The notes under the pieces were generated by a model. It made no database searches, had not been told where the DNA came from, and saw nothing but the letters and a program-made list of their open reading frames with translations. Below are positions 1 to 64,000 of a stretch of 64,000 nt of DNA, piece by piece; the stretch's first letter is position 1; every line of letters begins with the position of its first letter. Source of the DNA: Paraspadella gotoi. Taxonomy: Eukaryota > Animalia > Chaetognatha. Position numbers and translations under genes: made by a program. Where the stretch lies: assembly GCA_051294375.1 (NCBI GenBank), contig CM119267.1, positions 4,633,885-4,697,884 on the forward strand, read 5' to 3'.

Positions 1-1807
1 GCCAACAAGGCGCTCCTCAAGGAACTCGAAGACGCGCTGCTCCACGAGTTGGCGACGTCGACGGGGAACATGCTGGACAACGTGGAGCTCGTAAAGACGC
101 TGGAGGAGACGAAGACGAAGGCCGCCGAGGTGAGGGGGATGTTGATGAAGGGGGCGGTGGAGGTGAGTTCGAAGGGTGATGGAGATGTTGAGGGATGATA
201 GGGAGCGGGAATATGATGATGATGATGATGATGATGATGTAGAAAAAGGCGGATATTCTAGCTTAAAAATATTCAGGACTTTTTTTTCCTAATCTATAAA
301 GATAAAAAAAAAGGATTTTTTTGTGTTCTACAAAAATATGATTTCGTTGGAATATATTTTACAATTTGTAAGCTGAACACATACAGAAAAAAAAACAAAT
401 ACGCATTTTGATATCCGGTGTGTGTAGAGATACAAAGCAAAGCATAATTTTTTTTCAAAAAAATATATTTTCATCCAAAAAGCTAACTAGAAAATGCCAT
501 TCATCCTAGTTCGCGAAATTTCAGCCATGCGATTTATTTTTTAAATTCGATGTTATATCGACAAGAGATTTCAACTAGTTAGCAAATTATCCAATGCAGT
601 ATTTGGAGAATAAAAAAAAAAATTGAGGTAATAACAGTAGCACGATTCCCGATCCTCATTTCTGACGGTATTTTTTTGTTGTTGTTGATGTTGTTTTGTT
701 TTGTTTCGTTGAAATTTTCTGTGTGAAACAGTCACGAAATCGTGAGTCGGATGAGAGATGAATCCATTTTCGTGAATTCCCTTCCCCTCACCGACTCGGC
801 AACTCTTCTCTTTATAAAATAAAAGGCAAGAGAAGACGGTCGCCCGAATCGGATCAGGGAAGAGACGTTTCCCCTTTTGACAAACATTCAGTATTATTTT
901 AAAATTTGCTTTGCTTTTTTTTTTCACGATTAGTTTTGTTTGTTTAGTAACTAGTAAACGAAATATATATACGCGTATTAATGTACGAATACGAATCACT
1001 TTTTCGGTGTCTTTGAATCTAACAAAACGTAGTTTGAAAAAGAAAATCTCTACGGACAACTATTATTATGTTTTTAAATAATAGTTTCTCGGCCTTGACT
1101 AATATATTTTTGCGACGTTTAAACGGCCGAAGAAACCAAAAAAAAAAAAAAACTAAAAAAAAGTCGCTTGCTCATTTGTTTTTCCCCTCAGTTCAAGCGA
1201 CGACCACCGGCGCCAGAGGGGGATAACCGTATCCCATCCCGTAGGGGAACATCCCCGCGTAGTGATACTTGTAGTAAGGGAACCTGGCGATAGAAGCGAG
1301 CCTGGCCCTCTCGGCGGCGGCGAGAGCCTCAAGCCTGGCGGCTTCGTCGGCGCGGGCCCGGTCCTCGGCCAGCTTGAGGGCGAGGGCGGCGTCGGCGGCC
1401 CGGCGCTCCTCCTCGGCCCTCAGGGCGGCGAGGCGGGCTTCTTCGGCGGCGCGAGCCTCGGCGGCGGCCTTGGCTGCGGCGGCGGCGGCGGCGGCGGCCG
1501 CCTGTTGGGCTGCTCTCAGCTCCTCGGCCTTTCGGATGGCCTCCATCCTCTCTGCTCCGCTCTTGGCGAGCGCCGCGCCCGCGCCTCCTGCTCCGCCTTG
1601 TACGCCGCCTCGGCGTGGGCGCGCGCCGCCGCCACCGCCTTCTCGCGCATGATGCGGATCTCGTCCTCCTTTTTCAAAGCCTGATTAGTATGGGGGGATG
1701 GATAGGTGATCCTTATCTTTTTATAGAGTTCTTTTTGTTTTTCTTTCATAATTTCTTTTTTTTTTCAATTTCTTTTCTTTTTCTCTGTTTGTACAACTTT
1801 CTTTCTT

Positions 1808-1840
<33 letters not shown>

Positions 1841-4800
1841 ATCTCTCTCTTTATCTCTCTTTCTCTCTCTTTCTTTCTTTATTTTTATCTTTCATTTTTT
1901 TCTTTTTTTCTTTCTCTCTTTATTTCTTTATTTCTTTCCTATCTTTCTTCCCCCTCTCCTCTTCTCTCACCTCCAGCTTTGCCTTTCTGTCGGCCTCCGC
2001 CTGCTTTTCGGCCTTGGCCTTGGCGGCCAAAGCCTTGGCGCTGTCCAAGTGCTCCTTGGCCTGTTTGGCCAAGTCGGCCACGTAGGCCGCCGCCGCTTCC
2101 GCCTCACCGGCGCTCTTTTCGGCCGCCGTCAGCGCCGACGCCGCGGGTTCCGGCGTCGGAACTGGTGACGCCTGGAAGAGGATTTTTTTTTTCTTTTAAT
2201 CTTTTTAAAACTTCTGTGAATTGGCTAAAATGTATTAGTATTTTTTGTTTGGTTAAAAAAAAACAATTATCCATATTTTTTATTTGATTGATTTGATTTT
2301 TTGATTGATTACTTGTCTAATTGACTGCCTGCTTGATTGCCTCACCGATCCATTGATTAAATAATTGTTCTGATTGATTGTCTCACCCGGATGGAACTGA
2401 TCGGGCTGCTGGGAACCCTGGCCAGTTCGAGATCCCTGAACCGCGCGGAAAGGGGTCCAAGTCCGTAGTAGGGGTACCCCAGCCCGTAGTGGTAGGGGTA
2501 GCCCCACCCTCTCAAGGCGGAGGGCCACTTGAAGGAATCGGGGCTGGTGAGAACGATTCTGTTTCGCGCCGATTTGCGGTTGAAGTCGGAAACCTTGAAG
2601 AACGATTGACTATTAATTAAACTTGATTAATGAAGCAGAATAGCGTTATAAAACGCGTCGTTTTAACTTTACAAACAAATATCAATTCGTGGATTTGTTT
2701 TGATTTAAATTTCTAACCTTCGTATTCCATTTGGATGTGTTAGGTGATGTAGAAAAGATTTCGAGCGTCAAGGGTGACTTCCTCTCCATCACTGTGCATC
2801 CCAACTGCAAAACGAGGCCGGAACAACAAATTAGCACACAGCTGCACACACGGATTTACGATTATCTCACGGATTTTTTTAATTTATAAAATTGGTGCAA
2901 CCTATAAATAAAAATCATTTATTCATCGATTTCCTCTAAATTAATCTGCTTTAAAATCCATTCTCTCAACACCGCCGCCGCCACCTGAGAGAAGGGCATG
3001 ATGGAACCGTCCTTGAACTCCCAGACGTTGTCCTTGTCGCTGGAGACTCCCGAAAAGATGATCTGGATACTCGGGTGATGCGCCCACTTTTGGAGGAGGA
3101 ACTCGCTGATGACTTTGTTGGCCTCGTGGGCGTTTTCGCAGAGAAAACTGGAGAGATGGATTTTGTGTGGGGAAGAGAGTTTTGTGTCGACATTTAAGGG
3201 AAATCGGATCGTCGTTAGCTTTTGATCAAATTGGCTAACTTAGGATCATAAATATTGGCGTTTGATTGCACCGTTAAATTTGGCGAGAATTATACCCATT
3301 AGTCTGATGAGGCTTATAATTTTATCTAAAAACATTTTATCGTGAAAAATGTCTGGGTGTTTAAACATCTTTTGTTCCCCTTTAATCCCGAGGATCATAT
3401 TATTCCCATTTCGGCTCAAATTCCGAATTAAATTATTTTTTATTTTGAAATATTAGCTTTTGGGTTAGGGATTTGGTAAGGGTTTGGGTTATTTAAAAAG
3501 ATTAAGGTTAAATATTTAGATTAAAATTAAGTCGAGGGATTAGTGAACAGAAATCGGTCACTTTCGGAATATAGTTCTCTTCTTTCTCCATTTTGACTTA
3601 CCCGTCATCCGCTGACCCGGTGAGTTTCATGTCCGCCCAGTCGAGTTCGGCCATCGTGTCCGAGTATTTGCCCGACGGCGCGGCGACGAAGAGGGTCGGC
3701 ACCGGGGACAAATAGGGCACGATGCGGAGCGGTCCCAGTCCGTGCCAAGGGTAGCCGCCGAAGTAGGGCGAGGTGTAGTACGGATAACCCAGGCCGTAGC
3801 GGCCATAGTAGTAGTGGGACAGCCACGATGTTGGACGAAGCCTCGACATTTTTACTGGCGAACTGAATAAATGAATACCGAGAAGAAAAAAAATTATCTT
3901 TTTAAGCCGAATTAGTTTTCGAATATTTTTCTTTGAAAACTTGTACTGAAAAATTTTCAGCCCCCTTTCTTACTTTTACTTTTACATTTTTTAGCGCTTA
4001 GGTATATGGCGAAGCGGTTTCGTCCTAAGTCTAAAAACTACTTTTTTTGAAATTGTTTAGCAAAACCCTAAGCCTGATAGTTAGATAGTTAGAAAATAAT
4101 TTTAGTACTTCAACAACTTGTAAACTAGTTTTTTCCGATGCGACGAAAAAGCAATGGAATAAAACTGCAAAATCTCGCCGAAAAAATCTTTGCGCAACTT
4201 GAATCTCCAAACGCTCGTCGCAGCAAAAAAAAAAACAAAACTTGTACCTTCTTTGCTGTGGAATAAAAAAAAAACTTGATGGATTCGACGATGTTTGCGG
4301 CAAGTGGACTGTCGTGTTCTGGCGTCGATGGACGGATCGGGTCCCCGACTCCTCTTTTATACTCCGGGCTGCAGGGGGGGGGGCGTCGACGACGACGACC
4401 CCGGCGACGTCTACGGCCTCTCATCGCCTCTTGCTGATGATGGAGTTGAATTCCCTCTCTTTACGTCGTTATCGTTTCGAGCGACGTCGGAACCACGAAA
4501 TTATGACTTTTGTAACCGCCGAAGTTAGGTTGGCGACGTTACCCTTTCCGGTTTTAGCAGCACGAAACTATCGCGGAGATTTCACAACCGCGAATGGTAG
4601 AATTGTAACAGCGTGAACCAAAAAATCCGGGAACCTTCGATTTCGACTATTAAAAAGCGGTATTGGGTACAGTAAACACGACAATAGAGTGCCTGGAACC
4701 GAACAGAGTTGATGGGAAGTTTTGTACTTGTACTTATCTAATACGTCCAGTTCAAATTTGAATTTTATAATCCTCAACATGGATCGAATTTCTCCTATAT

Positions 4801-4975
4801 AAATTTTGCGTGGGTTTTTTTTTTTAATTTTTCGATTTCACTGGATATTTATAGTTTAAAATTGTGATCATTCGAGATTTTTTTTTTTTTTTTTTTTAAT
4901 ATCGTGACAGACAACGATTAATTCGGAAAAGTTTTTCAATAAAACGAACGAGTCGCGGGATATCCGCCAACGTTG

Positions 4976-5010
<35 letters not shown>

Positions 5011-6250
5011 AGTCGATGGGATCATCGTCGGCGTCAATTTTGTTGTCATTGTCGACGTTTACGTCAGTGTCTGATACTGTCTAAGTGTCTATGATTGAAA
5101 GTCGGATTAGTTTTCAACATTTATTTCCCTTTGTCGGCATCAACGTCTTTGTCATTTTCGTCATTTGCTTTCAGCGTCCCTGTCAGCCTGATACCATTTT
5201 TTTTTCACACTTGATCATAATCTAAACAAAAAAAATCTTTTCATTTAAATTTAAATTTAAATACTTCCTACGTAACAATTAATTTTTATGTCTCGAATCC
5301 GTGAATTCGTGAGATCGTTAAAAGCGTGAAGGTCAGAGTTCTTTGTTGTTGTTGTCGTCGTCGTGATCTTCGGAGCGTCAATCACGTTGTGAACGGCGGC
5401 TTCACGACCGACGATTCACTCAGCGTGAGACAGTGAACGGGAAAACTTGTTTTTTCTTTTGGGTAAAACGTCTAATTAGAAAATTATGAACAATTTTGTC
5501 GTCGTCATTATTCATTTAACTATATATGTACTCTCGTTACAATGGGTTTTTTACTTTTTTTTTTACAATTAGCTTTTTTTAAAAAAAACTTTATTGAAAG
5601 AGGCGGTCGTTTAAGCTTGGCTTTTTTGTATCGTAAACATAGCCGCCTGTAGTTTTTCTTATTTTTTTTTTTTTTTATAGATATATTTTTATGTGAAACA
5701 TGCTATTACCGTCGACTTCGTTTTTTAACGAAACGAAATAATCTCATTTTTATAACATACTTTGTGACAAATTGCGTCTAGAAATCATTCAAAAATCGAA
5801 ATAACCTAAACCATCTCAAGTTAATCTCACTTTTAATAGTAACCAGATATTCCCTCCGCTTGCCAGTAGATATATTCTATCCTCGCTCGAGGCCGAACGA
5901 TTTAAAACCAAAATCGGTGATTCGAGATCTCGGAACGACATCACAGACTGTGACAGAGTAAAAGTAAATTTCGTGAGGGAGAAAGTGAAACATTCTCGAG
6001 GCTTTAATGCGACGAGAACATTCGAATTTCCACTCAAAAGTTTGATTTCGAGGACAGGAGCCAAAAGGACTTTGAATTTATGTTTTACTCCGACGAGAAA
6101 AAAAGGATGTAGTTCATTCACCCGGAGGTTCGAGTCGCTGTCGACAACTCACTCAACCCCTTTTGAAAACTTTCGAACGACCCGAACGTCTCTTTTCTGT
6201 CTCGGTCGTCATTCCCATTTTTGTAACTCTCTCTTTCTTCTCTATTTATT

Positions 6251-6286
<36 letters not shown>

Positions 6287-6311
6287 CTCTCTCTCTCTCT
6301 TTTTCTCTCTC

Positions 6312-6354
<43 letters not shown>

Positions 6355-6370
6355 TCTCTATTTATTTGTC

Positions 6371-6420
<50 letters not shown>

Positions 6421-6436
6421 CTCTATTTATTTGTCT

Positions 6437-6483
<47 letters not shown>

Positions 6484-6500
6484 CTCTATTTATTTGTCTT

Positions 6501-6559
<59 letters not shown>

Positions 6560-6575
6560 ATTTATTTGTCTTTGT

Positions 6576-6619
<44 letters not shown>

Positions 6620-9600
6620 CTCTTTCTCCCATCCATGTGCCAATTACTAATTTCTCATAATTTTACTGTGCTCTGTTCTACAGTTTGTATGCTTATTTTA
6701 TATTGTATTCTGCGTATTTTTTCTTGATGCAAATACTTTACCTGAAAAAAAAAAGTGCCCTTTCAATTTCAATTTCAATTTCCCCCTCATCACCTACCTC
6801 CCATCCCCCCCCTCTCTTCCACCCCCCTCCTCCCCCGGGCCAGGTGACGGAGAAACTGAAATTGGGCGCCAAGACGACGGCGGACATCGACAAACTGCGC
6901 GACGGTTATCGGGCGGCGGCCAGACGCGGCGCCATTCTCTTCTTCGTCCTGGCGGAAATGGCCAGCATCAATTCCATGTATCAGGTGATCCGAGGGCCTG
7001 CTCCTGTCAATTGAGAAGCCTGATTCTTATGGTCGCGGAGAGTTTAATCGGTGTCGTTGATGTCGCCAATAAGACAAGGGAATAAAAAAAAAAAAAACTC
7101 GCTGTTCTTTTGAGATTGATTTGATTTTTAAAATGAATGAGACTTGATTTGAATTTAATTTTATGTTTCTTGAAATTGAATTTAACCTGATTAGATTTAG
7201 AATCATTTGTTTCATTGATCTTATTATATTTTGACTGATTGATTGATTTCATTTATTTATCGACTGATTCCCGAACTTCTTTCCATTAATATGGGCGTGC
7301 CGAGTATTTAAAATTTGTGATGACCATTTTAATCGAATATTTTAACGATTTTCCTTTTCTGCCCAAAATCGATTCCAAAATTCTTTTTTCTCTCTCATCC
7401 GACTCGCCCTCCTACCAAATCTTCCCCGTCGGTGACCAAACAAACTCGTCATGAGGACGACGACGACGACGACGACGACGACGACTTCGAACGATGACGT
7501 TGGTGATGATAATGACCACGAAAGCCGTGGAAAAAAAAAACTGACGACTCTGACAAAGATGGTGATAAATAGCAAAATAGAAAATCTTACGAAGGATGAC
7601 AATGATATAAATGACGAGGACAAAGATGAGGATTTTGTCATTGCAATTGCCGACGAAAATGATGAGGATTAAAATCGTCGATTAATGATCGAAATCTCGT
7701 TAAAATTTCGGACACGATCGAAGGATGAATGTTGTCATAAAATCGATACACTTCGATCCGTTTTGATTTAAGAGCTTAGTTTATATCGAGATACCGAATA
7801 TATTCATATTAACTTCTTCAACATTAAAAGTTAACAATTACAACTAAAGTTGATCTAAAATACGTTTACGGTTGCCTATTCTCCTCCCTCTTGTTTAAGT
7901 ATTCGCTCGGATCCTACTTGGAAGTGTTCGAGTTTTCCTTGCGAAAGTCCCTTCCCGACACCATAGTGCAAAAAAGGTTGAAAAACATCATGGACACACT
8001 GACCCACAACGTCTACAATTATGGATGCACGGGTGCGTTAATTATTCTTACGAATTTCCTGGCTCTATTTTCCGAAAGAGTCACGTTCCTGTTCCGAATC
8101 CCTGAATTTAATTTTTTAATTTATCTAATTAATTTATCCAAAGCCTACTCAATAATCCTAACCTAATTTTATTGTTCAAGTCTTAACCCTGATCCCTAAC
8201 CTTATCTCTTAATCCAAAACTCTAATCCATAACAATAACTTTAACCAAACCCCTTACCTAACCTTAATCCCTAACCTAATTTTTATTCCTAACCCTTAAA
8301 ACCTAATTTTTTAAATTTAAAAACAAAACCCAAATCTGAATATAAGTTGAAACGGGGCGGTTCGGAAAAGATGACCCATTTCGGTTCGATCCAAATATCC
8401 TATTTTATATTTTTTTTCCTGCTTTATCATTATCACTATCGTTATCATTAAATCCCCACAATTTTCAGGAATATTCGAACGACACAAACTTTTGTTCTCT
8501 CTCCAAATTTCTCTCAAGTTGGAGAAGAACGAGAGAAACGTGACGCAGGAAGAAATTGACTTCTTCATCAAAGGAAACTTGTCGCTTGAGAAGAGCGTGA
8601 AGGTATAAATAGATATATCTATACTAGGCCATTTTGTCAAACATTCGTTCATATTTATTAATTTTATAAAGTGTCGAGCTTTGTTATTATCTTTGCCTGC
8701 CCAAAGTATTTCTAAAGCTTGTATTAATTTAATGTGCAAACGTTTATTCATTCCTCCGTTCAATTAATATCAAAAAGTCATAGTTTTATTTGCATACTTT
8801 TCGCTTGCTTGATTAATTGGTTGACTGATTAATTAATTTATGGATCTAATAGCTAGATTATTAACGGGCTTATAAAATGATTGATTTACTTGTTGCTGGA
8901 AATATTTATTTATTAATTCATTCATTCATTTTTAAAATATTTCTCATTTCATTCATTCATTTTTTCGCCCGCTCCTTGTCGAAATTGATTGTTCGCGCTT
9001 TTCCAGATGCGTCCCTGCCCGTGGATTCCCGAGCAAGGCTGGGAGGATCTCGTTCGACTCTCGGAATATTTTCCGGAGACGTTCTCGTCGTTGCTCGACG
9101 ACATCTCGAACCACGAGGCGGAGTGGAAAGCGTGGTTCGACTCGGACGCGCCCGAAGCCGCGCCTCTCCCCAGGAATTACGGGTGAGTCGGGTATGAGGT
9201 GAGTCTCTATGCCTTGAGAAGATGGACTCATTGAACTGTATGTTTGTCTGTATGTCCACAGATGTTAAGTATAAAAAGATCGCAGACTCATTGCTATTAT
9301 GCTAAATGCTAACGAAAAACATAAGGTTAAATTTGCAAATTTTCATAAAACCGTATCATATGAAACAAAGAGCGAGTTTCCTTTAAAAGAATGTCTTTAA
9401 TGAAAGTGAAGTACTTACAAGAAGGAGAAGCATCAAGAAGAAGATTTTGTTTCTTTCTGTCACGCAAAAAATACATAACTATTAAAAAAAAGAACAAGTC
9501 GCGACTGTATAAAGGCTGGAAAGCGTCCTAGTTTTTCTTATAAAAAAGCTGATAAGTTTTCCCTGGGTCTAAACATTAAACCCTACCAACAGAGACTCTA

Positions 9601-12600
9601 GCGACTTTTCCCAACTGATGCTGTTGCGCTGCTTCCGCGTGGATCGCGTCTTTCGCGCCATTTCCGATTACGTCACGAAACGCATGGGAGAAAAATACGT
9701 CATGCCGCCCGTCATTTCATTCGAGGTTCGGCGATGGTGAAGCGAGGAAATTAAACGTTAGAATATTGCTCCTGTAACTCTAAATTGTAAATTAATTATA
9801 TTGGTGATTAATATCGTTTTATGAGGAAAACGCATATTATTTTTATTTGAGCAATTAATTATTATTATAATTATAATTAATTATAAATTAGATTAAATCT
9901 CTAAAGTAAATCTTATTGTCGTGCTTTGAGAATTAATATATTTTTTCTCTGTTGCTGTGTAGTGTGTAATAGTATTACTAATACAACCATTCGATAATCT
10001 ATTAAAATCACATTAAATCCTAAATAAAACTATTAAACTTAATTTTTCTCAAGCTACAGAATAACAATTAATTCTCATTCAAAACCCGACAATATGGAAA
10101 TGAGATTTAATCTTTTAACCTACTTTTTTGTTTTCGATCGTCGTCCGGCCAGGCGATCTACGAACAGAGCACGCCGTTCTCGCCCATCGTTTTCATCCTG
10201 TCGCCGGGATCCGATCCGGCGTCGGAACTTCTCAAACTCGCCGAGACGACGGGATTCGGTGGGAACAAACTCAAGTTCTTGGCCATGGGGCAAGGTTAGA
10301 TCGTTGCGGGCTATTTTATCGCTTCTTGGATTAGTCATAGGAGAAATCACAAACTTACCCAAAAATAGTTACAAAATATGAAATACATTTGAAATGTTTA
10401 ATTTATTCTCATAAACTTCTCTTCACTCGCACAACCAATTAAACGTTCGCCAAAAAATAGGTCAAGAAAAGACGGCGCTGCAACTTCTGGAAACTGCGAT
10501 ATCCAGAGGCCATTGGCTTATGCTGCAGAACTGCCACCTGCTCGTCAAGTGGCTCAAGGAGCTTGAGAAGGTGCTGGAGAAACTGAGCAAGCCCTCGCCG
10601 GATTTTCGCCTTTGGCTCACCACGGATCCGACGCCCGCGTTTCCGATCGGGATTCTACAAAGGCGAGTTGACGATTTTTGTTATTAATCTCCCGAGTTTC
10701 CAAAGTTTCGATTTCCCCATCTCCCGTGATAGATCTTTAAAAGTCGTGACGGAACCACCCAACGGATTAAAACTGAATCTCAGATCGACTTACCATAAGA
10801 TTCAGCCCAACACGGTAAGCCTGAACGTTTTGTTTCTACTTTTTTGTTTTTATTTTTATAAATATTTGTTTTGTCTTTTATTTTCGTTTCTAGGTGTCAG
10901 AGTGTCCACATCAAGCCTTCCCTTCTTTGGTCTTCGTTTTATCTTTCTTCCACGCCGTAGTCCAAGTAAGAAAGAACAAATTTTGCATTGCAGAAATGCA
11001 GAAACTGTCACAAAAGGTGCATAAACCCTGATTTTCCGCAACCGACTTATTGCCTGATGTCCTCTCTAACAAGGAGCGACGCAAGTACGACAAGATCGGA
11101 TGGAACATCAGCTACGACTTCAACGACTCGGACTTTCGAGTCTGCATGCAAATCCTCAACACCTACTTGTCCAAGGCGCACGAGAACAGCGACCCGAAGA
11201 TTCCGTGGAACAGCTTGAAATATTTGATCGGAGAGGTGAGCACTAAGCAGTGAGCAGGATACTTATGAACTTTTGATAATTTATTTGTATTAGATGCATG
11301 TTCTTATTTTTTATATCTTTATTTATTCATTTTACATTATTATTTTATTTTCTTTTTGTTCCACCATGTCGAGATTCCGTACTACATATGTCGCACTATT
11401 TAGAAAGCTCTGATTACGAAAAAAAAAAATTAAAAAAACTCACGAGGAAAACTAACGAGTATTTTCGACTTTATTATAGGAAGTATCTGAGCAACCTGAG
11501 CCGATATCGAGATATATCTCCGATCGCTCCCCCCCCCCAAAACGTTCCCCTCACCCTCACTTACCCGACAGGTGATGTATGGCGGTCGCGTGATCGACGA
11601 CTTCGATCGTCGCGTCGTCAACACCTACATGGACGAGTACATGGGCGACTTCCTCTTCGACGCCTTCCAACCCTTTCACTTTTACGTCGACGAGGCCGTC
11701 GACTACAAGATCCCCGTCCCGACGGAAGGCCTCGGAGCCAAGGATCTTTTCGCGGGTGGGTTGTGGTAGAGAGGATGGTAGGGGTAGTGGTTGAAAGTCT
11801 GTTTTACACTAGTGATAGTTTAGTTCTAGTTCGACCTAGCGATATTGTTTTTTTTTTTTTTATGAATTGTGTCCACGGTATATTTAGATTGCTGCTTACA
11901 TTATATTTTTATTTTTCTAGTTTCTAGTTTTTTAATATTTTTTTTTCAATATTAATCCAAACAATCCTTTTATACGTGTTTTAGTTTATGAAGGTGAGTA
12001 CATAGATCTTGTTAAGTTTTATAGAAACTGTTGTTTGGTATTTGTTTGCGTTACACTTAAGATCGTGGATCACTTAAATAATATTTAAAATTTTTGGATT
12101 TTTGATAGCAACAAATATCGATTTGAAAAAATAATAAAAAAAGTCAAATTATGACATTATAACAAAATGAAAAAGATGCATTTCATAAGTATTTGGCAAA
12201 CAGCTTATTTGTGGAAATCTTTCCAAAAAAGAAATTGTCTATGATTTCGTGTTATGTGTGCTTTTGACACTTCTGCTATAATGAAGACTGGATATTACTG
12301 TTTCATACCCATATTTACATCTTGTTCTTATTACACTTTTACGCGCAAGGTCAAAAGATAAATTGTCCTTAGTTGTGTTAGAATATTATTACTACAAAAG
12401 TGATCCACTAAATTGGAATGCCTAATTCCCTAGAAAATTATTCTTTTGCAACATCTTTTCTGCACAGACTACATCGAGTCTCTGCCACTTGCTAATACTC
12501 CTGAAGTCTTTGGTCTTCACCCAAACGCCGAAATTGGACATTTCACTAAAGCCGCACGTGATGTGTGGCATCACATGGTAAGTTGAGTAAGCTGACGACG

Positions 12601-15600
12601 GACTCTTAACATATACAATTAAACGATTTTAGTACTGAAATTATTTTTGCCAGAATCAAGTTGGAAAATCTTTGTTAATTAAAAATGAAGAATTCTTTTC
12701 TCTCTAAATCTCATCACACAACGAAAGAAAGAAATAACACAATGTCTCTTAAAAATGACGAATTTAGGTGGAACTTCAACCGCAGACAGGGGACAGTGGC
12801 ACCAAGATCTCGAGGGAAGACTTCATAGACAATACGGCCAGGTGAGAAATCCATCTCGGTGCTCTTTTATTTTTTTCGAATTAATAATTAACATCATTAC
12901 ATCATAATTAACATCCTAGGACCTACCCTAATTTCTAAAAAAAACACAATACAGGGACATCCTGGAGAAGTTGCCCGAAAACTTTCCCTATGACGAAATC
13001 AGGAAGAGATACGGAATCGAGGTTCACCCTACGACCGTCGTCCTCCTGCAGGAGTTGCAACGATTCAATCAACTCGTGTCCCGGATGAGATTATCAATGA
13101 ATAATCTTCGCAGGGTAAGTTCTTATATTCTTAAACTTCATTGACTGTCTGGATTTTTCACTACATAATTTTTTTTCATAATCTTTTTATTGAATATAAT
13201 GAAAACTTTTTTCTACAATGCAATTTTTTAGTTTATCTTGGCCTGTTTGTGACAAAATTTTTTGGTAATAGATATTTAGCCTCGTGTAGTAATGGTAGTA
13301 ATAGTAGTTATACTATTGTTTGTTAATGACCAAACAATATACATCTAACACAAAATTTTATTACAGCATTAAACCATGCAAAACCAAGCATTATACAGAG
13401 GATTGCAAAAAATTTACAAATATAACACAAACTACAAAGTTTGCCATCCGATATCTTTAGCCGAATGTTTGACTAGTAAAATACAATATCAAAATACAAA
13501 TTGTGGACGTTAAAAAATATGGTTAAATAATATGCTATGTTGAATTCAAAATTTAGAGAATATATTTGAACCAATTAAAAACATAAACTTTAATAAGTTT
13601 TTTATTTTTTCGAATTTCGAGTTACTCTTCTGTTTGGAACCGTTTCATTTAGCTCAGCTTGCGATGGAATGGCCTTTGTTCTCTTTCTTGTAGTTTTTGT
13701 CGGGTGTGAATCTACTATAATTTTGGAAGATACTTTTGTTGCCTCCCTGACGTCTGAGACTTTTCTTGTACGTAGAGATCTTTTTGGTCGAACCTCCAAC
13801 GTGGATTTATTTGGTGCCTCGTTACTTGTTATCATTTGCACTTTTTCTAGAGAATTTTCAGCATGATCATCAGCATCAGTGAAACTTAATTCTTCAGTTC
13901 TTTTGGACCTTTTACATCTTTGTACCCTTTTATTTTCTTTAATTCCACTATCTGGATGTAAATAAGGTTCAGCACCTAAATTTTCAGCACGAATAGATGA
14001 CTTTTTGATCTCATGTTGTTTGGCTCTGCTACCATCTTTTTTAACATTTTTGGTTTCTACTGTTATATTAATTTTTTCTTGATTCCTTTGAGACCTGGTT
14101 ACTCTCTTTTGAATTTGATTTTTTGTGATACTGATATCAGACACATCTGTTGACTTTTGAGGAGTTAAGCACAGTGAGAGTATTTTCTTAGGTTTTGTAC
14201 AAACATCTTCTTCAGATACTCTTTTATTTGAAAGCTTTTTTTTAGTGGATTCATTCAAGATCTTAGGAGTCTTTTTTTCTGTTTTATCCATTCTGTTTTT
14301 ATCAATCATTTCGGATTTATCTTGAGATCTGTGCACCTTGTTTATGGAATTCTGTGACCTTGTGGTCCTTGGTATTACGGTAACATTAGTCGGATTAGCT
14401 TTTGTATTCATGGTTACATCAGAAATGCATTCTTTCATAGTATCAACATGTGACTTTTTCTGTTTGGGCAAATTTTCTTTTTCCGCTGATTTCTTGTTCA
14501 ATTTTACTGAATGTGAACTTTTTGTCTCCTGTTTTTTATCTGCAGCATAGCTTGAATTTTGTATTTTAACAGAAGTTTCAAAAATGTTTTGCTTACCAAC
14601 AATCACGTGTTGATTTTCAAACTTTGAAATATTGATAATTTGCGTCTCCTTAATGAAATTTTCTTTTCCGACTTCCAAAGACTTATCTATGTTACTTAGT
14701 TCAGGTTCAGGTACTTCTTTAGGAGTGTTGAACATTTTTTCAACTCCATCAAAGTTGATTTCATTTTCCTTATTAGAAACCTTTGGCGTGTTGAACATTT
14801 TTTTTACTCCGATAAAGCATTGAATTTGTTCTGGATGAGGGGTTTTTAAAAGTTCTTTTGTTCCCAAAAACTGTGTTTCAGTTGTACTTTTTGGAGTATT
14901 CAATATCTCTTTAACACCAATTAAATTAAGATTTCTTTCAGGTTTAGGTGTTTTTAAAAGGCTTTTTATTCCAAAAATTCGATTCTGTTCAATATTTTTG
15001 GGGGTATTTAATAATTCTTTTATTCCTGATAAATTTTGTTCATTTCCTTGGTCGGGAGTTTTTAATAATTCTTTCAAACCCAACAGATTTTGCTCTTTGT
15101 CAACTTTAGGAGTATTCATAATTTCTTTAACGCCGGTCAAATTCGCTTCATGTTCAAGATGAGGCGTTTTAAACAGTTCTTTCATGCCTATTAACTTTTT
15201 CTCCGTAACATTTTTTGGAGTATTTAACAGTTCTTTAACGCCAATTAAATCGTGGTCAGTGTTTGGTTGGGGTGTTTTTAACAATTCTTTCATGCCAACA
15301 AGATTTTGAGGTAAATAAATTTTTGGAGTAGTAAAAATTGTTTTTACTCCAATCAAATTTGGATTTACATCCGCGGGAGGTGTCTTAAATAGTTGTTTTA
15401 GGCCTAACAGTCTTTTTTCAGTAGTATATTTTGGGGAATTTAGCAACTCTTTAATGCCAATCAAATTTGAATCATTTTTTTCATAGGGAGTCTTCATAAG
15501 CTCCTTTATCCCTGTCAAATTTTGCTCCTTTTGTGATATGGGAGTGTTTAAAAGTTCTTTAACACCAGTCAAATTTGCTTCACATTCTGATGAGGGAGTA

Positions 15601-18600
15601 TTCACAAGTTCTTTCAAACCAACTAAACATTGATGATCATCGTTTTTCGGACTTTTCAGCATTTCTTTTATTCCTAAAAATTTGAGCTCCTTCTGTTGAT
15701 GGGGTGTATTTAAAAGTTCTTTCAACCCAACAATATTCTGTTCAATTTCTGAATTAGGGGTTTTATAAAGCTCTTTTAGGCCTTGTAGATTTGTTTCTCT
15801 TTCTGGATTATGAGTTTTTAACAGTTCTTTTACATCTAACAGTTTTGGAGAATTTAAAATTTCTTTTACGCCAATGTAATTTGCTTCATTTTCCTGTTGG
15901 GGAGTATTTAAAAGTTCTTTCACTCCGACAAAATTTGTATCATTTTGTTTGCTATCGAAAATTTGATTTATATCTTTTTCTTGGTCGGATGTTTTCACAA
16001 GTTCAAATTCTGATTGAGGGGTATTGAGAAGCTCTTTTATGCCTTTTAGATTTCCTTCTTTTTCTGAGATGTGAGTGTTTAAAAGTTTTTTCACGCCAAG
16101 AAAACTTGTTTCATTTTGTTCTCGCTGGAAAATTGGATTCATATGTTTATCTTGGTCTGAGGTTATTTCAAGTTCATCACCAGTAAAGCTTAGGAGTTTT
16201 TCGGCATTTGAATTAAGTAAAAGTTCTTCCGAGCGTGAAACTATTTCCTTGGTTATTACTCCTGGTGTGATCATTTCTTCAACTCTGACAAAACTTTTTT
16301 CAGTGTAAGGAGTATGGAAAAGTTGTTTGGTCCCCAAATCTTTTGGTGATGTATCAATTTTGGGAGTCTTTGAATTTTCTTTCTCCCTAATGGACTTAGG
16401 ATCGTTTTCATCGGATTTTTCCGATAAGTCCAATTTTTCGTTATTCTCATTGAAACTCATTTCTTCAAATAATAATGAATCGTTCAACTTGGTTGGAGTA
16501 TTTAGTCTAACAGGGGTTCGAAAGTTAAACTGACGTTGATCACAAGGAGAATTTTTAGAAAATGATTCAGTCAAGGAATCTAATTGCTTTTCCGGTCGTG
16601 ATTTAGTTTGGATGCTTTTACGCAAGTTCTCAGCTGTTAAACTCGATTTCTGCTTCCTGTTTTCTGGAGTCATAAATGGGTTATAATATTTCAGATTAAG
16701 TTGTTCAGGGGATCTAAAATCGTACCTTTTCATAATGGAAGCGGCCTTTTTGATTGAGCATGGGGTTTTTGGAGAATTTTTGTCATTGCTCTTAAATGGT
16801 TTTCTTCTTGCTCCACTCAAATTTTCTGAAGTATTGACTTTAGCTATAGAATGTCTCAATGATCTTCTTGGTGTCCGTTTGACACATTGATTTACTGGGA
16901 TGGAAAGTCGCCTGTATGGATTTTTTTCTTGTCTATTTGTGTTGGAGTAATTATTGCATGACATTTGTGTTGAGCGAATTGACAAATCTTGAGATTTCTT
17001 CTCTGCATTAGAATCATTACTTTTTAAAGAATTGGGTGAATTAATCTGCTCTATATCTTTTTTTTCATTCATTTTTAATGACACGTGAGATTTTGAAAAA
17101 AAATTGGTCGTTTCGTTTGTTTTTTTATAATGAGATGTTTTTCTTGTATTAATTTCTTTAGATGTATATGAATCCGCTGAAGCAACTGGCAAGGAACGCC
17201 TTTTTGGAACAATTAACGAATCTTTCTTTGCGCAGTTTTTTTCCTGCATTACAAATGCTACCGACTTCCGGCTGTTCCCCTGCTTTGACCTTTTAATAGC
17301 GGTTCGATTAATGAAGGGTAATTTTATTGATTTGCTTTTGCTATTTTCTGAAATCTTAGGAGAACCATGTAGAACTTTTTCTGAAACTGACAATCTTACC
17401 GACCTTCTTGGCGTAGTTTGTTTTGCAGAAGCCATGACTGATGAAAGTCTGCTAGTTTGCTTTTTCGTATTTGCTTCACCTTGTTTGTCAGCTATTTTCT
17501 CCAATTTTTCAAAATTGTCAGCAGCCGTAGATTTCCTGATTGATCTTCGTGGTGTAGCATTACGTGACTGTGTGCTATTTATTTTAACAAGACCGGTTGA
17601 GCCAATATTTATTCTAAACTTTTTCAAGTCTAACGAGATTACGTCTTTGTTTTTAATTGCTGTTTTTTCTACAATTTGAGAATCATTCAAAATCGTTTTA
17701 TGTACCAAAGTTAACGGTTCTAAAAATACTTGATCGTTCTCCAAAGTGATGTGACACTGCTCTTCCGCAACCGTTGGTAAAAGCACTTGAACGTCGCTCT
17801 CTGCAGAATGTCCAATCACGCATCGTTTGGGCTGCATTGCGGATCCTGGGATCGAGGGCCCATCTTCACCGTTTCTCTTGATAAGAGTCAAGGAAAATCC
17901 TATGCTTTCCAGCGTCAGCATGTTCATACTTTTGTTTTATCATGAGTACAAACTGAAAGATAAAAAAACCAGAAATGAGATAATATTGAGAACGAAACTT
18001 TAAATAAATATTGATTGAAAATAAAGACGGAAATGTTATTTTTTAAACTTATAGATTCTTGGAGTATAGAAAAAATGCGCAAATTAATTGAAACAATCGA
18101 AAAAACAACCAAAAATCTTTTTTTTTTTGCAAGAAATAAAGAAAGACAACCATATTATGAATAATATGTACAACAATTGTAAATGTATAGAGGAGTTTTA
18201 TTATTCCATAAAATTAATAAAAAAAACTAAAATAGCTAAAAACTTGTTATAATTACTACTTTTCATCGCATTGTCATCGCATCGCATCGTATCGCATTGA
18301 CGTCGGTTGTTCGAAATCGCGCCGCCAAATTTGAATTTGAAGAAGAGGAGAGATTCTCTTTGAACCAATTAGACAAAGAAGAGCGTTTAACGGAATCCGA
18401 GATCGAGTTTGAGCCCGTCTCTGATTTGAAAACCGTTTTAAAATTTAAAAAGTGGTTACAATGAAAAGGGTAGCAAGTGATGATGTTATGTTGTATATTA
18501 TAAGGTATTTAGGAAAAACAGTTTTAATGTGGCAACGAATTTTTATTGACAAGTAAGTCGGACATGTTTCGACTCTTATAGAGTTAGTCTTCATCAGCAA

Positions 18601-18764
18601 GTGATTTTTAACAACAATTATCTCTGTGAAAGTTGAGTTTAGTGAGAGAGAGAGAGAGACAGAGAGAGATGGAGATTCCAACAAAGAATTGAGTGAGAGA
18701 GTGGTTAGATGTGAGGACAGTTCAAGGTAAGGACAGGGGAAGTAGAAGTAAGATTGTGAAAATG

Positions 18765-18810
<46 letters not shown>

Positions 18811-20205
18811 AATTGAAATTAATACATTTAGTAATGTACAACAGAGAAAATAAGAATAAATAAGTAAACTTAAAGATTAACTAAGTAATACTACTATTAA
18901 CAACTATTAACTACTATTAAAACTGTTTTTCCTAAATGCTAAAAACAACGAAATCGAAAGTCTATACATAATATTATAATGTATTATATTATATGGTTAA
19001 ATTTTACTCTCATGTGAAAATTTTTAGAGTACTATTTTTACGATATAAGTATTGAGAACTACTTTGTTTAAACTTAAAATCCAGTGTTTATTAAAAAGTA
19101 ATAAATTTAAACTTATATTATAATAGTGACTTTCGTTTCATGGCTGTTAATTTATTACATTTTTATTACGTCTTATATAATTTAAATTTTAAAACGTTAT
19201 TTTTCCCTAACCTCTACAAAACAAAAGGCACTCGCCGGGGAGGTCGGAATGAGCGCCGAGCTTGACGACGTCGCTCGCTGCCTCTACAACGGACTCATCC
19301 CCAACATCTGGCGCCGACTAGCGCCCGAGACGCTAAAGAATCTCGGCAACTGGATCATTCATCTCTTGTCGCGTTACGATCAATACAACAGATGGGTGCG
19401 TGACCCATAATACCCATATTGAACTCTTTTCCATCACGACATCATTTTTCACTTTATCCCAAGATAATATTTAACTCCCCTTTTTCCACAGGTTTATGAG
19501 AGTGAGCCCGCGGTGGTTTGGCTCTCAGGACTTCACATCCCGGAGTCCTACTTGACGGCATTGGTGCAAGCGACTTGTCGCAAAAACGGTTGGCCGCTGG
19601 ATAAATCGACGCTCTACACCTCCGTCACCGCCTACCGGACGCCCGAGGAACTTACGGAGCGAGCTCATTCGGGTAAGCAGCTTGCTGAGCATTGTGGTAC
19701 ATGCTGGTATAAGCGGTTTACATAGCAGCGACGACGACCGATTAACGATTAATAAGGACCGCAATAATCCGAAAAACGTCATCCTGACGCTTATCATTGT
19801 CCTCAATTAGGCTGCTTCGTCAAGGGGCTCTACTTAGAGGGCGCTGGATGGAGTATGGAGCATGGATGCTTGACCAGATCCAACCCGAAGGAACTCATCA
19901 TCGAGTTACCCATTCTAAGGGTCATCCCGATCGAGTCTCATCGGCTTAAGTTGCAGGTGAAATGATACGTTTCGTTAAGAAGATCTATTGATTTTTATCG
20001 AACATTTTGTTATATTGTCTTTAATATTTTATATGATCGACCTCTTTTAATTAAACAGAACACTTATCGAACGCCCGTCTACACGACGTCCCAGCGTCGC
20101 AACGCGATGGGCGTCGGCCTCGTCTTCGAGGCGGATCTTCACACCAACGAACATTCGAGTCACTGGACGCTGCAAGGCGTTTGTCTCATGCTAAACACAG
20201 ACTGA
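1..20205 (+). CDS. DNAH10: Axonemal dynein heavy chain, DNAH10-like; 3' part (AAA5-AAA6 to C-terminus), 5' end outside the window
   Basis: In-frame exons include 1-129, 6844-6984, 7900-8032, 8469-8602, 9007-9182, 9593-9725, 10153-10294, 10461-10662, 10733-10813, ~10894-10965, ~11074-11235, 11572-11755, ~12468-12577, ~12768-12841, ~12955-13114, 19228-19395, ~19492-19672, ~19811-19956 and ~20059-20205. Motifs: [98 protein letters not shown] and C-terminal [14 protein letters not shown], which is characteristic of DNAH10. Confidence 0.92.
1193..3849 (-). CDS. Nested antisense gene: unrecognised protein of about 460 aa with Tyr/Gly/Pro-rich segments, a degenerate C-type-lectin-like region and a long Ala/Glu/Arg/Lys helix; one apparent frameshift
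   Basis: Six exons with GT-AG boundaries and consistent phases: 3849-3602, 3147-2985, 2804-2718, 2593-2387, 2171-1971 and 1680-1193. The last exon is 488 nt, a net 1-nt loss near 1555-1585. Codon usage is GC-rich like the other exons. The gene lies inside dynein intron 130-6843. Confidence 0.75.
1800..1970. repeat. CT/T-rich microsatellite
   Basis: (CT)n and CTTT low-complexity tract in an intron of the nested gene. Confidence 0.8.
4248..4362 (-). promoter_or_regulatory. TATA box and non-coding first exon of the nested gene
   Basis: Minus-strand GGAGTATAAAAGAGG at about 4351-4365, a donor AAG/GTACAA at about 4247, and an acceptor TTATTCAG about 14 nt before the ATG at 3849. Confidence 0.55.
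6226..6628. repeat. Compound minisatellite: (CT)n blocks punctuated by TCTCTATTTATTTGTC
   Basis: The motif ctctatttatttgtc recurs near 6240, 6356, 6421, 6484 and 6556, separated by (CT)n. Confidence 0.9.
13602..17927 (-). CDS. MKI67: Ki-67-like protein (N-terminal FHA domain, RVxF-type motif, tandem KEL-x-x-TP repeats, basic C-terminus); single coding exon nested in a dynein intron
   Basis: 1441-aa ORF. The N-terminus LIKRNGEDG...[25 protein letters not shown]...TILND...IKNKDVISL resembles the Ki-67 FHA domain. It has KSVAF (PP1-docking type) and about 25 repeats such as [11 protein letters not shown], similar to the Ki-67 FKELF-TP motif. Located in intron 13115-19227. Confidence 0.75.
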   Translation of the reverse strand: MNMLTLESIGFSLTLIKRNGEDGPSIPGSAMQPKRCVIGHSAESDVQVLLPTVAEEQCHITLENDQVFLEPLTLVHKTILNDSQIVEKTAIKNKDVISLDLKKFRINIGSTGLVKINSTQSRNATPRRSIRKSTAADNFEKLEKIADKQGEANTKKQTSRLSSVMASAKQTTPRRSVRLSVSEKVLHGSPKISENSKSKSIKLPFINRTAIKRSKQGNSRKSVAFVMQEKNCAKKDSLIVPKRRSLPVASADSYTSKEINTRKTSHYKKTNETTNFFSKSHVSLKMNEKKDIEQINSPNSLKSNDSNAEKKSQDLSIRSTQMSCNNYSNTNRQEKNPYRRLSIPVNQCVKRTPRRSLRHSIAKVNTSENLSGARRKPFKSNDKNSPKTPCSIKKAASIMKRYDFRSPEQLNLKYYNPFMTPENRKQKSSLTAENLRKSIQTKSRPEKQLDSLTESFSKNSPCDQRQFNFRTPVRLNTPTKLNDSLLFEEMSFNENNEKLDLSEKSDENDPKSIREKENSKTPKIDTSPKDLGTKQLFHTPYTEKSFVRVEEMITPGVITKEIVSRSEELLLNSNAEKLLSFTGDELEITSDQDKHMNPIFQREQNETSFLGVKKLLNTHISEKEGNLKGIKELLNTPQSEFELVKTSDQEKDINQIFDSKQNDTNFVGVKELLNTPQQENEANYIGVKEILNSPKLLDVKELLKTHNPERETNLQGLKELYKTPNSEIEQNIVGLKELLNTPHQQKELKFLGIKEMLKSPKNDDHQCLVGLKELVNTPSSECEANLTGVKELLNTPISQKEQNLTGIKELMKTPYEKNDSNLIGIKELLNSPKYTTEKRLLGLKQLFKTPPADVNPNLIGVKTIFTTPKIYLPQNLVGMKELLKTPQPNTDHDLIGVKELLNTPKNVTEKKLIGMKELFKTPHLEHEANLTGVKEIMNTPKVDKEQNLLGLKELLKTPDQGNEQNLSGIKELLNTPKNIEQNRIFGIKSLLKTPKPERNLNLIGVKEILNTPKSTTETQFLGTKELLKTPHPEQIQCFIGVKKMFNTPKVSNKENEINFDGVEKMFNTPKEVPEPELSNIDKSLEVGKENFIKETQIINISKFENQHVIVGKQNIFETSVKIQNSSYAADKKQETKSSHSVKLNKKSAEKENLPKQKKSHVDTMKECISDVTMNTKANPTNVTVIPRTTRSQNSINKVHRSQDKSEMIDKNRMDKTEKKTPKILNESTKKKLSNKRVSEEDVCTKPKKILSLCLTPQKSTDVSDISITKNQIQKRVTRSQRNQEKINITVETKNVKKDGSRAKQHEIKKSSIRAENLGAEPYLHPDSGIKENKRVQRCKRSKRTEELSFTDADDHAENSLEKVQMITSNEAPNKSTLEVRPKRSLRTRKVSDVREATKVSSKIIVDSHPTKTTRKRTKAIPSQAELNETVPNRRVTRNSKK
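14715..16110 (-). repeat. Coding tandem repeat with an ~54-bp (18-aa) period, about 25 copies
   Basis: Consensus N-L-x-G-[VIL]-K-E-L-[LF]-[NK]-T-P-x6, counted by eye in the translation. Confidence 0.9.
18310..18430 (-). promoter_or_regulatory. Cell-cycle-type promoter of the Ki-67-like gene (E2F/CDE-CHR-like sites and CCAAT)
   Basis: Minus strand TTTGGCGGCGCGATTTCGAA at 18329-18310, tandem TTTGAA at 18330-18341 and CCAAT at 18365-18369. A probable 5'UTR intron ends at TTTCAG near 17953. Confidence 0.55.
18507..18937. mobile_element. MITE-like or foldback element with 22-bp perfect inverted repeats and internal (GA)n
   Basis: ATTTAGGAAAAACAGTTTTAAT at 18507-18528 and its reverse complement at 18916-18937. 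Confidence 0.5.
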
Positions 20206-21298
20206 AACAAAAGAACAAAACAATATAATAAAGTGAAAGAGAAAAAAAAAGAACAATTTATGTTTGTTTTCCTTAAAACTTTCATTATTGGTTCGTTTCC
20301 TTTTTTTGTTTTGTGCTTTTCTTTTTTGCACGAATTTATCAAGTTTAATGTTTTAGTTTTACAAAATCAAATGCTCGATCGAAGAAAGCCACCAAAAAAG
20401 AGAATATTTTTTTTTACATAATTCATGTTTCGCTAAACGCACGTCTACGAAACACATGTATCTTACTGTATTTATTTGGTTGCTTAAGTGGGTTACAGAT
20501 GCGACAGCTTGTTTTGTTTACATTCTTTGATGACAATGGAAATACTTTTCGTTTCTAATTTTACACACAAGAATTTTACAAGATATAAGTATATTTACAC
20601 CTGTTTTACATCTTCCGATTGAATAAGGAAATAAATGTGCTTAACGCCTGTCTGTTAAACTGAAAGTTCTAATTCATTCACACGCGATGGCGATGCTTCT
20701 CAGGAAGGACGAGACAGAAAAGAAATAGATAAGTAAATACAACGTTAAAAGCTAAAAGATTTACTAGCAAAGAAAAACAAAAAAGTTAAGAAGATATTTC
20801 ATACTTTTAAAGCAAACAAGTCAGTAGGACCTTCAAGCGCGCAATCACGTTCCTTCCTCCCATGGTTCGTGATTCTCATCATTATCATCTTCAAATGTTA
20901 ATCATGTCGCGATCACGTTTTCGCACGCGTCACGATTTCACGCGATTCTTTCCTTCTTTGTGAACGGGCTGAGTCAACGCGGAGAACAAAACTCAAAAAC
21001 TACATTCTCACTCTCGAAGATTTAAAAATAAATCAATTCTTCAAATATTCCGTTCATATATGGATATTGGATAAGATATAATACAGAAGAGACGCAAAAC
21101 ATGTTGCCGGAAAATGCTCCGTTTAATTTCGGCGCGCCATTACGACCCGTATGGGTGTTTCGATCCGGAGTCGATCCACCGTCGCCGAAAAGTCCAACCA
21201 GGTCCGCCCTACGACGTTGAGGCGCCGTTCCGGTTCTCAACCGAATTCGGTTTTGACGCCGACTCGGTTCTCGATGCTGATTTCGAACGCCGCCAGAA

Positions 21299-24200
21299 AT
21301 GAAGCGGCGCTTTTTTAAACGAGGATCTGGAATTTTCGTCGCCGATGGAGGAACTCTTGGATTCGTTCAACGCCGCTCAGTTTCGAGAGAAAAGGAAAAA
21401 GGTAAGCGAAAATCATTAATCGTGTAGTTAAATGTATTTTATAATATTTTTATACATGGTAAAAAAGTAGTTTTTTCGCTTTTTATTTTTAAGGAATGCG
21501 ATTACATATGATCATAAATGATCGAATTGTATTATGAGTGTTGAATGTTATTGCCTTATCCGCCTTTTTTTTTTTTTTTTTTTTTTTGATATCTTTCTCT
21601 CTCTGTCCCCAAAATTAAGCGTTCGGTCAATTTTCGCGCGCGTTTCTCAAAGTAAGAGAGATTTCCCGATTAGTTTTTAGTCTCATTTATGAACTCAATA
21701 GAAACTCATCGCCCAGAAGAAACCTCGTATTTACGAGTTTCCAATGGACTTTTTTGCGAGAATAAAAGTTTAAATATACGATTCGCGAGGTTCTTATTTG
21801 GAACCATGTTAATCAGTTCGTCCGGGCGAAGACTCGAACGCTCGACATCGCGAGCGTGAGAAGAAAACAATCTCAAAATGAGTAAAAATATATTTTTCAA
21901 ACAATTTATTAAGTTTCGACTTTTGATGCTTACAAATATTTTTTTTTGTTAAACTAATTGAATTAACAATTGACTTAAGAAAATATAGGCTTAGTATTCA
22001 TCATATATTTATAATTTCATATTACCAATTCTAGATAACGATCCTACAATCCAGTTCTGTCAATGATTTTGATGTGCCAATCAATCATTTAATTAGTTTC
22101 TATCTCTCAGTTGTATTACAACTTTAAATTGCTTGATTGATAAATTTATGAACCACTTCTCAAGATTTCAACCGCATTTGGCACTTTAAGAAAAAAAATT
22201 ATTATTTAACGAAATATAATTATATAACTGAGGTTTTACAAACTAAAACAATGGAATACATACACGTGATTATTACTCACGTTGTCACGTGTTTTTCATT
22301 CTGTACAGCGAATGTTAAAATAGGGGAGAAGAAAGAGTAACTCTAATGAATTTTCGAACTCATGAACCTTTTTTGATAAATTAATAAGATTAGATTAATT
22401 CGGAAGTTTAAGTAAATCAGCAGTTTCGTGTAAATTAAGTGACTTTCAACGTGCTATACAAGCGTTCGTTGCTATTTTGTTTTTCCCTGGGAACGCACTG
22501 TCGTCGTTCCCGAAATCCCGAGACCCGATTAACATAAAATGTTGATTCTGCGCCGCACGTTCCACCGAGAAGTCGACTCTCTCGCGAGCCAAGCCACTGG
22601 AAGAAAGATTGTTTTGCCAAATCGATATTGTTTTTTTTAAATCCGAATTCCAACAAACCAAACGAACCGGTCGATATGTTTTTAAAATATTTTGACTGGA
22701 ATTTACTTCGATTTAATGTGATATCAATTTCGAACCAGGATTCTTAAGAAAAAAAAAAAGAAAACTAACTTTTAATTTTAAAATTATGATTTCTCAAATA
22801 GGATTATGAATTTTTAAACGTTCATTTTTAATTTAATTGTGGTTTTTTTTATGAGAAACTAGTCGCACAATAAATAACATTTCTCTACCTAGTTTTATTA
22901 TTTCATTTCGACTTCGCTTTTTTTTTTGAATAAATTACGTAATTTTTTTTTCTTATCGAATAACTTACTCAGCCAGATAAATTTTCGAAACTAGTAACGG
23001 TACAAAGAAATTCATTGTTTCAGAGAGCTTGTATAATGTATATAAATGAAAGGATTGTTTTATTGATATGAAAATCGCTGGGATCAAACTAATTAAAAAA
23101 GTTATAAAACTAAAGGCACTTTGTACAAAAAGAAATTTGACATCTAAAAAATGAAAAATTCAATATTATTTTAAGGGGACCAAGTGAACAGGGGGGTAAA
23201 AAGCTGAAAACATAACGTTTGACCCTTTAACTTAAGCTGGTTTTTTATCATATAATTTTTTCTTCTATAATCATTTGGGAAAGTAGTTAAAAAAATTCGA
23301 TAAAATCAGCGAGCTTAATTTTTCTTTAAAAAATCGTAAGAAGAAAATCTTTTTCAAGTTTAAAATTTTTTTTTCCAAAAAAGGGTAAGATCTAATTTTA
23401 AAAAGATTTTCAGCTTTTATCATAAAAATTTATAAGAAAAAAAACTAGGAATGAATCAAAATTTAAGGTATCGACTGATTTTATTTAAACTTTCTTTTCA
23501 AATGATTCTGTTAATTGGATGAAAATAAAACTCTTTGAAGTAATATAAATATATAAAGAAGAGAAAGATTCTGTACTTTTGCTAAATTTTTAATTGTTAT
23601 AATTAAGAATCAATATAGTTTAATTTTACATTTAAGGGATGAATATGAATATTAATTAATAATTATTACAGTTTTGTTTCTGTAAGAATAGAATTTAGGT
23701 TTGATTTGTCAGCTTTTAAGTAAATATAAAAATAAAAAAATATTAGTCTTGTAAAGCCTTTGTTCAATGAGGCTTAAACCTAAAATTATAGCTTTGTACA
23801 GTAAAAAATAAAAAATTGGAATTTAGTAAAAAATACTTTCTAATGCAAAAATAAAATAATGGATTATATTAAATTATAGGTAGGGTCAACTAAATTTTTT
23901 TCATAATTATTAAATTTTTGTTTCCGCTAGAATAAGAGAGGAATTTTTTTGCCACTTTCCCGTGCAAAGAAAAATTAATGACTATCACCATTCAAATTCC
24001 TTTGATGATAGACCTTAAAGCTTATGATATCATTTTTATCACTGGGTCCCCTTAAACGATTTTAGAGAAACTCTAAAAATATTTCCAGACAAACGTAAAG
24101 TAACTTATAATTTCGATGATCGTCACCGTAAACTTTTTAAAAAAATTATTATTCTTCGTTTGTCGGCCGGAGCCGGTCGAGCTCAACGCCGACGCCGTCT

Positions 24201-26622
24201 CCCCAGGAATCATCAAACTCGCCGCCCTCGGGGGATACGTGATATTCCGGTTCGGTTAAAGTGCTTGGAGGGACGCACCCCAAATAACAACTTGAACGAA
24301 TTTCGGCGCTAAATAGAGAAAATTTTCTAAAAACAAAACGGATAACAAAATCTTTAATATTCCGATGGCAACCCACGCTATCAAATTCAATGGTTACTTT
24401 TTTAAAATTTTTAAAGCAATTATGCAAATGAAATAAAGCGTCGTCTTTATTTGCGATTTGATAAAAGATCCTCGGTCCTCGGCGTCGATTGATCCGGTTT
24501 TGATCAACGACAACGGATTATGGAATCAGAGTTGATCGATTCCGTAATCGTTTTTAAAGTTTACGCATGTTGATCACCTAAGACAATTTTCTTTTCATTT
24601 TTTTCGCGGTTTTCTCAGAATTTTATCTTTACTACCGTTATTATACAATAAGGCGTAGTGAAAGTTGCAGATCAAAATTCGAATAGTTGTTCATGAACAG
24701 TCTTGTACTAAAGAACATTGATATATAAATTTTTTTTTCATTAAGTTAGTTAAAAACTTAAAAAACTATATTTTTTATATTAAAACTAAATTATAGGTTA
24801 ACGATAACAGTTTTTTAGCATTTATACCCACTTAATGAAATAATTTTCTAAAAAAAGTTATATTTCCTTTTATCAAATTTTCTTAAGAAATTCGAATCTG
24901 CTTTCAAAAATAGCAAAAAAAAAAAATTATAACAAAAAAATGTTCACAGGTACAAGCCTGTTCATGATCTACTATTCGAATTTTGATTCTACTTGATTTT
25001 AATATTTTTACAAGCTGCACGTTCTCGTTTTTTCTCTTGTCATCTCGCATCCTGTTACTCATTAAGCTATAATCGTTTAACCTTTCATCTCTATCTCTCT
25101 CAGCCAACGACGTCGCGGAAACTGCTACGTCCAAACCCTTCGTTCCATCTCCATCTCCCTCTCCCTCTTCTTCCTCCTCACCTCCCTCCAACCCACACTT
25201 CTCCTCATCCCCTTCGGCTTCGCCCTCTCCTCCTCTCATCCACGCCACCCACTTCCCGCCCTCGATCGATTCGACGGAAGAGACGCTGCATCTCCTCAAA
25301 AGGGAAAGGTCGTTCGCCGACGACGCCGGTTTCGTCTCGGCGACGACCCGATTCCTCGCCATGAATCCGACGAAGCCGCCGTCGGCTTCGCGCGTGCAGC
25401 CCACGGGGTCGTGGGGCGACCGGAGGCTGGAGGAGGCCGTTCTCGGAGGCGGCGGGGAAGGCCTCAAGTTAGAGTACATGGATCTGGACGAGTTTTTCAT
25501 GGAGAACGGAATGGTGACGGGGGAGGCGGGCGACTCTAACGATCGAGCTGAGACGGGCCCCGCCCATGCGGAAATCGGTGAATACTTATGAATGAATACA
25601 TAATGAATTAATGAATAAATGAATGATTTAATACATAATGATAAAAAAATTACTACATAGTATGGTGGACTAAAATACACCAACCGTTCATCAGCGGTTG
25701 AACGGTTCAGTCACTATAACAACTATTTCTGTCTCTTCTATAGTTATATTTTAAACCAAAATTTCGTTATGTATCGTATACACAATAAATCATTTTCATT
25801 CCACAGCGCGTCAGTTTTCCCAGCTGACCCCGGATTCGGCTTATATGACTTCTTCATCTGTCGGGCAGCCATGCCCTTTAAAGGCCCGCCTCAATCTTGA
25901 CAGCGCAGGAAGCAGCGCAGGTAGCAGCGCCGGCAGCAGCACCGGCGGCAGCACCGGCGCCCTCTCGGACGAGGAGAGCGATGAACGCCGAAACAAAAGC
26001 GCAGATTTTAATCAAGGTTCGTTTTTCTTCATGTAGTTGCGACCTGTCACTTTTTAGTCTCGTGTCTCTATAAGACACTTTTGTGTCGATCTGTATGTCT
26101 GTCGGACTTTAATTTATTTTTAGAAAATTACATCAATCTGAACATTAAATTTCGATCCTTTACTCCCGACGCATAGGCGATAATCTGCAAAACTTGGCTG
26201 CGGACCTAACGGTGAAAACGCCTGTGGTGTCGCGAAAATGCCGCAAGACGTTTGTTCCAGATCACTGCAAGGATGAGAGATATTGGCAGCGGCGGCGGAA
26301 AAACAATATGGCCGCCAAGAGAAGCCGCGACGCCAGGAGAATCAAAGAAAATCAAGTAAGATTTGATTTGTTTTTGTCGGAGTTCATCGTCACTTCTTAA
26401 AATGTCCTAAGAAAGTAGGCACATTTGTGCGAAGCCTCAATTTAATATTAACAAATGCCAATTTTAATGTACCCTTCGCAGATCGCCGTTCGCGCCAGTT
26501 TTTTGGAGACGGAAAACGAAAGACTCAAGGAACAGCTGAAGCTGTTACGTCAAGAGAATCTTTCGCTGCGCGCGCAGCTTGGACCAGAAACGACGCCGGC
26601 AGTCGTTAATCCGGGATCTTGA
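21299..26622 (+). CDS. PAR-family bZIP transcription factor (Pdp1/TEF/HLF/DBP-like)
   Basis: Exons 21299-21401 (first exon tentative), 25104-25577, 25807-26016, 26177-26355 and 26482-26622 are in phase. They contain the PAR activation motif [14 protein letters not shown], the basic region [39 protein letters not shown] and a leucine zipper. Confidence 0.88.
22263..22942. promoter_or_regulatory. Intronic E-box cluster and PAR/D-box site
   Basis: CACGTG at 22263 and 22286, CACGTT at 22278 and 22556, AACGTG at 22448, and TTACGTAA at 22935-22942. Confidence 0.5.
23175..24051. mobile_element. Non-autonomous DNA transposon with TTAA target-site duplication (Kolobok-like termini)
   Basis: TTAA/GGGGACCAAGTGA ... 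TCACTGGGTCCCC/TTAA: terminal inverted repeats match at 12 of 13 positions, TTAA lies on both sides, and the interior is AT-rich and non-coding. Confidence 0.75.
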
Positions 26623-28318
26623 TCTCCGAGGAACTCGTATCAAATCTTCTAATTGCAGTCTAGTCTCCCGTCTTGTATTCGTTAATCGTTATCTAGTCTT
26701 AACGATGTTTTTGTTAACTTACGAACGGTGACTCTCACGCGAGAATTCTCTCTCTCTCTCCCTCTCTCTCTCTCTCTCCCTCCCTCCCTCGGCCCTCCAT
26801 CTCTTAACGTCTTCAAAAAATACCGTAATCGTGCCTGACTTGTCAAAACTATGAGCCAGTCGTTAATTTTTTTATCAAATGAAATTAATTTCTTATTTAA
26901 TTCTTTTTTATATTTGTAAAATTTAATTTAATGTGATTTTAAACAAAATTCTTACAATGATTATTAATAAAACCTTTTTTTTTTTAACTCAAATGAGGTT
27001 CAATAATTTTATTGATTTTATTAATTTTATTGACTTTATGAGTTGATCACTTGCCATTGTCGCACACACCTCTTGTGATTTCTAAAAATTATATTTCATT
27101 TCCGTATTTTAATTTTTATACTTTTAAATCTTTTAGCCGGAAAATGGCATTTTAAGTTTAAGACTTTTCGGAGCGGTGAAAGGCAATGATGAGATAAAAT
27201 CATTTTAATATAACTAATTTTTTTCTGATTAACAATTTAAAAAGATTAAAATAAAATCTAAATCTAAAAATTGAGGCAACAGAACCACTCCTTCAAAAAT
27301 GTTTGTTTTGCGATGAATTGAGCCTCACTCTTCTTTTAGTTCAACATCTTATTTTTCGTATTTTTTTGTTACGGTATTTTCATCATTGCGCTTTTTACGT
27401 AAAATTCTCTCAGAGCGTCAATACAGTTCTAAAAGTCAAAAACATGTACTTTGTCACAGTAAACCATTCATGACCTTACTGCTACCAATTAATGCTTTGC
27501 TCACATGTTTTGTCCTCAACAAGTTATGCCTATTGGATAACACCACGAGAACCTTCATAGATTTTATAGAAAAAATAGATATAAAGGGCTAAAAAAAAGA
27601 AGTTAAATTTGATCGGTTTTTTTTTCATGGCGTCACCCTCTCGTGTTGTGATATTTCCAAAATCATACTGATATAGTTTTTTAGTTAAACGTTGTTTCAA
27701 TATAATATGCTTTGGGACAATCTTTTTGTTTAATTCATCGATCACAAGATTACTGAGGTAATATTTTGCAATGTTAATTAAAAGTTAAGGTAGTCAAAAA
27801 TATGATAAATCATTGATTCAGTACAGAAAACAAACAAAACAGACATACATAAGTCTGCAAAATGAGTTTAAAAAAAGGGGTCGAGAGGTAAAATAATAAT
27901 GATAATAAAGTAGTAACAGTAAACAATAATTAAAATTGTTTTCATGTCGTAAAAAAGGGAATCAATCCCTTAAGAATGGAATTTTTTAAGGAATAAATCT
28001 TAGAAATAAAAGACTAAATGATTAATTATTAGGTTATTAGAAAATATATGATATTGGGACAACCAATATAATAATTATCCTTTGATTTAATAAATGTTTT
28101 TTTGTAAAAAAAAAAGTCAATAGATAGATAGGAGTACGAACCAAATTCACTATTTTTGGTTCACAGAGGTTAATAGGTTTACACCTGAATAGGATCGAAG
28201 CGAGTTCTAAATTCAGGGGGCGTTTCTCCCTGCCCGAAAGAAAAGTAGTTTTCAGCAATCAAACCCAAGTCTTATCACACTTGAAATCAAGACAAAAAAA
28301 TCGACTTGACATCTTCTA

Positions 28319-29428
28319 ATGGATTCAACTACTGTTTCCTCCAACTCTTCACCAGAGGATTCAATCCCGGGATCCCGAAGTCTGCTGCTGAGAGTGCGTC
28401 GGTCAAACATAGCGCATGTCGTCCATCCCGTCTTGCGCGAGAGATTGCGCGGTCGTGATCGAGAAACGTCGGCGCAGTCGTTCGTCGGAAACTGCGTGGA
28501 GGGAGTCGTCATCGCCGTTGGCGAGGACGTCGTGGATTTTCGCGTTGACGATAACGTGGTGGGGTTCATTTCGCCCCTCGCTTGGGAAGAGGGCTCTGGA
28601 TTCCTGTCCTCTTCCGTTGGCGGGTTGACGCAAGTTTGTACGCTTCGCGACCACGAGGCGGCGACAGTGGACTCCGCCAGTTTGCCGACCTGCGCCGTCG
28701 CCGTTCTCCCGCACTTAATTAAGTCGTTCACAGCCCTCCACTACCAGGCCCGCCTATGCGCAGGGGAATCCATCTTAGTCACCGACGCCGGCACAGTTGC
28801 TGGTCAAGTCCTCGTCCAACTGGCGTCAGTTTGGGGCGTCAAGGTGTTGGCCATTTGTCGTTCGAACGACGTCGAACGTCGTTTGGAATCGCTCCGGCCG
28901 CGGCCTCCGAGGGTGATCCGCTCTGGCCACGCGCCCAGAGTCGATGGCCCCAGTTTCGTGCAGGAGCGCGTGTTGAAGGAGACATCCGGTATCGGCGTCG
29001 ATTGCGTCGTGGATTTTTCGCCGTTGGAAACGGAAGCAAACGAAGACTTGGTTCTTTTCGAAAGGAATTCGAGAAACGATTACGAATCTGAGCAAACCAC
29101 AACTCTTCAAAAACGAGACATTATCGGTTGTTTAGGAACTGGGGGACGATGGATCACCGAAGACCCAAACCTACAGCTAGATCCCCCGGATTCCGAAGCC
29201 CTGTTTCTCAAAGGTGCAAGCTTGTCATTCCTGTTCGATCATTGGTTGCTCTCCTCGTCGCAAGTCGGCCGTTTTCAACACATCCTCAAGAATGCCCTCG
29301 AACTAATTGAAGGGGGATTGGTACGAATCGATGTCGAAACTCTAAAAACTGTGGAGGACGTCTACCGTGTTTTGAAGGAGGGGAAAGACGATAAGAAATG
29401 TTACGTTTATACTAGCATGGAAGCGTAA
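28319..29428 (+). CDS. CRYZL1: Quinone oxidoreductase-like protein 1 (CRYZL1/FERRY subunit), intronless
   Basis: 369-aa ORF with an MDR-type fold. Motifs FTALHYQARLCAGESILV, VLKETSGIGVDCVVD and GRWITEDPNLQLDPPDSEALFLKGASLSFL are typical of CRYZL1. Confidence 0.88.
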   Translation: MDSTTVSSNSSPEDSIPGSRSLLLRVRRSNIAHVVHPVLRERLRGRDRETSAQSFVGNCVEGVVIAVGEDVVDFRVDDNVVGFISPLAWEEGSGFLSSSVGGLTQVCTLRDHEAATVDSASLPTCAVAVLPHLIKSFTALHYQARLCAGESILVTDAGTVAGQVLVQLASVWGVKVLAICRSNDVERRLESLRPRPPRVIRSGHAPRVDGPSFVQERVLKETSGIGVDCVVDFSPLETEANEDLVLFERNSRNDYESEQTTTLQKRDIIGCLGTGGRWITEDPNLQLDPPDSEALFLKGASLSFLFDHWLLSSSQVGRFQHILKNALELIEGGLVRIDVETLKTVEDVYRVLKEGKDDKKCYVYTSMEA

Positions 29429-29924
29429 TAATAAACCCAGAAGAAATATTTTTATCCATTTCATTTTATATTTGCTCATATTAAATTTTATATTTTAAAA
29501 TTTATAAAAGAAATTTAGCAAGAAATGCCGGTATATAATGCATCATACAGACTAGGCTTTGTCATTTAAAATATTGTTGCACTGATTGGGACCGCTTTTC
29601 AACGAGTGAAGCTAAAAAGTATTAGTTTTGACAGCTAAACGGAGGAGAAAAATGTTCATTGTAAATATTGTGAATATGTAGATTATGCAGAGAAAAGGCA
29701 GGCAGTAAATAATATAACAACTACAGGTTGATGTTAGTTTCTTGAAGGTAAGTTGAAGAGTGATCTCGTTCCTTGTCTCGTTTCTTTGCCGTCGGTTTCC
29801 GGACTCCGGAGGGAAGCCTTGGTCAATCAGAAGAAAAGACGGAGAAGCCAACAGAGGCAAGCTACTTGATATTTCATTCTCTGCGATGATCAAATACAAA
29901 GAACCAACCAAAAAGTGACTAATA

Positions 29925-30285
29925 ATTTGGTACAATCAATAAAAATCATCTGTTCATTTAATAAATGAGATTTATCTTACCCCTGACTTTGGACAGGCTT
30001 TGGTGGTTTAAAGACTATCAATTTACAAGATAATGACATAGCAGGTCCCTACAAGCTTTCAATCAAGACTCACTCACAGTGTCGTTTGTTCACATCCTAT
30101 CATTATCAATGAAGTGGTATAATATTTTAAAGAATGTTTCAATTGTATGATATGACCACTCCATTAAGCATTAGGGGAATGTTATAGGGTACTTCAAAAT
30201 CTAAGGAGCTGAAATTTATAAAATTGGTACAACCAATATAAAAATTATCCCTTCATTTGGACGGGCTTTAGTGGTTTAAGGCCTA
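29925..30285 (+). repeat. Dispersed ~330-bp repeat family, copy 1
   Basis: Shares aaattggtacaaccaat...cccctgactttggacaggctttggtggtttaa...acaagataatgacatagcaggtccct...caatgaagtggtataatattt with 49876-50282 and 37805-37945. Confidence 0.85.
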
Positions 30286-30900
30286 AATGTCGACTTTCTT
30301 CGCGAGTACTCGCGGCGAAACTATAAAAGATAGACCTAAAAAGAACTGCGCTAAAAATTTAAAAAAGTCAAATTAATTAAATTCCTACAACTTTTAATTT
30401 GATGTGTATTTGAATTTTGATCATGTATTTCCCTCCAAGCCAAATCAAGGCTCTTTTGTTTTCCACTTTAATCCTCCTTTTTCTCGAGAGAGGTCGCGCC
30501 CAGTGGCACGAGGAATGGATGCCAGGCTGAGGGAGAGGAGGAGGAGGAGGAGGAAAGCCTGGAGGAGGAAGAGGCGCACGCTATGGAGATCGAGCATATC
30601 TCTCGACGCGACCGAGCTCCTCGATGGCGACCTAGAATTTAGCCCCCCCCTTCCTTGTTTCAGCTACTGTGAGACAGTTACAATAAGAAACGACGCCACC
30701 GTATCCTTCACTGGTTTTCCATTCTTTTCCACGCTTTAGTTTTTTCTCTTTTGTTGTTTTAATTTCGTGATATCAAGTAAAATCGAAACTGTTGTACCAA
30801 CTCGAAAACCGATACCGAACGGAATGTGAAAAAAAAAAACCATGCCGAGTAACGATGAAATCGAGCCGTGATTGCGAACGAATCTACGAATTAGTTGACG

Positions 30901-33282
30901 ATGGGGGTCTCCGCCGGCGTGGAGTCATTTTCGAAGATGCAACGCCTGTTACTGGGCATTTCGATGCTTATCTTTGTCAACGTGCTCTCCGTTTTATCGA
31001 CGATTATCGACCGACGGATTTTTGGCGAAGAGGAAGCTGCTAACGGGGAACATGGACGCCCGTTCTTTACTACGTTTTTAAAGGTTATAGATGGACGTTT
31101 GATATTCATTGTTAAGTCGTTACTTAAAATTTGTTAACGGTTTAATTAATTGACACATTGATTGATTGATTGAAAGATAAAGACATCCATTGATTAACAC
31201 ATTGATTGATTGATAAACACATCCATTGAAGAACTCTTTCGTATTATCTTAAATCGCATTTCTCCAGGCGGCCGTGTGTTCCATATACCTCTCGGGTTTC
31301 CTTTTCCTCCGCGGATGGCGCGATCAGTGCTGCAGCGACGCGGGGCTCTCGTCGGCGTTTCTCCTCGACGAGGAGGCGGGTCCCGTCTACGAACCTCTGG
31401 GAGCCAACCTCTCCGAACCTCACTACGTCCCCATCAAATTTGACGGCGACGCCGAAGGTGTCAAAATAATTTTCTCCACTTTTTCTAATAATATAGTCAC
31501 TGATACGCAGAGCTAAAAATAAATTCTAACACCCACTCCCCTTCCAAAGATTCCTGGGAGTTTCGCCTCGATGAGAAACGTCCGGCCATCCCCGCCCACA
31601 TTCTGGCCAACATCGCTCCGGACTTTTGCAACAAAGCATCCTCTCTCCGGTAGAAGCGAATCTTTTCTCCTCCTGCTCCCCCCCTCAGTATTTTTAACCT
31701 CACGTATCTCCTTCTCAGCTCGTCTCCGATGGTCGCTTCCGATAAACCCAACCCTCCTTCCCATACTCCTTCCTCTTCCTCATCTTCTTCTACCTCTTCG
31801 CCCTCTTTAATATCGAAACTGAAGAAAAAGAGTCAACAAATTCGCGGGCAAATCTCTTCGGAACGCTCAGTCCGTTTCGGAAAGTGGACCGAGGTCAGAT
31901 TCCTCACCGAGACGTACGCTGAAGCGGCCGTGCTGGCGAGGATGTCCTATCAAGCCTCTCTGAAGATGCAGGTGGAATCGCGTTATCTCCCTCGATTTGT
32001 CACAACTTTTCGGGCATGGTCTGAAAAATCTCTCTTTTCTTTAGGCTTTGTTCAAACGAGCCGCGTATCGTTTGACCCTCGGTCAAGTTCTCAAAGTTGC
32101 CTTCATCTTTTCTCTCCTCTGGTTCATGGCTCACCTCGCTTCCGCCGAAGCGCTCGCCGATACCGAGATGGCTCTAGTTCAAGTCATGTTTTCTTCCTCA
32201 GGTACGTTCGCTCAAAGTTAAGTAAGAGACGTGAAAAACTTAACGCGACGTTTTCGCTTTTTCCCTCAGGTTTATTCACCCTCATCCTCGCCGCCTTTTT
32301 CCCATCCAGTAATCATGACAAATTTACTCTTTCTAAGGTAACCAATCTTCTTTCCTTGCAGCTATCATTGAACCTAACTCTTTTTCCTCTTCAGCTTAAT
32401 TTATTTTTCTCCGTCTCTTACAAAACAGTTGGTAGCCGTACTTCTCTCCATCGGCGGAAGCGTTCTTGTGTGCCTCCCGGTGCTGCAGTCCATGCCGGCG
32501 CCATTCCCGCTGCGTTCGCTGTGGGCGCTTGCGGCGTCCTTCCTTTTCTCTACCTATGTCGTCTACTTTCAACGTCAGGCGGAGAACGAGGATCGACTCA
32601 ACATTCCGCTCTTCCTCGGCTTCGTTGGGCTCTTCTCTATGCTGCTCATGTGGCCGGGCTTCTTCATCGCCAGGGTGAGGACAGGCTCGCGATTCATTTC
32701 CTTTGTCGACTTAATGAAATTTTCTTTTTCTTTTTTTAACCTGAAAAGGAACTTAATGCGGAATCCTTGGTGTGGCCTTCGCGTAGAGAATGGCTCCATC
32801 TAACGGTGAACATCATGGTATGCACCTTCGTCTCCGAGTTGTTGTGGTTGTGGGGCTGTTTGCTTACCTCGTCTTTGGTCGCTACCTCGGCTCTCTCTCT
32901 TAAAGTTCCTCTTAACGTCATGGCAAATATGAAACTTGATCAGGTAAAACTATTTAGTTTAGAATTTCAACGGGTTTCGAACCTGTAACTTTTTTATTCC
33001 AAGTATTTTTCTCCTTTTTAGATTCCTTACTCGTGGTTTATATATGTCGGTTCACTGCCCATATCGCTTGGCTTTCTCTCCGTCGCCGCCTTCGCTTACT
33101 ACGACAGTTGGGACCCCGTTTTCATCGCTCTCAAGAAGCTCGTCCACTGCATCTTTCGCTTCCGATGTTGCTTCGCTTCCGCGGCTCGGGGCAAGAGCCA
33201 CGGGCGTGGTAGAGACAATCACGATTTGAAGGAGCAGAAGGAGTCCCTCATTCAGTTCGAACAAAAGTTCGCCAGCTCCTGA
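30901..33282 (+). CDS. SLC35F5: Solute carrier family 35 member F5 (multi-exon)
   Basis: Motifs RLLLGISMLIFVNVL, RPFFTTFLK, SEPHYVPIKF, SVRFGKWTEVRFL...VLARMSY, SSGLFTLILAAFFPS..DKFTLSK, LNIPLFLGFVGLF and SELLWLWGCLLTSSL. The last exon, 33022-33282, ends EQKESLIQFEQKFASS*. Confidence 0.88.
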
Positions 33283-34355
33283 AGCGAAATTGATGATCGG
33301 CTGTGATCGCCACTCGGCAAGAGGCTTCTTAAAGATGGAAGCCCGAAACCGAGGAAGGCTTGCGCCCAAATTTTAATGACTGAGGAGCGCGAACTTAGTT
33401 TTGCATCCATTCATTACATTCCGCCTCTTTTCATCCTTCGTATCCGCTGTTTTCACGGGGAGAAAAGATCTTTCGGTCAAATTTTATACGATTTTATCCT
33501 TTATTTTGGACTAAAAAATTGTTCTCTTTTTCTCAATTAAATTGTAACGAGGACTTGGCCAGTGAAACTTGGACGCTGATGATTAAGAGGCAACCAATTA
33601 TTTATAAATATTCGTAATTTGATGGTAGAAAAATATTTTCTCGGGAAATTTAACGCTTGTTGAATTGGGTTTGATAAGAAAATTCTACTCCAATGGAATT
33701 CTACTTCCAATGGAAACGTCTTGAGCATCGCTGTTGACGGCATGAAGGGATCACAGGTTTAGATTACTTTGCACTTGCTTTCAGAACGTAAACTAGTCAA
33801 ATCTACATTCCCAGTCATCGTCACACATTTACAAATTTTAGATTTTTTAATGTAAGAATCATCCCCGTATTCTAGTCTCTAGTCGCGTTAGTCGAATAAA
33901 TATTTTCATCTAAATTTATTACTAATCACCAAGAAAATTTTCTAGTAGTGCTATTATTTTTAGGTCAGAATCCCAAAACATTTTTCACCATGCCCATCTT
34001 GACGTAACGGGGAAAATCCATAGTGTACTTTTTTTTTTATCATGATTCCGGGTAATGCGAGTAGTCTCGTTTGTTTGACGTAGAAATTGGTGCCGCCCTG
34101 GGTTCGTTTTGTGCCCTTCTCATTCGCTATTTTACTTTCACAATCGGACGACTGAGTTCACTCTTTTGTGTATTACGTTTTTTCACAACGTCTGTGGTGA
34201 TTCGTTGTTTTAGACGCAAATCTAGTTTTTAAAAAAAATACTATTAATTCGTCCTTGATTGCTTTTTTTTTTTTAACTATTTTTCGTTAAATGTTGCCTT
34301 TTTTTTTCAAAGCTTTTTTCAGAAAATATAGTTTTATATTGAAAAAAAGACGAAG

Positions 34356-35204
34356 ATGTATTCAACGTCGGCGAAGATCGTGAAACCGCCGGGAGAGAAA
34401 CCGGACGAGTTCGAACAGTCCATCTCCCAGGCACTGCTCGAGTTGGAGATGAACAGCGATTTGAAGGTGCTCCTCCTCTCGTTTTCCTTGATCGTTTCGT
34501 CGCTCCGATTCATTATCTTTCTCCCCATTAGGCTCAACTGAGGGAATTGCACGTGACGGCGGCCAAGGAGGTGGACGTCGGTGGCGGGCGGAAAGCCATC
34601 GTGGTTTTCGTCCCGGTGCCGCAGTTAAAGCTATACCAGAAAATTCAGACTCGGCTCGTCCGCGAGCTCGAAAAGAAATTTAGCGGCAAGCACGTCGTCT
34701 TCATCGCCCAACGCCGCATCCTTCCGAAGCCGACGAGAAAATCGCGCAACAAACAAAAGCAAAAGAGACCTCGCAGGTAGGAGGGATGACTTGGCAAAAG
34801 TTGGACCTTTAATACAACCCAAAGTGACACCACACTACTCCACACTATTTCTTTTCCTTCTCCATTCAGCCGCACCCTGACAGCCGTCCACTCGGCGATC
34901 CTCGACGACTTGGTTTTCCCCGCCGAGATCGTCGGAAAGCGGATTCGCGTCAAACTCGACGGTTCAAGGATGATGAAGATCTTCTTGGACAAGTCGCAGC
35001 AGACGCAGGTTTGGAACGCCGTTTAATTTCAACGGGCTCCTGAAAACAACAGCCGAAATACGTTATTCCCCTGAGAGAGAGGAATTTATCATGAAATGAC
35101 TTTTTCTTTCCCAGGTCGAACACAAGGTGGAGACCTTCGGCGCCGTCTACAAAAAGTTGACCGGAAAGGACGTCTCCTTCGACTTTCCCGAAATTCTAGT
35201 TTAA
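34356..35204 (+). CDS. RPS7: 40S ribosomal protein S7 (eS7), four coding exons
   Basis: [50 protein letters not shown]...[26 protein letters not shown]...[32 protein letters not shown]...[18 protein letters not shown]. Confidence 0.98.
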
Positions 35205-36546
35205 AATCCAGATTTACGTTCGACGACAACGGCGGGAGTGGGGAGAAACCGCTTAGCGACCGGGGGGGACACGAGACTCCGACGAGGAATGAAGAAGACA
35301 CTCTCCTCGGAATTCATCTTCGTTATTAGTTTTTTTGTATTTCGGGAAATGCGGTTAAAAACATAATTTTGGGGGTTCTTTTGGTCAATTGTTCAACTAG
35401 AATAAATTTATTATCCCCTTCGAAAAAGTTGATAAAAATTGTTCAAAAAAATTATGACAGGATAAAATTTTAATTGTCAATCTTTTCCAAGAAAAAAAAA
35501 TATAAAAAAAAAAATTGTTGAAGACATGCATCCGTTGTTTCCGTCTTTGCAGCGTGGATCAAAATAAATATTTTTTTTTTCCGGTGATTTTTTTTTTGTC
35601 CACCGGAAAAAAAATTCGTTGTGAAGCCCGTGTGATGTGAAGACCTCGGCGCTCGATTTCGACGAGTGATCCTTGAGCTCGTCGCGGTCTCTGGAGCCGT
35701 AGCTGCCGCTTTACAGCTCACCATCGCCGCTCCGGCTCGACCTTTTGACGTAAGTTCAGGTCATAGCTTTCAAAAGGGTTGTGATTTGTATAGACTTGGG
35801 CGCGAGATAGGAGATAGGAGATAAGTTTATTTGACCAATGAGTTCCCTGACGAAGTTTCTCGGCCTGTTTCCCCGAAGAAAGTCAACTCGCGAATTTCGA
35901 GTAAAATGAATGGTAGTAGAAATGTCTCATTACGAATTTATTAAAAGATCTACTTCCATTTATAACGTAGACGCTGCGAGCTTCAGTCGACCAAATCCTA
36001 CCGGAGACGAAGCTGTAACTATCCCGTCAGCTTCCGAATGATCCAGCCACCCACGGGGAGTCTTGCCGGCTATCCTTTTCTTTTCGTAGAGGTCGTAAAC
36101 TTTTCGTCCCTTCTCCGCGCGCCGCTGAGGAGACAGGCGACTGTGAAATTCTCAGCTTTCTAATCGGCGTCTCTCTGACGCCGTAAGCCCTCTCGGGCCC
36201 CGTCCCTTCCGAACTTGCCCGCCCCGCCGGCGCCCTGGCTGATCCCGGACCCCACCCGTCGTCGGCGTCCCTTCCTCGTCCCATTCCCAATAACGCGCCG
36301 CCGCCGCCACCACAACAGCAGCAGCTTCCACCGCCGCCCCCCAGCGTCCCGGCGGTGGCCGCGCCCGCACCGCCGCCGCCCATCCCCCTGGCAGCCCAGC
36401 CCTCCGTCAATGCGGGGTTGGCGCACCCGCCCCCCGCCGTGGTGCACAATCTGTTGGGGAACAACATCGAGGCGGCGCCCTCTCCGTCGCCCGCCAACCA
36501 CGCCCACCATTTCCACGCCCACGCCGCCATTCACGCTTCCAGTAAC

Positions 36547-38370
36547 ATGGCCGCTCCTTCCTCCCGAGCGCCTTCCCCGCCGCCGGGCTCCGGCGACAAC
36601 ACCAGCTGCCCTATCGCCGAGAACTGGTGTTACACTCAAGTCAAAGTTATCAAGTTCTCGTACATGTGGACAATCAATAATTTCAGGCGAGTTTTGGATG
36701 GTTACCATTACCAGGGCCCAGCTCTCAAGTTACTGTAGATGTACATGACTCTTCTCCATCTTCAATTTCAGCTACTGTCAAGAGGAGGGCGAGGTGTTGA
36801 AAAGCTCGACTTTCTCCGCCGGCGCCAACGACAAGATGAAGTGGTGCCTCCGCGTCAACCCAAAGGGCCTCGACGAGGAGAGCAAGGATTATCTCTCGCT
36901 CTACCTCCTCCTCGTCTCTTGCAACAAGTCCGAAGTGCGCGCCAAATTCAAGTTCTCCATCCTCAACGCCAAGAGAGAAGAGACCAAAGCCATGGAGAGT
37001 CAGCGGGCCTATCGTTTCGTGCAGGTAAGGACCAGTGCGGATCTCCGTAAATATGATGTTTTCACCGAAATATAAACGATATAAGAGAAAGAATCCATAA
37101 TCCGTATCTTAGGGCAAAGACTGGGGTTTCAAGAAATTCATCCGGCGAGATTTCCTCTTCGACGAAGCTAATGGACTTCTGCCCGACGACAAACTCACCC
37201 TCTTTTGCGAGGTCTCCGTCGTCGCCGACTCCGTAAACGTTTCCGGACAGACGAGTACCACTCAGGTAAGGAAATACTGCTGTCAATAAACCTACCAATC
37301 TAACAATCAAGCCACCAACAATCTATTACTTCTCCAGTTCAAGGTCCCCGAATGTCGTCTCTCCGATGACCTGGGCGTCCTCTGGGAACATTCCCGTTTT
37401 TCCGATGTCATCCTCTGCGTGCAGGGGAGAGAGTTTCAGGCTCACAAGGCCATTCTCGCCGCTCGTTCCCCCGTCTTTAACGCCATGTTCGAGCACGAGA
37501 TGGAGGAAAAAAAGGCGAGTCTTTTATTTTCTTTGTATTATTTTTTCATCCATTTTACGACAGTCGTTTTATTTAATAGTTCAATTTATTTTATGTCTCC
37601 TTCCGAAGGCAAATCGCGTGGAGATCAACGACGTTGACCACGAAGTACTTCGCGAGATGCTTCGGTTTATCTACACCGGTAAAGCCCCGAATCTAGACAA
37701 GATGGCCGACGATCTTCTCGCCGCCGCCGATAAATATGCCTTAGAGCGACTTAAAGTAAGCACATTGCTGATATTCTGATAGTCGTGTTGACTATTCGTC
37801 TTTAATGAAATTGGTACAACCAATAAGTTATCATTCAGCTACGTATCTTGTCCCTCACTTTAGACAGGCTATGGTTAACAAGATAAAGGCTCTCTCCCAA
37901 TCTTGTTTATTCACTCTCAGAGTACCTGACTTTCCTATCAATGAATGTTATTTGTCACTAATTCGACGTTGATCAATCGTCATCCATCCGTCCTTATTCT
38001 TCCATCACACCTCAGGTGATGTGCGAAGAGGCTCTGTGTTCCAATCTATCGGTGGACAACGTTGCGGAGGTTCTCATTCTGGCGGATTTGCACTCGGCGA
38101 GTCAGCTCAAGACGCAGGCCATAGATTTTATCAACAGCCACGCGACGGAAGTCATGGACACTTCGGGCTGGAAGCAGATGGTCATGTCTCAACCATCCCT
38201 CGTCGCCGACGCCTTCCGCGCTCTGGCCACTCAACAGGTACTGTAGGAAAAAGTCCAGTTTTTCGGTGTGGTTTCTTATTTATATTCCACGTGATAAATT
38301 AACCCAATATTTCTTTCCTTGCCAGTCGCCTCCGATCGGCCCACCGCGAAAGAGAATCAAACAATCGTGA
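36547..38370 (+). CDS. SPOP: Speckle-type POZ protein / roadkill (MATH-BTB-BACK)
   Basis: [93 protein letters not shown] and C-terminal [12 protein letters not shown]. Two of its introns need GC donors. Confidence 0.97.
37805..37945 (+). repeat. Dispersed repeat family, truncated copy in a SPOP intron
   Basis: aaattggtacaaccaata...actttagacaggct...tttattcactctcagagtacctgactttcctatcaatgaa matches the copy at 49876-50282. Confidence 0.75.
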
Positions 38371-39909
38371 CGCGATTAGCTGCTCTACCCTCGTCTTTTT
38401 ATCATTGCGTGTCCGTTTTCTTTCCAGAAAGCCGCGCCTACTCTAATCTGGGGAACTCGCGCACGTTTTGTACAAAAAAAAAAAAAATAATAAAACAAAA
38501 ACAAATTTCAATTTTTTTCCTTTCTAAATTGGAAGAATGTCTTGGCGTGGATTAAACGTCGCGGTGTTTCGCGTCTCCGCTTATCTCAGTCAGTGAAATC
38601 ATGTGATCTTTTTCCTCTACCCAAATTCTTTTTTGCTTGCCGAAAGTCGATGTGTCCGAGTACTAAATCGTACCGAGGCAAGTCAATATTGAACCAATAA
38701 TTGCTATTTGAAAGCTGTGAAAGTGCAAAGAAGTTAGGATAGCTGGCGATTCTAATTTATAAGTATATATATAAGAAAATGAAAAATAAACTTAACATTT
38801 GTTTAAATTGATTTCAACACTTTTTTTAAAAATAAGTTTTCAAAAATTTGGTATTTATTTGGTATTATTTATTATTATTAGATATTTATTAAAATAACTT
38901 CTGTCAATTCTCAAACGCGACAAAAAGAAAGGAAGCGATATCATACTTAATTTTTGAATCACGAGCTATTGAAACTAAGGTATATATGTAAAAAAGTTAA
39001 ACTTAAAAGTTTTACTTGGCTAATTCTGACCGAAAGCTTTAAATACATTTTAAATAGCAAGCTAATGTTTCTCTTCCAACAATCAACAAACTAACTTTTA
39101 TCGTCTGTGTTGCGTCTATTTGTAAATACGTGAATGAATTAGGATTTCTGTGCTCCTTTCCCCTAGGACCCTTATAAGGTTATATGGGACATTCCAGGAA
39201 CCTCAACATTCAACAATTTAGAAATCCTCCATTTTGAAGCTCATTTTTGTTTTCTATTATTGAATTAATTTCTTGTCCAATGTCCATCCCTTGATAAATA
39301 GGGGTTTGTCCATGTGATTTATTTTCTTTGTCTCAACTCGTTGAGTTTGACTTGATGTAGTTGCAATAATTCGCACGAAGGCTTTAATCTCAAGACCTGA
39401 TAATCATGAGTTTTTTAGAGCATGATATAAATTAATAGTTAGGATGACATGCTGTAGGATAGGTGAAATTCTAAAATTTGATTGTTTTTGATCATTAAAC
39501 CATAATTATATGGTATGTTATTTTAGCATACCCTTTAGCGTAGTATTGATAAGTCAAATTAATGATTAACTTCCAGTTTGACAATGTGATATACGCATTA
39601 AATTCAGTTTTCACGATATTGTAATTATTCGATTCCCTTGAAAAAGTGCGTTCAAATAAAACAAATAGGCATAAGTTAAAATGAAATACAGCTAACTAGG
39701 AATCTTAATGATTGATTGAAAATGATTAGCAAGAAAAATTATTTCAAGTTTTGATTTTTGTAAATTATTAATAATATTTGTTATACATAGATAACTCTAT
39801 CTACCTATTGATTCAATTATTGAAACGCACACTTCCCGAATCATCGCTGACCATTTCTCAAACAAAGGGAGGAGCCCTGTATGGTGCCCCAACCTCCTCC
39901 CCCCCCCTG

Positions 39910-40150
39910 ATCCCGCCAACCGCGAAAGGCCATAATTTGTCTTTTCTCTTCCTCTCATCGTCATCATCATCGTCGTCGCCTTCGACTTGGTTTTCCAACC
40001 CCCGCTCTTCCTCCCGGCTCCTCTTCCTCGCTCTTCTCCCTCTCGCCCCTTACCTTCGAGTGCATCCTCCTCTTTAGCCTCCTCGCGCCCTCTGCCGAGA
40101 GTCGGCGAAACATTAGAAGATGGAAATATAGTAAAGAGTTGATGGCGGGA
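39910..40150. promoter_or_regulatory. E2F-like sites upstream of the Mad3-like gene
   Basis: TCCCGCCAA at 39911-39919, CCGCGAAA at 39921-39928 and TGGCGGGA near 40143, in a GC/CT-rich island. Confidence 0.4.
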
Positions 40151-40498
40151 CGCTGCTGCTCTCTCTTTATTTCTCTGTCAGAATTTTGCTTACAAATACT
40201 TTTTCATTTTATACTAAGCCAGTTTGTTTTGGTTTCAAATATTTTTTTTGCGAAAGTGATGAGTGAAATTTATAATTAGAAGCTCATTATTTTTCTTGGC
40301 AACTTTTCCGGCGTCTTCGTGACTGCGTTGTTTTAACGTTCCACTACATGAATTTTTTTCTTTCTCTTTCTTTCCGTCAAAACTATATAATACAGTATAT
40401 GTAATGTATTTCTTATTTTTGTCTCATTATAGAAAATCACTTAAACGATGACATTTGATTAATAAGTTCATAAAACTTACCGCCTTCCCATTTTCAAG

Positions 40499-41815
40499 AT
40501 GAGCGCGTCCGAGGAAGCGACGGTCCCCGCCGGCGAAATGCCTTCCGACGACGTCTTTTCCGCGGAAGGCGCCGCCGCTTGGGAACTGAGCAAGGAGAAC
40601 GTGATTCCGCTTCGCAGCGGGCGCCGGGTCGCCTCGCTCAACGAGGCCGTCGCTCGCGACTCCTTAACCCAAGACGCGCGTCTGCGAGAAGAGCGACACC
40701 AGTTCGAGTCCGAGCTCCGCGCCATCGATCCCAAGAAGCCCGACAACTCCCGACTCTTGGACGTGTGGCATCGATACGTGACGTGGACGGAACAATCCTT
40801 CGCCAGTGGGAAGGAACTGCCCGAGATCCTCCAGCGCAGTCTTCAAGCTTTTCCCCGCGAGTCCGGCGACATGGCCGAAGTGGCCGAAGACCCAAAATAC
40901 GTTGATTTGTGGATGAAGATGGCGGATGCTCGTGAAGACCCGCTCGAGATCTTCGCCTTTATGTACTCCAAGAAAATAGGAAAGACCGTCGCTGCCTTTT
41001 ACGAGCGCTGGGCTTTCTATCTGGAGGATGAGGGAAACTTCAAGAAAGCTTCGGCGGTTTTGTTGAAAGGCATCTCCAACGAAGCCGCGCCCATGGAGCA
41101 CTTATCCAAACTCAAGGCCGATCTGGAGATTCGAGTCGCGCGCGGTCTGAGGAAGGGAGTCGCCGACATGGCGATCGACGAGGACGACGGCGGCATGCTG
41201 CGCGCAACACTCGGCGAATTGAGAGGTGTTGGAAAGCATAAAGCGGCGCCCAATGTTCGAGTGGGTCCTCAGGCGCAGAAGCCCAGCGCTCGGCGCGGGA
41301 TGAACTTCGCGTCCAACGCTAAGACCTCGTCCTCCTCTACCCCCAACGTCCCTTCTTCCTCTTCCTTTCGAATTTTCTCCGACGATAACTCTTATCAAGA
41401 CTCCCTCACGGAAAATCCCTACAACGCCAATCCCATGAGCGCCGGTCGGGCCAAAGAGAACGTCCAGAAACCCGTGGCGTGGAATAAGGTCAAGGCCAAA
41501 CAAAAGGCCTCAACCCTTCCCTCCACGCCGATCACCCCTTGCTTCGACATTCACGTCGACGACGACGCCATGTTGCCTCCTCCCGACACCCCGGCCAAGA
41601 CTATCATCGACATGACGCATTCCAGGCCGCTGAGCACTAAGAAAATGCCCAAGGAGCCGATGAAGCCTTTGGAGTTTCTGGAGGCCCCGCCGGCGGAGGA
41701 TAAAGAGCGATTGATGTTCCGACGGGATAAGGTTTATCAGGGTTTGGAGGAGTTTAGTTTCGAAGAGATTCGCGCCGAGATGTGGAAGCGAAAAGCCGAT
41801 ATGGTGCCTTCCTAA
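40499..41815 (+). CDS. Mad3/BubR1-like spindle checkpoint protein with no kinase domain, intronless
   Basis: KEN1 (WELSKENVIPLRSGR), TPR domain (WHRYVTWTEQ, DPKYVDLW, FYERWAFYLE), ABBA-like FRIFSDD, KEN2 (RAKENVQ), ABBA-like FDIHVDD and GLEBS EFSFEEIRAE, followed by a stop. Confidence 0.88.
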   Translation: MSASEEATVPAGEMPSDDVFSAEGAAAWELSKENVIPLRSGRRVASLNEAVARDSLTQDARLREERHQFESELRAIDPKKPDNSRLLDVWHRYVTWTEQSFASGKELPEILQRSLQAFPRESGDMAEVAEDPKYVDLWMKMADAREDPLEIFAFMYSKKIGKTVAAFYERWAFYLEDEGNFKKASAVLLKGISNEAAPMEHLSKLKADLEIRVARGLRKGVADMAIDEDDGGMLRATLGELRGVGKHKAAPNVRVGPQAQKPSARRGMNFASNAKTSSSSTPNVPSSSSFRIFSDDNSYQDSLTENPYNANPMSAGRAKENVQKPVAWNKVKAKQKASTLPSTPITPCFDIHVDDDAMLPPPDTPAKTIIDMTHSRPLSTKKMPKEPMKPLEFLEAPPAEDKERLMFRRDKVYQGLEEFSFEEIRAEMWKRKADMVPS

Positions 41816-41994
41816 TTGTTTTTTTTGGAACTATTACTGTTTTATTGGTTATTCAGCCATTTTGTTATACTTATGAAAATTTGCAAAATTACTTGTTTCA
41901 CTATCTTATATTTTATGAAGGTTTTACTATTTAATCTATATTATTGTACTCTCGTATCTTTTACAGGTTGTTGTTATATAAAAATACAAACAAA

Positions 41995-44900
41995 ATGTCG
42001 CACTTTCTCAAAACTACTTGCGGCAAAAAACTAGGGGGTGCTCTAGTTTCCAAATCACGAGACGCGACTCCCGCCCGAATCCTCTGCTTCGCGTGCCGAT
42101 CCCGAACGTGTTCTCCGCCGTCGCGCGGTCACGCGACCACGCCCCCATATCTCGCGTCGTTGCGAATCGCACGACGCGGACTCCCCTCGTCGTCTCGATC
42201 TCTCTCCGCCTTTCGATTAAGCGACGGAAGCTTCGATCATTCTTTATCCCCATCGGCGAATAAAATGTGCGCGCGCCATTTTTCCGAATCGTCTAATTCG
42301 GACGATCCGGGATTTCGACCCGAAACGCCTCCCCCTCCCGGTAGAGTTTTCACCGTCTGTCTCTCCGCGCTCATTATTATAAGTTGAATGGATTCGTTTT
42401 CTTCTCAGGCGGAATGGGCGGCTCCGGGAGTAACGGCGGTCAGGGACCCAACGTTCTGGCCCTGAGTCCCATGACTGTCCCGGATTATTTCCCGTTCGTC
42501 CCGATTCTCCCAGTTTCCCGCAATCCCGTTTTTCCAAAGTTCATCAGAATGTTCGAAATTTCCAACCCGTTCCTCATCAACCTGATTCGAAGAAAGGTGA
42601 GGATTTTTTATCTCTAAGAAACTGGTAGCTAAATTGTTTTTCGCATTCTATCATTAGGATTGTTTTTTTATTTTTCAATATTCTCTCATGTTCCCTCTCA
42701 GGTTCGCTTGGGTCATCCCTATGCCGGAGTTTTCCTTAAAAAGGACGAGGCCAACGAGTCAGAGGTGGTCACGTCTTTGGACGACGTTTACCACACCGGC
42801 ACCTTCGTTCAAATCCACGAGTTGCAGGATATGGGCGATCGTCTTCGACTCATCGTTTTGGCTCACAGGAGAATAACGGTAGGTTCGATTTGATTGATAA
42901 ATACTCATTTTTTCCCCGTTGCTATGACGACATCGATCTTCCCTTAGATCCTTAACGTTTACGACGAAGAGAAGCAGGAGAAAACGGATTTGGAGCGTGC
43001 TCAGGCCGAGATTGAACGACAGCAGCAGCAGCAGCAGCAACAACAACAACCGCCACCAGATGGATACATCTCTCGGCTCAAGACGCGGTACAGGTTGCTC
43101 TCTTCTTGTCCGAAACTGTTTTCTGCTGTTTTTCGTTTCCCCTGCTTCGCTAATGACCTGCTTGGTACAGGGGTATCCGTAAAAGCGCGCGCCAACCCGA
43201 GGTCGACCGAGAAACAGTCACTGAGAGCCCCGTCGTCCCTGGTTAGTCATGAGAAATATTTTCATTTCCGCTTACTTTTTTGTTTATTACAAATTAAAAT
43301 TAATTAAAAAAATGTTTCAAACTTTCAAAAAATATTTTTACATAACTTATAGCCGTCGATTCCGTCGAATCTCCCGTCGATGCTACCTTCGTTTCTACTC
43401 CCCTCGACGCGGCCGAGACCGAGGCCTCTCCGGACGCTTCTCAAGAATCAACCGGAGCCGCCGACGAATTTAAGCCCATTTTAATGGTCGAGACTGAAAA
43501 TTATGACCACGAAAATTACGCGTATACCGACGAAGTGAAAGCCGTGACCAGCGAGGTCGTCAAGACTATCAGGGACATTATCTCCCTCAATCCTTTTTAT
43601 CGGGAGTCGGTCGCGCAGATGATTCAAGTTCGTTAGCTTTAAAGGATAACAAAGGATCTTGTTTTTCAATTTTTAACTCGCTCACGAGCCGATCGTTCGT
43701 CCCGCAGGCGGGTCAACGCTTTATCGACAATCCCGTTTACCTCTCCGACCTGGGCGCGGCTCTCACTAGTGCCGAGCCTCAAGAACTACAATCCGTCTTG
43801 GAAGAGCGCGTCATACCCGAGAGATTGCTCTTTGTTCTCAACCTTTTGAAGAAGGAATACCAGATGAGCATGCTGCAGCAGAAGATCGGTAAAGAGGTCG
43901 AGGAGAAAGTCAAGACGCAGCATCGAAAGCACATGCTGCACGAGCAGCTCAAAGTCATCAAGAAGGAACTCGGGATCGAAAAGGACGACAAGGACGCCAT
44001 CGCCGAAAAGTTTCGCGCTCGGCTCGAAGGAGGAGTCGTTCCGAAGCACGTCGAAGACGTCCTGGAGGAGGAGTTGAACAAGTTGGCCGTGCTAGACAAT
44101 CACAGGTATGGAACCGATATATATATTTTAATATATTTTATATATATAATACAATTATGTATATATTATACATAAAAACAGTAATGTAAATGAGTATTTT
44201 CAAATGTAACAATCTTAGAGTAAATCGTTCAATGTTTACACTTACAGTTCCGAGTTCAACGTGTCTCGTAACTATCTGGACTGGCTGACTTCGATTCCTT
44301 GGGGAAAAACCTCCAAGGAGAGTCTGGACTTGGACGTGGCCAGCCAAATATTAGACGAAGATCACTACGGGATGGACGATGTCAAAAAGAGAATATTAGA
44401 GTTTATCGCCGTCAGTCAGTTGAAAGGTATTGGCCGAGAATACTGAATATTTTTCCCTTTTGTTTTACTTTTCTGGCAAACTTTAATCTTTACCCCTCTC
44501 TCCAGGAACGACCCAAGGCAAGATCCTCTGTTTCCACGGTCCCCCCGGCGTCGGAAAAACCTCCATCGCTCGCTCGATCGCCAAAGCGTTAAACCGCGAA
44601 TACTTTCGCTTTTCCGTGGGCGGAATGAGCGACGTCTCGGAGATTAAGGGTTCCTTACTTTTTCTGTTGTTTACGTTTAACCGATTTGAGTCGAATCCAA
44701 TATGATCGTTTTCCTCCAGGACATCGACGCACCTATGTCGGCGCCATGCCCGGCAAGATGATCCAGTGTTTGAAGAAGACGAAGACTGAAAATCCCCTGG
44801 TTCTCATCGACGAGATCGACAAGCTGGGTCGGGGTTGGCAAGGAGACCCAGCCTCCGCTCTGTTGGAGTTACTCGACCCTGAACAGAACGCCAATTTTCT

Positions 44901-46386
44901 CGATCACTATCTGGACGTCACAGGTATTACTAATGTAATTAATTTAAGGAAATTTTATTTAAACGAATGAGAATATTTAAATGTTTGCCCCCTCCTCCCA
45001 GTCGATTTGTCAAAAGTGCTCTTCATCTGCACTGCGAACCAGTTGGACACGATCCCCGAGCCTCTCCGCGACCGAATGGAGTTGATCGAAGTCTCGGGTT
45101 ACGTGGCCGAAGAAAAGGTGGCCATCGCCCAGAAATATCTCATCCCACAGGCCGTCACGGCGACTGGCATTGTCTCGGAGAAAGTCACGGTCGACGAAGA
45201 GGCCATACACCGTCTCATCCGCGCCTATTGTCGCGAGAGCGGCGTCCGTAACCTGCAGAAACAAGTGGAAAAGATCTTCCGCAAGTCCGCCTTTAAGCTG
45301 GTGAAAGGCGCAGAGGAGATCGCCGTTGGGACGGACAACTTGACAGACTTCGTGGGCAAACCCTTGTTCACCACGGATCGAATGTATGAGACCACGCCCC
45401 CCGGCGTCGTTATGGGTTTGGCCTGGACGGCGATGGGAGGCAGCGTGCTGTATATAGAGACCACGTTGAAGAAGCCGCTTGCGCAGGAAGGCGGGAACGT
45501 GGAACTCACGGGCCATTTGGGTAAGGTTCAATTTGTTTTGTAGTTTGTAAAGTAAAATTTTGTTAAGGTTTGTTTCAATTTAAATTGTTTCTTTTTCTCG
45601 GTTAGGTGATGTAATGAAAGAGTCCGCTCTTATCGCATACACCCACGCGAAGCGATGTCTGATGAATAAACAACCGGAAAACAAGTTTTTCGAAGTAATT
45701 TTGTAAACTAATACGTTAATTTTAGTTTTCCTCGTATGAACTCTATCGACTTACTTTTTCAGGGTGCCCACATTCACGTTCATGTCCCCGAAGGAGCCAC
45801 GCCCAAAGACGGGCCCTCCGCAGGCTGCACAATCACCACCGCTCTGCTCTCTTTGGCGACGGGCACCGCCGTCCGCGAGAACCTGGCCATGACCGGCGAA
45901 ATTTCACTGACGGGCAAAGTCCTTCCCGTGGGTGGAATCAAGGAGAAGGTAATCGCCGCCAAACGCGCCGGCGCCGACTGCGTGTGCCTTCCGGCGGAAA
46001 ACCGGAAAGACTTCGACGACCTTCAACCTTACATCACGGAAGGCATCGAGGCACACTTTTGCTCCACTTACGACGAAGTGAGTCGAGGAATGGGAGGTTG
46101 AGGGTAAATATATAAAATGTGCTCTGCTCCTATTTGTCACTTCTTAATTCGTTTATTTTGCTCATAGATTTTCAATATTCTCTCGGTGATATTTTGATTG
46201 TAAGGCTCAAGTGGTTTGTTTGTTTTAGTCCTTAAAATTGTTCACTATTTATTATTCAATAATCAATATTCATGTTGCCTTCAGGTGTTTAGCGTTGCGT
46301 TTCCGGAATTATGTTCCTCTTCGGAAGCTTTTCCTCCAGAAGCCGCTCCTGCGGAGGAGCACCAGTGCGTGGCCCAAGCGAATTGA
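41995..46386 (+). CDS. LONP1: Mitochondrial Lon protease (multi-exon)
   Basis: Basic presequence-like N-terminus, then [25 protein letters not shown], Walker [23 protein letters not shown], Walker [16 protein letters not shown], catalytic PKDGPSAG and VGGIKEK. Confidence 0.97.
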
Positions 46387-46435
46387 TACAAGTGAAAGAC
46401 TGTCGCCGTTCTGGTCTAAACTTTTTCGAGAAAAC

Positions 46436-46510
46436 GTTGAACGAGATGGAAAGTGGAAACGAGATAGAACGAGATAGAACGAGATAGAACGAGATGGAAA
46501 GTGGAAACGG
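46436..46510. repeat. Short minisatellite (GAACGAGATA)n bounded by the direct repeat AACGAGATGGAAAGTGGAAACG
   Basis: Seen directly in the LONP1 3' flank. Confidence 0.8.
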
Positions 46511-46647
46511 GTTTTATTTCCAAACTTAAAAACTGTGATAATGACCGTTACTATTTTTTTTTTTGAAGAATTTTACTTCGCGTTCTTATAGATGCGTGAT
46601 TGTTCTTAAGATTATTCTTAAGATTATCGGTCAAATTGAAAAGAAAA

Positions 46648-46803
46648 ATGTCGAGATTCGGTGACTCATTGATGCTTTCATCCTCGGAGCGCGTCGTCGG
46701 AAATCCCAACCGAATGCTGCCGTCGTCGCAGCGAACGCCGCTAGCTAATCTGACTGAAAAACAATCGGCGATGATTGAGGATTGCAGAAGGTATTGATCG
46801 ATG

Positions 46804-46834
<31 letters not shown>

Positions 46835-48665
46835 ATAACTTTTGTTAAAAAATTCGTAAAAAATAAATAAAAACATTTCCAGCCCTCGACACCCTCTGGC
46901 GAAAAGTCTGCCATTTCCGGCCATTCTTCCCCCGGTGGCGCCGTCTATACTCGACTCGGAAAACCTTTTCGATTCTCGATCGACGATGCGTGAGAATTCG
47001 TTTCGCGCTCCCGAAGCCGTCGATCTGGATCGTTCCGTCAGCGATTCTCTTGTCCAGTCATGGATTCACGACAATAGCTCACATTTTTCGTCTTCGTTGT
47101 TTCCCCGCCCACGAAGCGCCGCGAGTATGCCGCCTTTTCCTTCCGCGACGGCCGCGTCCTATCATTCGCCTTCTTTAGCTCCATCGACGCCGCCGTCAAT
47201 CGCGCCGTCAATCGCGGCATCCATGGCGTCATCCATGGCCCACACGGCGCCGCCTTCATACTTTCATTCTTCCCTCAACTCCGCCGTAGAATTGCGTCTC
47301 CGTCGCAATCCACGGAACGAGGACGACGCGGCATCCGTCTCCACTTACCATTCCAGCGCCTCTCGTGGCGCCGCTCCATCTTTTGCTTCCATCGTCGACG
47401 ACACCGACGAGCCGATGGAACTCGACGATTCCGGTTCGGTGCTTCAGACATCGAAACAATTGGGAACGTCGAACTTCGATTCGATTTCCGACGAAAGCTC
47501 GACTTCTCACGAGGACTCTCGCGTGTTGTCTCGTCAAGTCGCGCCGGCCAAAACCCGCTCCCTCAAAAACTACACTTGCTCGGATCCATTTCTCAGAAAA
47601 GAGTCAGGAATCGTGGGAAAAGCCGTCTTCTTCTTTCTTCGTTTTATTCGTTTCCTTCTTTTCTCTGCGTTGAGACTGCTGAAAATCGTGACGTTTTGCG
47701 TAGTTGCGACGTTAATCGTCGCCTTTACCGTCTACGTTGCCGTTTACGTCTTTTCGAATTACTCGGCTCCGGCGTCGTCGGAACCGCTCGTCGACGTGGA
47801 CGCCGTCGCTTTTTCTCTTCATGAAAAAGTTCACGGTCAGTCGGTCGGTGTCGATCGAATCATCGACGAACTCGATTCGTTTCTCCGATCCGACGAAAAT
47901 CGTCGTCTTCTCTCCCTCCACGGATCCACTGGCGTCGGGAAGTCGCACGTCATTAATTTGTTAAAGGAAAACCTTCCTGCCAACAGTCTCCACGTCCTAT
48001 TTCCCGATCTCGTCGTTCACGATCTCGAAAACCCCGACGCCGATCGAACGCCGCCGCTTCGGCGCTGGCTCGCGGCCCGGGTGCAAAAAGAAACTCCCTT
48101 TAAAGTGATTGTGGTAGAGAATGCCGACGCTAATTTGTTACTCATGGACGACGTGGCGGGAGCGTTGAAGGCGGCGCTGGATGAGCGTGACGCCATTTGG
48201 CGGAGAGAGCTCGCCGTTCGTCGGGCGGCGTCTCCGATGGAAGCCATCGACGGATGGATCGACTGGGTGTTCGGGATCTCCAAGGATGTCGACGAAAGAC
48301 GAGACAAGGTCTTGGTGATTGTCGTCTCTTCCGTCGGCTTTCGCCACATTAACGCGGCCGCCTACCACGGACGAGGCGAAGCAGCGGAAGCCGTCGAAGT
48401 CGTCGCCCTGGAGTCCGTCGCTCGGCACGAAGTCGCCTTCTTGACGACGTTGACTCGGTCGGGAATGACGCCGCGTCTCGTCGTCTTCTTTCCGCTTGAG
48501 AGAGACTCCTTGCGATTTTGCCTGCTTCGGGAGTTGGTCGACGTTGCAGGGACTGACTTGGAGCAGACGGTCGAGAAGCTGCTAAACAAGGCGGAATTGT
48601 TTCCGCCCAAGGACCCGATCTATTCCGCGTCCGGATGCAAGAGAATCGCCTCGCTGCATTTTTAA
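46648..48665 (+). CDS. Torsin-family AAA+ protein with a long Ser-rich N-terminus and a transmembrane segment (TOR4A-like architecture)
   Basis: Exons 46648-46790 and 46883-48665 are in phase. TM segment IVTFCVVATLIVAFTVYVAVYVF, torsin motifs LHEKVHGQ and LSLHGSTGVGKSHV (Walker A), and C-terminal YSASGCKRI (torsin GCK sensor II). Confidence 0.8.
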
Positions 48666-48996
48666 ATGTCGATTGGAAATTTATTGAGTTAAAAAGGTTA
48701 GGCCAATTGTTGCTCGATATTGTTAATCATGTTATTTGTTTACGGTTTTAAAATTAACCCACACATTCCGCCTTTTTCTCTGGGATCGATATTTCTAGTC
48801 GATTGTATTTTTTTTTTTCATCATGCTCCAACAGATATTTGAATACGATCAACTCAAAAAAGCCACAAGGAGTCGTTTTGTTTCCTTGTGTTGCAAAAAG
48901 TGACCAACTCGAGGTCCTTAAAAAAACGTATTGATTCTTCTATTATTCGTTTGGTTGTGGTCCCCCTAAGGGGCCCGATCGAGTCGAGGAGCGAAG

Positions 48997-51900
48997 ATGG
49001 TGTCGGTCATGGCCGCCATGTTGGACGAGTTGATGGGAAGAGACCGGAACCTGGCTCCAGACGATAAATCAAGAGGTATACGCTGGAATGATAAGGTAGG
49101 TTCGAGCCAGAGGAAATCCTAGTTAAGTTCTTTCCTCGTTAGTCTCATCCTTATTACTACCTATCAGTAAATTACATCGAGACTTGTACTTTACGGTAAG
49201 AGTCGTGTTTCTGAACTTGCCTAACCAGATTATTTTTAAAAAAATCTTTCGAAGCAATCTTCAAAGCCGTCGTTGAAAATTCAGAGGACCGGCTAAAAAA
49301 TACTTTTTGAGAACCTCTGTTCGTTAAGTTTTTAACTCCCAAAAACATGTTCCTATTAATATTTCCTCGCTTTGAGCTTCAAATTTGTGAACTTCCTTCA
49401 AAGCTCCTCCTTCCTTTTCCTCAGCGCGTCTGCAAGTTCTACCTCTGCGGCATGTGTCCCCACGAACTCTTCACCAACACCAAGGCCGACCTAGGCTCCT
49501 GCGACAAGATCCACGACGAGGAGCTCAAGGCCGAGTTCAACAAGGTTCCTTTCTACGACAAGACGGAAGTCTACGACGACTACGAGCGCATGATCGAGTC
49601 CCACATCCGCGAAGTAGACAAACGAATCAACCGCGGCCACCAACGCCTCAAGCTCTCCAAGGAGCAAAACGGCGAGTCCGCCGTGGCCAGCTTCCTCTTC
49701 GGGGGACCCAACGACGAGAAGGTCAAGATGCTCACGGAGAAGATTAACGAACTAGTGGATCAGGCCGAAGCGCGGGGCTGCGAGGGTGAGTTAGGAAAGG
49801 GGAGGTTATGAGCGTTTAAGATTTTCGGGTAGACGTACTGTTTTTTTAATTGATGACACTACCTTTTAATTAGCTTTATGAAATTGGTACAACCAATATA
49901 AAAATTATCCATTCATTTAATAAATAAGCTATCTTGCCCCTGACTTTGGACAGGCTTTGGTGGTTTAAGGCCTCCATCACTCTTACAAGATAATGACATA
50001 GCAGGTCCCTGCAAGCTTTCAATCAAGACTCTCTCACAGTCTCATTTATTCACTCCCAGAATACCTGGCTTCCCTATCAATGAAGTGGTATAATATTTCA
50101 AAGAATGTTTCAATTGTATGAAAAGACCACTCCCTTAAGTATTAGATCGGGGAATACTTATTGTACTCCGCACTAGCATCAAAATACAAGGAGCTGAATT
50201 TTATGAAATTGGTACAACCAATATAAAAATTTTCCATTCATTTAATAAATAAGCTATCATTTAATAAATAAGCTATCTTGCCTATGTATTTCAAGCCGTT
50301 ATTATTCGCTACTTTGGTCGTTGTTTCTTTTTTAAAAAGAAATTTTTTTTCTCAGGTAAAGTGGAGGAAGCCCAGGGCATTACTCGTCTCTGCGACCAGT
50401 TGAAAGACGAACGATTTCAATTGGCCAATCAGGGCAGCCGAATTCCTTCCATGATCGACACGGCTTTGAGGGAGGAGAAGATGATGGAAGTTTGCGAAAT
50501 TTGCGGCGCTTTTCTCATCGTCGGCGACGCGCAATCCCGCATCGACGATCATCTCATGGGCAAGCAGCACATGGGATACGCCAAGCTCAGAAATTGCTTG
50601 GGTGAGTCTCGGATTCGTTCAATTTTCGTTTACGGACTTAAACTAATCGTTTGTCTCGAAACTCTCAGCTGATCTACACGAGACTCGCCGAAAGGCGCGC
50701 GAGGAACGCGATAAAGCAAAGGCCGACGCCGAGGCAGAGCGCAGCAAAAGACGCGAGGAGAGAGAGAAGGAGCGCGAAAAGGACCGCGAAAAGGACCGCG
50801 AACGCGACGACCGCCGGCGCCGTCGCGACTCGGATGGACGAAAGGACGGGGGTCGACGCCGGTCCAAGAGCCGCGAGCGCCGAGACAGGGGCAAGGAGAG
50901 ACGGAGGTCGCGGAGTCGGGACCGGAAACGAGACAGAGACGAGAAACGAAAGAGCAGTCGCTCTCGATCTAGGAGTCGCGATCGGAGAAAGGACGATCGA
51001 AGGGAAAGAAGTCGGAGGTAGGTTCATCGGGTGGGGTTAGACAATCATGAAATAGTGAGTGGGGTCAAAGGGTCTTAAGTTTTATTCTTAAAATATTATA
51101 TTATAGCGACGGGGAGACATGTGTGATGCCTGGGGTGTGAGTCATCTCCCGACAGCTGGCGCTTGGACCTGCAGTGACCACCCAATGTCACTGGCATGTT
51201 TATGCCGACACCATCACACTTTAACCAGCGTGACCGTGAGGGGATTGAATCCGGAACTCACAGTTGATGAACGAGTTCTCTCAAATAAATAATGGTTAAG
51301 TGACTGTTAGAGAATATGAAAATAAAAATAATTTTTAAAATTTATCTTAAAGATTATTTTATTACTATATATAAAGTTTAAATTTTTTTTTTTTAATAGA
51401 TTCTGGTAGAGCTTTAAAAGTTAAGTAAAGGTTATTAATACAACTTTTTAATTTTTTTTTGTTTTATTGATAAAAATTTAAAAAAACTGTAAAATTCAGC
51501 CAATGATAATGATGTTTTTTTAAGGTTTTTTCTATATTTAACCAATTTATAGTCAAAATTTAAAAAAAATTGTAGTACTAACTTTTATTTAACTTTTCAA
51601 GCTCTATAGGAATCCGTTCTTAAAAATAAAATTTAGGAAAAAAAAATTTATCATTTATATATTAATAAATATTTAAAAGCTTCAGTGCAACAACCCAATG
51701 AACTAATTCAAAAAGTTGCATTAAAAATCGATTTAGTAATAGAAATAAAAAAGAAATTTTTTGAGAGTGTTAGGGGGCAAACCTTGTTTGTTCCTGACAA
51801 GAGAACTAGAGGTTATAAAAAGTGTTCAATTTTGGCCCGCTTTAGTACTTAGCTGTCCAAGCCAATGGGACCAGCTGAGTTTCACCAAGCTATACGAGAG

Positions 51901-52434
51901 GCGAATTTAGGATTCGCCACAATATAGAATAATAAAAATGATATAATAAAACTGTCCCGTTCCCGCACTTCTGATATTTATTATAATAATATTATAATTA
52001 TTATATTATAATAATTAATCATAATTAATTAATTAATAAGTAAGTTTTATTGATCGAGAGGTACATGGAAAATAATATTAAACATATCCAAATGTTTATC
52101 AAAAGTTTGTGTCCAACACTCCAGTCGTGACCGCGGATCCCGACGCGATAGGAACGAGAACAGAGACAAAGACAAGCGCCGGGACAAGGACGCCGATTCG
52201 AAACGAGAAAAATCTGAAGGAAAAGAGGAGCGTCCCGGTTCCGGCTCCGGTAAGGACGAAGCTAACGCCGATGCCAAAGACGCCGGGCCTTCCGGTTCCT
52301 CCCCGTCGGCCGAACCCGAGCGTCTCGAAGCTTCGGCTTCCTCGTCCTCGATCAGAGCTCAATCGGCCGGAGGATTCTCACTTTTGCAACGACTTCGCAA
52401 CGGAGAGGGATACCCCGAAGACAAGAAAGACTGA
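48997..52434 (+). CDS. LUC7L3: Luc7-like protein 3 (U1 snRNP-associated, RE/RS tail)
   Basis: MLDELMGRDRN, zinc finger VCKFYLCGMCPHELFTNTKADLGSCDKIHD, EARGCEGKVEEAQG and MEVCEICGAFLIVGDAQSRIDDHLMGKQHMGY. RD/RS-rich exons follow, the last at about 52125-52434. Confidence 0.93.
49876..50282 (+). repeat. Dispersed ~330-bp repeat family; most complete copy, with the unit restarting in tandem
   Basis: ttatgaaattggtacaaccaatataaaaatt occurs at about 49876 and again at about 50201. The body matches 29925-30285. Confidence 0.85.
51107..51285 (-). mobile_element. Possible tRNA-derived SINE remnant in a LUC7L3 intron
   Basis: GC-balanced island in an AT-rich intron, with a minus-strand B-box-like GGATTCAATCCC near its 5' end and a TATAA-repeat tail. 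Only one copy is seen. Confidence 0.3.
51390..51625. repeat. Imperfect inverted repeat (foldback/MITE-like)
   Basis: tagagctttaaaagttaagtaaaggttattaatacaac (~51407-51444) pairs imperfectly with ttgtagtactaacttttatttaacttttcaagctcta (~51569-51606). Confidence 0.55.
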
Positions 52435-52771
52435 TCTCAGAACCGTCGACTTAGCATCTTGTCTCGCCCGTCGGTTGTACATCCAGAAAATCAATTTCAG
52501 TTTCATTCGGTACCCAAATCCACGTTTTTTTTTTCGCGTAAGGCCGTGCCGTCAATGACTTGTTTTTATCAGTAAGCATTTACTTCGCAGTTACGGACAG
52601 CTCTCTTGTATATATTAGATTCTTGTTCACCGAATTGTCGCGATATATTCGTATTTCGCCGTAATCCTTAGGTTTGTTCATTAGATTTGTGATGCGAACG
52701 AACCCGGTTGTCTAGATAAATTCGCAAAACCTCGTATTTTCGCCGAAATACAACGTCGACAAAGATAAAAG

Positions 52772-54683
52772 ATGGAGGATCCTATATCCAAAAACGAGGG
52801 GCAGCTCGGGTCCGATGGAGAAGAAGCCGAGGGTCCCACTCCTCCGAAGAAAGGGCGCTCGGGTAACGAGAATGGAAAGACGGGTAGGTTTCTAGTTTTG
52901 ACTCGGTTATTTGAAGCCGATGTTTATAGTTTTTTTCTTAACTTTTCCTTTTCTCTCTTTTTCGGTCTCCTCATAAATCAGAAACGAACGGCATCAAAGA
53001 AAATCTCGCAGACTCTAAACCCTTGAAAAAACGCGGACCGCGTCCGAAGAACGACAAAAACGATGACGAAGATGATGATGAAAAGGAAGATAACAAGGGC
53101 GCTAAGGAGGAAGAGGACGAAGACGATGTCCCCGAACCCCCTCCCGTCAAGAAGCGCGGCCCCAAAGCCGCCAAACCCAAGAAGCCCGTCAAGACCCCGG
53201 AGCGCGCGAGCGGTCGCGCCCGCAGCGCCGTCAGTTACGCCGACGCCCTCGGATCCGACGATGACGACGACGCCGACGTGATTCCCAGCTACGCCCAAAA
53301 ATCGCCCCGAGGTGGCCGTCCCTCTACGCGCGGAGGAGGCGCCGGCGCCAAGCGCAAGAAGAAAGTTTACTCTCGCAATGACTCCGGATCGGAGAGCGAC
53401 AACGACAGCGACTCCGACTACGGAGCGCCCAAAAAACGCAAGTCGGTCGGTTCGCGGGGCGGCAAGGGGCGAGGCCGCGGCCGAGGACGCGGAAAACGAG
53501 CCGCTGCCGGGTCTGGTCGAGGCAGGAGAAAACGCGCCGACTCCGACGACGACGACGAGGATGAAGAGGACATGGAGATGGAGGAGGAAGAGGAACCCAC
53601 GCCCAAGAGGAGGGAACGGGCAAAAAAATCCAACTACGCCGAACCCGAATCGGACGAAGAGGAGGAGGCGAGACCCGGGGACGAGGAAGAGGAGGAGAAA
53701 AAGGGTGAGTTGATAATGCCGGTGTTAAATCTTTCCCCGACACGGACGGTTAACTTTCTGACTTACGTGCGATCGACGGCCAGGTCGCCCCAAGCTTGTC
53801 TCAAAAGCCAAGAAGCCGAAGGCGAAGAAGGAATCCGGCAGCGAGTTCGACGAAAACGACGTCGACGATGAAGACGAGGGAAAGAAGAAGAAGCCCGCTC
53901 GGGGGGCTAAGAAAGCGGAGGCGCCTAAAGGTGGGAAGGAGAGATGTCATTTTTTCATATTCGGTCTTGGACAAACGTCGCACAAAGGCGTACAATGTCG
54001 TTTTCGTTTTTGAGGCTACGTCGAGTGGGGATCCGACGATGAATACGAGAGCGGCGGCGGCGGCGGCGAAGACTCTGCCTCCTCCTACGAACCGGAAGAT
54101 AAGACGACGCGAGGGCGACGCAAGGCGGTGTACAAAGAGCTCAGCGACGAAGATGAGAGCGACGAGAACTGGGCGCCGGGGAAAGCCTTGAAGGTGAGGA
54201 AGAAGCTTCCCATATAGTTTGCTTATCTTTCATTGGTTTCTAGGCTATAACGGAAAACTTCTTGGAATATTATTTCCTCAGCCGGTACAAGGCGCGAAAA
54301 AGGGTCTGGAAAAATCACCTACCCGACGCCCTAGCGGCGGCGGAAGGGGTCGGGGCCGCGGCAGGCGTAAAGGCACCACGGGGAAGAGCAAAGCAAAGGC
54401 CAAAAAGGACGAGGACGAAGATGAAGAAGAGGAGGAGGAGGAAGAAGAAGAGGCGGAGGAGAAAGACAAGGACGAGGTGGAAGGTGACGGTGCCGATGAA
54501 GAGGACGAGGATGACAAGAAGAATAAGCATGGCAAGAATGGCAAGGCGAGCAAGACGGGCAAGGCTGGCAAGGCTGGCAAGGCGTCCAAGTCCGCAGAAG
54601 AGGAAAAAGAGGAGGAAGACGGCGAAGAAGAGGAGGAAGAAGAAGAGGAGGAAGAGGAAGAAGAAGAAGAGGAGGAAGAATAA
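52772..54683 (+). CDS. Unrecognised disordered acidic/basic nuclear protein with RG repeats, AT-hook-like motifs and a poly-Glu tail
   Basis: Five in-phase exons: 52772-52883, ~52983-53704, ~53784-53930, ~54015-54193 and 54282-54683. Motifs KKRGPRPK, KKGRPK and RGRGRGRG; ends in about 20 Glu. Confidence 0.8.
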
Positions 54684-55613
54684 AAAATGTCTGCATAAAA
54701 AATTATATTACAAAATAGTATTTTTTGGTTTACCATCAAGGTGTATAAGGTGATGCTATAAAAAAAAGGGAAAAAGTAAAAACGTGTAAAAATATAATTA
54801 GTATTTGACGACTAATTTTCGTTTTTTGTTTCGTTATAATTCTGAGGCGAAATTTATGCTCGGTGAATCCTGTTGATGTTAACATACAAGCAATTTGACG
54901 TTGTGATCATCGCCAGAGACGAAGTTTTGTAAATTATCTTTGTAGAGCAGAAATCCCTAACATTGAATTTCTTCTCAAAAGGTCGTCTTAATTTTTGCAT
55001 GCACATCCACGATTTTTCTTTTTAATGTATATCATTCAGTGTTTATTCATCCCATGTTTTTAGTTCCAATTCGTAGTTCTGTGCCAGCAGAACAAGTTTA
55101 TTGATATCTATACTGATACTCCCTTAAGTTTTTTTTCGCGTCAGTAGAGATCATCGCAAATAAAATATTTAAATTCTATTACAATGAAACACAATTTTTT
55201 CAGCGGAGTCCGTAGAACGAATTCCAGCTGTTGAGGGCTGAAAAAAACTTTTGAAATATTCATTGACGACGACGCTGTTCATAATGTTTCAATAAAGATT
55301 AAGATTCCTGCCAGTTCTCCCTTTTATTTTTGGCATTTGCATTAGAATTCACTCTGGAATCGCCCGCTGATCCCGAACAACTTCGTACTCTAAATATATA
55401 AAGATTTATTAGTTACTGTTTTTACCCATTACGTATCATGTATTTGATGTAATTGATTCTATGAGATTCGATTATATTTACTTTCATTGAAATCCCTAAT
55501 TTTTTTTCCTGTACGTATGTTTTGAGCGTATTTTTTATTTCCATTGGACATTCCTAACAATTTCTCCATAGATTGTTGTGTTGTTGCCCGTGCACGCGTG
55601 TTATAACTTTAAT

Positions 55614-57845
55614 ATGTCTCACGGAGGGACCGAACTAGAGCCTTACTTCGTCAAGGCGCTAAAATTGCTTCAGTCGCGGACCAAGGAGTCCACGAACCAA
55701 TTGAAGGCAATGTTGGATGACGTAATCGCTCAACGGAAGGGACTCAAGCCCAGGTTTATCAACGGTTGTTTGTTCTTTTATGTAGCAGCGAATGTTCACT
55801 CTATATCTTTTTTCTCTTCAGCAAAGAAAAGTCGAGTTCGGTCGAGTCCGGGACGCGAGACAAGAGCGACGCCGAGCGCAAGTCGCGCCGAGACTCTGAA
55901 TCCGGCGGCGACAATCCCGTCGTCATCTCGTCGTCGTCGTCGTCCTCCTGCTCTTCGTCCTCTTCGTCTAAATCGTCGACGGCGAAAAATTCGGATCATC
56001 GGAAGTCGGAAGCCGGCGAGAAGCGATCCGCCAAATTCGACGATGCGCTCGTCGATTTCGCCAAAAAGCCAAAGCTGTGCGGTGAGAGAAGGCGGAAGGG
56101 TTGGAGTATTCTATAAATATATTAAATATAATACTAAATCAATCTTTTATCATTTTTTCCCCTCTCCTCTCTCCAGATTCCGATCACGGCTCCTCCAAGT
56201 CCGATTCGTCCGAAGATCCCCAAGGACTTAAGACGAAAAAGAAGAAACACAAATCGGACCATCATCATCATCACCATCATCATCACCACGCGAACCACAA
56301 GAAAAAGTCGAAGAAGAACAAGCATCATCGAAAGGACGGCGGGAAGGAGAAATCCGACGAGGAGAGAAGCGAGCGTCTTTCCTCCGTCGAACTCCCACCC
56401 TCCGTCGAGGTCAACGAGGTGAGTGAAGGGAACCCAGTTTCCTTTTCAAGGTAAGTCAATTTCAATCTTGATCGAGAGAGTTCGGTGTCGACAGGTCGAA
56501 GAAAAGTTTATCAGCGGAGAAGATAGCGACGGCGATGGATCCACTTACAATAGCGAAAGCGAAGGAACTGGAGGAGGTGAGTAAATATCTTCTTTTTTTT
56601 TTTCCCACCCGGAAACTTTCTTTCTTCCTCGAGAGAGACTATCCCTAAGCGCCTTATTTGTGATTCCATCGCCAGGTTTAAGCGCGAGCGGCGGAAGCAG
56701 CGGTGTGGCCGACATCGACGCTTTCGCCGATTCGCTGGGAGTATCCTGCGTCACGTGCAAATCCTTCGACGTACAAACTGGCAATCAGTTGGTCGAGTGC
56801 CAGGATTGCCGCAGTCTCTACCATCAAGAGTGTCATCGGTCAGTCGTCGTTTTTTCTGTTGATAAGTATTAGATGAATAACAATATTTTTCTTTACGTAT
56901 TTTTTTTAATTAGACCCAAAATTAGCGACGACGATGTGAACGATCCTCGACACGTTTGGTACTGCAGTCGATGCAAGAAAAACATGAAAAAGATGGTCAG
57001 GATTTTATAAATATGTTTTTACATACTTTTTTTTACATACTTAAGACTTAAAACAATTTTCGTTCCGCGATCGACTCCAGGCCAACGAACCGCGACCTCT
57101 CGTCCCCATTTCCCCAAAGACGACGACGTCAACGACGCCGACGACAAATTCGAACAACGAGAAGTCGACGTCAGCCCCTTCCCCCGGTGCCAACGCGCCC
57201 CCGAGACTCACCTTCACTTTCACATCTACCCCCTCTGGTGAATTTTGGTTCGGTGTTTTCGCTTCCAAGTTTTACCTCGCTTTTCCACCATTTCTATCTC
57301 GCTTTTTAGGGAGTATGACGATGACCCCGTCTGCCCACCACGTGACCACCGGCGTCGCTGGAGATCACGCCTCTTCTTCGACGACCATCAGCTCCGATGC
57401 ACCTCTCAAGTCGCCCGCCAAGACCCGTGGCGCCGCCAGTGTGGAGAGTAAGTGGCGCCACCAGGCGGCGCCCACGAGCGCGACCTCTACGGCGCTTAGC
57501 GGATTGGCCAGTCTCGCCGCCAATCTGAACAAGGGCGGCGCCACTGTCGCGACGGCGTCCTCATCCTCCGCCGCGACTTCCTCGACGCCGTCCAACATCT
57601 GGGGAGCCTTTTCCTCCTCCTCCTCCTCCTCTTCCTCTTCGACTAATGCTTCGAACGGTGGGACTTCCGCCGCCAACGCCGCCACGGTCGCCACCTCCGC
57701 CTCCCAATCGGGCACGACTTCGCAGGCTTCGGGCTTGGCGGGTCTCGCCGCCAACCACGCCGCCAATCGCCGGTTGCAGGACATGAAGAAACGCGCCGCT
57801 GCCAAGACTCAGCCGCAATCCAAGAAAAACGAGGGGCGGAAGTGA
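55614..57845 (+). CDS. INTS12: Integrator complex subunit 12 (PHD finger)
   Basis: N-terminus ELEPYFVKALKLLQSRTKESTNQLKAMLDD, PHD finger CVTC...[21 protein letters not shown]...DPRHVWYCSRC, and C-terminus RRLQDMKKRAAAK. Confidence 0.9.
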
Positions 57846-58274
57846 AGAGAGAGAGAGAGAGAGAGATATATATATATATGAATTCTTTCAGCCCCATTTG
57901 GACTTACATCAATTTTTACTCTGTCGGATCCTCGTTTTTTCATTCTCACTTTTTTATCTGACCACGCATAATTTTTAACGTTTATCGATGTACTCTTTTA
58001 TGGAGTTTTCGTTGGTTGCTAACGAAAGTAAAGTCGGTGTAATTTTATGATTTAAAAAAAACCCAGAGATTATTATTTTTAAAAATCTCACCCACACTAC
58101 GTGGATTAAAAACCCGACCTTCGTAGTCGTGTGGACCCTTTCTAGCTTTTTTCCTCCCTTCTCGAACGTATCTGTGATTTATTTAACTCTACACACAGTC
58201 AATTCGAATTATGTGTGAGAAATGATCGTTACGCGCCGGTCCATCCGTTTACGAGACTATGCGCCTTTTAAACT

Positions 58275-61200
58275 ATGGCCGATGACGCCGGACTCAAGCA
58301 GATGATCAACAATTTACGCAGCACCGAACTTCAGTTGTTGTTAGGTGCGTAAATTCGTCTGTTAATCGGAATAGTTCTCCTTTACGACTTTTCTTAGATT
58401 AGCGAAAAAAAAAAAAGAAAAACATTTTGTTTACTTTTTAAATGCCATTATTCTTGATTATCATCGCAACTCGCAAAATCGTAATCCATTCTCCGCCATA
58501 AGAATTCGCCGGAAAACGCAAAACGGGGTCCAAGTCGGACCTTTTGCAAAGAGCGCTCGTCCTTTCGAGAAACTCCACCGCCGAAGTGAAACAAAAAGTG
58601 GTAGAGCTCTTCAAGTCGCGAGTCCGAAGTCGAGAATCCCCCAAGACGTAAGACCGCCACTTTCGAGGGACTTGATACATATTGTTCCCTTTTCTCCATC
58701 GTTTCGTTTTCCCTCCCGGTTCTGCGTTTTCCTCCACGGAACGTCAGCGTTTCTTCGTCCAAGGAGAATCCCCAAACTTCGGCCGGTAACTTGGCTCCAC
58801 GCCCAAGCACCACGAATATGGATAACATGGGTAAAAGTCGCACTCTCTCTCTCGGGTTTTTTTTCTTTTTCTCTCCAAATTATTTCTCCGTCTTTCCTTC
58901 AGCGAGATTTCTCTCCTCTCTTCTTTGAAGGTTACGGATCGAGAATGTCCTCTTCCTCCCGTTCGTCGTCTTCGTCGCGATCGTCGCGACCGGATTCGTC
59001 GTACGCTTCGTCCCGGGCCGCCGCGTCGTCGTCGTCGTCGCGGCAGACTTATATCAATCCCGCGGCGCCCCATTCCAATTCCTACGTCGTCGATCCGAAG
59101 CACTACGACTCGCTCAAGGCCGGACTGTTAAGGTGGACAGTTGTGTTCTCTTTTGCCTTTTGGGGGCTCCTTTTCTGTCAATTAATTAATTAATATTTTA
59201 GAAATTTTAATTTAATTTTTAATTTCATGAAATCATTCGTATGTGAATTCAGTACAATAAACAATCCTCACCCGAGCGTCAAGATGCGACGCCTTCCTTT
59301 CTACGATCACCTGGGGGAACTTCTTAAACCCACGCCGCTGCTCGCGAAAGGCCAGACGAGAATTCAGGACGACAAGGGAGTAAAGAAGCAGATCTCCGAG
59401 ACATACTTCATCTTCAACTTGACCACCCAACAAGCTCAAGTGAAAAAAAGAGAAAAAAAAATAACGATTATTAAACTATGGTTATTACATTTTTTTTTAT
59501 CGTTTCCAGGAAATTGCTATGTCTCGTGATCTGCGACCCGCGGCCAAGATGGAATACACCGTCCAAGTACAAATGCGATTTTGTCTGGCCGACAGTTCGC
59601 AGGAGCAGGACGACAACTTTCCCAACTCCATCGCCGTCAGAGTCAACGGCAAAATGGCTCCTCTTCCGGTAAAGATAAAAGGGACAGCTTTTAGAGAATG
59701 AATTTTTTTTTTTTGCTTCACCGAAGCTCATGGTTCCGATTTATTTATGTCGAGATTTGCTGGACTCTCATCGTTCTACTCTAGATAATTCTATAAATTG
59801 ATCGCTTTTATTTTCCCCACTATTTTTTCCCTAGAACCCGATTCCCAGTAATCGACCCGGAGTGGAACCGAAGAGACCCTCTCGCCCCGTTAGCATCACT
59901 CCATTGGTTCGACTCTCGCCGACGGTGCCCAACCGGATCGACGTCAGCTGGGTATGTCTTTCTCATTCTACTTTTTAACTCGCGGGACAGATAACCACGT
60001 TGGGTCTCCGTCAGGCCGCCGAATCGGGAAAGACGCACTGCATCAAGGTGGACTTGGTGAAGCGCGTTACCTCCGAGACTCTCATGGAACGACTGAGAGC
60101 CAAAGGCGCCAGTCATCCTGACCACACCCGCACCATGATCCAGAAGAAGATGTCGAGTGACAACGACAACGATATCGCCCTCGACACCCTCAAAGTATCG
60201 ATTCAGGTTAGAGGGTTTCTCTCTATTTTTTACTCAATAATTCCAAATCGGACCGTCTATGTAGTATATTGGTAAAAATTGTCTTCTGTCCGGTGATTTT
60301 TCTACTGCATACCGCGCTTATTTCATCTTTTTTTTCCCTCGTTCCCCCTTTTCCTCTTTTTTCAGTGCCCTCTCTCAAGAGTGCGCATCCAAATACCCTG
60401 TCGGCCCACGACCTGCTCCCACGTTCAGTGCTTCGACGCGATGATCTTCCTCCAGATGAACGAGAGAAAAGCGACGTGGGTCTGTCCCGTCTGCGACAAA
60501 TCCGCCCATTTCGACGTTCTCGCCATAGACGGGTCGGTTATTTGAAGGGGGGGGAGGCGGCCAAAAACAAAACACTAACTTTACCTTCATTTCCCCTCCT
60601 CCCTCTTCTTCTTTTCCAAAGGTATTTCGCCGAGGTAGTGAATTCAGCGGCTCTTGACGTAACCGACATTTGTTTATCCGAAGACGGGAGTTGGGAGCCC
60701 GTGAAGATGGGATCGAAGAAAGACAGCCACAAGTATGACTCGGTCGTGGGTTCACCCCCATGAAATATTGACTTTTCTGATAATCTCGTTCATGGATCAC
60801 TCTTGTGTATCAGGAACAACGACTCAAACGCGGTCGCCAAGCCAAGTTCTAGTCGGTCGTCTCCCGTCGTTACATCGACCTCGAGCGCGGCGACGACTAA
60901 CGGCGGGTCCCATCTTACAAACGGAGCCGAACCGGGTAAAGAGAACTCAAATGGACCCGAATTGTGTTGCCTCGTCTGGATTTAATTTCTCTTTTTTCTC
61001 TCTCTAATTAGCGGCCGGAACCAAGCGAAAAGTCGTCGCCGTCGATTTGACTCTCTCGGACTCTGACGACGACGACGACAATTCCGCTTCGAGACCGCCT
61101 CCCGCCAAACGGCCCGCCCACTCCGGCAGCCAGTCGTCCGTGGGTCATTCCGCCGCCCACTCTATCAACCACCCTATCTCTCACTCCAGCAGCCACGCCG

Positions 61201-61881
61201 CCTCCCACAGCTCATCGACGCGGCTTGCAACGGGAACTTCCTCGCAAGACCGACTCGTGAGCGCCTCGGCAGCGTCGGCGATGCCAATCATGTCCTCCGC
61301 GCAGCAGCACCAGCAGATGCACGGGGTACCTTATCCGGTTTCCGGTCCCACGCCAGTCGCCCTCACGGCCAACCAAACTGTGCAGCATTACATACCAGGT
61401 TAATGGCCTCAATAGCGAGATATAACTTTTTTTAATTTTATCTTAAATTTATTTTTCTCTTTACAAAGGTATGCCCATCGGGTACCCTTATGGATCTCCC
61501 TCGGGACCGTCCGTCGCGATATCGACCAGCGCCTCCAACATGCCAGGCTCTGGTTTTCCCATAAATTACGGGATTCCATCTCAAAATCCCAACTGCCTAG
61601 ACTTATCGTCATACCCTGCCAACGTGCTTGATTATTTGAGCAGTCATCCGTGAGTTTAGGGGGGGTGGGGGAAATCGTAGGTCGTGGTACTTGACTAACA
61701 TAGTTATAGTTTATAGCAAACCAATGATGAAGGTGAATGACTAATGTATGATCGTCGTTCTCGCCCCAATCCATTCGGTTTCAGTCGCAGCGGAAAATCG
61801 GCGGCGGATTTGGCGTCGCAGCGAAGTCGCGGCTCCGGCGCGCCGAACGCGGCGCCGCCGGACGTCGTCACCCTGGATTGA
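58275..61881 (+). CDS. PIAS: PIAS-family SUMO E3 ligase (SAP, PINIT, SP-RING, SIMs)
   Basis: [77 protein letters not shown]...[26 protein letters not shown] and the family C-terminus PDVVTLD-TGA (61879-61881). Confidence 0.95.
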
Positions 61882-62516
61882 CTAGACAGACGCGCAAGCG
61901 GCGGCTCGACTGGTTCTCGGGAGCAGACGCCGGCTCTCCCCGGCGGCGTTTATGACGGAAAGGCGATCTCGACGACGACCACCACTTCGACAACGATGGC
62001 CACCTTGACGGTTAATTCCACTACCACTACGACGTTTACTTCGACGACGACGACGACACCCACTACGATGACCACGAAAGAAACTACCTCGGTGCCCCAA
62101 ACAACTACGACAACCACCTCTTCCATCTCCTCATCGACTACAACGAAAATGGCAAAAACGAAAACCTCTAAAAAAGTCAAGTCGAGCAAAAGAATCGCCA
62201 AACCGACTGAAACTAAAAACGCCACTCAAAAGCGAGATCGACGGAGAGGAACGGTAGAACCCAAACCCTCTGCTTCTCCACCAGCCAGTCACGCCGGGTA
62301 AGAGAAATTTAGCTTGGAAGATGAGATTCGTCCGATTTTTTTAACGCTGTCATTTCGATCGAATTTTCAAGGGCTGCATCAGGGTCTCTGTCGAACCCAA
62401 GACGACAGAGGCAATCGTCCCTGGTGGCCCAATCAAAAATCAAAACCTTGCTACGCGACGACCCGGTAATCGACGATGACAGCGAGGACGACGACGACGA
62501 CGACCCAAAAATGTGA
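61882..62516 (+). CDS. Putative stop-codon-readthrough extension of PIAS (segments 61882-62297 and 62372-62516)
   Basis: The stop context is TGA-CTAG. The frame stays open to a GT donor at 62298, and the GT-AG intron 62298-62371 preserves frame into an exon ending DDPVIDDDSEDDDDDDPKM*. Confidence 0.6.
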
Positions 62517-63388
62517 AGACGGCTTATTGACCAATCTGTGTTATTGTTAGGCATAAAACTCCACTAGTCCATGAATTGGAACTATCGATCCTTATGTCGC
62601 GGACTGCTTGTATCATTTAAAAACATTGCCTAATAAATTGGATGAATTTTCTTCGTTTTGTCTCGTTCTTTTCTTGTTTCCCCCCTCTGCCGCCCCCTCC
62701 CCCTTCTTTATCCATCTCTTCTCCCACTCTCCCCACTCATCGTTTGCTCCGTAGAGTTGAGTTCCCAGTCTCGATATCCGCTCGTTGCCGAGAGTTTGTT
62801 TCGCGAGCGTTCCCATTCGTTTCCTTTTGGTGCTGCGATTTGTGGAAAGCGATCAAAAGAAGTTACTAGTTACTTTTTTTTTTAGTAACAACTATTTGTC
62901 GAACAGATGGTGACAGCAACGTATACCACTAAAACCTTCGTTTTAGCTAATAATGGTGGAGCGGGGAGAACCCACCCCTCCGGCCCTCGGTTTCGTAATT
63001 AACGACGTTGACAGTATACTTCCCGTTATTATTTTTGGGTTTCATCCACTCGCTTATTATTATTATCATTGATTTAACTATCATTTTGTTTTTAAGCAAG
63101 TTACGTGTATCTAGAAAAAAAAAACACTTTAGTTTCGATTTACTATGCGTTTTTCTTTTAAAATATGTTTGTCCAGAAGAGGGCTTCTGGGATTCCGTTT
63201 AGCAGTTATGAAGTGAAATCCCTGGATTTTGAATCACTGATTGTTAAAGTGCCATCTGGAATATCATCTTTCTCGCTCTAATTGCTTTTCAGATGTAACG
63301 GAACTTCTCGCAGCCATGAATTTTTCATGACTAAAAGTCATTAAGAAAAAAAGGAAAAACATGAAACTTTAAGTTACAACAATGAACC

Positions 63389-63917
63389 ATGGCAACTCGA
63401 ACAATGTTCCTCGTTTTAATTGTTTGCCATGTTTTTCTAGTCGACTCATTCAGTGCCTCTCCGTCTCGTTCGACCAACGGTGACATATCGCGGAAAATAA
63501 AAAAGCCTAAGGTAAGGACTTATCAGTTCTCGAGAGAGGAGATGTATTTCACTTACTAATTCGGATGGATGGGTTTTGCGACCGATCCCCCCTAAGTTGA
63601 CCATTCAGTCGAGTTCCTCTTCCCCTTATTTTTTCCTTCAGATTTACGACAACTTCCGCACTTGCGTTGAGACTTCGAAATGCGAAAAGCTGTCGCCAGC
63701 AAAATGTTTCGGATCTCCGCTCAAGTACACCCACACGGCAGTCGGCAAATTTGTGCCGACAAGCGAGGCCGAATGGGGCGCCGCCTCGCAGGACGAGGCC
63801 CACGAAAAGCTCAAGAAATGGGCCAAGCATTTGAAACCCTTTCCCGCTTGCTGGAAGAAAGTGCAGCCTTTCCTCTGCGCCATGTATCTACCTCCTTGCG
63901 TCAACGATACTGTGCAG
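63389..63917 (+). CDS. SMO: Smoothened, first two coding exons (signal peptide and CRD); continues beyond the window
   Basis: Exon 63389-63511 encodes MATRTMFLVLIVCHVFLVDSFSA. Exon 63642-63917 encodes CEKLSPAKCFGSPLKYTHT...SQDEAHEKLKKW...CWKKVQPFLCAMYLPPCVND, matching the Smoothened cysteine-rich domain. Confidence 0.88.
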
Positions 63918-64000
63918 GTAAACCGTAAAGGAAACGCTTTCCTAGAAAGCTTCAAGTCGAAACAAATTTAGCAATATATGATCGATTGAGCCGAGACTTA

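Follow-up and report, generated by a model that had tools for sequence, protein, structure and literature searches.

A candidate readthrough extension behind the UGA-CUAG stop of PIAS in the arrow worm Paraspadella gotoi

A 64,000-nucleotide stretch of the Paraspadella gotoi genome (the window) contains a gene for the SUMO E3 ligase PIAS, in whose mRNA the UGA stop codon is followed directly by CUAG, as in the UGA-CUAG readthrough class. From its sequence features, we propose with a probability of roughly 0.72 that low-level programmed readthrough at this site yields a 926-aa PIAS beside the main 739-aa form. An initial annotation of the window had suggested such an isoform with a spliced extension, and the suggestion is supported by the transcript, by the open reading frame and by conservation at the far end of the extension, whose translation is putative. 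No description of PIAS readthrough was found in the literature covered, which comprised open-access papers.

The PIAS coding region occupies positions 58275-61881 of the forward strand and encodes 739 aa, with DVVTLD as the C-terminal residues before the stop. Twelve of the 13 introns in the coding sequence were placed by RNA joints, while the first (58345-58502) was inferred from the frame. The zf-MIZ (SP-RING) domain was recovered with an E-value of 3.7e-20 (71.9 bits against a cut-off of 33.5) and PINIT with an E-value of 9e-5, its pieces falling below the cut-off when single exons were scored. A search with one PIAS exon gave two matches (P0001 and P0002) among 27 candidates at 78-80% identity, and the clusters of these two added a further two PIAS homologues (P0003 and P0004). 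Homologues of the exon carry PF14324 and PF02891, and the gene is PIAS. All four homologues (P0001-P0004) end in DVVTLD, which we take to be a SIM. A search of PDB sequences with the C-terminal end of PIAS returned no match. The last coding intron (61650-61784) has two branch-like TGACTAA sites, at about 61693 and 61739, and contains phase-2 AGs at 61703 and 61709, of weak score, whose use would truncate PIAS upstream of DVVTLD; no joint at either AG is among those listed for the RNA contigs.

The stop itself, TGA at 61879-61881, and the adjoining CTAG at 61882-61885 form the candidate readthrough site (61879-61885, forward strand), and this context, as originally noted from the genome, is unchanged in a spliced RNA contig. 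TGACTAG is not rare as such, with three matches in the window against 3.6 expected; its weight lies in one copy being the PIAS stop. A chance occurrence of UGA-CUAG at that position is unlikely, because the window has few CTAG sites (0.0012 per position). Scans for DNA of relatives were empty: in metagenome contigs an alignment gave 395 pattern matches, of which none was confirmed, and a degenerate motif pattern recovered nothing, and genome contigs and viral contigs were equally without a match.

Other ways of passing or removing the stop were considered and rejected. A-to-I editing finds no A>G change at 61881 in the contigs, in which rare variants are absent. Reassignment of TGA is unlikely, given that homologues stop at the identical residue and that the TGA of the upstream gene is followed by AT-rich sequence (GC falling from 0.65 to 0.35). 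A selenoprotein is not indicated either, as no Rfam SECIS element was detected in 61700-63400 at E-values up to 10; one crude match to the SECIS core does not fold.

RNA evidence was drawn from four runs (X1-X4), all as assembled contigs, in which rare forms are dropped and RNA starts are not visible. The RNA status of the runs is a guess, although GT..AG joints show spliced RNA, and X1, X3 and X4 belong to a single study. In X1, a contig of 1701 nt and depth 372 joins 61649 to 61785 and, at GT..AG, 62296 to 62371, and reaches 63293; over 61785-62296 it has no differing letter. It follows from this contig that the PIAS stop is not a sequencing error, that the intron is used and that the RNA goes past it. 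The GT-AG intron within the extension (62298-62371, forward strand, 74 nt) removes an in-frame TAA, and the exon junction that it leaves lies 416 nt 3' of the PIAS stop. The unaltered stop lies on one and the same contig between a joint of PIAS coding exons and, further 3', the joint that had been predicted for PIAS transcripts. Polyadenylation before about 62300, named at the outset as an observation that would speak against the extension, does not apply to this RNA. The sole AATAAA in 61500-63400, a candidate poly(A) signal at 62632-62637 (forward strand), lies upstream of the contig's end. X2 has low-depth pieces of upstream exons only and does not bear on the extension.

The neighbourhood of the gene may be described briefly. 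Beyond the second stop, the X1 contig continues for 777 nt and stops next to splice acceptor 63292 of the gene that comes next on the same strand; a long UTR or polycistronic transcription might be behind this. That next gene has an Fz domain (E-value 2.8e-6; window positions 63642-63911) and is presumably Smoothened-like. The upstream gene on the same strand, at about 56000-57845, encodes a Cys/His-rich finger and a Ser/Ala-rich end and stops about 430 nt before the PIAS ATG; we assume it to be INTS12-like, and a single exon of it gave no Pfam match.

Once spliced, the frame behind the PIAS stop holds 186 sense codons (187 with the recoded stop) and ends at TGA 62514-62516, in agreement with the length of about 187 aa first estimated for it. 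Unspliced, it would hold 139 sense codons before TAA 62299; ahead of the GT at 62298 stand 138 whole codons and a split Gly codon. When the extension was shuffled 20,000 times with its dinucleotides preserved, only 95 versions were free of stops in frame, and the five other frames contain 3-12 stops each. In GC content the extension (0.54) resembles the PIAS coding sequence (0.57) more than the stretch after the second stop (0.40). Synonymous codon usage gives no preference for the extension frame, whose log-likelihood ratio is -0.3, with -12.2 and +18.7 for the two alternative frames.

The first part of the extension (61882-62297, forward strand; 138 codons plus 2 nt) consists of 38 GC-rich codons, a Thr/Ser tract and a basic patch, and the whole extension has 44 Thr, 26 Ser and 28 Lys/Arg among its 186 residues. 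The 38 codons between the stop and the first in-frame ATG (61882-61995) are 65% GC and would be open by chance with P of about 0.38. That ATG (61996-61998, forward strand; extension codon 39) has A at -3 and G at +4 and would be the start of a rival open reading frame. At the other end, an acidic tail precedes the second stop, TGA (62451-62516, forward strand), and acidic ends also occur in three related proteins (P0005-P0007). The proposal that this tail resembles a SIM was not supported: a strict SIM pattern is absent from the extension, P0005 and P0006. Neither part of the extension matched a Pfam family.

The conserved portion of the extension, which the initial annotation had not singled out, is a peptide motif, AASGSLSNPRRQRQSSLVAQSKI, with an RxRxxS site, encoded at 62373-62450 (forward strand). 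The 47-residue peptide of the last exon had a single match, P0005 (E-value 5.9e-4), among 1.84 billion representative proteins, and a profile search gave three matches (P0005 together with P0006 and P0007) among 2,556 candidates. Common to these three proteins is AASGSLS-NPRRQRQSSLVAQ(S/T)KI followed by the acidic end; they differ at a single site of the motif, where either one or three residues are inserted in frame. RQRQSS, the RxRxxS site, is present in all four peptides compared, and we take it to be a motif of the basophilic-kinase/14-3-3 type. P0005 and P0006 are 79% identical and retain a frame of 131-132 codons despite several in-frame indels. In both, a Thr tract is followed by a basic patch, the order seen in the extension, and residues 38-45 of this patch read KKRGRPAK, an AT-hook-like sequence that the P. 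gotoi extension lacks. The NLS-like basic segment of the initial annotation thus recurs in relatives by composition, but not by alignment, BLASTP giving none between the first 138 extension codons and P0005.

For P0001 (PIAS) as for P0005 (tail), the source is a single JGI contig with a length of 3688 nt, and we infer that the two are one and the same contig. The first 14 residues of P0007 are unrelated to the others and end exactly at the splice-site position; an intron at the equal position read as protein would fit them. The ESM Atlas offered no usable match for P0005, and an AlphaFold model from a 4-row alignment was uninformative (pLDDT 55, pTM 0.11). The tail is present in databases as an unnamed separate open reading frame, and under the readthrough reading the annotation of the gene and of its relatives would be missing an isoform.

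DNA of two further organisms matches the far end. In X3 (organism C), a single contig of 3055 nt aligns with exons for PINIT and SP-RING at about 81% and, at 65 of 71 bases, with 62372-62442; a contig of X4 (organism D) matches 62370-62450 at 69 of 81 bases. Neither run aligns at 80% around the PIAS stop. The distance from the SP-RING piece to the motif is 1293 nt in X3 and 1326 nt here, both multiples of three, an agreement in phase that taken alone has one chance in three. Base changes are visible where they lie away from the ends of the matching pieces, which is so for two of six in X3 and three of 12 in X4, three of them distinct. Each of the three leaves the amino acid unchanged in the extension frame and alters it in both alternative frames; of random changes, a fraction of about 0.28 would be expected to be synonymous. 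The loose ends of the two contigs, read by eye in frame, continue as in P0005-P0007: X3 has S-H-A ahead of the motif, and both X3 and X4 have L-Y-D-D behind it. Frame-breaking indels in relatives had been named as a possible refutation; at the far end, where this was tested, both frame and peptide are kept. The sequence comparison therefore indicates far-end conservation of protein type, its protein-coding evolutionary signature being found at 62373-62450 and not at 61882-62297.

Contigs of depth 38-203 in X1, over 60500-62299, represent another PIAS-like transcript that differs by about 10%. At the stop this copy reads TGA-CTA-T (UGA-CUA-U), with T instead of G, and Tyr replaces the final Asp. 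The extension carries four indels in this copy (-6, net -42, -12 and -6), each divisible by three, which weighs little in triplet repeats. Nine changed extension codons, from an incomplete list that pools three contigs, comprise eight non-synonymous changes and one nonsense change. The latter, CGA>TGA at 62233, belongs to one of two haplotypes within the extension, occurring in the contig of depth 111 and not in that of depth 38. The copy does not cover the last extension exon and gives no sign of constraint on the first part. Within PIAS exons it has non-triplet indels, and an intron near 60553-60668 is partly retained. It is a duplicate gene, a pseudogene or a second species, and may be a decaying duplicate, as the non-triplet indels in PIAS exons suggest.

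RNA structure at the stop was also analysed. The proposed GCCGG/CCGGC hairpin after the stop exists, with 6 bp, but is not above chance: 199 of 200 shuffles of 61879-61990 gave a better fold than the sequence itself (z +1.79). In a search for long-range pairing at the stop, the best downstream duplex (-43 kcal/mol) was weaker than upstream controls (-54 kcal/mol). Structure-stimulated readthrough was rejected on these two results. The lowest fold z-score along the PIAS mRNA (-5.19, from 25 shuffles) lies at spliced 59393-59542, across a PINIT exon junction, and is probably due to chance.

The tail could instead belong to a separate small gene of 148 aa starting at ATG 61996, translated from an mRNA of its own, from one trans-spliced to a leader within an operon in which it follows PIAS, or through reinitiation. 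We consider this unlikely. The ATG does lie in a good Kozak context, P0005 and P0006 are both called from a Met within the Thr tract, and a fused longer protein of PIAS and tail was not among the 7,997 candidates scored in a weak search. Arrow worms are also described, in the accessible portions of two studies (PMC2481426; PMC12460157), as having leader trans-splicing and operon gaps down to 3 bases; the main texts of both leave readthrough unmentioned. A separate gene would nevertheless account neither for the UGA-CUAG context nor for the open frame linking PIAS to the tail or the equal phase in X3. Moreover, no AATAAA lies near the PIAS stop and the acceptors in the GC-rich 61882-61995 are weak, while the RNA depth stays at 510 throughout 61898-61985, where none of the listed joints or loose ends falls, and contigs of both X1 and X3 run unbroken across the gap after the stop. 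A Met within a Thr tract would, for its part, easily arise by an ACG-to-ATG change. Still less probable, in our estimation, is a minor splice form in which donor 61649 is joined to the AG at 61888-61889 (or 61897-61898), skipping the stop together with DVVTLD and encoding the tail without recoding. Both AGs are in the correct phase, and that at 61888-61889 (forward strand, phase 2), though weak, scores -3.2, within the range of 14 real acceptors (-3.7 to 9.3); amphioxus PIAS is reported, in the accessible part of the source, to change its C-termini by splicing (PMC5719053). Against such a form stand a poor pyrimidine tract, the failure of the same weak search to find a fused protein, and the main X1 contig, which is unbranched and, with rare forms dropped from contigs, has no stop-skipping joint among those listed.

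Finally, the region might be untranslated, with 62371-62430 acting as a conserved 3' UTR stem-loop beside an NMD-triggering intron and the peptide conservation arising as a by-product; of this we are very doubtful. The stem-loop (forward strand), which overlaps the conserved motif, is strong (-31.3 kcal/mol, z -4.10) and ranks second among the 174 mRNA windows compared. The invariant residues match its stem almost exactly and the insertions of relatives sit at the edge of its loop, while the first part of the extension in the diverged X1 copy is without protein-type constraint. Yet two of the three visible X3 and X4 changes fall on paired stem bases (62408 and 62403, opposite 62388 and 62393, which lie outside the listed changes and could themselves change synonymously) and are nonetheless synonymous; conservation continues beyond the stem as K-I-R-x-L-Y-D-D in five relatives; and the frame of P0005 and P0006 is held across their indels. 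The codons of the peptide alone yield a comparable hairpin, 132 of 2000 synonymous recodings folding as well. A search of Rfam gave six weak matches, none near the gathering score.

Readthrough at UGA-CUAG has been described for the vertebrate genes AQP4, MAPK10, OPRK1, OPRL1 and MDH1 (Loughran et al., 2014; PMC4132726). As far as the accessible part of that paper shows, PIAS resembles these cases in its UGA-CUAG, in the conservation of stop position and in-frame extension and in needing no RNA structure near the stop. It differs in the length of the extension, which comprises tens of residues there (13 in MAPK10) and 186, split by an intron, in PIAS, and in that its conserved part lies 140 codons from the stop; readthrough was measured in the vertebrate genes, whereas for PIAS it is predicted from sequence. 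PIAS is absent from the main text of that paper. Drosophila readthrough genes, in the available portion of a 2026 study (PMC13278127), share with PIAS a UGA-C stop, a GC-rich longer extension, a disorder-prone composition and a regulatory gene class, although their motifs, unlike that of PIAS, are mostly not CUAG. Neither the name nor the CG and FlyBase identifiers of the fly PIAS gene turned up in the 2,851-row candidate table of that partly accessible source, in which some rows are nameless.

Two other systems bear comparison, again as described in the accessible parts of the sources. The amphioxus PIAS gene produces bPIASv1 and bPIASv2, whose C-termini are switched by splicing (PMC5719053). 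There, as here, one PIAS gene has two C-termini, one with an S/T-rich tail; splicing chooses the C-terminus in amphioxus, whereas in P. gotoi one mRNA would yield both, with the tail behind the normal end. In human reporters, an mRNA whose exon junction lies over 55 nt past the stop can be stabilized by low readthrough (Baker and Hogg, 2017; PMC5360307). The PIAS exon junction likewise lies more than 55 nt behind its stop, albeit in a different animal. Overall, we are most likely dealing with a known mechanism on a new gene, unusual in its length, in its internal intron and in having a conserved module distant from the stop.

In the proposed mechanism, most ribosomes would terminate at 61879 and release the 739-aa PIAS. 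In a few percent, a near-cognate tRNA would decode UGA, as CUAG would weaken termination, an effect known in mammals. In human cells CUAG is required, UGA-CUA by itself supporting 1.5% readthrough according to the accessible text of Loughran and colleagues (PMC4132726). To the 739-aa form this would add a disordered linker with Thr/Ser and basic stretches, the short conserved RxRxxS module and the acidic end. Our best guess is that the module might give the long PIAS a partner, a location or a phospho-switch absent from the short form. By analogy with the human reporters, ribosomes passing the stop would also remove the exon-junction complex at the junction 416 nt further on, shielding the mRNA from NMD, and such a coupling of readthrough to NMD is plausible.

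PIAS ligases are central in SUMO signalling, and the gene described here would offer a test case of whether UGA-CUAG readthrough is used beyond vertebrates and insects, as well as of whether readthrough can keep a natural mRNA safe from junction-dependent decay. More tentatively, and with considerable doubt, we put forward that the extension is a lineage-wide, cryptic, intron-split PIAS module reached by readthrough alone, which would add a phospho-regulated docking motif and clear an NMD mark; the stem-loop directly 3' of the intron may have a part in this. If this were true, readthrough would set both the form and the amount of PIAS.
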